Below are positions 1-64,000 of a stretch of 64,000 bases of DNA, piece by piece. This DNA comes from Octopus vulgaris. Lineage: Eukaryota. The stretch lies in NCBI GenBank assembly GCA_951406725.2, contig OX597815.1:94736001-94800000 (forward strand), written 5' to 3'. Made by a program: the position numbers and the translations under genes. Position 1 is the stretch's first letter. Every line of letters starts with the position of its first letter. The notes beneath the pieces were generated by a model, which saw only the letters and a list, made by a program, of their open reading frames with translations, had not been told where the DNA came from and did no database searches.

Positions 1-157
1 TGTCCACATTTGGAAGTACTGAAACTTCATTCACATGTAGTAGGATGTTTTACTCTACTCTCACTCAATCTTGCATACAATGAAAATTTCGAATGCAATA
101 TTGACATAGATTGTGGACAGCCTTAGGGTCAGAAGAAGCCCAAGCTACCGTCTGAGC

Positions 158-1636
158 TAGGGCTCGCAAAAAGCCGATAATTCCCAAAAACCGAGTTTAA
201 GTATAAGTAATTATCAAAACCAGTTTTCGCGGATTTAGAGCGGTGTCCCTGTAACGAAGAACTTTGCTGTATATTTTAATTTGTTTATATACATACACAG
301 ATAAATAGAGAAAGTAACATGTTGACTGATGTCTACAAATATGTTGATGGTGCCTGTATCTATATCTATGTACAAACAATAACAAAAAGTAATGGTAACT
401 GAGAATCAATCAAGTTTCTTGACTTGCTTGATGATTCACTTTCCTTCGAAAATAATCTTTTAAAAAACACAATAGATTCAGTGTTTTACTTGGCAACCTT
501 GTCCTAATTTTTGTGTTGAAAAGTCCAGTAATTGAAAAAGCTCTTTTCGACTGGACCCTAGATGCTGTAGTTGTGAGCAATGCCCTATAAAGTTTCTCGA
601 GCGTTTCACTTCTGTTCGAAGTTGCTTCAAACATTTCGAATTACTTAGATATTTCAAATCCATCTGTTACTATCTTGAGCTCTTCATTCATTTCCTTCAT
701 TGCGATTGTGTATTTATGTATGAGTTCATTAACTTCGTAAATAGATGGGACAAAAGTAACACTTGTTTTTAGGTTCCCTCCTATTTCATTTTCTTTGTAT
801 AATTCTGTTGTGTTCTCAGCATCATGTTCAGGAAATAATCTTCTATATGTTTGTTCAGCATATTTCCTTAAATATTGTTTCGTTAAAAGAAAAGAAAAGG
901 TCCTGAAATTGATTCACCTTTAAACTTTCTTGGGTTATGTAAATACTTCAAGATAGTCAAGGTTTCGACATTTCCCCTCTTATTATATCTATGCATAAGT
1001 CTTTCACGAAGATTTAGAGCCAAAGGATTGCCGACGATATTAAGTTTATTCAATAAAAATTCTACAGAATATTCCGCTTTCCGTAAATACCTTTCATCAG
1101 CGCAAATAGCCTTCAAAATAATTTCTACTGGGTGCAGAATTGCATATAGTATATCGAGAGATTTCCATTCTTCGTTAGCTACGGCATCTGTGGAAAGTAC
1201 TGCTCGTAGAGCATTTGAAATGCAGCTTTTCAATTTAAAAAATCTCTCAATCATATGGAATGGGTTATTCCACCTAGTTCTGTAATCCAGTATAAGTTTA
1301 TATTCTCTGTTATCAAAGTTCGCTCGTACAAAATCTTGCAAAATTTCATTTTTTGTAGGAGATTTACGGAAAAGTTTTGAAATTTTTCTTACCTTATTTA
1401 AAACTTTGTTACATTCAGGTTTTAGCTGGGGAAAACAAGCATTTCCGTGAGCCAAATCTGTTTGAAAAATTATGTCTTTTTGTCTTATGTCAGCTTCATC
1501 ACCACTATCGTCTGTTATAGCGATCTCTTCACTTCTTTTATCAGTCTCATCGGTTGAGGCAATATTTTCAATATTTGTTTGATAGAGAATGTCGATCACA
1601 GACAGATGTATGCAATGTGTGAGACATTGTTGGTGA
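158..1636 (-). mobile_element. hAT DNA transposon remnant (3' half of transposase, disrupted)
   Basis: ORF 883-1599 has DYRTRWN and is preceded by CLTH (CxxH). ORF 410-634 has TTASRVQSKRAFS, resembling the hAT C-terminal dimerisation motif. TAGGGCTCGCAAAAAGCCG at 158 is a plausible hAT-type terminus. The 5' part is cut off by the adjacent LINE. Confidence 0.8.
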
Positions 1637-6105
<4,469 letters not shown>

Positions 6106-6108
<3 letters not shown>

Positions 6109-8410
6109 TAGTTTTATTATTATTTTTATAGCGTGCTTTCACTTCACTACCGAGCGCAGCTCTGTGTGCCTTGGGTATGTGCTGTGATTTGTTGTGATGC
6201 TCTGATGGTTATTGTATGGAAAGTGTTCTGCGTAGGATGTGTGCAGTGCCTAGTAGTGCAATTTTCTGTATGTTATATGTGTTTGTAAGTCCTGGTGTTT
6301 TTGTTATGTATTTGTCTGAATATTTTTTTATCATGCCTAATGCACCTACTATGATAGGAATTGTTTCTGTTTTCAGATTCCACATTCTAGTTACCTCTAT
6401 TTCCAGGTCTTTGTATTTTGAGAGTTTCTCCATTTCTTTTAGAGACACGTTGTCATCTGCCGGTACTGATACATCAATTAGAAAGCATTTTTTTTCTTCA
6501 TGGTCTCTGACAACTATATCTGGTCTGTTGGCCTTAATTTCTCTATCTGTGTGTATCGGCATATCCCAGAGTATGGTTGCTTTCTCGTTTTCTGTGACCT
6601 TTTCTGGTGTGTGCCTATACCATCTTTTTTCTGTTGTTATTCCATAATGTTGGCATAGCTTCCAATGTATGTAAGTTTCAACTCTGTCATGTCTGTGAAT
6701 ATATTCCTTCTTAGCCAGGACTGGGCAGCTAGAGATAATATGATTTATTGTTTCTTGTCCATCTCCACATATTCTGCAGTTACTTGTAATATTTCTTTTC
6801 ATTACATGTTTTTGGTAATTTCTGGTGGGGAGGCTTTGGTCTTGTGCTGCAATTAAAAATCCCTCTGTTTCTGCTTTGAGTCCTGAGCTTCTCAACCATT
6901 GCTGGGATTTTTCTTTGTCTATTTCTTTTGCGTTTAGTTTAGTCCAGTATTTACCATGAAGGGGCTTTTCTTGCCATCGTTTTATCATGGTTCGTTGCTG
7001 TTCTATTTTTAGTTTGGATTTCATTTTTTTTATAGCTTTTGTTGTTTCTTCATCTTCTTCTTCTTCTTCTTCTTCTTCTTCTTCTTCTTCTTCTTCTTCT
7101 TCTTCTTCTTCTTCTTCTTCTTCTTCTTCTTCTTCTTCTTCTTCATGTTTATTAGGTGGTATGATTTCTTGTTTGTATTTATCAGCTTCCTTAAATACTG
7201 AGAACAGTTTTTTGTTTTGCTCGTGTTTTGCCGCTATCTGGATCAGTTTTCCTTCCTTCTGAAGTAGATATTTTTGCAGTCCTATGGTGGTTATTTTATA
7301 GTAGTTTTCCAGCTGTATAAGGCCTCTACCACCTTCTATACGTTGTATATATAGTCTTTCTATGTCAGATTTTGGGTGATGCATCCTAGATCCTGTCAGT
7401 ATTTTTCTTGTTTTCCTGTCTATTTTGGTCAGTTCATTTCGTGTCCAGTTAAGGATATTGTAGCTGTAACTTATAACTGGGACAGCTAAAGTGTTGATAC
7501 CTATTATCTTGTTTTTAGCATTGAGCTCTGTGTTTAGTATTGATCTAACTCGTCTATAATATTCTTTTTTTATTTTCTCTTTCATTTGTGTGTGTTGTGT
7601 CTTATCTAGTTCATGGATTCCTAAGTATTTGTAAGTTTGGCTTTGGTCTAATTCTTTTATTTCATTTGCTTCATCTAGTGTGATGTTGTTACTCTTAACT
7701 AGTTTTCCTCTTTTCATGGTTACTTTGGCGCATTTTTCTAATCCAAATTTCATATCTATTTCTTTAGTAAATCCATGAACTGTCTTTAATAGTGTTTCCA
7801 GCTGTTTGTCATTTGCAGCGTATAGTTTTAGGTCATCCATATATAAAAGGTGGCTGATCGTTTTGCCGTAACATTTATATCCGCATCCAGTTCTATTTAG
7901 CATATCAGATAGAGGTGACAGTGCCAAGCAGAAAAGGAGTGGAGAGAGCGTATCTCCCTGGAATATTCCTCTTCTAATGAGGGATGTCTTTGGTTTTCGT
8001 GAGTCCCTCTTTTGTTTGGAGGTGTAGGACTGTTTGCCATTTATTCATAGAGTGCTCTATGAATTTTATGATTGTTGGTGCTACTTTGTTAATGGCTAGT
8101 GTTTCGAGGATCCATGTGTGGGGGATGCTATCAAACGCCTTTTTGTAGTCAATCCAGGCCATACTGAGGCCTTTCTTCTTTCTGTGGCTGTCTTCAGTTA
8201 TGGCTTTATTAGTTGATCTTTACAGCCATATGAGCCTTTGCGGCATCCTTTCTGCTCTTCTGGGAACAGTTTGTTTTCGTCCAGGTGCTTGTTCAGCCTT
8301 TGTGATATCACTGCAGTAAATGCCTTGAACATAGTAGGGAGGCAGGTTATTGGTCTGTAGTTTTCTGGTTTTTCTGTTTCATTTGATTTGGGAATTAAGA
8401 TGGTTTTCCC
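6106..8410 (-). mobile_element. 5'-truncated R4/Dong-clade LINE (RT + CCHC + restriction-like endonuclease) inserted in (TAA)n
   Basis: Motifs NYRPITCLPT, EEQKG, WIDYKKAFDSIPH, YMDD, CRICGDGQETINHIISSC, RHD, NRPDIVV, IDVSVP and IPIIVGALG. Short 3' UTR, and (TAA)n on both flanks, the known Dong target. Confidence 0.93.
6209..8410 (-). pseudogene. Dong/R4 polyprotein, split by two frameshifts (ORFs 8198-8410, 7974-8162, 6209-7927), with an in-frame poly-Glu tract
   Basis: Consecutive RT motifs occur in different frames; (GAA)n at ~7051-7145. Confidence 0.88.
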
Positions 8411-8428
8411 CTTCGTGAGCCATTCAGG

Positions 8429-8500
<72 letters not shown>

Positions 8501-8534
8501 CATCATCATCATCATCATCATCATCATTATTATA
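8411..8534. repeat. (TTA)n(CAT)n microsatellite
   Basis: Seen directly. Confidence 0.97.
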
Positions 8535-8659
8535 CTCAGGGAAAAAGGAAAGGATAGGTATTCAGAGAAGCTGTAAATATCAAATTATTTAAAGCTGGTC
8601 GTTTGTATACACTATGTATACATAATTCTTCATCTCTTAAATATAGAACTGTACTAATC

Positions 8660-10345
8660 GCTTTGTGTGTTCGAAAACTGCAGATATGTACGTTTCTTTA
8701 CTTATTTTGAGAAAAATTTAAAATACTCACAGGAAATTGCACATATTCCATTCTTTGAGAGTTATTTTTCAGTTGTCCTGCTGGGTTGTATTAGTGTTTC
8801 TGTTAGCGTTTCTGTGTCGTCGGCTGCTGACCGATCAGAGCAGCGAAGAACACGTCCAGCTACTGTCAAGGCTGGCGCCCACCAACTTTTTAAAGCTAAA
8901 ACTGATTGTTTGTGTGTTTGAAAACTGTAGATATGTAAGTTTCTTCACTTATTAGGCCGTCAAGTATGAAATTTGTAGTAAAGAATATGGCAAGCTTTGA
9001 CAGCTGCTTATTTTGCGCTATTATTGTATTTTGACAATCTTTATTTTTGTTAGAAAATAAAGATCGTCACATCTATTTCTTTATTCTAACTCATTTTGCG
9101 TTTTATATATAAATCGTTTTTTGCTATTTTTGTTTAGAGATGGTTAAGTCGCAAATTCGTACAGTTTTGAAATATGAATTTTTCTTGGAAGTACAGGACC
9201 ACAGACAGCTCTGGAATATTTCGTTCTAATGTTATTACACAGCAGGCAATATCAAATTGGATTGCAAAATTTCATTCTGGTAACTTTGACCTCACAAATG
9301 AGCAACGCGGTCGACCAGAAACAAAGATGGATAATGACAAACTGAAAGCCACCATCGAGTCAGATCCATCTCAAAGTGCCCGTGAATTATCGCTGTTGTT
9401 TGGTGTTAGCAAGCAAATAATATTGACTCACCTAGTTCAAATCGGTAAATTGAAAAATTTGGATAAGCGAGTTCCACATGAACTCAATGAAAATCAGAAA
9501 CAGCAACATTTGAAAGCCTGTTATGCTACTTTCTGGTTGCAAAAATGAATCATTTTTTAATCATTTTTGGATCGAATTGTACCGTGATGAGAAATGTATC
9601 CAATACAACAACCGTAAACGTTCAGCACAAAGGTTGGACAAAGATGAGCCACCAAAACACAGTCCAAAAAGCAAAGCTCATCAAAAGAAGCATATGGTAG
9701 GTGTTTGGTGGTCTGGCGCAGGTGTGATCCATGATGATATCATTAAACGTAGCTCATCAATCACGGCCGAAGTATACTGAAGTCAACTGATCCAAGTGAT
9801 GCAGAAAATTACAAAAAATAGCCTAGATTAATCAACAGATCCACTCCTATTTTATTGCAAGACAACGCCAAACCACATTGCAAAAATGACATTGGCGAAA
9901 CTACAGGAGTTGGAGTCGGAAGTTCTCTATCATCCACCATACTCACCTGAACTTTTTGATAGAAAAAAATAATTCCAACGATGCTGTAAAACAGGCCGTC
10001 CAAGATTTCATTGGCTCTAGATCGACAGGCTTTTACAGTTCCATGTTGTAAAAGCTGCTTCTGAAATGGCAAAAGTGTATTGACAATATGTGTGCATGCT
10101 TTGATTTATAAAACATTAGCAAACTATTTTTTCTTTTCTACAAACTTCATGCCTGACGGCCCAATATTTTGTGGGAAATTTAAAATAATTACAGAAAATT
10201 GTAGATATCCCAGTGTTTCAAAGTCATTTTTCAGTTGTCCTACTGGGTTGTATTAGTATTTTTCTGTTAGTGTTTTTGTGTCGTCGCCTACTGACAGGTC
10301 AGAACAGCGAAGAACACGTCCAGCCGCTGTCAAAGATGGCGCTCT
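8660..10345 (+). repeat. Tandem duplication of a ~250-bp unit; the second copy is split by a mariner
   Basis: 8660-8908 matches 8909-8951 joined to 10165-10345 (for example TTTTTCAGTTGTCCT.CTGGGTTGTATTAGT and CAGCGAAGAACACGTCCAGC). Confidence 0.85.
8952..10164 (+). mobile_element. mariner transposon, full-length, transposase pseudogenised
   Basis: TIR TTAGGCCGTCAAGTATGAAATTTGTAGTAAAGAA matches the reverse complement of the right end (TTGGGCCGTCAGGCATGAAGTTTGTAGAAAAGAA). TA duplication on both sides. Motifs RGRP, RVPHEL, RDEK, LQDNAKPH and HPPYSP in broken frames. Confidence 0.93.
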
Positions 10346-10368
10346 TATCCATTTGCTATTATCATAAA

Positions 10369-10380
10369 TATTATTATTAT

Positions 10381-10411
<31 letters not shown>

Positions 10412-10795
10412 ATTATTATTATTATTTTATTTTTATATGCACTCAACAGATTAGACTGTTGGGAAAGACAAAAATCCTAATATCGAGCTATAACAAGTAA
10501 GCTTAGATGCCAAGAACCTTCCTAAGTATCCTAGCTGTCCCTAATAATGCTGTTTTCTGGAGCTGTACTAATCTGGGTTTTATGCTTATTTCCTCTTTCC
10601 ATTTGTTCACATCTTTAGGAATAGTTCCCAATGCACCTATAACTACAGGGATACATTTTACCCGCACTGTCCATAGTTTCTCTAATTCAATATTTAGCTC
10701 CCGGTACTTAGCCATTTTTTCTATACTTCTTATATTAATGTTTTCATCATTTGGGACTGCAAAATCAATTATCTGGCACTTTCTATTCTCTTTAT

Positions 10796-10796
<1 letters not shown>
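10369..10796 (-). mobile_element. 3' fragment of an R4/Dong LINE with (TAA)n tail
   Basis: ORF 10503-10715 reads KYRELNIELEKLW...IPVVIGALG...QKTALLGTARILR; the tail lies at 10369-10426. Confidence 0.88.
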
Positions 10797-10849
<53 letters not shown>

Positions 10850-10882
10850 TTACTACTGCTGCTGCTTCTACTGCTGCTGCTG

Positions 10883-10926
<44 letters not shown>

Positions 10927-10927
10927 A
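10797..10927. repeat. (CTA)n grading into (CTG)n microsatellite
   Basis: Seen directly. Confidence 0.97.
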
Positions 10928-11570
10928 ATGTTTGAGTGATGTTATGAACCCCTCAGTGTAGAGCCTTCATTACCGAAATATAGATGAAAGAATAAGTGGC
11001 AAAATATTCCGGATTGTACATTCATTACTGTAGTAAAACAGAATAATTTAAATATTAAATAATTATGAGTTGGCTTGATTATACGATAAATATAACTTCA
11101 CAACCACAGGGATTTACGTTCAGTCATGAAATGGAGTATCGTGGGCAAGACTTTTCTACCACTGTTCCGAATCACCAAGTGTTGTTTCCGGGAGGGAAAT
11201 AACACCGAATGCTGTCATACACGTGTTTCTCTCTGCCTGTCCCTTTCATGCTTCTCTCAGTGTATATATAGAAAGACAATAACAAGAAGGAAAAATAGCA
11301 GATCTTTAATTCAGGATTACATCTCACAAAAGCCGATACGTGCTTCTGGCTATAAAAGAAACAGAAGTTGAGTTGAGGGTCTAATGTAACACCACGGAGC
11401 TTCTGAAAATCCAGGTATCACAATGATGGTGAGAATAATAATTAATCAAATTTAGGAGAGGTGAGAGGTAGTCAGTATCCAGTTGCATCATGTTACTTAA
11501 TACAGTGAACGAAACAACTGTAAACACAAATAATATGTATCTTTACATCTAACCTCTCCTGAATTTGATT

Positions 11571-11692
11571 ACACGCATACACACACACGCACTCACAAAC
11601 ACACACACACACATACGCGCGCATACACACACACGCACCCACAAACACACACGTTCACACACACAAACACGCACACAAACACACACACACAT

Positions 11693-11749
<57 letters not shown>
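11571..11749. repeat. (CA)n/(TA)n microsatellite
   Basis: Seen directly. Confidence 0.95.
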
Positions 11750-11750
<1 letters not shown>

Positions 11751-13407
11751 GGCAGTCCGATGATGACTTAACTGGCAGAAACTTCGAAGTCATTGTCGAG
11801 ATCATTCTTGTTTTTATTATAACTTAGCCTAAAAACAAACATAAAATGTGTATGCGCGCGCACGTGTTGTATGTGTCACATATATACAAACATACACAGT
11901 ATACATAATACATATGTTTGTATCTTTGGTTATGCTCTCACCGATCTAATGTCTAGTGTTGCTATTTTCTAATTTAGCGCTTTGGCATACATTAGTAGCA
12001 TTCGATGAAATAAGTTATGAATTCAATATGATCAACTTATTCCTTGGAGGCGGGGTGAAAACATGGCCAATGTCCAATAACTGAAACCAGTAAAAGATAT
12101 TGTAAGATGGAAAGAAATGTAGAATTGTTGTACAGTTGCACAATCTTTATTTTCTCTGTGGCGATTGCAGAGTATTTTAATTATATATTACATATAGGAA
12201 TTATTAATTATCGGAACTCATTTTAGAAATCAGATAGCAACGTCTGCTTTCCTATAATTTCAATCTTTGAATTACAGGATGTAGCAGTGAAATGCTTTTA
12301 GCTGAGTTGTAATCAATACTAATGATTATTAGATCCACCAATACATGATTTTACTGATGATTATCATGCATCATTATATCAACTTATATAAAATCAGAAA
12401 CCATTACACCAGCATATGTGGTCATCGAGTTCATTGTGTCAGAATTTCAAATTAAAATATATTTGTTAAACATGCTTCAAGTATATAGTCTTTTATTGTT
12501 GTTCAGCTGCAGTGGCATTCATGCCTTGGTTTCATTCCAGATAATGTATCTTAACATAATTTGTGTTCTTCTTTTTAAGACTGCAAGTTTTGATTTCAAG
12601 AACATTCGACTGCTATGTCTAGTAGGTTGAGCCATCCTGTAGACGCCTTTACTGGTTTTATTGGTTTATATTTTAATACGCTTGAGCTTTCGCGTTAACA
12701 TTGGATTGGAGATTATATGAGCAACGTCATAATTTTACATATAGGAGTGTTATTTTAACGAACATATTAACCTCAATTAAGTCAAATATATGCACTTTAT
12801 TTTCCATCACTCATTGGACTGGAGTCCTGATGAGGAACTATCTTCGAGGGTTTGAGATATTATAACTGTCCCAGTAATTTATATTATTATCTAACCATTG
12901 ATCACATGACATAAAGGGACATAACATAAATACAAGTTAAGCAGTTTAAGCGTAAACGTGAAAATTACCACTGATATAACCACACACGTACACAGATAAG
13001 GAAAGATTGCAAAGAAGATCATATGGATACACTTACCTGATACTCCTCAAAAGAGCGGTACTACACCATGAATATATTAAATAGCCATATGCCAGAAAAA
13101 CTCCAGTGCTTTACCATACTGATAAACGCTGGGGCACGAAGTTGGGCGAATTTTACAATTCTTTATCAGTGTAGCGATTGTACAACGGAACAAAAACAAA
13201 TAAACAAAATGCAATGCATGTTAATTGGCATATCTTTATTGAATCACTTCAGTGACTTTACAACACAACTGTATTTTTGTTCTGGACGGGTCTGATAACA
13301 TACTTGTAATAAGTTGTACTATGCTATTTTTCGAATTACGTAAAAAATGATCCCGTATATTCTCAAGCTTGAAACTGGTAGGTGAAAATATTACTATTTT
13401 TGTTAAT

Positions 13408-13905
13408 AATAGTAATTATAAGTTTAAAGCTTATAAGTGATCACCGTGTATTGGCTGAAGAAAGTAGTCTAACATTGGGGCATATAAACCTTCGACGGAA
13501 AATGTAGGTAATTACACACTCTTTTTCGTCGGGGCATTATATGCCCAATATTAGACTATTTTCTTTGGCCAACAAACGGTGATATCCTATATGCTTTAAG
13601 CTTATAACTATTATTTACAGACTTTTCGTTCCTCACTTGTTCTCCATTGGTTTTTTTTAAATTGAAAAACACAACACTATGAAATTATAGCTCAGAAATC
13701 TAACCGTATGGGGTAGGTTGATGCAATTGGTTAGCACGCTTATCACGAATATGAGGTGTGCTGGTTCGTTTTCCATGCATACTAATACTTACTTTTTTCC
13801 GCCGAGAGATTATAATCCCTGATATTAGACTCTTTTCTTTAGCCAATACACGATGATTGCTTATAAGCTTTAAGCTTATAATTATTACTATTTAGAGAGT
13901 TTTCC
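13408..13905 (+). mobile_element. Old non-coding element: inverted unit + unit + tRNA-like head + unit
   Basis: A ~95-bp unit occurs at 13521-13612 and 13795-13890, with an inverted copy at 13408-13503. A-box-like TGATGCAATTGG and B-box-like GGTTCGTTTTCC lie at ~13719-13774. Confidence 0.6.
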
Positions 13906-14399
13906 CTCGTCGCCGCTTCTAAACTTAACGCAGAAATCACTGTTTTTGTTTCGTAGTGTATTTTAAAACCACGCAAAAACATCAAACGTTGTGTTTTGAA
14001 GTTAGATAAAAACATTTGGTGCATTTTCCATTTTCGATTTTTTCTATATGGTGTGATTTATGTAGATATTTAAACATTTTCACTATATATATATATTTAG
14101 ATCAATATATAAATACAAAAATACACGTATGGATATTTACATATATATGCACACTCACATAACACATATATTTGCATATATGTACAGAAAAGTTGTTTGA
14201 AGTGTTTATACGCACATAGACTAATTCTATAGAACATCCTGTCATAGAAGCCAAACATGGTTAAAGGAGCGCCATTAAACATTAACACCGCATATTAATA
14301 TACACTCAGGCTTATATACATACGTTCGGACATATGTATATAGACACACACACATATATTACGCAAACACCCACATGTATTGATAGGCACAATATTAAT

Positions 14400-14535
14400 A
14401 TTACTGAATGGTTAAAAGATCCCTCCTCAACCACGATGTCCCAGATTTGATCCCAAAACATGGTTTGTTGGGCAATGTCATATTTATAGACCTGAAAGTG
14501 AAATTGGATACACGGAAACTGTATGGAAGCCCGAT
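14400..14535 (+). mobile_element. Degenerate tRNA-derived SINE (family of 57831-58128)
   Basis: TGGTTAA...CAACCAC...TTGGGCAA...GGAAACTGTATGGAAGCCCG matches the family pattern. Confidence 0.55.
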
Positions 14536-14708
14536 TGGTAGATTTTATCTATTATGAGTTGGTACAACCCTGTCACACACTGTTTCACTCACTTTCTTCT
14601 TGCGAAATTCGTTATGGGAATACCTGAGATTTGCTTTGCTATTTAAACCCGCATAAATTATTCAGTTGATGGAACTAGTGAATTGAAATAGAGATCGACA
14701 ACGCATGC

Positions 14709-14988
14709 TCTCTCTCTCTCACACACACACACAAACACACACACACGTACACACACACACACATGCACCAACGCACAAATGAGCATGCACAATTATCATA
14801 TGTACTTACATACATAAAATATCGGGTAAATATAAAGATGACACAGCCGGTCCAACAAGTGGACATATCTGCACGTAAAATGAAAACATTGAAGAAAAGA
14901 AAATACATATACTTTCTCTGTGTGAGTGTGTGTGTGCGCGTATGTGCCTGTCTATGTGCGTGTGTGTGCACGCGTGCGAGTGTGTTTC

Positions 14989-15019
<31 letters not shown>

Positions 15020-15085
15020 GTGCGCGTGCGTGTGTGCGTGTGTGTGTATGTATGTGTGTGTGTGCGTGCGTGTGTGCGTGTGTAT
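14709..15085. repeat. (CA)n and (TG)n microsatellites
   Basis: Seen directly. Confidence 0.9.
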
Positions 15086-16139
15086 ATGTTTACGCTGGTA
15101 TGTCCAAGTGGTTAAGATGTTCGCTTGACAATCATGAGATATCGACTTATGAGTGACGTACTAAAACCAGTCGAAAGGGCTGACTCCAATTTAAAATTCA
15201 CTCTTGGCAATCTATTTCGAATACAAGTATCCAACCGGTCGATAATTTAATTGATCGAATAACTGAACGCTTATGATATATACATAATTTTCATAGGTAC
15301 AATTAAAAAAAAAAAAGTATTTTCATGCCCGTATCTCAATGACAGCTCATGCATGTCTGTTACAAATACTGTGCACCATACACTAAGAATCATTGTTCAG
15401 CTATGGACATTCGTGAAATCCTAAGTAGTAATCTTAGTAAAACAATAAATAATTACACTCTACTTCTACATTGCGTATTTTTCTCACTTGTTTGTAAACT
15501 CAAACACGTACCAACACATGCACACACACAAAAATAATTGCATGTAATTATAGCAAATTATGCATTATAAATTATTTGGCATGTGGCTCGTAAATTGATT
15601 CCACTCTTGTGTAATTACAAGTGATATACAATGTTTGAAACATATCACTTTATCAATTAAGAGTTGATGGATTTTGGGAGTGGAAATAGATACCATAGAA
15701 AGTTAAAGATAATGTTTTCTGAAATATCAAATTATTCGAAAACTGACATCTCTGATTGAATATTTCCTTAGAAGCTGAGCTGAAGTACAGAAAATAAAAG
15801 AAGCAGTGCATTTTTCAATACATGAGAACTCAATCAGTAAATCTATCCTTTTTACTTCCGCCACCAAATATGGCTGCCGCTATTGAAAATGAAATATCAC
15901 TTAAATTAACATAACTTCTTCCTAAAACATAAATGCAAAGTTTGGAATCTGAGTATAGTAAATAAACTAGGCGTAGCTAAAGCTGCTTCGCTACGACTTT
16001 CATTTCAAACCTCGTTGTTCCGAGATCCATCCCACTGCATAGCACCATGGGCAAAAATCTAACATATTTTCCAGTGAGTAAAATATTTTCACTAAATTTT
16101 GTTTAATGGAATCTGTGAAGATGTCCATCAGAGGTATAG

Positions 16140-16700
16140 GTTGTCTTTTTGGCGTCCCTGCTCTATCTTTCCGAAGACGAAATTTCACATCTATAATGCA
16201 TCAGTCCTATCCGTTCTTCTCTATGGAGCAGAAGCATGACCTCTCACAAAGGCTCTGGCAAACGGATCGACGGTTTCGATAGCAGAGTCCTGAAAACTAT
16301 CGAGAACATCATTTGGTATCATCACGTTTCCAACGAAGAACTGTGTGCACACGCATCAGTCCGAAGCCCCCCCCCCCCTCATAGCTATCCGCTGCATGCG
16401 CTGCTATAGGCATGTCCTCTGCCTCCCGCAGAGGACCTTACTCTCGTTCGACGCAGCAGCTGGAGGCTGGAAGAGGTCTCGTGGAGGAACCGCACTCGAT
16501 TGTGATTAAGGAAAACCTTTAGGGGCTCGACGTCATCTTGGAGGATGCAGAGAGGCTGGCACGGCACCCTCAGCGACGGGGAGCACTGGTGACATGGTTG
16601 GCTCTATGCACGATGACCCCTATGCAAGCACTAATCTCGGATGTCCCCATCTCCCTCAAGTTAGAGCGTGAAGCAAGCAACAAGTAATCAAGCAGGCAAG
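16140..16700 (+). mobile_element. 3' fragment of an RTE-group LINE with degenerate (CAAG)n tail
   Basis: Translates to KTKFHIYNASVLSVLLYGAEA*, IDGFDSRVLK, HVSNEEL and LRCYRHVL. Confidence 0.75.
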
Positions 16701-16949
16701 AAAGCAACCACCCTCTTTAATGACTTCACATACTCTATAAGTGCTTAAATGAATTTCACTCTGTTGTAAGCAATAGGATCATATGTCCAGTCTGAAGATA
16801 ACATTCTCTATCTTTCCATCTGTCTCGTACACCCTGTAAAGTGTAATGGGCGTTAGTCTTCTTTCGCTGACCAATCTGTGAATTTAACGTTGAATTGAGA
16901 CTAAATCTTTTGAAACGCTCATTTCTTCGATTTAATATTAACAGTTCAG

Positions 16950-17075
16950 GGGGTGTCAAGAAGGCAGAACCCTTTGCACGCCGGGCCAAATGCTTAGCGG
17001 CATTTCGTCTGCTTTCACGTCCTGAGTTGAAATTCGACTTTGTCTTTCATCCTTTCGAGGTCGAGCACTGAGCCA
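16950..17075 (+). mobile_element. Truncated SINE (family of 41218 and 50658)
   Basis: GCACGCCGGGCCAAATGCTTAGCGGCATTTCGTC...CGACTTTGTCTTTCATCCTTTCGAGGTCGA. Confidence 0.8.
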
Positions 17076-18192
17076 AAATAGGAAACCAATGTCAACAGGT
17101 CAGTAAAAAGTACTCAACAGTTCTAATAACTCATCTGATGCTATTTAAAAGTAAACACCTTCAAAACAAGAGTAAGGAAATTTACAAGCATTTTTCATCT
17201 TACCTTTTTCCTACTTTTGGTATAGCTTCATATATATTCTTTGATGTCACCATAGTAAAGTAAACCGAAATATGAAGAAAAAACCACAAAAGAGCTCCAG
17301 TGCAAAACCGTTTGATTCTTATGAAGGAAATGAAATAATCTCATTTGTTATCTTAGACAAACTTAGCCAAAACTGTATAAAAAATTATATTGAACATCAA
17401 ATAAAAGCCTGGGTTTATGACTATATTCCAGTTACTAGTTTTGTGTGCGACATAGACTATAAAAACTACTTGTATGACGAAGTACCTTAGTTCTGCAAGA
17501 ATAAGCAATGCGCAGAAAAGCAGCATTTACACATAATACTGGGTATCAACATAAATGAAAGGCAACCAATAAACTGCCATTAAGTAAACGGTCGAAGTTA
17601 GCTACTGCAAATCAATCAATTCCTTAATATAGTCATTGTTGAAGTTACCATTAATAATTAGCACTGGGCCGTTATTGATTCAGTAGATCAAAAACGTCCC
17701 AGCAGTTACCATCGCATCATGTTTTTAGCATTATTATTACATGTACCCCTCTATTTTTAAGACTTTAGGGTTTGATAAGAGCGAGATTTGCCTGATAAAT
17801 AACAATGGGCTAATTAGCTAGATTCTACTTCGTAGCAAGAATCTTCCTCATCGGTTCATTATTACTACTATTAACCAGTTGGTTAGCAAACGAACGTATT
17901 CTGTATGAAAAAATGAAAACGGGGAAATATTTTCCGGAATAGCTATGCATTTTCACTTCAACGTAATTCACTTCAATATAATTATTGTATCTCCAAAGGA
18001 ATACATCGTTCTGTTATCTGCAAATCTTTCTACAACATTAAATCAAATTTTTCTCACCTTAACGTTTTGATGAGAAATAACACTGAATAAATGGCTGATA
18101 GCAACACGTTGATATCAATTCATATTATATTATTACAGTCAGTTTGTCAATTTCAAGATGTAAATTTAATTTTATTAAATATTACGCAGGCA

Positions 18193-18294
<102 letters not shown>

Positions 18295-19009
18295 CATTGG
18301 TGGTACGTTCTTTTCACACGATCAGACACTGCATATCGTACACGGTGTTGCTTTGTGCATCGATCAATTGAGAGTAGTTTCACTGAAACACTCACGGAGT
18401 ACTGTTAACTTGTTGATATAGTAATTGTTTTATAGTGAACACCAGAAGGAACAGTACATATAAAGCAACATTTAAATTGAAAGTTTTGGTTACTACAGAG
18501 CAGATACTAATTCTATTTTATTTCATATAACGTGATCTAAAATCACATAGGTTTTATTTCAAACTAGTAACAATGCAGCAATGGTACAAATCATCTGTGA
18601 TGTGTACAATAAAATCAATGAAGAAACGTTGCAAATAAGGTTTTGATGTGAGATTGGTGGTGGGTGTGTACGTGTATGCACAATATAAGTTTATATTGCA
18701 TTAATTTGTAAGCTATAAATTGATTTGTATGAGTGTGGCGAGGTCGGTTGATAACTTGTAAAGAAATGTGTTTTATACAACCATCTTGAACGAATAAATT
18801 GTTCAATGCATGTTTCAATGAACAAGAGCAAAATATAATTACTTGTATATTTTAGACCTATTTCTGTTTAGAGTATGGTATTTTGGATTCAAATAAATAT
18901 TTCAAAACTAAAAAATATAATCTATTGAGTTGTCATATATGTAAGAAACTCGTTAACTACTTTCATCTCGAGAGCTGTGGCCATGTTGGGGCACCACCGT
19001 TAGTTTTCC

Positions 19010-20340
19010 AACACTTTCATTACTTCAAAACCTCTGACTTGTGCATTTGGTGAATGAAGGCGTTTGATGTTGCTGCACTCATGTGCGTTTCCTGCCGCGA
19101 TGTAGGTTCGTCCGAAACGCTTGACAGGAAGTATTTTGGGAGGATATTGGAAAAACTGTGAACCCTTGAATCTCAAGCTATAGCAGTATCTGGCCGTCAT
19201 CTTGAGGATGCATCTTTGGCACAATGTATAAGCGCCCAGTTCTAGTGTTTGTGTAACACTCAGTGCCAAAGTTTGGTACAAGTCCTTCCAGGATTTTGCA
19301 AATGTATATCACTACATACCTTTCCGGCCTTCGTTCTAGGAAATAGTTTTTTTAACTTTTTCAGCCTCTCCCTGTATCTGATCAGTCGTATTGAGATGAT
19401 CTTTGTGTAGCTTCGCTGGATTGCTTCGAGTTTCGCCTTTAATTTTATATTGTTTGATGACCATAGCTGGGAGCAATAGACATAGCAGTTGCGGTCAAAT
19501 GTCCTCCAAAAGACCTTTATTGTTTCCCATTCTGTAGTTCCGAAAGGTCTAAGGATCTATCTGGTCAACTTCTGTATTTTATTATCAACTTAGTAATACG
19601 CACATGGAAAGATGCATCATTACTCACGTCAGTACCCCGGTCTGATTCTGATTTAGATATTCAAATCCCTTCTAGGCCAGAGTATCCTTCCTGCATTTCA
19701 TTAATATTCTGTGCAGGGAGCGCAGGACTGGGACTTTTCTAGCATTAGACTGCATGCTGTTGTCCTCAGTCCACTTGCATATAGTGTGCAACACCTGTTG
19801 CAGGTGCGCAACTCTCATGAAAGAATTCTCTTGGAGAATTTTATCTCGTCTGCATAGAAAGCGGTTGGTTGTTTGTGCAACTGAGTGCATGTCTGAAAGA
19901 GGAACAATGAGTAGCAATGGTTCTACGGTAGTACCCTTGTGGAACGTCCCTCACTATTTGTGTTTCATTAGAGGAAGCACCATTGACCACCACTGCCTGG
20001 ATTCTATCTTTTAAAAAGCGAGATATTGCAGCTTGTGACATATCATACCATGATCGACTTTAGCAAACGTTTTTGAAAGGTAGCGATATATCACATTCAC
20101 ATTTGAGTTGTAGAGTAGTTGCTTTAACATCCTGCCGTAGTCCTGTTAGAGTTGCGTCAGAGTACTTCTACCTGTCGAAAGCCATGTTACTTATTAGTTA
20201 GCAAGTCATTCTCGTCAAGGAACACAACTGGTTTCGTTCTAACAATTCATTCCATAACTTTTCTGATGTGATGCCAGAGAGATGGGCTTTTAGAGTTTAG
20301 CATCTTGCCTCCTTTATAGACAATGCATATTATTCCCATA
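19010..20340 (-). mobile_element. Degenerate CR1/L2-group LINE ORF2 fragment
   Basis: Minus-strand remnants KPISLASHQKVME, FLDENDLL, FAKVDHG and FLKDRIQAVVVNGASSNETQIVRDVPQG. Confidence 0.72.
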
Positions 20341-21139
20341 TAAAGTTATGAATATATATACATATATAAACAAGTGATGTCATTAAATTTACAACCATAG
20401 AGATCTTGAACTTTTCTTACGCTTTAACTACTTCATCGTATCTAATTGTTAATATAACTCAATGACACTGAACGTTCGGCCATGCATGATTGTTATGAAA
20501 TTCATCGAACACTTGAATTTGCATTACTGCCTATATCTTTGGAAATTATTGAATATTGGAATTTTTTATCAATATTTGATATTTTAAGCTTGTTTTCCAG
20601 AGTTTTCCCTTATACTTTCAATCTCTCCTAATCTGTTTTCTTTTATATTTACCATCGAAAAGCAAAAAGAGAAAAGAAAAGAAATGTCGAACCCGACTTG
20701 GTATCTTAATAAATCTGTTACAAAATTTAAAAATTAATATATGCATGAATGTGTATGCATTCTTGCATTCGTTCAACCATACATATATCATACATACAAG
20801 TATACACATAGCACACTACAGAACAGCACAGGCACCTCACAATACCATATCTCTGAAGATTTCCTGAAAAAGGGAGCCCGAAGTACTGAAGCAGAAGTTC
20901 AAGGTACAAACCACCGGCTTGTATTATTTCTTATATTACTTAATTACATATAGTTATCACACATGAGTCGCAAAAATATTTTCCGTTGCTTATATATTCA
21001 TAAGTACCAAAAGAACAAAAATAATAATATCAATAATATTACAAAGGATTGTAATAAGAAATAATACTAATACCAATAATAGAAATATCAACAACCACAA
21101 CAACAATAATAACAGTGATAATAGTTCTTCCTATTGTGA

Positions 21140-21300
21140 GAACAAGGCTTGAAATTTTGGAGGAGGGGCTAGTCGATTACATCAAGCCTAAATGTTGGAT
21201 TGGTACTTATTTTATCGACCCGGAGAGAATGAAAGGTCAGGTCGAACTCGGCGGAATTTCCAACTCAAAACGTAAAGTCAGAAGAAATGCTGCTACGAAA
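21140..21300 (-). mobile_element. Degenerate SINE (family of 41218)
   Basis: TGGTACTTATTTTATCGACCCGGAGAGAATGAAAGGTCAGGTCGAACTCGGCGGAATT is the reverse complement of the family core. Confidence 0.8.
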
Positions 21301-21504
21301 TGTTTGATGTACAAGAGACAATAATGGTTTTAAATCTGAAATATAAGAAACATGTACTGCAAATTCTTTTTACTATAACCCAAACTTGAGATGTTTAAAA
21401 TCGAAATAGAAACTACCATTTTTAAAAGAGCTTCATCTGTCATTCTTATTTATGAAGTGAAAGCGTGCACATCATAGTTTAATATTAAATTTCACTCCCC
21501 TACA

Positions 21505-22590
21505 ATGAATGAACTTAAAGTGCATATTCGACATGTGACGTGGGAGTTTAAGAATGGAAACAAATGCTACAGACATAGCTAATGAAGTGTTTATCGCCAA
21601 GGTATTATTACTAACCGGCAAGTGCGAAATCGGCTTCCAGAATTTCGTTCCGGAGATTTGTCATTGAGTGATCAACTCAGACCAGGACTCACATCAGACT
21701 TCAATCAAGATGCTTTAAGAGAACTAGCGGAATTCAGTCCTCGTAAAAGTACTCGGGAATTAGAAATTGAGCTCAGCACATCCCAGTCCAATATCTGCCG
21801 CCGCTTGAAAAAAGATAGGAAAAGCCAGCAAGTTGGGTGTTTGGGTCCCCCATATTCTTAGTGAGAAGAATAGCGACACGAAATGATTCTTATTGTATTC
21901 TGTCCTGTTATGGTTTATTTAGAAAAGGTATATTAACTTTCATCATCTTTGTAGATGTTCCGACACTAGTTGTGTCCGTGATGGAGAAGAAAGTATATAT
22001 GTATTAGGGTGTTGTGAATCAAGGTATCGATTTATCCTCAGAAAGGAGACAGTCTAATTGCTGCCAGTAGTGTAGACTTCTCTAAAATGCATAGTCTTCT
22101 TTCAAGACAGAAAAATTATTTGTTTCTGAATAATATTACAGATGATGTAAAATGAGTCTTTTATGTTCAACGTAAAAAGCAGTGGAATCACAAGGATAAA
22201 TCTCCACAACTTACATCAAAGGCTGAGCTCTATAGAAGGAAGGTTATGCTGCGTGTATGATGGGATCACCGTGGGATTATTCATTTAGAGTTTTTAAACC
22301 GCAATCAAACACTAAATGCCGACTTATACTCTCAACAGCTGCAACGTGTGCACAAAAGTCTTTGAAGGAAACACCCTGCACTCGTCGGTCGGAGCGTTGT
22401 GCTTCTGCGTGATAACGCAAGACCACTTTCAGCAAGAATCAGGCTGGGTAAAATACTGGATTTGGGTTGGTCTGTTCTATACCTTCCACCATAATTACCA
22501 GACCTTGCACCAATTGATTTGTACCTTTTTCGCTCTCTAAAAGATGCTCTGATAGTAAAAAAAAATTCTCATGCTGACGAGCATTTTGCC
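21505..22590 (+). mobile_element. Degenerate mariner transposase, interrupted by a 215-bp insert
   Basis: Motifs FRSGDLSLSDQLRPG, WVPHILSEKN, WDHRGIIH, DNARP and PDLAPIDLYLF in broken frames. TIRs were not recognised. Confidence 0.85.
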
Positions 22591-23037
22591 CAGAGCAGGA
22601 ACGATTTTGTCTGTTCAACGCCTTGTGTTTGAAACCAAAATTGATTTGTAAAATGCTCAACACTGCAAATACAGACACAGGTGCATGTTATATGTAGATT
22701 ATTGCAGCTGCCTACAGTCAAGCAGTTTCGAAGTCATTACAACCCACACTATATCATACACAAAATAATACAAGCTGCCAAATATATTACTCTAAAACTT
22801 ATAATAGTTTCGAAAAGAAAAAGAAATGATTCTCATTGTGTTCCGTCATGTTATGGCTTATTTAGAAAAGGTATATTAGCTTCCGTCATCTTTGTAGATG
22901 TTCCGATACTGGTTGTGTACGTGATGGAGAAGAAAGCATATATGTATTAGGGTGTCGGGCATCAAGGTATCGATTTATTCTCAGAAAGGAGACAGTCTAA
23001 TTGCTGCCAGCAGTGTAGACTTCTCTAATATGCATAG
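21880..23037 (+). repeat. 215-bp direct repeat pair (21880-22094 and 22823-23037)
   Basis: Both copies run GAAATGATTCT...AGAAAGGAGACAGTCTAATTGCTGCCAG.AGTGTAGACTTCTCTAA.ATGCATAG. Confidence 0.92.
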
Positions 23038-24194
23038 AAAGTCGAGTTAGTAGTGATATATCAGGTAACAAAATATGAAGAATATTTAAGAGATTTTTCT
23101 CAAGCTTATCACTACTCCGCTTTATATATATATATTTATGTTTTACTGTATTTACTTTTGCCAACACAGAATTTTAGTGGTTCCTTTCAAGAACCATTCT
23201 TATTAATCACAGTAATATTTTCATCCATCGTTTGTTGAAACTGTAAATTTGCTGATAATCTCATCTCCGCCTTGCACAAAACTAAGAAAAACAAAAACAA
23301 AAATAAAACAAACAACTTCTCTATATCAAACTAAAATTAAAATGATTGTAAGTCACTCATATCAGTTGGTTTCTTGATAGCTGCATTTATATCTTGTAAT
23401 TTGCAACTTTTGATTTCGTGGTTAAAGAAGAAAGAAAAAATTGAAGTAAAAGGCTGATGTTTTCCACAACATGAAAAAGGGTTTAATTAACTTTCACCAT
23501 ATTTTCAATTACAATTGATTAGACAACACACAATGCATTTCATGTATCATTCCATCTGTAATATGCAGATCTATAAGCATGATAACTTTAATTATACAAT
23601 GAGAAATCGTATTTATTAGTTCTTATTATTAACTGCTTTCGCATATTAATTAGCAACCTTTGTAGACGGGAAAAAATTTAACTGAGAAAAAACAATATGT
23701 TAAATCACGAGATTTTAATAAAACTCTCATTAAATCACTCAATATTAACTAAGTTACAGGAAATATTTTCCCACTTCACTAGTCAATGTAAGAATATTAG
23801 AAAACTTTTAAAGCAAATTCACTTTGATCAGTATGCGCATATTCACACAATTACACACACACACACGCACAAACACACACACACACGCTCGCACACACGC
23901 ACGCACGCACGCACACATATTTATACAATAACACATCTACACACATATATCGTAAGAGATAATTATTTACTTGCTTCGAACATTGTCTCCTGCATCGCAT
24001 CGTGATATATTTATGTGTTTCTGGTTTTTCAAAGCTTCGATGTGTAAAGGCTGTAGTTAATAGAAATAATAGATGTTTCTCTACAATCTTTACAACCTTA
24101 TAGATACGTGGGTAACGATGAATAGAGGTTTATTAGGACCCCATGTTATATTTGGCTCCCATGTTATATTATATAATTTATTTGGCCTCCACTA

Positions 24195-24350
24195 GACATG
24201 GTTTTGTGGTTAAAAAATTCGATTCGCAGGTGAGAGATTTCGAGTTCTATCTAATTGCGCAGGTCTTTGAGCTAAGTCTTCTCCCATCAACTGGAAGCAA
24301 ACGAAAGCCTTCATGAATGAAAATTATTAAACGAAATCTCTATGGAAATA
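24195..24350 (+). mobile_element. Highly degenerate tRNA-derived SINE
   Basis: CATGGTTTTGTGGTTAA...GAGTTCTATC...TCTTTGAGCTAAGTCTTCT...AAAGCCTT follows the layout of the 57831 family. Confidence 0.45.
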
Positions 24351-24641
24351 CATTTGGAGAAGTCATTTAACCGTACTAGTTGTACGGTTAAAATCACCAT
24401 CTGGCCATTGAGTGGCTCTGAGAGAGTCCGCAACATTACACGAATTCGGACAAGATCTATGATGTGAAATTAACTTTTTTTCTTTTTTTCCGTTCCATAG
24501 TTTCTGAGAAGGGCCATATAGAATATCTCTGATCCTCTCACTGAGCATTTAAGCAAAAATAAAAAAAAATAAACCTTCATCACATAGACTATCAATTGTT
24601 ATAGCAATTACGCGTCCCTGCAAACTTCTACGACTAGCTTA

Positions 24642-25935
24642 CGAGGGGCGTTCAATAAGTAATGCCCCTGACCCACTTCCCATTGCAGTAGAGCAACGAA
24701 ACTTGGCTCAGTTGTTAGTCTTTTACTGCATAGGAACCACCCAGAGTTACGCATTTCTCCCATTCTTTGATGCAGCTCTGGAGACCGTTTTTGTAGAAGA
24801 CCCCCAGCTTGGTCCTCCAACCACGACGTGACTTCAGAAATCAAGGCTGCATCATCTGGGAAACGCTTTCCTTTCAAAAACAACTTCATGGCTGGGAAGG
24901 GCTGAAAATCAGAGGGTGCAGGGTCGGGAGAGTAGGGAGGATGGGGGAGGAGTTCATAGCTGCACGCTTGTGCTTCTGATCTGGCGACACGCGAGTTGTG
25001 GACTGGAGCGTTGGCCTGCAGGAGGAGGATGCCTTTGCTGATCTTGCCCCGCCTCTTGATTTTGATAGCTTCTCTTAATTTCATCAAAAGTGAAGCATAA
25101 TAGGCTCCAGTAATTGTGGTACCCTTTGCCAGGAAATCTGTCATCACTACTCCGTCCTGGTCCCAGAAGACTGTGAGCATGACCTTGCCAGCGGAGGGTT
25201 GCACTCTTGCCTTCTTTGGAGGAGGTGAGTTACGGTGCTTCCACTGCATTGACTGGGATTTGGTCTCTGGATCATAGTGATGGACCCAGGTTTCATCCTG
25301 TGTAATCAGTCTTTTGAAAAATTTTGACTCATCTTCTTGGCACATCTTCAAATTCATCTTCGAGCACTAGACGCGTTCTTGCTTCTGGAAAGGTGTGAGC
25401 AACCTGGGAATCCATCTGGCAGACACCTTTTGCATATGCAAATGGTCATGAATGATAGTTTCCACAGGCCTGGTACTAATCTTGACCTCATGTGCTATTT
25501 GGCGAATAGTTATGCGTCGATCTTGCAAAATGGCAGCCTCAACTTGACGGACAGATACCTCATAAATAGCAGAAGGGGGGCGACCAGTTCTGGGAGCTGT
25601 TTCCACAGAGTTCCGACCATGTTTGAATTCACGATGCCAGCGTTTTACAAGGTCATATGATGGAGCATCATCACCATAAGTTACTTTCATTTTATCAAAA
25701 GTCCCCCGAGGTGTGCGTCCTTTCAAATACAAAAACCGGATCACTGCTCGATACTCAACAGGCTCCATTTCACACTTGACTCAGTTCAAACACATGTAAA
25801 TCAGAAACCACAACTAGTTCATAGCTGTAATTTGCCACGTAATCTATAGAGATATAAATAATTGCACATGCAAAATTTCAACTAAATCAAACAACTGCAA
25901 GTGGGTCAGGGGCATTACTTATTGAACGTCCCTCG
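24642..25935 (-). mobile_element. mariner transposon (irritans-like), full-length, 1294 bp
   Basis: TIRs CGAGGGGCGTTCAATAAGTAATGCCCCTGACCCACTT / AAGTGGGTCAGGGGCATTACTTATTGAACGTCCCTCG, with TA duplications. Confidence 0.96.
24715..25768 (-). pseudogene. mariner DD34D transposase with an in-frame stop at 25367, second catalytic D changed to A, and a C-terminal frameshift
   Basis: MEPVEYRAVIRF, RTGRP, WIPRLL, TQDETW, LLQANAPVH, YSPDPAPSDF. Confidence 0.9.
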
Positions 25936-28900
25936 TAGTTCAAGTAGGCTAACGGTAGAAAAAATGTGGACGAAGAAATGAATTTCAGTTAAGTTTCTGA
26001 AGTGGGTTAGGTAGACACCAGAAATGAGCATTTTAAATTGAACGTGATATAGTAAGACTCAATAAGACTGTTGTGAGAGAGAAAGGGGTCTAAGTTCTAT
26101 GTAGCTCAATTAAATACAGGAGCAGTAAACTTCTAATAGTAGTGAGAGAATAAACGGTAGGAGTAAACAACGTGCCAATGAAGTATTGGTTATTGAGAAA
26201 TGAACATCTGCTAAACAACCGATTAACTGTTCTTCGATATTAGTGAGTGGAGCAACAGCAACTATGTGAGTAAAACTCTGAAGTTTACAAAACTGGAGAC
26301 TTGCAGAATAGTAGAAAATGATAACTGATGAAATGATCTTAATTACAAATTGGATGTTCTATTATTGCCCGTTCGAAAATCAAAATAGCTTCCCTTTTCT
26401 CAAAGTTTGAAGCACCCCATTTTCATTATTTATTAAATTTCTAGGTATCAGAATACTAATAAAATATGCGAAATAGCGAATTTTAATAAAGCAGTGACTA
26501 TTTTATATGTATATGGACCAAGACATTCTGAGATCAGGGAAAATTGGTGATGCTCTGCTTAGTCAACAAATATTCAATAAGACAGTTAAAAGGGGAACGC
26601 AATGGGTTCCGTTGTTGTGGGGAGTGTAGAATCTGATTTTTCGGATATTGCCATACCATCAGGAATGACAGATAGTGAAAAATCTAGGCATGTAAAAGTT
26701 TAATTCGTTACAAGAGACAACGGTACTCCCGGCAATTGAAATATTTTAAGTTTTTCTTTTGCATGTGCACACGCGATGAATGGTCGTCTGAGATTTGAAG
26801 CACTGCACTTGTAGTTTCTTTTCAGAGGCTAGTTGCATACTTTTTGTATGAAGAGTGGTTATGTTTGAAAATATGTGACCTGGTGTGTGCAGCAGTTGTT
26901 TCTTGATATTTTTGAAGGTGACTAAGTTGTAGTTGTGCATATTAAATGCTATACAGATATGACGGTGTTTATGAAGGGTGATATATGTCATATTAATAAA
27001 ATTTGATGACTTGGGAGAGAAGTAAAAGAGATGTAATAAGATATAGCCAATGAATATCGAAAGACTCGAATGACATAACTCGGAGACAGTGAGAGAATTC
27101 TTATATAAACTTAGAAGAAAGAGAAAGTACTGCTGCAGCGAGTAGAATACTTTGCTGCTGGTATACAAATGAAAGATGAAATTAATGGGGAGGGAGGATA
27201 CAAAGTAATCGTCATGTAAACGTGAAATATAGAGTAGAGCTAGGCGAGTAGATTTGCGCTAGATAGCGTGGGTGATCTATTGGGGACTTTTACAGAAATA
27301 GCATGTGATTTATGTTGTTACTCTTGTTCACCCCCTAGCTGGATCAGATCGAAAAGATTTATAACAAAAATTGCCTATTTGAATATAATTTTATACTTAA
27401 AGCCACATTATCTAGTATATTCTTTCTTTTGTTAAGATGGTAAGGAGTGAGTTGAAAGAAACTTGATTGCTACTATTTGAATATGGATTGGATTTGCAAT
27501 TGCTCTTATGTTACAGAGGGAGAGAGAGTGAGCAGTGCCAATGATCCGCCGAAGGAAATATATTGTTTGAAAGTGAAAGAATCGTATGTCTGATTCTATA
27601 AATCGCTAGTCGCACGTCAATGACATTAAATGACTATCTTGTTAGCTTGTTATGTACCCATTGTTATGATGTAGTTGCCATAAATTGAGGAAGAGAGAAT
27701 ACTCTATTATACCCCAGCTGCTAGTATGTCTTCTGATCCATCACCTATATTTCGGACTTCCGTCGGTGTTTAGCCTCAGGTTAACTCTTATTGAACCGAT
27801 ATATGACCATCAAAATAGTGACCATCTCGTCATTTTTATTTACATATTTACATGTAGACCTAGAAGCATTATGTAAACAATGTATGTAAGTCTCCATTAT
27901 TTAACGTATCATTCTTTTAACACTGTAAAGTGAATTTGAGCAAGATTTCACTGATATGTATTGCAATTCGAGTAAACCATGTGGAAACTCCAACGTTGCA
28001 TCGCCGACTTCTGTTCTGTAAGAAAGCGAGTTTTAGTCCTTTCTAAAAGATTTTCTCTGGCACTCAGTGACGCTACACAAAAGGTAGAGTATTCGAAAGT
28101 AACGTCTGGAATGAGCTTGTTACATAAATAACGCAGGGATTGAAATAGCGAAATTAGTTTCTTATAATCTAATAAATATGTTGTGCTGAAAGCAACTTCA
28201 AAGTGTGGAAAGAATTTTTAAAATACACTCCTTAGTCTTCAGGTGACAAAAATACAAAGTATAAGTTCCAAACTTTTATTTTGATTTTAAAAGTTTTATA
28301 TGTTATTTCAGCGAATGTATTTTTATTATGAAATTCCCGTATAACGAAAGAAAAAATTCAAAATTATGTAAACATCTGTCTACTCACAAATATCGTGTAT
28401 ACTATTAATGGTAATTTAGAAATGTAAGGTGTACAATGTTCACTATGCACTTAAAAAAATAAATATAAATATGAAAATGTATGGTGAAACGTTAGGGTAC
28501 ATCATTATTATGAATGTTTCTTAATAATAGAATACATAAAAAATATAATAAATACATTCTGCAGTAAATTATCGTGGCTGAATGAGTGATGCTATGACCT
28601 TCGAGGCAGCTATTAGTAACTAAGGTAGTCATCAGTAACTAAGGCCGATTTCTCAAATTACCACAATTGTTTATGAATATTTTTCATGCATCATTATTTT
28701 CTTGTTACGTCTCTTATGACTTCAGAAACGAAACGAATAAGTAGTCCAGCAGTTCAATGCATTATAATTTTGTATACGATGTCTGTATAAAACATAGATG
28801 AAGATATTAAAAAAAATATATATACTGCCTTACTTATAATCTAATCAAGCTTGTCTCCTTCGCAATAGTTTCCGCCAAAATGATGCGCCACTCCTGCTAA

Positions 28901-29350
28901 TTTCTTTTCGCTATTGAAATGCTTCATGATCGAGTTTTGGTGGGTAGAACACACTTATCGTAGCAATGTTAGATCTAGCTCGTTTATCATCTGGAATTGG
29001 CGCTCTTTTAGGGTGGATTTCAGCACAGGGCGGCTGAAAGGTGAAAGTTACCACATGAAATTACTAAAGATTCAATGATGAGGTATGATGGGTAAGCAGT
29101 TAAATAGTATCGTCCTACGTTAGTCATGACTTGCTTCTCATTATCATAGTCAATCGGACTGAAACAAGTAAAAGAATAAAGAATTATATTCGAAATAATA
29201 AGATAATATTCCAAATAATATGACAAATACTTTAACACATCTTTAGTGATGATTTACAACTCTACTTGAAACGCCAGTATGCACAAAAATTTAAAGTAAA
29301 AATTTACGTAATATTATCGGTTTTACAATATTTGCGAATATGAATTTGTT

Positions 29351-29545
29351 TTGCAAGATTCCTGGTGTGTAATCGTGTGTTGAAGCATATTGTTATATTT
29401 CGGGATGATCATTTTTGTCTTGCCAAATAAACACACGCACTATATATTCGTTCTTTACTCATTTAGTATTGTTTTTCTTTCCTCATATGTCCATTGTCCA
29501 ACAATAGACATTAGATAAAATAAGAACAATAATAAACGAGTAATT
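29351..29545. mobile_element. Internally deleted copy of the MITE-like foldback at 35312
   Basis: Shares TTGCAAGATTCCTGGT.TG.AAT..GTGTGTTGAAGCA, CTATATATTCG and AAAATAAGAACAATAATAAA with 35312-35700. Confidence 0.65.
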
Positions 29546-30114
29546 AACAATATTTGCGAACTTTTGCGTAAATTGGCGTTGCAACTACAGTCGGTACAGC
29601 GACAACTATAATTGGTGATTAAATATGTTTATTTCTTGTCTTATTATTTGGATTATATTTCACTTTTCACTAAAACAAAACAAAGGTTTTACTATTTGGA
29701 GCCAGGATTTTCTACGCCTGAAGAATTTCGGTACTAGTCTGGAACACGTGCTGAGGAAGAGGAGGCTATAATGGCAGTCCAGTAACCGGTCCAAGTGAGT
29801 CCAAATACTTGAATGTATGTTGAAAGATTGTCCTGACACTTTGCTCGCAGACGGTTGATTTCTGTATGAATCATCAGTGATTTTTTACTGTTATTTCCAG
29901 CAGGTAGATATACATAGTATGCCCTTTGATTAATTTTAATCCTTCAGTTATTTAATGCTTTTTGAGGCTTCAATCGCCTATATTATTGATACTGTTATCA
30001 TCAGTTTTAATTGTTACACTAGATAATAACAGGGGCAAAAATATCTTCGCATAAATTTTACTCCTGAATTACTTGCTCGAAGGCAGTTTTCTCTTGTGTT
30101 TAAATGTACACTAT

Positions 30115-30327
30115 TTTACTCTTTTAATTGTTTCGGTCATTCGACGGTGGCCATGCTGGAGCAGCGCTTTTAGTTGAGCAAATCGACCCCAGAACTTATT
30201 CTTTGTAAGCCTAGTATTTATTCTATCGGTCTCTTTTGCCGAACCGCTAAGTTACGGGGACGTAAACACACCAGCATCGGTTGTCAAGCGATGTTGGGGG
30301 GACAACCACAGACACACAAACACACAC

Positions 30328-30378
<51 letters not shown>

Positions 30379-30530
30379 AACGATGGGTTTCTTACAATTT
30401 CCGTCTACCAAATACTCTCACAAGGCTTTGGTCGGCCCGAGGCTATAGTAGAAGACACTTGTCCAAGGTGTCACGCAGTGGGACTCAACCCATGGCCATG
30501 GTTGGTAAGCAAGCTACTTACTAGCCACAA
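30115..30530 (-). mobile_element. tRNA-derived (CORE-like) SINE with internal (CA)/(TA)n
   Basis: Reverse complement of the 57831-58128 family: AGCTTGCTTACCAACCA, CACCTTGGACAAGTGTCTTCTACTATAGCCTCGGGCCGACCAAAGCCTTGTGAGAG and TGCTCCAGCATGGCCAC. Confidence 0.88.
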
Positions 30531-30712
30531 TTATATAGACACATAATACACAAATACATATATACATATATATGTATTTCTACATGAATATATATATATA
30601 TATATATATATATAACGGGAAGCTTTATGAAAATAAACAAAAGACGAAGGCAGGTGGAAAACAAACGAACAATTGTATCAGTATGGCGCTCAGGAAATAT
30701 AAATAAAACAAG

Positions 30713-30750
30713 TCTTTAACGTTTCGAGCCTACGCTCTTCAACAGAAAGA
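30713..30750 (-). ncRNA. Minimal type I hammerhead-like motif (variant core)
   Basis: UCUUU-CUGUUGAA-GAGC GUAG GCUC-GAAAC-GUU-AAAGA. Stems I and II pair; stem III is the palindrome ACGU. Confidence 0.72.
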
Positions 30751-30923
30751 TACACAGAGAGAGAAAAACACAGAAAGAAGGAGAGAAAAAAAATGCGTGC
30801 AGTAGCTAACGAATCAACATGGCGATCTGATTTCGGCCAGAGGTCAAAGATCAAACATGAGACGCGAGAGCGAAATAAGGGGAGATAATAGGGTTGATAA
30901 AAGGGTTTAGGGACCAGCTAAAA

Positions 30924-31232
30924 GTGCGTGGGAGGGGTCTGGATGTGTGTATGTATAGGGTTGGTGTATGTATTAGTATGTATAAGGGTGTGTGTGTGTG
31001 TGTGTGTGTGTATGAGAGAGTATTAGTGCGTAAGATTGGTCTGGACGTGCGTATGTATGGGGTTGGTGTATGTATTAGTATGTATTAGTATGTATTAGTA
31101 CGTATTGGTATGTATAGGTGTGTGTGTGTGTGTGTGAGAGAGTATAAGTGCGTATGCGGGGTCTGGACGTGTGTATGTATAGGGTTGGTGTAAGTATTAG
31201 TATGTACTGGTATGTATTAGTACGTATTAGTA
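30924..31232. repeat. Three tandem ~100-120-bp units in the Penelope 3' UTR
   Basis: GGTCTGGA(T/C)GTG.GTATGTAT.GGGTTGGTGTA.GTATTAGTATGTA occurs three times. Confidence 0.85.
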
Positions 31233-34200
31233 TGGCACATCATATGTGATGTGATGTGTAAAGTCATGTGGTGTAGTGAGGAGAAGAGGGGGGGGGGGGG
31301 GAGAAGGCGAGGGGAAGAAGAGGGGGAGGAGAAGGGGGAAGAGGAGAGGATGGGGAGAAGGAAGGGGAGGAGGGGGATGAAGGAGGAAAGAGGGAGAGGG
31401 GGAGAGAGGGGGTGAGGGAGCAGAGGGAAGGGGAAGAGGGAGGGAGAAAGAGGGAAGAAGGGAAGGGGAGTAGGGGTGAAAGGATGAAGGACTGAAGAAG
31501 TAGGGGTCGGGGGGAGAAAGGATAGGTGAGGAGGGGGGAGAGGGGGTTAGATGAGGAGGGGGAGAGTTGAGACCAAATGGCGTATAAGAGCGAAGAGAGA
31601 AGATTAATTCCTGTTCACGGCGCAAACGGGAATCCGGATGGCCTCTGTGTAAGGACAAACCGAACACAGATAGGTGTTGCAAGGAGTGACCGGTGGAGCG
31701 GAAATGGCGTGAGACCGGTGTGTCGTTCGCAAGGTGGATGTCACGAAGGTGTTCCGCGAACCGGTCAGCCAAGCGGCGTCCCGTTTGTCCGATGTACAAG
31801 GAATTGCAGAGAGAGCAAGAGATGCAATAGATAATATTGCTGGAGGTGCAGGTGAAGGAGTGGATGATGGGATAGGGTCGATGGTGGGTGCTAGTGAGGC
31901 GGGTGGTGTTGGAGAGGTAAGGGCAAGTGCGGCAACGTGGGCGGGAGCAGGGGAACGAGCCGGGTTGGGAGGTAGGGTCAGGGAAGGAGCTATGGACCAA
32001 AAGGTCTCGAAGGTTGTGGGCTCGTTTGAAAGAGGGGAGGGGTCGGTTAGGGAAGAGGTGTGAAGTGGACGGGTCGGACTGGAGATGACGGAAAGCTCGA
32101 AGAATGGTGCGTTGGAGACGTAGGGTCGTGGGGTGGTAAGTGAGGGGAAAAGGGAGGCGGGAGACTACAGGGCGGGTTCGGGGAGAGAGAGCAGATACAC
32201 GGTCCACGGACCGTGCTCTGGCAAGGGCGGTGTGGATAGTGGTGAGGGGGTATCCATGTAGGGTGAAGTGGTGAGCCATACGTTGAGACTGAGTCTCAAA
32301 GTCATGGTCGTCACTACAGAGCCTACGTAGACGGAGGAATTGGGAATAGGGGATGGAAAGCTTGGTGTGTTCTGGGTGGGAGGAAGAGAAGTTGAGGTAT
32401 GAGTGTGAGTCTGTGTGTTTGTAGTGAATGGAGGTGGTAAGAGTGGAGTGAAGAATGCTAACCGAAATGTCGAGGAAGGAGACAGAGGTGTTGGAGATAG
32501 TGGAAGTGAAGTGGAGGGCTGGATGGAAAGATTGGACGAAAGAGAGGAAGGAATCTAGATGTTCGCGGGAGAGTGAGGTGGCACCGATAATGTCGTCAAT
32601 ATAACGACCATATAGTTCAGGAGTGGGACCAGTGAAATTAGAGAATATTTGGGCCTCAACATAGCCAACGAACAGGTTCGCATAGTTGGGGCCCATTCGC
32701 GTTCCCATGGCCACTCCCGAGCCCTGATGGTAGAACTCGCCCGCGAACGAGAAGCAGTTCAGAGTAAGGACAAGTTCGGCCAGACGAATGAGTGTGGAGG
32801 TGTCAGGTACAGGGTTAGAGCGGAGGTCAAGAAAGTGTCGAAGGGCCTGCAGTCCTTCGTGGTGAGGGATAACAGTATAGAGGCTTTGGATGTCCATAGT
32901 AAAAAGGATTTTGGAGGAGCCGGGAGGAAAGGAGAAAGAGTTGAAAAGCCGGAGAGCATGGTTGGTATCGTGGATGTGGGAGGGAAGAGATGCCACTAGG
33001 GGGGCAAGGACACGGTCGAGGTATTTAGAGATGAGCTCCGTGGGGCAGTTACAGGCGGAGACGATGGGGCGGCCAGGGTTGTTGGGTTTGTGGATTTTGG
33101 GGAGGAAGTAAATTGTGGGGGTACGTGGGGTTCGCACAATTAGGTTGGATGCGGTGCGGGGGAGACGGGAGGACGAGATGAGGTCTTGGACAGTAGAGGA
33201 TACCGTCTGTTGGTAGCTACGTGTGGGGTTAGAGGGCAGAGGGGAATAGAAGGAGGTGTCATTGAGTTGGCGGAAAGCCTCGGCCCTATAGAGGTCCGCG
33301 CGCCACACCACTACAGCTCCACCCTTGTCAGCCGGTTTGATGATAATGTCAGCGCGCCGTTGGAGGGAACGAAGAGCCAAGAGCTCAGCCGGGGAGATGT
33401 TGAGGCGGCGTTGGCGCCTGGAGAAGTTGAACCGCTCCAATGCACGCTGACAAGCGCCCGCGAAAAGATCCACTGCTAGGATCTGGCCAGGGGCAGGCGT
33501 CCACGGGGATGGTCGGCGGCCCAGGCCAGTGAAGCAGTCGTCCTCTTCGTTGGGTGTGGGTGGCGAGTCGTGGTAATGCGCACCCAACCGGACACGGCGC
33601 ACAAAGCTGTGGACATCAACTCGCGTCTGGAATTCCTTACAGGATGGAGTGAGGGGGATGAAACGCAGACCCCTACCAAGGACGGAGCGTTCAGCCGCAG
33701 AGAGGGGAAGATCGGGGGGAATGGTAACAACAGACGGAAGTGGAGAAGGGGTGGGTGGAATAGAAGTAGGAGGGGTGGTAGGTCTCGTGGAGGTCTGAGG
33801 GGGAGGGATTGGGAAGGTGTGTGGTGGGTGGTTGGGCGGGGCAGTAGGGTTAGGTGTAGGTGGATGGAGCCTAACGGGAGGGGAGAAGGGGTTGTAAGGA
33901 GGGGCAGTGGGGTTAGGTGTGGGTGGATGGAGCCTATCGGGAGGGGAGAAGGGTGGTGGAGGAGTTGGGGTAGTGGCGTCGGGTAGGGTGGAATGGAAGA
34001 GTGATTGGAGTTTACGAAGTTTGGTATCAGAAAGAAATTGATGGAAGAGTTGATTCAAATGGATAATGAAGCGTAGCGTGTTTGGAGCATAGAGAGGCGG
34101 CAGAGAGGAGAAGAAGGTGGAGAAAGCAGGAGGAAGAAGGCGGTTGATGGCATGTAGTTTGGAGAGATTGGAGCGAATGGTGGCCCGCATAAGGCTGTAA

Positions 34201-34453
34201 GATGTGGTGCGGAGTATGGGTAAGATGGAAGAATCCGAGTGGAGAGCAGGGTGGAAGTGGAGGCGGAAACCTTTAGGGATGAGTCGGTGATGTAGGCAGC
34301 GGCTTAGGAAAGAGACATGGCTAGAGAAGCGGGTTTTTTAAAAAGAAGTAGAGAGAGATTAACGGACGGCTGAAGGCAATATACAGGAAGAGAACGTAGA
34401 TGATCCTTCAAACGGTGATGGAGGGTGAGGAGGTAGGACCTAGGATCCGGCAT
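31227..34453 (-). CDS. Penelope-like polyprotein (RT, Cys linker, GIY-YIG endonuclease); probable start ATG 34453 with one frameshift in the A-run near 34335
   Basis: [51 protein letters not shown] and [18 protein letters not shown]...RFAEH. The upstream frame reads [16 protein letters not shown] and joins MPDPRSY... across a 1-nt shift. The low-complexity tail after GLNSPP may not be real protein. Confidence 0.9.
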
Positions 34454-34726
34454 GATGGGATAGCGGAAAAAAAACGTTCGAAAAAACAAAAAAAAAAAAA
34501 AATTATCGTATGAAAAAAATAGAAAAAAAGGGGATAGTGAAAAAAGGGGAAAAAACAAACGTTCAAAAAAACAAAAAAATAATAATCGTATGAAAAAACT
34601 AGATAAGTAAGCGATAGGGGCAGAAAAGACGGGGCAAACGGAAAAGGGAAAGAAAGAAGGGAAGCAGAGAGAGGGGAGGCAAAAAAGGGGGTGCAGGCAG
34701 AGGAAACGGAGTATGGACATCCAGAG

Positions 34727-34792
<66 letters not shown>

Positions 34793-34809
34793 AGTCAAAT
34801 CGTCAGAAA

Positions 34810-34866
<57 letters not shown>

Positions 34867-35311
34867 CATATGTAAATGCGTATATATACACATGTATAAT
34901 GAACAACAAACAGGAGCAGAATTTGAATCAGGGATAATTCCGAATCCTTCAAGAAAACTTTGGAGACAACACGTGTGGAATATATAGGAACATATTGCAA
35001 CTATTTGAAAACTATATCCAGTGGTACTTTAAAATGGTTATTGGGTTTACATAAATTGCAGCAGAATTGGTAAATAAGAATTTTCTTATATTTTATAAGT
35101 TGTAAAGAAAATTACATCGGTCAGCCTGGCAACTTCTTTGGTGAGTGGGTGAGAACACATTGGCAAGAGATGCTATAACTGTAATTATGGAAAATCTCAC
35201 TGAATGATGATCTAGAAGTTTGCGAAAACCCCGAATTCGAGATTGTCACAGTTTATTTATCCATATATTTACCCAAAATACCGGAAAGAAAGGGAGAAAT
35301 ATTTATCAGCT

Positions 35312-35700
35312 TTGCAAGATTCCTGGTATGAAATTTGTGTGTTGAAGCAAATATTGTTGCATTTTGGATGTCATTGTTTTGTCAAATAAACATACGTACT
35401 ATATATTCGGTTTTCATTTCAGCTTTATTGTTGTTCTTATTTTAGTGTCCGTCTAAATCTTTTCTCACACATCCTGCGCCCTCTCCAGCAACTCACGTGG
35501 AATGGAGAATCGCTGAAGAGATCACAGTGTGTGTAACAAAAGATTTAGACAAAAGGCATTAAAATAAGAACAATAATAAAGCTGAAGTAAAGAACGAATA
35601 TATAGTGCGTGTGTGTATTTATGAAAAAAGTGACCATCCAGAAATACAACAATGAATGGAGAAATATTTTATAACAAAACATAAAAACAGGAAATTTTAT
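35312..35700. mobile_element. MITE-like foldback element (~180-bp imperfect arms)
   Basis: CAGCTTTATTGTTGTTCTTATTTTAGTG..GTCTAAATCTTTT mirrors AAAAGATTTAGAC..CATTAAAATAAGAACAATAATAAAGCTG; ACTATATATTCG mirrors CGAATATATAGT. Confidence 0.75.
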
Positions 35701-36834
35701 TAAAGTATGACTTTTTCTGATGATCAAAGCCAGATCATCAGTAGATAATAACATTGTTGTTGCTTGTGTTCCTAAAACAAATTATTGAGAAAAATAAGTT
35801 TTGCACAACCACCACGCAGAAACACACAGGCACATACACACACACACAAACACACACACACACCGCTACCATCATCACGACTACTACTCACTAAGTACGC
35901 CAATGTTTATAGAACACTCCAAAGACCTGTTCACATACCTTGAACAAAAACCATTCGACCGTTTCACAGATTGAAATCAAATCATTGAATTATTGAAATT
36001 AATAAACAGATAGACATTTCGGGATAAAGTTGTCATCAAAACAATCATCTCAGAAATCACTTTTTCTTCATTTCATTCTTCAACGAACAGCTGCTTTTTC
36101 GTTACATACACATATATTTATTGAAATCAATAAACTTGCTGGCCTTTCTGGACAAAGATGTCAGCAGACAAATTGCTTAAAAAAGAACGTTCCCAGAAAC
36201 CCATTTTTTATTCAAACATTCACTATACACACACACACACACACACACACACGCCCACACGCACACACACCCGCGCAGACATACGCGCAGAGACACGCGC
36301 AGACACACACTTACATACGCACAAACAAGCCATACATACTAGTAGACATACATCTTACTGGAACTCGTCAAATCATTTATTCTGTATCCCACTGCCAAAT
36401 TCATATAAAATAATTTATTAATATTCCAACTATTGACATTCTTAAGAAACAGCTGACATTTCTGTATACATTCAAACACACACACAGAACAAAAGCGCTA
36501 AAAACTAAGATAACAGTACATCACCAACTTCCTATTATTACGAGAGTGTGTGTATGTCAGTGTGCCTGTATATACATACACACAAACACGCAGACGCAGA
36601 CGCCATATATATATATATAAATGAGTAACAAAGATGTATAGGTGTCAGTTCATTATGGCACACACGTTGTCTGCACAACCGGTAGAAATATCAGGTACAA
36701 ACACACCTCCACGGAGTATTGATATTCGATATTCAATTAATGTTATTTGGGTGTGCGGATTATACCGACCTAGCAAGGTGCCGCAATTTATGTACCCAAT
36801 TGAACGGTATCTTAATTATATTTTGAGACATTAA

Positions 36835-37668
36835 ACTCGGCAATGACACTCCGGTCTCGCGCCATTGCCGCTGAACCAATCATTCATTACACCACCTGTC
36901 TGTGTTCGGATTGTCTTTGCACAGGGGCCATCCGAACCCCCGCCTTCGCCGTGAACAGGATTTAATCTTCTTTCTTCGCGCCTTTGCACCATATCGGCTC
37001 AACTCTCCTCCACTCTTTATCTGACCCCCTCCTCTCCTCTCTTGCCCTGACACCTACTTCTCTTCACTCCTACCCACCATCTACCTTCATTAATACATCC
37101 TCCATCCACCCCATCCACCAATCCCATTCCCACATACCCCAGCCCTACCACCACATCCTCACCCCACCCTACATCCTCATCCCCACATCTTCATCCCACA
37201 TCCTAACCCCAGACCCACACCCCACCTCACATCCCCACAGCCCAACACGGCCAATATTACAACACTACCACACCACATCACACTACTCCACACAAACTAG
37301 CACTGATCACTTCCCAGCACCCACACCATCAGTCACACCCCCACATATTACAGACATACGCACACACGCACAAATCCACACGCATACACACACACTCTCA
37401 CATACACACACATGCGTACATTCGTACTTTATTATCTCCTCTTCTTCCTAGCTCTCTTGTCTAACTAGCTTTGTCCAAGCAGTTTCCATGATTGACCGCT
37501 AACTCCGATTTTTAAAAATTCTCTCTTTGTTTATTTTCTCGAGTTTTTTCCTGTTGAAGAGCGTAGGCTCGAAACGTAAAAGACCCTCTCACCTTCATAA
37601 GCGTCAAACTAATACACCTGCTTGTTATTTATACACCTGTCTTCGTCTTTTGTTTTTCTCCACATTTC

Positions 37669-37670
<2 letters not shown>
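36835..37670 (+). mobile_element. 5'-truncated, diverged copy of the same Penelope family, ending at (TA)n
   Basis: Encodes [10 protein letters not shown]...[26 protein letters not shown]...LNSPP, matching the C-terminus of 31227-34190. Same terminal hammerhead-like motif. Confidence 0.88.
37546..37583 (+). ncRNA. Minimal hammerhead-like motif (variant core)
   Basis: UUUUC-CUGUUGAA-GAGC GUAG GCUC-GAAAC-GUA-AAAGA. Confidence 0.65.
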
Positions 37671-37699
<29 letters not shown>

Positions 37700-38096
37700 C
37701 GCACACCTAAATATCGTACGCTCAACATTGCATCGGTAGAAAAGGTATAAGTGTGTGTGTATGTATATGCATATATATATAGTTAACAGTTGCATATATA
37801 TATAGTTAACATATATATACATATAGTTCAAACGAGGGAGCAATTTCTTGAGGTGAACATTGGTTATAAAAAGAATCACGCTGAGTAGATATTGAGGCAC
37901 TTATGCAGATAAGCAATTTCGATACAACAGCTTGGGTCTGATATACAACATATAGGCGCAGCGTGACTGTGTGGTAAGAAGCTTGCTTCCTATCCATACT
38001 GTTAAATATCAGTTATGCGATGACGCTTGATCGTGTGCATATTTAATTCTAACACTCTCAAATTTATATTTGAAATGCTGCACTGATGAGGTGAAA

Positions 38097-38730
38097 TCTA
38101 TATATATAAAACTGTAGTTGTGTGAGTGTCTGTCCCCTTCGATTTAGATTCCTAACTACTCCCACATTTTGCGGTGCAGTTTAACCAAATTCGGGTATCT
38201 TATAGTCGTGATTCATATCGAGCCCGTCTGGGCATTAGCGCGCGTCTACGATGAGTCTACGATTTAAAAAATAATTTAACATCATTTTTTATTCCATTTT
38301 AATGCATATTTTTTCGTGTGTCGATGGCGGCGGAGTTGGCGTCCACGCTCACACCTGCACCTGTGGGGAATGGAGTGTAAGGAAATCAACGTCGTAATGC
38401 GTTGTCAAGGAGACCAGCGTTCTTTTAGAACAACGACTTCATGGCTTGAAGACACCAAAACAGACATGGCTAAGAAAGCGTCTACATGAGTCTACGATTT
38501 AAAAAAAAATTTACCATCATTTTTTCCATTTTAATGCATTTTTTCGCTATTATATAAGGGAAGTAACTCTCTAAAAATGTCTACGATGAGTCAACGATTT
38601 AAAAAAAATTACCATAATTTTTAATTCAATTTTTAATGCATTTTTTTGCTATTTTTTGCTATAACTCTCTAAAAATGCTTATATAGTTATTTCCCTTACA
38701 AACCCGAGCAACGCCGGGCGATACTGCTAG
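38097..38730 (+). mobile_element. Non-autonomous Helitron, 634 bp
   Basis: 5' end A|TCTATATATATAAAA; 3' hairpin CCCGAGCAACGCCGGG; 3' end CTAG|T. Three internal ~75-bp repeats (GTCTACGATGAGTCTACGATTTAAAAAA...). Confidence 0.9.
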
Positions 38731-39124
38731 TAAGTAAATATAACTTTACTTTAATCCCAAAACACGTATGTAGATAATCTAAGTCGTGTAGATTTGTTAT
38801 TTTTCTCTTTGCCTACGTAAACTAGTATGTTACTGTCTGGGAGACATTTATGGTAGCGGAAAAAATATTTTAACTGCTATTTCTAAATTCGGTGCGTGGT
38901 GAATCAATTAGCTGACCCCTGATTATTATTATGCTTATGATTATAGAATATTTGTATAATATTACCCAAACGGTTATTTTAACGTACCGAACTCCTTGGT
39001 AAAATTATTAATTAATTAATTGATCAATTAATAATTAATTAATTAATTTTACCCTATTATTATTATTATTATACTTATATATATGTGTGTGTGTGAGTGT
39101 ATGTAAGTATATATCTATACACTT

Positions 39125-39780
39125 TTGTGGTACTTTTACAGTCAACCATGATGTGAAGCAGGGTGCGTGCTTGCCTCTGCATTATTCTCCACCTCGCAGC
39201 TGTGCTTGACACCATGAGGATCAATCAGCATAAGGGGGTTTTCATCGACACTAAAACAAAAAGGAAGCTCTTCACCTAGACCTGTCTTCCTACCGCAACC
39301 AAAAGCAGAAAAACGTGAGTTGGGGTACTGCTCTATGCAGACGACTCAACGCTCGTCGGTAGTAAACATTGAAAACATGCAACACGTTGTGGACCGGTTT
39401 TCTTGTGCTGCAGACATACTTGTTCTGCCCTACCATCCTCACTAAGATGTCCTAAGACATCGAGAGACCCCGAGCCATTGATACGGACAACGCCTAAAGT
39501 ACATCAAGGCCATCACCTATTTTGGCAGCCCAGTGATTTGGACTACTGTTTCTGATATCGAAATCGAGAGGCGAATATAGTCGACTACAAAGGGTTTTGA
39601 TTCTCTGAAAAAGTGTCTATGGAGTTGGCATGACATTGCTCAGAACACAATTTTAGTGGTGTAGTGATCCCTTGCTTCCTCTATGCCGAGGATGCCTGAC
39701 TACGGGGACATCAAAGACCTGACGTGAATCCAACTTCCTCATCTGCGTTCCATCTTGCATATCAGATTGCAGGCCCATTC
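39125..39780 (+). mobile_element. Degenerate RTE-clade LINE RT fragment
   Basis: DVKQGACL, LLYADDSTLV, ITYFGS, IEIERRI and IPCFLYAEDA*. Confidence 0.75.
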
Positions 39781-39986
39781 CTGATTATATATATATATAT
39801 ATACTTTGAAGAATCTGAAACCGGTACTGCATTATCCTTTTCAAGTTTTTTTCATTTTTCAGATGTTCTTCCTAGAAGTAAAAAAATGTTTTCATGTGTG
39901 TTGCACACACGCATCTTTACTGGTACATATTTATTACGTTCGCTATTTTCCAGTAAATATCGGTACTTCGTTGTGCCATTTATTTA

Positions 39987-40030
<44 letters not shown>

Positions 40031-40199
40031 GATCCAGTTGAATTGGGTACTTAATTTGAGGCACCAAGCCAGTTCAGTATAGTCCTCACAGCTTCAAGTT
40101 AGGTGAACAGGATGTAAATAGATAATAAGGATGTCCAGACATCAATGCATTACGTCTGTTTCGAGCGACTCCATTTAATCGATCAATGAAAACATTACA

Positions 40200-40995
40200 T
40201 GCATACCGGTAGATCCATTAGAACAAAACAAATGGACAGATTTTCGCAAATGCACATTTGAACTGCAAAAGCATAAATTTGACCTACTGCATTAAATGCC
40301 TGAATTGTGAGGAACTATATATTTGCGAGACAGGGAATGCATTATCGGAACCCTCACGAGTCCATAAAAAACATATCCGGGACATTAATGTTCGCCAAAT
40401 TTTATTTAGTGAACATATAGAAACATGTGGACAGAGAATGATTCTGATTTTTCATTTCCAAAAACTATATAACACAAGTGAAGCTGGAAGAAAGATAGAA
40501 GAAAAACGGTTTATTAAAATGTTCAAGCCTACGCTGAACGGAAATAACAATATTATAACAACCAGTTAATGATATGGATTAAAAAATATCTTTAACATAT
40601 AAATATAAACAAATTGCAGAAGACTCCTGCTGGTTGAAATAAATACGATTGAAATCAACAAAGGTTGCTCATTCATAGAACTATTACATGCAAACTGCAA
40701 GGTCATTGGTTAAAATAAAGGCGGGATCTATGACTAATATCGGTACGCCGGGCAAACTGTAATGTTTAAGCTGCATGCGGATTGATGAAAACCATATTCT
40801 AAAATTTCAGCTTGTTGGAGCCTTCTAAGAGGTACAAAAATGAAGAAGTTAGTCATTTTAAAACAGTTGTCAAGAACTCAACTGATGATTACTACGAACG
40901 TATGAAACCGCCAATTTAGCTTTATGAACATTACGAGATATTTTTTTCCATGTTTAACGCACTTCAACATTGTAATAAAATTTATGTTTTTAAAA
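40200..40995 (+). mobile_element. Penelope-like 3' fragment (GIY-YIG + 3' UTR) ending at (TA)n
   Basis: NCKSINLTYCIKCLNCEELYICETGN...RVH...SEH...EKRFIKMFKPTLN, plus a decayed CTGATGA...GAAACC at ~40882-40910. Confidence 0.78.
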
Positions 40996-40998
40996 TAT

Positions 40999-41054
<56 letters not shown>

Positions 41055-41084
41055 ATATATGTGTGTGTGTGTATGTGTTGGGAG

Positions 41085-41213
41085 AATTCACACAAAAGAA
41101 ACAGAAGACAAAGACAGGTGGTGTAGACAACAAACAGATGTATTAGTTTAACGCTCGGGAAGTGAAAAATTCTTTCACGTTTCGAGCCTACGCTCTTCCA
41201 CAGAAAGGAACAC
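41085..41213 (-). mobile_element. Solo Penelope terminal (pLTR) fragment with hammerhead-like motif at 41171-41208
   Basis: CCUUU-CUGUGGAA-GAGC GUAG GCUC-GAAAC-GUG-AAAGA; the flanks match 30615-30760 and 37590-37670. Confidence 0.78.
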
Positions 41214-41217
41214 ATAA

Positions 41218-41482
41218 GGCGGTGAACTGGCAGAAACGTTAGCACACCGGGCGAAATGCGTAGCCGTATTTCGTCTGCTGTTACGTTCTGAGTTCAAATT
41301 CCGCCGAAGTTAACTTTGCCTTTCATCCTTTCGGGATCGATAAATTAAGTACCAGTTACGCACTGGGGGCGATTTAATCGAATTAATCCGTTTGTCTGTC
41401 CTTGTTTGTCCTCTCTGTGTTTACCCCCTTGTGGGTAGTAAAGAAATAGGTATTTCGTCTGCTGCTACGTTCTGAGTTCAAA
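41218..41482 (+). mobile_element. tRNA-derived SINE with Nin/Deu-like central domain and partial 3' self-duplication
   Basis: GGCGGTGAACTGGCAGAAACGTTAGCAC, B-box GAGTTCAAATTCC and GCCTTTCATCCTTTCGGGATCGATAAATTAAGTACCAG. 41451-41482 repeats 41267-41298. Confidence 0.88.
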
Positions 41483-42064
41483 GTACACAAATTAGTTGGT
41501 CCTCAGACTTACCAGGTACTGCCTTCGCCAATCTCTCTCTGGGTGAGTGAAACAAATCTGTACTGGGTTTGTGAAGAAATTAAGGGATACTATATACAAA
41601 AGCCCAATTATCACCCCTCCTCATTTATAGTTCTGATAGATGGTTGTTCTTTCCTGGCTGATGTCATCATCCATTTTAATCAGGTCTTGTTTTTTTTTGT
41701 TCATTCCTCATCCAGACATCAAGCTGAGACCAACAGTATGTAGTTTTGGAGTAAATGATTACAGTAGCAGATCGTTTTTAATGTAAACATATTAATGAAA
41801 GAATGACTATAAAGAAAAAAATGATAAACTGAAATGAGAAAGTGCTAAAAATAGTAATACCAACTCATTGTCTCTGCTACGTATTCCTTATTGCTAATTT
41901 ACTGTGAATTTTCATAAAGATATATGTATATATAAATATTTCTGCGCGCGTGTGCAAGTGTGTATACGTATATATTATGTATGTATATACATATATACGT
42001 ATATATATATATGTATGCATATACATGTGTGTGTCTCTGTTTGTGTTTCTGTCTCTCTCCCTCC

Positions 42065-42124
<60 letters not shown>

Positions 42125-42702
42125 ATATACATATGCAACTATACGAATGCGTATACACACTTGCACACACGCACACAAATATTTATAACTATATGTCTTT
42201 ATGAAAATTCACTAATTCGATTTGTGATTTTAAACAGTAAATTATGTTTTACTTGTCACAATATATTATCATTGCAAAGTTATAATATTGTAAGTGAAAG
42301 AAAAGAAAAGAAATGGTACGAAGCATCTTATCCAAACATCAAATAAAATAAGAAGCGTTTTTAGAAAAATGAAAATAACTTATATACATAAATTCAAATT
42401 ACAGAATAACAGAATGGACAAATTTTTTTCCCTTGGGGAGGAAGATTATTTATTCATAGTGCCCATTGCGTGGCATTAGCTTATATGAAAACATGGATAT
42501 GTCTGCATGGGGTACCTTTAAAGATCGTTTAAATTTTAACAATACATAAATATATATGGAGCCATAATTGATTATCTTTATACAGATGTAAGCTCAATTG
42601 TTATATTCTATTTGTAGAGGTTTGTTGCTCTACAGTATAATTCAGTACATTGTTTACATTATTTACATTTGACGGATATTTAACCTCATTTTGTTTGTTG
42701 TT

Positions 42703-42748
42703 AACACAACGTTTCGGCTAATGTACTCTCCAGCCTTCATCAGGTGTC
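42703..42748 (-). ncRNA. Minimal type I hammerhead ribozyme
   Basis: GACAC-CUGAUGA-A-GGCUG gagaguacau UAGCC-GAAAC-GUU-GUGUU. Intact core; stem III is the palindrome ACGU. Confidence 0.85.
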
Positions 42749-42797
42749 TTGGGAAAATTTCGAACTTGGGTTCTCATTCCTAAGGTACTTTTCGATG

Positions 42798-42834
<37 letters not shown>

Positions 42835-42837
42835 TCA

Positions 42838-42910
42838 GGCCACTGGCTGGAATCGAACTAGGAATCTTAGGATTAGTAGCTCACGCTCTTAACCACTACG
42901 CCATATGCCC
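42838..42910 (-). promoter_or_regulatory. tRNA-derived Pol III internal promoter (pseudo-tRNA)
   Basis: A-box TGGCGTAGTGG, B-box AGTTCGATTCC, anticodon-like loop CT-ACT-AA. Imperfect acceptor and anticodon stems argue against a real tRNA. Confidence 0.78.
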
Positions 42911-43959
42911 GTGGGCAATTGTGGAGTGAATTTTAAGGCTAAAATACCCGTCAAATGTAAATAATGTAAATAATGTACATAATTCCACACCTCTTAAATA
43001 TAGAACTGTAGTAAATTCAATGACAGTTGCGATAATGTGAGCATTACAACAATAAAAAGCTACTATAGGTTTCTAAGTTGCTACATGGGTTTAGTAGTTT
43101 CTCACAAACTTATAAGTTTTTGAAGTAATCAACGATTATAGGACATCCCTGGCTTGCATATATGATAGATAGATAGATGGATAGCTAGCTAGATAGATAA
43201 ATATATACATACATACATAGATTCATACATACATAAATACATACATACATGCACACATAAATACATACATACATACATGCTGACAATATGAATGCCTTCT
43301 CAGCTCTCTTAGCAAAATGCCAAGGCTACATGTTTGGATATGCAGAAAAGAATGAAATTAAAATCACTTGCACATTTTTTTGTTGACAACCTAAATTTAT
43401 ATTCTGAATGTGGATCATACAAAAGAATCGTAAATAGGTACAGACCGAAAGACTGTAAAATCAACTCATTGTTTTACTTCATGTATTGTATCAAATTCGA
43501 CGCTCCCTGGGCTTGATTTCATACTATAAAGAGCCAGACAAATACTGCAAAAGATTTCTCCGACTCTGTACTGATTCTGCTTTCCACCGTACTGTTTACT
43601 GTTTATATGAATACTAAGTATTTGTCATGAAGTATGTTTTCAATACTATATTGCGTATAGTGATATCTAATCTATAGTTCATTAATAAATATGTCATTTA
43701 CATATCTACCATAATAAAAGGACTTGTGCAATATTTGCTCCTTTTTGGAAACCAGATTATAAGATTTTGAAAACAAGTTATCCCTAGTCTGAACCACGCT
43801 GGTATTGTATGTCAATGGCTTCTTCCATTTCATTTGAACCTATATATCAGCGAAGAGAGACACACCCACAAACATACACGCACACATATACATATGTAAT
43901 TTGTATATGTATATGTGTATATGTATATGTATATATATATATATACATTTACATATGAG

Positions 43960-44403
43960 GCAGAAGGATATGTAGTCTTTGTAACTCTGAGCTTTTCCAC
44001 ATATTGTTCGCCAGAGGCCGTTTGGTAAACGGGCTTTTACAGACTGCTTTTGGATGTCCCCATTGGCGGCGTCATACGTTTCTTACATATAAATGATACC
44101 TAAGACAATTAACACCTTGATACCCTATTAAAATGAAAATAATTTTTGGAAAAAATTTAAAAAAAAATCTCTGAATATCTCTTGCAAGGGGAAATTACTC
44201 CCCTTAGGCGATTGGTCGGTTTTTTAGAAGCAAACGCTGGAATTATATACCCTCCTGATTCTTTGACGAGGATAATTATAGACAAGCAGGCCACAGACGG
44301 ACACACGAACACAGAATTATTTCAGCCGCCTGACAGGCTTTTTTCAGCAGTGCTCATTATCTAGCGCCCCTCGCCAACATACGGCGGCGCACACATAGGC
44401 TAG
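43960..44403 (+). mobile_element. Possible degenerate Helitron-type element (3' end only)
   Basis: A GC hairpin GCGC..CGCC-AACATAC-GGCG-GCGC is followed 9 nt later by CTAG|T, with ACAGACGGACACACG upstream. The 5' boundary is uncertain. Confidence 0.45.
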
Positions 44404-44687
44404 TATACACACACATGCTTTTAGGTAGGTATTGTCTCGCACCTAAAAAATACACCCTGAATTCTTAACTTTGGTCACACAGAACATCTCCACAGCCCTT
44501 GTTCTCTTTAATTCCTCACCTACTAGATTTGACCGCGGCCTGACCTGGATTTATTCCAACGAACCTTTTGTCGGCCCCCACCAACATTGATAAACATTTT
44601 ACCCATGGGCTCTTAAGGAGCGTCCTCGTTCGAATTGCTTTGCTGCGCCTTTGTTTTGTTTTGTTCTGACAACGTAATTCCTGGTTT

Positions 44688-44767
44688 TTCCTGAAGAGAA
44701 AGCTGCAATATGGTATCCTTATTTAATCAGAATTTGGAAAATTGTGGCCTTTGAAACATGTGTAGAA
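44688..44767 (+). ncRNA. Type I hammerhead-like motif with long stem II (decaying)
   Basis: UUC-CUGAAGA-GAAAGCUGCAAU...AUUGUGGCCUUU-GAAAC-AUGU-GUA-GAA, about 60 nt upstream of (TA)n. Confidence 0.65.
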
Positions 44768-44823
44768 TGTAATAAAAGGAATTCTGTACAATCTTCGTTC
44801 AACTCCATTTCTTCCATTCACTA

Positions 44824-44879
<56 letters not shown>

Positions 44880-44904
44880 AAAAAGCAACAAGAATGGATC
44901 AATA

Positions 44905-44993
44905 TTTCGGTACAATTGTTTCGTACGAAGACAGCTTTATTAAGGCTGCAAATATTGCAGTAAATATAAGTGACCCGTACTCATCAGCCGAAA
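44905..44993 (-). ncRNA. Type I hammerhead ribozyme (left arm)
   Basis: UUUCGG-CUGAUGA-GUACG...CGUAC-GAAAC-AAUU-GUA-CCGAAA on the minus strand. Confidence 0.87.
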
Positions 44994-45694
44994 AAACATC
45001 TGAGTTCTCCAAACATCTAAGGGGGTGATGTTACACCACTGAAACATTGGGGATAGTTCTATAAAAATAAGATTTAGGTAACAAATGGACTTCTGAAAGT
45101 TCTTTTAGTGTTGCACAGTCATATAACGGGTTTTAAAAAAGTATTTTAAAAAACCTCTTAGTTTTCCAGAAAATGAAAATGAAATTGAAAATATAAATCC
45201 ATCCATATTGAAGAAAGTTTGAATTCTGGAGATATGAGGATAGGTATCATACTCACAGAATATGCATTTATCCATAATTAGTCCATAATAAAGTGTGTTT
45301 CCTGATGTGTGATGATATATTGGTTACCTTTCTGAAAGGTAACCAATATATCATCAGAAAGGTAACCAATATATCATCACACATCAGGAAACACACTTTA
45401 TTATGGACTAATTATGGATAAATGCATATTCTGTGAGTATGATACCTCTCCTCATATCTCCAGAATTCAAACTTTCTTCAATATGGATGGATTTACATTT
45501 TCAACTTCATTTTCATTTTCTGGAAAACTAAGAGGCTTTTTAAAATACTTTTTAAAACCCGTTATATGACTGTGCAACACTAAAAGAACTTTCAGAAGTC
45601 CATTTGCTACCTAAATCTTATTTTTATAGAACTATCCCCAATGTTTCAGGAGTGTAACATCACCCCCTTAGATGTTTGGAGAACTCAGATGTTT

Positions 45695-45782
45695 TTTCGG
45701 CTGATGAGTACGGGTCACTTATATTTACTGCAATATTTGCAGCCTTAATGAGGTCAGTTCGTACGAAACAATTGTACCGAAA
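45695..45782 (+). ncRNA. Type I hammerhead ribozyme (right arm)
   Basis: UUUCGG-CUGAUGA-GUACG...CGUAC-GAAAC-AAUU-GUA-CCGAAA; predicted cleavage after 45776. Confidence 0.88.
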
Positions 45783-45923
45783 TATTGATCCATTCTTGTT
45801 GCTTTTTTCTTATTTATAATCACCCCGCATTATCTTATGGTTAACACCATATAGATTTCTGGTGCATCTAAGTTAAGTACCGCATTCATGTGAATTCAAC
45901 AGAACTCACTTGAATCTTAATTG

Positions 45924-45980
<57 letters not shown>

Positions 45981-46067
45981 TAAATACATACACTCGTACA
46001 TGTATACACACACACACATATTTTCTGTCTACCAACTCATACACTGTGCATGTATGTGCGCTTGCAA

Positions 46068-46126
<59 letters not shown>

Positions 46127-47527
46127 CAGGAATTCTTGTATGGAGGAAAATAATGTATAAATGAGTGTATGAATATATATATATATATATTCGACATAAT
46201 ATTCTAGAGATCAATCTGGTAAAGTGAGGATGGTGGATTTGCAGAATCATTACAGTGACAAAGAAAATAACTTGCAGTGTATTTTCACGAACTTCAAGTT
46301 CTCAAATCTGATCTCACCGAAGTCAGTTGTACTTTTTACCTTAAATATAATAAATGTGTCATGCTAGTAAAATGAATTATACCATACCCTGCCAATCTCT
46401 CCCAAAATGCAAGAGGCTGCTTTAGCGCTGTAGATTAGAGCTAAAATTCCCCATCAAAAGTGCTGCATCACCGATTCATGTACACTTTTATTACATTAAA
46501 GTAATAACTTATAATAGCTATAATACTCAACACACGTATATCCTATCATTCATTCACACAATGATCCCCGCTAAAAATAAGATAATTTTAAAGAAAAACA
46601 AACTAATGTCTTTTAAACTGAATTAGGAAATGTGTAAACAACGATGATAGTAACTCATTCAGTCATATATGTTTTTCCTTATTAACAGTAACTATATATA
46701 GATAGTACACTCACACACACATATACACACGCAAACACACACACATATATACATTCATTAATTCAATTTGTGACTTTAAACATCAAATTATGTTTTACCT
46801 GTCACAATATATTATCATTGTAAAGCCATAATATTATAAACGAAAGAAAAGGAAAGGCACAAACTATCCTGCCCAAACTTCAAATGAAATAAAAGTAATT
46901 TGAATTTATTAGAAAATAGAAAATAATTTATATGCTGTAATTCAATTGGAGTAACAAAGCGAAACATTTTTTCCATGCTGAATACAATTATTTATGTTTT
47001 GTGGCGATTGTTTGTAACGTTTTATAGACACATGACTAGGTTTTTATAGGGATTCTTTAAAACTTATTTAAATTTCAATTATACATAAACGTATAACGTA
47101 GCCGAGGACGCGCAAATGATTATCTTTATGGTAAAAACTTCATTTAAAAAAAAATCGATTTTTCGTTTACATTTAAAACTTTGCTGTATATATTTAATGT
47201 CAAAATAATTTAAGTTTTCCAACAGCACAAGCCTTCTGTAGCCTCCTGAAGATGATTTGTAGCCAGTTGTAATATACGCTTCCAAGATGAATAAGAATTT
47301 TGTGTAAAACAATGTGTTCAAAATCGTATTCTCAAAACATCAAAAACCATCTAAATGTCCCTCGATATAATGTATGTTCTCTTCTGTTAATAATTATTTA
47401 AATTTTTCCTCTGAGGAATGAGCTGGTTTTTAACAAATATAGAAAGCTTCATCGTTGGAATGTAGATAACAAAAACAAAGTTATGTTTTAAACTTGAGAA
47501 GAATCTTGCATATTTTCACTCTTCCAC

Positions 47528-47930
47528 TTACAGATTGATTTTGCAATGTGCGAGTTGGTTTATTTCTTTTTCTGAAAACCCTAGCTGATCCACATTGTCA
47601 GTTGGGCATTTACTTACAAAACCGAGTGCACCAGTTATTATTGCTATAAATGTGAATTTATAATCTGAAAATAGAGGCTGGCGGTTTCGATGTAAGTATT
47701 CATTGTTGCTCTCTTTCTCCCTGAGTTTCAAAGAGATATTCACATCGGCAGGACAGCTAGTTTCTATTATGATACATAATTTTTCTTGTCTGTCCCAGAC
47801 AACAGTATCCGACCTGTTTTACTCATACTTGACAGATGTTTTAATGAGAATGTTCCATCAGGACAATCTTTTTTCGAGATGTTACCGTATATTGTTTTTG
47901 TCACTCTATAGTGTTTTTGTCGTGTCGCAT
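47528..47930 (-). mobile_element. Degenerate R4/Dong LINE endonuclease fragment
   Basis: NRSDTVVWDRQEKLC, ETSCPADVNISLK and IAIITGALG. Confidence 0.7.
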
Positions 47931-47956
47931 AGGTAGATGGTATGCATAAATGGATA

Positions 47957-48195
47957 CGTACATACATACATACATACATACATACATACATACATACATA
48001 CATACATACATACATGCATACATACATATGTATATATGTTTATATAGACACACACATATACATATGTGACTCTAGATATACACGTACAAATATGCGTGCA
48101 CATACATAAATGGTCATATACACACACACATATGTGTATATACATGTGCATACACACACATCCACACACACACATATATATGTATACATATGTAC
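47957..48195. repeat. (TACA)n and CA/TA low-complexity repeat
   Basis: Seen directly. Confidence 0.93.
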
Positions 48196-50329
48196 ATAGG
48201 CGTATATTGGCTACTCTATTCGCATCGCTTATATCTTTCCGGTGTAGACCCGGGATCAAAAGTAGCTAAGGGGTGATTTCACATTCCTCATCATCCTGGC
48301 TTTCGAACTAGGGCCTAACTATCGGATACAGTTTAAAGAAGCACAACAATAAACTCTTCGAAGTTGATATGGAGCGAAAAAACTAGGACGAAATTGGTGA
48401 TATGCTGGGCCTTAACGTATTACAAAAACCGATGAATAAATTTTCCTTGAAACAAGGAGGTTATATCGAAATTGCTTTTATTGAAAAATAGGAAACGTCA
48501 ATCAACTGATAGATGATTCTCTTACAACTTCAACTACAACTTTAAATAATTTGGAATCAAAGTAACATATGAATAGTATATATGTTAGTAACATTTCGAA
48601 ATGTAAATCTAGACATGTCCGATAATAAACTTATTCTATATGGAAAACTAAAAATCTGTTGTTTTTTTTACATACGTAAACGATCGAATCACCCTAAAAA
48701 AAAACTTAGAAATATTTTCCTTAAAATAGCACCACTATTCTTTGATGAAACAAATGACGTTCTATCATGATGAAGAATTCTCAAGGATTGTTATAACGAG
48801 AAAATTAATTACATAGGAAATGCATCCATCCAATTCGCCGATCAAAAAGTAACTGAAAACAGTCAGTCACTTGCTATAATGCATCTTTGAATCTTTACGA
48901 ATAACTAAAATGTTTTTTAAACACTTTGATAAATACTTTTCCAAACATCACAAATTATTTTAATTACATTGCATGACACTAATTATATTTTTAGTAAACA
49001 CTACTTTAGTTGATATTAATTAATTTTAGGGTTCTCTTTAAGAATATAAAATCCATTTTTCTCCATCCTGTTTACATTTTCATCTATAAAATATCCCACA
49101 TACAATAGATTTATGGAAAAAGTGTTTAATCTTGTAAACATTGTATGTCATTTATTGAAGTACTAAACTATAATTAATTACTGCTAAAGTAACATGAAAG
49201 TTACCACAGAAAAGTTACAACTTTGACTTTACTGCCAAGAATAGTAGCAAGGAGATCAAGAAGAGTGAAGCCAGCAAAAGTCTGCCATCACGCAGGGAGT
49301 GATCTGCCCTTGGTACATTGTTCCAATAATAGTGACTGCTTAATGAAATCTTACACCATGCTCATCACTGACCTGGACCAAATTCAAACGGAAGAAGTCC
49401 AAGAGATTGGTAGAATACTAAGCTGAATTTAGTAGTTCGTGTGGAAAATAACTGGAATGGAGTACCCATATTTTGAGATGTGACTCTTGAAAATCAAGTA
49501 CATATTTTTAGAGAAAATAAACTCACAGAGTAAGAAAGCTTAAATAGCATATATTGTAAAAACTTGATCTATAGTAGTCCTAGGAATGAAATTCATCGTA
49601 GTAATGGGTTTTGAGCATAGTTCCCATCTGCATAACAAGCTTGGTTATATCAATCAACATAAAGGCTTTATATATGGTTATAATTATATAAGGATACAGG
49701 CATAAAGGCATTATATAAGGATATAGTTATATATGGATATAATTGTAGACTTCTGGAGAATTGTCCGTTTGATGAAAATTGCTTTCGTAATAAATTCTTG
49801 ATAAATGTACAGTAAATACTCATAATAGGAGTAAGCCTTATATAGAGTTTGCAGCACTCTTTTAAATAAATGCTTTAATATGCACCGTTACACATTTTTA
49901 ACCCATAAGTTTATGAAGATAAAAGGAGGTATAAATTCAGGCAAGTTATTCCAAAATGTCTGACAGGATTGCCCTTTATGTATGTCAGCAGAGCATGATA
50001 TTCTAATGGCTGATGTGAATGAAGTATGATATATGATAAAATCTGTAAGCACTTGCTGTTCCATTTCATATACAGCTTGAGTAAATTCTTCCCACAGAAA
50101 ATCTAAAATTTCACCCAGTTTATATATATACTTTAGTTGTATATATATACTAATACCCTGTTTCCTCTTTCACCTCGCCTACTATGCTGAACAATATTTA
50201 ATATTATTTTATTGTTTCCTATTATTGACTCTTCTGCCTTTTGCTCTCTCTGTTAATTTGCACCACCATTATGCCTGATATTACCTATATTGCTAACATG
50301 TTGGATATTTCCTATATTGCTAATAATAT

Positions 50330-51400
50330 TACGAATTATTGTATTATTTACATATTTTCCGTATGTAATATGAGTATATTACATATTTACAAAGTATGTT
50401 TCTCTCTAAAAGTCCTTCTAATTTTACATTCTTTGTCTACTTTAAAAAAAGGAATTATTTTAAAAGTTTCAGAAGTGCAGTTATGCAAATATTCACTTAA
50501 TGGAATTGTGGTTATCATGTTATATCTGTCTATCCACACCTTCTTAGTCAATGCCTTTCTGATTTGTCCAATATTAATATTTCTGCAATTGTTGCATTCA
50601 ATGGTATATAACAGCTTTGGTATATATACATTCGATGGTATATAACAGTATATAAAAGGCGGCGAGCTGGCAAAACCGTTAGCACGCCGGGCGAAATGTG
50701 TAGCCGTATTTCGTCTGCCGTTACGTTCTGAGGTCGACTTTCCGAAGTCGACTTTGCCTTTCATCCTTTCGGGGTCGATTAAATAAGTACCAGTTACGCA
50801 CTGGGGTCGATATAATCGACTTAATCCATTTGTCTGTCCTTTTTTATCCTCTCTGTGTTTAGCCCCTTGTGGGTAGTAAAGAAATAGGTATATAACAGCT
50901 TTGCTTTCAGAAAACCTACATATAGTAGTTCCAAATTTTATCTTTCGTTCGTTCCAGTATGAATATATTCACAAGTATAACATCAACTATCTTTAGATAT
51001 ATTTATTTAAAACCTTTTACCGCTCTTATCCTGGTCAGGTTTTGTGCGAGTTAATAAGTGCTTTACTTCTCGCAGTTTTTTGCTTTGAATTACAATTTCT
51101 TTATTGATCAGTTGATATAATTGCGGATTACACGCGAGGATTCGCAGATTTTCTCTTGCTACGTTAAAAATGCTTTCTTTGGATGGGTTATAGATTGTAG
51201 CAATCTATAGATTTGGATGGGTTATAAATTTTTGAAGGCTTACCTTGTTTTTTACAGCGATGTTGTTTCGGTATCTGTTTTTTTTTTTTCGATTTCATAA
51301 TTTATTAGCGGAAGCAGATATTTCTGTGCGATTAAGAACTCTTCTACCTCTTCTACCTCTTTCTATACTGGTCGGGTAGCTTGAATTGAAGTTTAAATAT
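50330..51400 (-). mobile_element. Degenerate Penelope-like fragment (thumb/linker/GIY-YIG), interrupted by a SINE
   Basis: IATIYNPS, then LLYTIECNNCRNINIGQ...LSEYLHNC...FKIIPFFK...RTFREKH. Confidence 0.65.
50658..50886 (+). mobile_element. tRNA-derived Nin/Deu-like SINE
   Basis: Close match to 41218-41450. GGTATATAACAG occurs on both sides (50637-50648 and 50887-50898), a possible target-site duplication. Confidence 0.9.
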
Positions 51401-54400
51401 TGATGTATATTGATGTTTTTCTAAAGGAAAATACCAAAATGTAAGATATATTATTTCCGTTTTTAATTATTAAACTATCAGAAATTCAAATTCATGAGTA
51501 TTTGCCACTTTTCTTAACTTAACAGCCTGTAATTCAAAATCCCAGAAAATAAACGACCACCAAAAATATGACTACACATACACAGTCAGAAAAGGTCTAG
51601 AGTTTTACAACAATAAAACATCACATGAAAGCATTTCACCTGATAGCAAGCTCCATATTAGCAGTAAAATAGATAATCAAGATATAAAAAATCGACTGTA
51701 TTAGCGCTTACTTTGGAGGGCATCTGTATACAATCCCAGATTAAGCAATTATAACCCAATATTTGTGTACAGAGAGATAGAAACACATAAACAAAGGGTA
51801 AGTAAACACCTTTGTGTAGAATGTGGAATTAACATTAAATAGTCAGCATTCAAAACTATTATCAAGTCCCTATTGGTCTTTCAAGCATAATGGAATAAAC
51901 AAATCACAGTAGATGCAATTTGTTGACAGGACACTATTAAAAACCGAAAGTTAAGTTACATTACAATGATAGAATGTTATTGAACGAAAAAGAGATCATG
52001 TACAATAGAACACAGAAGCTGCATTGTGCAGACTACTAAAAACGAATTGTCTTCTAAATGTTAATGTGTATTGAAATTAGACAACATTACAAGCTGCAGT
52101 GTTTTAAATGAAGATCTAAACGTCAATTGCTAGGGCCAACAATGCAAAGGAAAGCGAATGTAATCTATAACGTCTTTGTTGACGCTGTTTAAGAATCTGC
52201 GCTGGAAATATCTGTGTTGTTGAAAATCCCCCAGCTGGTTTTCATAACAGAATTTTTAGCTAATAAAAAGATAGATTATAACTAAAGGATATGCTCGTAA
52301 TTGATAGTTGAACCTGAGAAAACTGCTTTCTGACTAAAAAAAACAAAACATTTGCATCATGAGTCTAATTATCTCCGGTTTCACATGATGAATGTTATGA
52401 ACAAAGATTTGATGAAAATATGACATAAAATGTTGCAGTGAATAACGATAAGGTGAAGAAATAATTTACACCATGCTCTTACAAACATAGTAGTGAAATC
52501 TTTAATCACACAGCCATGTAATATCCCAAGATGCATGCTAAGTGAATGCTAAGTATTAGTCCTGGAGTCAACATTTGTATAAGTGACTAGTGTTGCGGTA
52601 ATTCCTCCTATGCATATTAAAATCCGAATTGCAGAGAAATAATGATATCAGTAGGGTCCATCGATATAATTGATATAATTAAGATCAGTTCATGTAGCAT
52701 GTGAATACGGTATTGTATCTTTCAGACAGAAACACCGAAACAACAGACGCAAACGCAAATAGATCGACGTAGTTCTCAAAAGTGTGATCAGTACCTTAGG
52801 AATCGGGGTGAGTTCAAGAAACATCATGTTTAAGAATCTGCGACTCCATAAATGAGTTGGGTAAATATATCCGAGCAAAAGATAGAAACAATAGCAACTA
52901 GGAGAAAATTAGTTTGCATATCATTAAAAAGTTGCACAATGGTACATTTTGCTAGAACTTCAGTATGATGTCAATTTCGACAGAAAGAATAGGTTTCGTG
53001 AATAAGTGACATACATTTCGCCAAATATAGAAGTTTATGCATTTACAATCCATAAGAGAGATACACTAAATATGTTCTGAAAATAAGAGGTACTGAATCA
53101 TTTGAAAAGCAAATCTCATCAGAAATGTTGATTATATCAAATATCTGTGGTGGACATTGCACATGTAATAATTAATTATCCCGACATATCGTCACCGTAA
53201 TATCTTATATGGAATGACGTTCATTTTACACGAGTAACTTTGCTATAAAACTTTACACTAAATGCAGATATACGACTTCGTATAATTGTATTCATTGAAA
53301 ATCTACGTAGAGGTTGGCATGATTTCCATTAACTTTATAATGACTTCCAATGAAGTTATCAAAAAGAATGACTTCATTGGAAGTCATTCTTTACAATGTG
53401 GCAAGTAACCAGTAAGAAAATACGCCTCACGCAAAAATTTAGCTTGTTGGGAGTTTAAAAATGAAAATAAGCATCTAATGAGAAGCTAACCCCAAAACAT
53501 AAAACCAGATGAAGAGACTAAAGAGAGTTCCAGGAAATAAATTTTTGTGGGAATAAACTATTATTGCAAACATTTTCTTACCTGAAGGGGCAATGGCAGT
53601 GAAATAATATGAATGGGTTGAAATTTGACTCACCCAAATAGTAACATCAATAAAGGAACAAGAAGAGAGCTCGGCAGAACAACAGGTATCTACGTATTTA
53701 AATAATATAGCAATGCTACGAGGATGAAAGGGAGTTTGACATTTACTGACGTAACTAGAGCGAAATGTTAGAAGCCCATTGTTGTGATAGCTATATTCAA
53801 TACAAGGGTAAATAAACTACTTACAATTTATAAAGAATGCATTTATAAGGAAATGCACATGCCTTCTAAACTCGTTCTTCCTTTTTTAACACATTTTATT
53901 CCATTAGAAAGTTAAAATGTTTAGATATCGTGGTACTATATGTCAAATATCGTGATTATATATATTCTCTTCTTTCATTTGTAAACCCTATGACAATCGG
54001 TACAGACATATTCGTACGGGCGTAATATTGGCAATACTTCAAATTTTTCAGTTCTTGAGTGTTTTTATGTCTCGTCAGATAAATTCAGAACTAAGAGAAG
54101 GCAAATTTTGTTGTTAACAAGTGTATTTTCCCTGTAGATACAACAGACTAACAATATATTTTTTATGACTCCAGATAATGTTTTCAGATTAATTTCGGAT
54201 TACATGGATTACACTGTCTGCTGGTTTACGCTGGATATTATTCTGTATACAGAAACACAATCACATGCTCAATTTATTTAACTTGAAATTAGGTGCACTC
54301 TTTTACAGAGTATATTATTTGTAATATCTTTACTACTGGTTTCAGTAGTTTTTGTTCTTTCATCAGTGTTTTGTCTCGAGATCAGTAGTAGTTGAACAGC

Positions 54401-56129
54401 TCACGGTTCTCTAGTCACAGCTGTGTCATCTGTTATCTGTGACCTCATACAACGTGATTTGTTTTGTATTAGATGGCGGGATGTGCAATTGAGTGAGATT
54501 TGACCCATGTTTTCAGTAGATCGAACGACCACATAGAAGAGCACAGCTTTGGTTATTTTATTATATAAATGTTGTACTATCTGTATAATGTACAATATAC
54601 AGATCTGTCTATTTCAACAGGAAAACAAATTCTATAGTTCTATCATTTACCGGAACTGCAATTAAAGAAAAGCCTGGAGGGACTAACGGAATTTTAACCA
54701 AGAATTTGGCGAGAGCATATACAAACACCTAATTTTTGGTGAGCAACAACTTTAATTCCATTCCTTACGATTGGTATCGATTATTTATTTTCCTTCTAGG
54801 AAACCAAACATTGGTTACCAATAAGTGTTCTAAAATCATAGAATTTGTGCAGCATAAAGTAACTAATTGTGACAACATTTATTGAAAATCAGCTACCTTA
54901 GCGAAATAGAATTCTATTGATTTCAGCATGCTACCTTGATTATTATGCAAAATGATTGGCATCCATTCTGCGCTGGCAAATATAAATAGTTCATTATCAA
55001 ATTCCATAGTTACAGGGTAAATTAGCATTCGAAACTTTGAGCATTTATTTCACATTGAATATTTTCCAAGTTTTCTAACTGCATGATATTTTTCTCCTAT
55101 CATATACATGTAGAATTGTAAAATGCAAGACATTTAAATGAAACTTTTTCTACCTGAATTCATTTTCATCTCATCTATCAAAATATTAATGACTGTTTTC
55201 CTTTCCCTCAAGATGTAACGCAAATTACTTCACCATAAAACTGCAATTCAGAAATATTCTACACATAATACATAAAGTTTTTCAAAACACAAAGTATATC
55301 TGATCGTACTGATGACAAAGAAGAATCATAGTTAATATATAACGTGTGTCTTAAGTTGGGTAAAAGTTAAAGTGACAAAGTAATAGTTCAGACGGCGCAC
55401 TAAGTATTACATTTTCATAGACCCACTTTTCTCAAATGTTGCTGTGATTTGTCAAATAGATTGAATACTCATTAAGCAATCCATCTAATTGCAAGTGGAA
55501 ACCATGTGTATTTAACATTTATTCCAGAAAAAGAGTTGTCTGAGAATAATTGTTCAAACTGGTAGAAATTGTGATCAAAATACCTTCAAATAACACATTG
55601 GATGATATGATCATGTATGTACGATGTCTGAACAGTGAGGAAGACATGGTAAGGTTTTCGATCAGATCTCCATTTTCAGGACTGATACGCAAACGTCTGA
55701 CACATCGATCCTTACCGAACAACGGAATTTAGTGTATTAAGATCTAAAGTTTAACAACAAAAAAACACTAGTAAATATTGGCGCATAGCATTATAACGGC
55801 TCTACGTTTTTTGATACAACTAACTGGTGGGCTGAAATGTTGGCTGTTTTACTTGAAGTGGGATATATTTTATCATGTTAAAGTTGCATGCTAAGATTAC
55901 ATCAAGATAATATCTAGGAAGGAGTTTCTACGACATCGTTCAGTATGCTAGAAATGCACAACCCGTTTTCTTTCAAATCATATTCTGATGCTTTTAAGAA
56001 AGGGACACATTGGATAATGTAGTCTCAGATAAAATGTGCAGAAACAAGGTTGATGCCAACAACTGGAATGTCTTTAGCCATAGGTGTGATGATGCAGCTT
56101 TGAACTGGTCTCTGAAAAGAGTATGATCA

Positions 56130-56525
56130 ACACTACTTGTAAATGGTGTAAATGGCGTATATATTTGTTCTGATCTTTGAGGATCTTAAGATGTCTGTTG
56201 AGGCTTCTGTTAGATTGGCTGACCTTATGGCATACATGACACTGAAAAGTGTGCACAGACATACAGGCAAAATAGTTGGTGGAGGTTCGTTTTGCATGGG
56301 TCTGCAAATGAGATTTGAGCCCTGCAAAAGAAAGGCATGATCTGTCATAAACTGAGCAAATGACTTCATGGTAGTCCTTATGCCGTCCTTAAAACTCTTT
56401 TTAGGTTTACACCGATAGCATTTCCCCTCTGCAAGCTCACCATAAAAGCTGTATGTGTGTGCGTTCGTCTGCCATTCGAACAATATGGTCAGACCATCTT
56501 ATTTGATTTTTCAGAATCATTGCTT
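56130..56525 (-). mobile_element. 3' fragment of an RTE LINE with C-terminal C2H2-like motif
   Basis: IRWSDH, FYGELAEGK...KPKKSFKD and FQCHVCHKVSQSNRSLNRHLK. Confidence 0.72.
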
Positions 56526-56702
56526 TAATTGAGTGATGATAATAATAATTATAACAGCAATGCCGAAAACGATAATGACGATAATAATAATGATAATAAT
56601 GGTAACGCTGGCGTTAATATTGATACTAGAAATCACGGCAATAATAATAGCAATATCGCGAACAATTCACCTAATACTACCCAAGCCACTAACAGAACTA
56701 CC

Positions 56703-56733
<31 letters not shown>

Positions 56734-57696
56734 CAATTAACCATCGTCGAACTCATAGCTGCTGTTGCAGCTATGAGTTCGATGATGCCCGCTGCAAGCC
56801 CAATGCAGAAGAGTCAACGTCGTATATCAATGCATACAAACCTCCATTACCATCAACACATACCCCTCTATATCGCTTCTACCTCTCTTATATCTCTATA
56901 TCTCTTCTATCTACCTGTATCTTATATCTCTTCTATCTACCTTGCCTCATCGCTTTATAAGCTAAATATTAATTCTTTAATTTATCTTTAATTTATTTTT
57001 AAACCATAACCTAATAAACTTCCTAATATTTAATTCTAACTCCTACTTCTAAATAATTTAACATTCAACTAGTTCTTCCATTCTCGACTACGTACATACC
57101 CATAACCCCATTGTTAAAGGTAACTCTACAGCCCCTGACCTTAGCCAGAACGGACACTATTATTTACTACTAGATTTCCTTCCTAACCCCTATAGACTAG
57201 AAGAATACCGCTGGCACCTACTACGCTCTTTAAATTCCTATCATTTTCTGTATTTTGTTTATTTTTGTTTACTTTATCTTCCTCGACCTCCTCTCTCTTA
57301 TCCTCTCGGCTGACTATGTTCTTAGAAACTATACACTTATATACCTTACTTTATCCTAAAGTCAATCCTTAACTTCCTCCCTCACACTATCTACTTCTCT
57401 TCCTATTTATTTTTCTTTCCATTAACAGCTTAAATTAACACTTTACCGCTACCATTCTGTAATTGAACGTTGGTATGTTTGCGTCTTTTTTCTGGATGCT
57501 TACAACATAAGAACTTTAACCTACATGGATCTGCGGAGGATTGCACCTAGGGACTTATGGACTTATTTCTACATCACAAAGCTGAACTGTGAACTTTTAT
57601 GCTCCCTTTGTCTTCTTTTGCTTCATCTCCTTATTCCTTTACTCGTGTCCTCTATGTCGTCATTTCATTAATCTATACTCATTTGATGTCCCTATT

Positions 57697-57737
57697 TCTC
57701 TCTAATGACGGGATATTCCAGAAACAGCTGTAAAACT
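57697..57737 (+). ncRNA. Decayed minimal hammerhead-like motif
   Basis: CUAAUGA (G5 changed to A)-CGGGAUAUUCCA-GAAAC-AGCU-GUA, with palindromic stem III ACAGCUGU. It follows a pyrimidine-rich tract and lies ~60 nt before (TA)n. Confidence 0.5.
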
Positions 57738-57794
57738 GAATTTTTCCCCTAATAATAATCTATATGACTTGAAATGTTTGTCTTGCCTTAACGT

Positions 57795-57830
<36 letters not shown>

Positions 57831-57833
<3 letters not shown>

Positions 57834-58128
57834 TGTGTGCTATGTACCTTTCTTGCTAACCACATGGTTCTGAGTTCAGTCCCATTAGGCGGCATCTTGG
57901 GCAAATATCTTCTGTTATAGCCTCGGACCGACCAAAGCCTTGTGAGTGGATTTAGTAGACGGGAATTGAAAGAAGCCCGTCGTGTCCCCGTAACTTAGCG
58001 GTTCAGCAAAAGAGAGCAATAGAATAAGTACTAGGCTTACAAAGAATAAATCATGGGTTGATTTGTTCGACTGAAGTTGGTGCTCCAGCATGACCGGAGT
58101 CAAATGACAGAAACAAATAAAAGAATAA
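57831..58128 (+). mobile_element. tRNA-derived (CORE-like) SINE
   Basis: B-box GAGTTCAGTCCC, CATCTTGGGCAAATATCTTCT, ACCAAAGCCTTGTGAGTGGATTT, A-rich tail; same family as 30115-30530. Confidence 0.87.
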
Positions 58129-60291
58129 ATGTATATATATATATACTTTTTTGTTTCTATGTATATATGTATATTATGCTGTTTCCGCCCTCTTTATGAA
58201 GATAACCTATACTTTGTAGCATATTATTCTTCTATTTCTAGCGACGAAGGACATAATTTCTCATCGGATTTATCACTCAAATATTTTTAATCTACGTCAA
58301 TCAAAAAATATTCAGTTGAACATCAGAATTTTATTCCGAAATATACTGTCAGGAAATATATAGCTATGTAAATATAAAGATGAACGTAATATAGTTCTAA
58401 ATATGTGTATATATATAAACGTAAAGTAGGTTTGGTTCTAAAAATCCAGTATTTCCTAAGTAGATTACATACAAATAGCTCGTAAGTAGAGATTACTGCT
58501 GAAAGTTTCAACAACAGATGTAGTTTACAAAAAATAAAAAAAAGTATTATAAGCGAAAACCATTTAAAGCAATCTCTGTGAAAATCCCAGTTTTTTACGC
58601 AGAAAGGTTTAAAATATTTAACTTTAGGTGGAGATCAAGGTAATTGCTATAAAATGTAGTCGTTTATTAAAATAGATATAAATCATTGCGGCCAAGTTGC
58701 TTCAATCAAACTATTTTGAAATATTGGCGTTAACTGCTGCTACTTCTACTACTAATAATTATTCATGATTTACGACAAGGTTAAATCTTTGGAGGGAGAA
58801 ATAGCCGAATCTATTAATTCCAATACTTGACTGATGCTTCCTTTTACCGACACCAGAGGAATGAATGGTTACATTTGGTGAATTTTGAATTCAGAACGTA
58901 GAAAAGCGACGCATTGCAATTTAGGAAATCCAATGCCCTACTAATAATAAGCATGACAAGAGAAAAAATAGTAACGAAAATCAAAGACGTTCTACAAGGG
59001 GGCTTCGGTAAGTCGGAAATAATCTGATGCTATGAAAAAAAGACCAGAATGCATTGAAGCAAACGAATTTTGACTCCAAGTCAAATCGTGGTAACATTAC
59101 AGGGCATAACAAACAAAATTTTATCACAGTGTCAACATTAAAACATGAGAAAAATATTTTGTGGAGGTGTATTAACAATGGGTCGAACACCACAACGGCA
59201 ATGCATAAATCAGGTGCACTAGCTAAACAATTGAAGTAAACAATAATAAATGAAGACTCTCAGATGAAAATAGACGAAGAGTTGGAAAACAGCAGTAAGT
59301 GATAGCAAATCAAATTTCTTGTTAAAATATTGAATTGGTGCGTACAAAATGATTGCAAAATTATTTAGATGACTTAGAGAAAGAGGCAGAAAATTTCCCG
59401 GGGGATACATAATGAGAAAACCCTCAATTTCAAGACTAGATAAATATAACAGACCCATAATTTTCGATTTAAATTGTACAAATTTTAAAATGAAATAATG
59501 TGATGTAAACCCTGGGAAGTAACTTCAAGAAAAAAATTTAACCCAGCGTATGTTCGAACGATCCCAAACATGAATTGTTAGTTCAGAAAGCTTGTTATCG
59601 ATGATTGTAACAGAACAAAATGGGTCTGAATATGGCATCGATTTATTACTAGACGTTTTCGAAAGAGTTACTCACCTGTAAGCGCGAGAAAAATAGCCGT
59701 ATGCTAATTATAATCAGGTACATGGGACAAGTCATGATTTAATAACAAGCAGTACAGAAGATATACGGAAAAGTGGTAACTATAAAATCTGAAGTCATTT
59801 TCTATTAGAAGAGAAACATTCAGTAAAATACAGAGAAGCAGGAGTTCTGTAGCTAGCAAAATACCATTAAATATCTATGGTTCGATTACTGTTATACATT
59901 CAGCTCAATTAGAACCCATCCATCTTTATATGGTGGTTTTCTATCCATAGAAATATGGTAAAATAACGGTTGTCGTAGTTCTTCGTAGTAATAGTACTTA
60001 ACAGCTTCTTTTACTGGAATTAAATTAGTTTTCAATTCGGGTGAAACAACCTTTACAGCAGTGTGTGAAGACACATCAGAGCTGAGACAATTACAGATTC
60101 TAAGTCATTACTGAGAAAATAGTAGAGAATAAAGGGTTAAATAAGAATAAATGAATGAATTTAAATAAATCATAAAAAAATAAAGTGAATTGGTAAGAGA
60201 ATGGAAAAGGATTATCAATGAACGCACAGAATCTGAAGACGATTTTAGCACCCACTCAACGCCAACTGTAAACACAAGATCATGTGCGAAA

Positions 60292-62637
60292 TCTCTCTAT
60301 ATATAAAAGGCAGTTTGTCTGTCTGTGTGTGTGTCTGTGTGTGTGTCTGTCAGGTTGTACCCTCACCCTGACCACGGCTTTCAACCGATTCTGATGAAAC
60401 TTGACACACACATAGCCCAATGTTATAATTCAAACCTAACGTAGCGAAAAGTTTGAAAAGTTCCCCCAGTTTTGAAAAAGATTTATAAATTCGACATGGG
60501 GTCGAGAATCTAAACTTATCATATGCAATACATTTTCCGTTGTAGTTTTCGCAACTTGCAATCGATTTTCACCAAACTCATGGTGAAGCTTAATGTTACC
60601 ATAAGGAACTTAATTCTGACGTTAGTTTTCCATGCAATACCTTACCATCAGAAAAAATCGATAATCATGCCATTTTGGGAAATCGCGTTCAAATTCAAGA
60701 TGACATTTTCGACAATATCTTTAACAAATTGGCAGGAATTCTTTTTGAAATTCACAGCGAGCATCATGTCTGCTCCAAGGAGCTATATGGCCCTTTTGAT
60801 TCCAATAGGATACGTTATTACTGGAAAATATCGGTTAATTACATCATATGTGGCACACATAGCAAACGATTTTTCTGCGATATATTTTGCAAGTTCACAT
60901 AGATTTTCCCTACACCGATGTTGGACATCAAGTTTGCATTAAATGTCAAACTAACGATCTTTTGTCAATGCAGTTAACAAGTATTGGGAGAAATCGACAA
61001 AACCATATCACTTTGAGACCGACCATGCGAACCCTACAAAACTGACTTTTGTTAAATAGTTGGCGGATTTCAGGCGATTTAGTCGATTTTTGCCGCTTTT
61101 ATCATAAAGGTTACTAGAAATGGCATATGTTTTCCTTTTGTTTCAAATCCGAGCAATGTTGGGCTGTAGATGCGTTTGCGGTTGTGTGCGCACGTGCACG
61201 CGTGTCCTTGAAATGATGATTGCAACTCTTCCCATTGGCTCCCCAAACGGTGATCAATGCTCTGAATTAAACACCCTTTGGTCAATCACATGCACTGACA
61301 CACTCAGTTGTGCGCGTATAGCTTGTGACTCCCACTTCTTCTCTCGGTTCACACCCGCTCGCTTCACACGTTGGCCTACTCCTGCTAATCGTTGCTGTAG
61401 CCGCAAGTTATTCGAATACTTTTTTGTTTAAACTTTCTTTATAACTACCACCCCATACGTTTTACTTTAAATTTTTGTCGTACCCTAAGGGTACACGGAC
61501 GCTACTTGCAAACTCTTGGTTTATTATAAGCCTCATTTGTCGTGTGCACCAAAAGACCTTTTCCATTCGTTTGTTCAGTTTGGTTACTTTTCGCTTTTTC
61601 GTCGTTGTAACTCACATTGCTGCCCGCTTTTTTTCCGTTTTTGTACATTTTTATACATTTGGGGAGACTTACCCCACGTGTTCCTTTTTATTACACCTTT
61701 GCCAAAAACATTGCTATCCACCAAAACGCTAACCAAGAAGAGAAGGACCCTCCTCAGCCCTCGGACGGCCAAGGCATCGGCTGCTAGGGCTAGAAGGGCA
61801 AGCGAGACCCACGAGGAAACCGCTTTGCGCCTCTCGCAAAAAGCTTCCCGTTCTGCCGCTACTCAGGCATCTGAAACTACTAGCGACCGTTCTACCCGAC
61901 TTGCAAGGGCCGCAGCGTACAGATCTTCCCTCCGCTCGAGGTTGACGAAAGAGCAGCAGTTCAGCCAAAACATGCGGGCTTCTTCCTGTGCTTCCATCCG
62001 CAGAGCTCGCGAGATCCCCGAACAAAGGGCCATTCGGAATGCGCCTAACGCCGCTAGCACCACCAGGACACGATCTGTCGAAACCCCACAGCAGAGGAGA
62101 ACTCGCCAAGCTGTTGACGCCGCAAGCACAGCCATGGCCCGATCTGCCGAAACACCACAACAGATGAGTGCTCGCCAAGCTGCTAACTACACAAACACAG
62201 CCATGGCTCAATCTGCCGAAACTCAAGACCAACAAACTATTCGGACATACAGAGATGCCATTAACACTGCTTCTTCAAGGGCTTCAGAGAGTGCTGAGGC
62301 GAGAGCTGAAAGGCTTTCAAGGGATACCACTGCTACCGCTGTCGCACGCGCATCTCAATCTGCTGAGGCACGGCGCACTCGACTTCAGAGTATCAATCAA
62401 CGTCGGGATATCATTCGTGGTGTACGTAACCCTAAACAAAACCAGAAAATGCACTCTGACTGTCATAGATTTTCTTCATACATGCAAGGGAATGGTGCCT
62501 TGAATGCCTTAATGCCTTTTAGGCTTCATTTTACAAAATAACGGTTCGATGAGTACAAAAAAGGGTTAAAAGGTAAAGGGCATTGGTGATCGACAAAGTT
62601 TCTTACATACCCGGGCAACGCCGGGCTCTGCTGCTAG
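60292..62637 (+). mobile_element. Internally deleted Helitron, 2346 bp
   Basis: 5' end A|TCTCTCTATATATAAAA; 3' hairpin CCCGGGCAACGCCGGG; 3' end CTAG|T. Termini resemble those of 38097-38730. Confidence 0.9.
61726..62541 (+). pseudogene. N-terminal remnant of a Helitron Rep/Hel ORF with nine 23-aa STPR-like repeats
   Basis: ETHEETALR.., ETTSDRSTR.., LTKEQQFSQ.., EIPEQRAIR.., ETPQQRRTR.., ETPQQMSAR.., ETQDQQTIR.., ESAEARAER.. and QSAEARRTR occur at an exact 23-aa period after basic KKRR. No HUH or helicase motifs follow. Confidence 0.78.
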
Positions 62638-63810
62638 TAACAACTAAATCTTCTTAAGTTAACACTGTATCATTTAAAAAAATGTAGGACACTACAGAAG
62701 TGTAGTCTGGTAATAACCTGGTTGATCGTGCATCGTGGTTGAAACTGCTTTGATCATATGACTGCTGGTTCAGGGTTGACCTGAGGCTAAGGAGCCACAG
62801 CAACATAATTTTTTTTTTGTAGTGCCGGGTCTGCTAACCGTTCTAGACCTATGGTCAATGTCATTCAAACCTCACATGTTTCTACATGTATCTAGTTAAA
62901 TTACTGTGTTATTCATTTGTCAACTTCTGCTGTTATTTGACGGCAATTGGGATGTTGTTTCTTTCAACTCACAGCATGAAAAGAACCATATTTATTGGCA
63001 CAGTGTCTTCCTTCGGTTGACGGTGTTAGTTATTCACAAATTTAAACTTACTTACCAAAGTTAAACTTTTGAGGAAATGAATAAAAGACAGAATCATTAG
63101 AAAGTTAGTTTCTGTATTTAAGATGCGTCATGATAATAATTTGTAATGATATTTATATTGAAGCCATATAGTTATTTAAATAAAGAGTTAAAATATTCTC
63201 AAATAAAAATGAATTAAGATAGGCAGAAATATAAAAAGAAAAATGTATAATTTGTAACACTATGTAGTAATAAGTAAATTGATTTCGTTTCAACTTTTGT
63301 CTAAAGTTGGAGCCAAAGGTTAGTTAGTTAAGAATTTATAGAAGTCTTCTCGACTTTAAGTGAAATTAAAGCAGACAGACTCTATAAAAGATTAGATTAT
63401 AGCTATTATTGTTGGGTAGTGACTGGAGATTACTTTGTAAGGGTAGATAGAGTGCGTCGATGTAGTTAGGAGAAATTGCGTAATAAAAAATAAAGTGAAA
63501 TAAAATTAAATTAACATATGGAATGAAGTAGTGAAGAAATACCGCAATAGCTTATTTTGATCGATGCCATAATCAAACAATTTTTGATGATGAACTTTAA
63601 CACCTGTTTTGGTTGGTTTATTACATTCCACGGCTACGACATCAATAATCTTTTCTCGCTATAACAGCTCTACAAGATGAGGTGAAAGTAATACGTATTA
63701 CACTTTATATGTTCTGTTCCACGATTACTCTCTTCACAAAGTTGGATTTTTGTGGCAATTAGTCCTCAAAATATGTTCTTGAATTCTGCATACGGTACGA
63801 AATATTGCTT

Positions 63811-63920
63811 ATACATACATACAAACATACATACATACATACATACATACATACATACATACATACATACATACATACATACATACATGCATACATACAT
63901 ACATACATACATACATAAAT
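63811..63920. repeat. (TACA)n microsatellite
   Basis: Seen directly. Confidence 0.97.
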
Positions 63921-64000
63921 ATGTGTGTGTGTATATATTTTATAATTATAGACTTATGTACTTATATATATAATTATATATGTATATAATATATATATAT

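What the first reader, a model, noticed from the sequence alone, without database searches (positions are those of the whole stretch)
44876..45924. Kilobase foldback carrying two intact hammerheads with an oversized loop II
Seen: ~460-bp arms each end in a perfect type I hammerhead (6-bp stem I, 5-bp stem II, palindromic ACAAUUGU stem III). Loop II is ~47 nt and has its own hairpin CUGCAA-UAU-UUGCAG. Arm differences cluster in that loop (AAAGCUGUC vs GAGGUCAG), while cores and stems are identical. There is no coding sequence, and (TA)n lies on both flanks. Inference: a Penelope inverted-pLTR or non-autonomous product. A transcript from either strand would contain one ribozyme plus its antisense, so folding competition could switch cleavage off or yield long dsRNA.
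Basis: partly seen in the sequence, partly recalled or inferred. Interest (0 to 1): 0.72.

Follow-up and report, generated by a model that had tools for sequence, protein, structure and literature searches.

The report
Head-to-head Penelope retrotransposon stub
This kilobase hairpin is two head-to-head copies of the ribozyme-bearing end of an abundant Penelope-like jumping gene, a known kind of insertion by-product rather than a ribozyme switch, likely made when both sides of a DNA cut were copied from the element's RNA at two different start points.

Summary
The foldback and both type I hammerhead motifs are real. They are the non-coding 3' end (pLTR) of an abundant Penelope-like element (PLE). 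In the same genome I found parents with an intact 958-1072 aa RT + GIY-YIG ORF carrying the motifs that define the Hydra clade. Inverted pLTRs, a one-sided tail and (TA)n targets are published PLE traits.

The long loop II is family-wide (43-46 nt against 3-10 nt in published Hydra ribozymes). Nothing supports a switch, and cleavage and transcription were not shown.

The useful residue is mechanistic. Of 33 head-to-head pairs, 32 join one short end to one end about 115 nt longer. In 11 of those 32, each arm holds sequence the other lacks, so one arm cannot be a copy of the other. A predicted 13-bp helix over the start codon encloses both end points.

This scan has already noted similar PLE foldbacks, with the same double-priming idea, on other DNA (49 findings, at least 21 genomes). 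Verdict: new member of a known kind.

The parts
44827..44877 (.). (TA)25 left target microsatellite
   Evidence: nearly all family ends abut TA-rich runs
44876..45335 (-). Left arm: inverted, 5'-truncated pLTR/3' UTR copy with the short end (about 36 nt past the predicted cut site)
44905..44993 (-). Type I hammerhead motif, family-type loop II; predicted cut after 44911
45334..45379 (+). Inversion junction: hairpin turn, 18-nt spacer (45336-45353) and exact 23-nt tandem duplication made of element sequence
   Evidence: similar templated junction bits in L164 and L167
45354..45813 (+). Right arm: 5'-truncated pLTR/3' UTR copy
45695..45782 (+). Type I hammerhead motif; predicted cut after 45776
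45728..45742 (+). Hairpin at the tip of the long helix II insertion
   Evidence: 93% of cells paired in 15 copies, no two-sided change; folds
45750..45757 (+). Private 8-for-9-nt replacement in loop II of the right arm
   Evidence: 0 of 36 other printed ribozymes carry it; 43 of 44 arms have the left-arm base at its first position
45789..45801 (+). 13-nt strand predicted to pair with the start-codon region in full-length parents (partner absent here)
45814..45924 (+). One-sided tail: part of the element's 5' UTR, ending about 60 nt before the ATG of the parent
   Evidence: L079 carries this sequence and continues into the ORF
45925..45975 (.). (TA)25 right target microsatellite

Best explanation
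The locus is a truncated, head-to-head insertion of the non-coding, hammerhead-bearing end of a Penelope-like retrotransposon with Hydra-clade motifs, likely built when both ends of a cut in a (TA)n tract were extended on the element's RNA, one from a near and one from a far start site, and the two copies were joined. Shown: the parent ORF, the pLTR identity, two end classes (29-42 and 149-163 nt after the predicted ribozyme cut), short+long pairing, 1-6-nt junction overlaps, and shared haplotype of the two arms. Inferred: a double-strand cut by the GIY-YIG domain, priming at two internal RNA sites, and microhomology joining. At this locus both arms start at the same base, so a fold-back step of one cDNA with a 23-nt slip probably contributed. 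The ribozymes are passengers. In the element they would cut as a dimer through the palindromic helix III, or with protein help (inferred).
For: Family: 3217 first-look candidates, 40 scored at 92-97% identity. In L031, L032, L033 and L037 the same pLTR (91-95% identical) runs upstream into an Asn-rich linker, GIY-YIG (Pfam E 3-4e-5) and RT. Intact ORFs lie between pLTRs of sister subfamilies: L093 1072 aa, L098 958 aa. Geometry: 22 short+long head-to-head pairs among 42 insertions, and 10 more among 12 new loci. Against these there is 1 long+long pair and 0 short+short head-to-head pairs. Among loci picked by the ribozyme region alone, 10 of 10 pairs inside the default flanks are short+long (at most 0.5^10 if ends were independent, by hand). 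In 11 of 32 pairs the short-ended arm reaches further 5' while the other holds the tail (6; 5, one by only 6 nt). The arms of a locus share subfamily alleles (36 of 38 sites here). Published: inverted pLTR with a tail on one side (PMC8557442, PMC3846280); PAc cuts both strands and starts RT at two internal sites that bound the tail (PMC11167929).
Against: No intact ORF of the exact subfamily was found: L079 is a broken 5' part, and the intact ORFs have pLTRs 72-84% identical. At this locus and at L029 and L148 both arms start at one base in a palindrome, which fits self-priming; PMC3846280 argues for self-priming on an antisense template. The depletion of long+long pairs depends on the assumed end frequency (P 4e-5 at 0.5, 0.12 at 0.2). 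One long+long pair exists (L028). All samples are top-40 hits, not a census. No target-site duplication can be read inside (TA)n.
Confidence: 0.85

Rival explanations
1. Same element, but the inversion arises by self-priming alone: one cDNA (or an antisense RNA) folds back and copies itself.
For: Hairpin-like centre with both arms starting at one base here and in L029 and L148. Proposed in the Discussion of PMC3846280. Arms share haplotypes.
Against: In 11 of 32 pairs each arm has sequence the other lacks. A plain self-copy gives no reason to stop at a fixed short end, unless the template already carries two pLTRs.
Confidence: 0.25
2. A functional RNA switch or hairpin-RNA gene: the foldback silences the ribozyme or feeds small-RNA or editing pathways for the host.
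For: A read-through transcript would be almost fully paired. PLE-derived small RNAs are reported in a rotifer (PMC3846280).
Against: Both arms decay privately. The geometry recurs at 31 other loci as an insertion by-product. The single arm is not predicted to fold as a hammerhead. No host domain was found among 76 window ORFs.
Confidence: 0.04
3. A non-autonomous foldback unit (MITE-like or retrozyme-like) that moves as a whole.
For: No coding sequence, terminal inverted arms, many related foldbacks.
Against: Every junction differs. Sizes run from under 300 bp to over 4 kb. There are no tandem units, and the arms continue into the ORF in longer copies.
Confidence: 0.03
4. Assembly or library fold-back artefact.
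For: The locus's private alleles were not seen in contigs of 4 runs. Contigs drop rare variants and the runs may be other animals.
Against: Private changes on both arms (4 left, 3 right, plus the loop lesion), the one-sided tail, and the same end rule at 31 other loci.
Confidence: 0.02

Closest known systems
Hydra clade of C-terminal-endonuclease Penelope-like elements (Craig et al. 2021, PMC8557442), including Hydra-1_Obim and Penelope-13_HM
   Same: RWK/RWR, DKT, CxCx5C linker, GIY-YIG without CCHH, CxxC and CxH around E/N, (TA)n targets, type I hammerhead. Penelope-13_HM is listed with an inverted 5'-truncated copy.
   Different: The unit is 4.2-4.7 kb with a 958-1072 aa ORF (Asn-rich linker), against generally under 3 kb. 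Loop II is 43-46 nt against 3-10 nt. The ribozyme sequence differs from that of Hydra-1_Obim.
Inverted-pLTR insertions with one-sided tail (Adineta vaga Pen2a, PMC3846280; general scheme in PMC8557442)
   Same: Head-to-head pLTRs, tail on one arm, palindromic or microhomology junctions, Asn-rich ORF inserts.
   Different: The tail is about 115 nt instead of 30-40 nt and lies in the 5' UTR. Published Hydra consensus ends are also spread in two main groups after the ribozyme (10 of 24 at 25-42 nt, 10 of 24 at 92-148 nt), so the long tail may be clade-wide.
PAc (Poseidon, Anolis), PMC11167929
   Same: Two end points downstream of a hammerhead, AT-rich targets.
   Different: In PAc the ribozyme overlaps the start codon and RT starts inside the ORF. 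Here the ribozyme cut site is 209-210 nt before the ATG and both ends lie in the leader.
Non-LTR retrozymes (bioRxiv 10.64898/2026.07.22.740005)
   Same: Non-coding, type I hammerhead, PLE-related.
   Different: Retrozymes are head-to-tail tandem units. This is a head-to-head pair with a locus-specific junction.

Membership tests
EN+ Penelope-like element | Single ORF with RT and C-terminal GIY-YIG | tested here: met
   Pfam hits on fragments: GIY-YIG above cut-off, RVT_1 E 0.0045 below cut-off. The full-length ORFs gave no Pfam hit.
EN+ Penelope-like element | pLTRs flanking the ORF, direct and inverted, with a tail on one end | tested here: met
EN+ Penelope-like element | Hammerhead motif in the pLTR | tested here: met
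EN+ Penelope-like element | Spliceosomal intron in the leader (some families) | not tested
   no spliced reads available
Hydra clade | RWK motif, GxKF/Y not conserved | tested here: met
   RWK at 38 in L098, RWR at 37 in L093; no GxKF match (GxKY was not searched)
Hydra clade | DKG changed to DKT | tested here: met
Hydra clade | CxCx5C linker instead of CX2-5CxxC; CCHH absent; CxxC and CxH around E and N | tested here: met
   motif scan, and the printed EN domain read by eye for CCHH
Hydra clade | Insertion into (TA)n | tested here: met
Hydra clade | Generally short (<3 kb) | tested here: not met
   Ribozyme-to-ribozyme unit 4.2-4.7 kb. The paper gives this as typical ('generally'), not diagnostic.
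Hydra clade | Groups with Hydra RTs in a tree | not tested
   Reference proteins were only read in the supplement. Likeness to Hydra-1_Obim was judged by eye, not aligned.
Type I hammerhead ribozyme | CUGAnGA and GAAA core, UH triplet, three helices | tested here: met
   In 15 copies 96.5% of cells are paired, with one two-sided change, in helix III, that keeps the palindrome (2 sequences). The count of such pairs does not beat shuffles (226/500).
Type I hammerhead ribozyme | Self-cleavage | not testable with these tools
   No junction at the predicted cut site. The monomer fold is not favoured.
Non-LTR retrozyme | Tandem head-to-tail units each with a hammerhead | tested here: not met
MITE or foldback DNA transposon | Fixed unit with symmetric ends copied as a whole | tested here: not met
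   asymmetric ends and locus-specific junctions

The most novel reading that the evidence does not exclude
Hydra-clade PLEs integrate through an asymmetric two-ended complex: one target end must prime at the near site and the other at the far site of a leader domain closed by a 13-bp helix over the start codon, so that the same RNA fold would choose between translation and reverse transcription. The palindromic helix III of a hammerhead with a 45-nt helix II insertion would pair two RNAs in that complex.
Probability: 0.3. Interest if true: 0.6.

Novelty: new member of a known kind. Interest (0 to 1): 0.24.

Why it matters
The locus itself is ordinary. The family has intact ORFs and a near-strict short+long end rule, so it offers a concrete substrate for an open question: how PLEs make inverted pLTRs and one-sided tails, and what their hammerheads do. 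It also shows that hammerheads with a 45-nt insertion in helix II are missed by Rfam.

Tried and rejected
Rfam: no hammerhead hit; the weak miRNA-type hits only reflect hairpins.

PDB sequence search with the RT region: 0 hits. Pfam on two full ORFs: nothing useful.

One search used wrong coordinates and returned an unrelated repeat; L039-L058 were left out of all family counts.

Two different source elements per foldback: not supported, since arms share haplotypes. L002, L020, L026 and L029 differ at 2-4 polymorphic sites, which is inconclusive (the script stopped before its last table).

A-to-I editing trace: only 3 T-to-C changes in the right arm, too few to read.

Junctions at the ribozyme cut site (lead from a scan note): an exact-pattern search found 0, and none of the 12 new loci starts there. 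The earlier samples were biased against such stubs.

A second Hydra-like family: my descriptor found no hammerhead of its own in 18 loci, so it gave no covariation test for the start-codon helix.

Public runs: no RNA holder listed. Contigs of 4 of the 24 listed runs were laid on the right arm and spacer only. They showed family alleles, no piece spanning the stretch, and one strand-switch joint of another copy in a run only guessed to be RNA. This says nothing on expression or on this locus.

L093's two short ends belong to a larger inverted duplication that includes flank and were not counted. L120 is tail-to-tail and was counted apart.

Paper searches listed no paper on this family. Of the papers I opened, none states an obligate short+long rule or a start-codon helix. 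The library lacks most subscription papers; Repbase and Dfam were not available.

Full report
OBSERVATION. The left arm (44876-45335, minus strand) and right arm (45354-45813) align with 448 matches. They differ by 7 scattered substitutions, 2 one-base indels and one 9-versus-8-nt block in loop II. Rfam misses them.

FAMILY AND PARENT. The genome is 2.8 Gb in 227 contigs. A 325-nt query gave 3217 first-look candidates, of which 40 were scored at 92-97% identity; this is not a copy number. Extending 8 loci showed the pLTR continuing upstream into an Asn-rich linker, a Cys motif, GIY-YIG and RT motifs. A search with the ORF's 5' part gave 40 places, and 20 were extended. They include uninterrupted ORFs between pLTRs (L092, L093, L094, L098) with ribozyme-to-ribozyme units of 4.2-4.7 kb. 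L079, the closest subfamily (96.6% over 206 nt; 100% over the last 148 nt), shows that the extra 111 nt are the 5' UTR, which reaches the ATG 210 nt after the predicted cut. L093 and L098 carry RWR/RWK, DKT, PMGS, YRDD, CxCx5C, a GIY-YIG-type core, CxxC..E and N..E..CxH, and no CX2-5CxxC. These are the features listed for the Hydra clade in PMC8557442 (section 11). No tree was built. The best named protein hit is from Octopus sinensis (70% over 43% of the query), so the host is likely an octopus (inference).

END RULE. Ends fall in two groups, 29-42 and 149-163 nt after the predicted cut (33 and 32 of 67 hits; 2 others). The spread partly reflects chance matches to the TA run. Among 42 insertions, 22 are head-to-head short+long, 1 is long+long, 1 is tail-to-tail short/short, and 18 are single within the fetched flanks. 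Of 12 further loci, 10 are short+long, 1 is single and 1 is the L079 leader. Most loci were picked by a long end, so the long+long test depends on end frequency (P 4e-5 to 0.12). The cleaner test is the ribozyme-only search: 25 insertions, in which 10 of 10 head-to-head pairs inside default flanks are short+long; 9 short singles may have partners beyond 1.5 kb. Junctions mostly overlap by 1-6 nt or have short gaps, some filled with templated element pieces. In 11 of 32 pairs the short-ended arm reaches further into the element while the other arm alone has the tail, so neither arm is a plain copy of the other. Arms of a locus share subfamily alleles. Here the arms differ at 2.6% of sites, against a median of 5.2% to other copies.

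RIBOZYME. Over 15 distinct copies from several subfamilies, 96.5% of stem cells pair, and helix II is 100% paired over 7 bp. Stem I runs through CG/UG/UA and GC/GU/AU series. Helix III has one two-sided change that keeps the palindrome, in 2 related sequences. Relatedness inflates these controls. The 'loop II' folds as an irregular extension of helix II in all 15 copies. It is 43-46 nt, against 3-10 nt for Hydra ribozymes in File S2 of PMC8557442, where two plant or algal PLE-X motifs have 29-35 nt. The right arm's loop variant is private. ViennaRNA gives the hammerhead stems near-zero probability in the arm alone and in the foldback. The constrained fold is only about 1 kcal/mol above the optimum in a 107-nt fragment, and the helix III palindrome co-folds as a dimer at -8.4 kcal/mol. 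PMC4209133 reports that such motifs need dimers, cut poorly, and sometimes occur 100-700 bp apart on opposite strands. PMC11167929 found a PLE hammerhead protein-assisted and not needed for insertion in vitro. Cleavage is untested here, and I found no genomic trace of it.

LEADER HELIX. A 13-nt strand 7 nt after the ribozyme is complementary to the start-codon region. It is intact in 9 of 10 loci that hold both strands and 12 bp in the tenth. It forms in 8 of 8 folds, with pair probability 0.91-1.0 and 2 of 1000 shuffles matching. Changes are one-sided only, so it remains a prediction. Both end points lie inside the domain it closes.

MECHANISM. Shown: identity, end classes, pairing, junctions. 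Inferred from these and from PMC11167929 (both strands cut, two internal RT starts bounding the tail): each target end primes a cDNA, one near and one far, and the cDNAs are joined by microhomology. At this locus the hairpin turn and 23-nt slip suggest a fold-back step during joining. PMC3846280 prefers self-priming on an antisense template, which stays a rival. I put the element identity at about 0.96 and two-ended priming at about 0.65.

WHAT IS KNOWN. Inverted pLTRs, one-sided tails, TA targets, junction palindromes and Asn-rich inserts are all published. What differs: element length, loop II length and a tail of about 115 nt. Published Hydra consensus lengths hint that the long tail is clade-wide (my arithmetic from Files S1 and S2). 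The scan's notes list 49 similar findings in at least 21 genomes, several with the double-priming reading. I reached that reading before the look-up; they are not independent support.

PAPERS SEEN. PMC8557442: passages, section 11, supplement parts 1-2 of 59 and search hits. PMC11167929 and PMC4209133: parts 1-2 of 4 of the text, supplements not seen (Fig. S2 of the former may bear on the leader fold). PMC3846280: passages and Discussion. bioRxiv 10.64898/2026.07.22.740005: part 1 of 5, supplements not seen.

VERDICT. Real, ordinary for its class, new member of a known kind. Interest 0.24.

Noticed in passing
window 31230-34337 (-): Uninterrupted 1036-codon frame of another PLE: DKG motif, RT (Pfam RVT_1 E 1.9e-7), CX4CxxC linker and GIY-YIG-like end with CxxC and two His; Neptune-like by motifs.
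   Followed up: partly
window 6212-8584 (-): LINE-type RT remnant with a poly-Glu insert, next to about 1.8 kb of (ATT)n at 4286-6129.
   Followed up: no
window 9514-9777 (+) and 24611-25780 (-): Mariner-type transposase remnants.
   Followed up: no
window 61489-62538 (+): 350-codon frame with STPR repeats (Pfam E 3.6e-12).
   Followed up: no
L035:8490-9200, L129-L146: Second Hydra-like family (RWR, DKT) fused directly to the tail end of this family in L035; no hammerhead of its own found by my descriptor in 18 loci.
   Followed up: partly
L087:7289-7492 and L089:7778 (oriented coordinates): Compact hammerheads of other families; in L087 a small head-to-head pair about 200 bp apart.
   Followed up: no
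L093:1-2597 vs 5548-8122: At least 2.6-kb inverted duplication at 99% identity that includes flanking DNA; later rearrangement or assembly feature.
   Followed up: partly
L094: Two long ORF copies head to head around the leader, one intact at 981 codons.
   Followed up: no
P0008: An Octopus sinensis protein annotated as ankyrin-repeat contains a 70% identical piece of this RT; likely a gene-model chimera.
   Followed up: no
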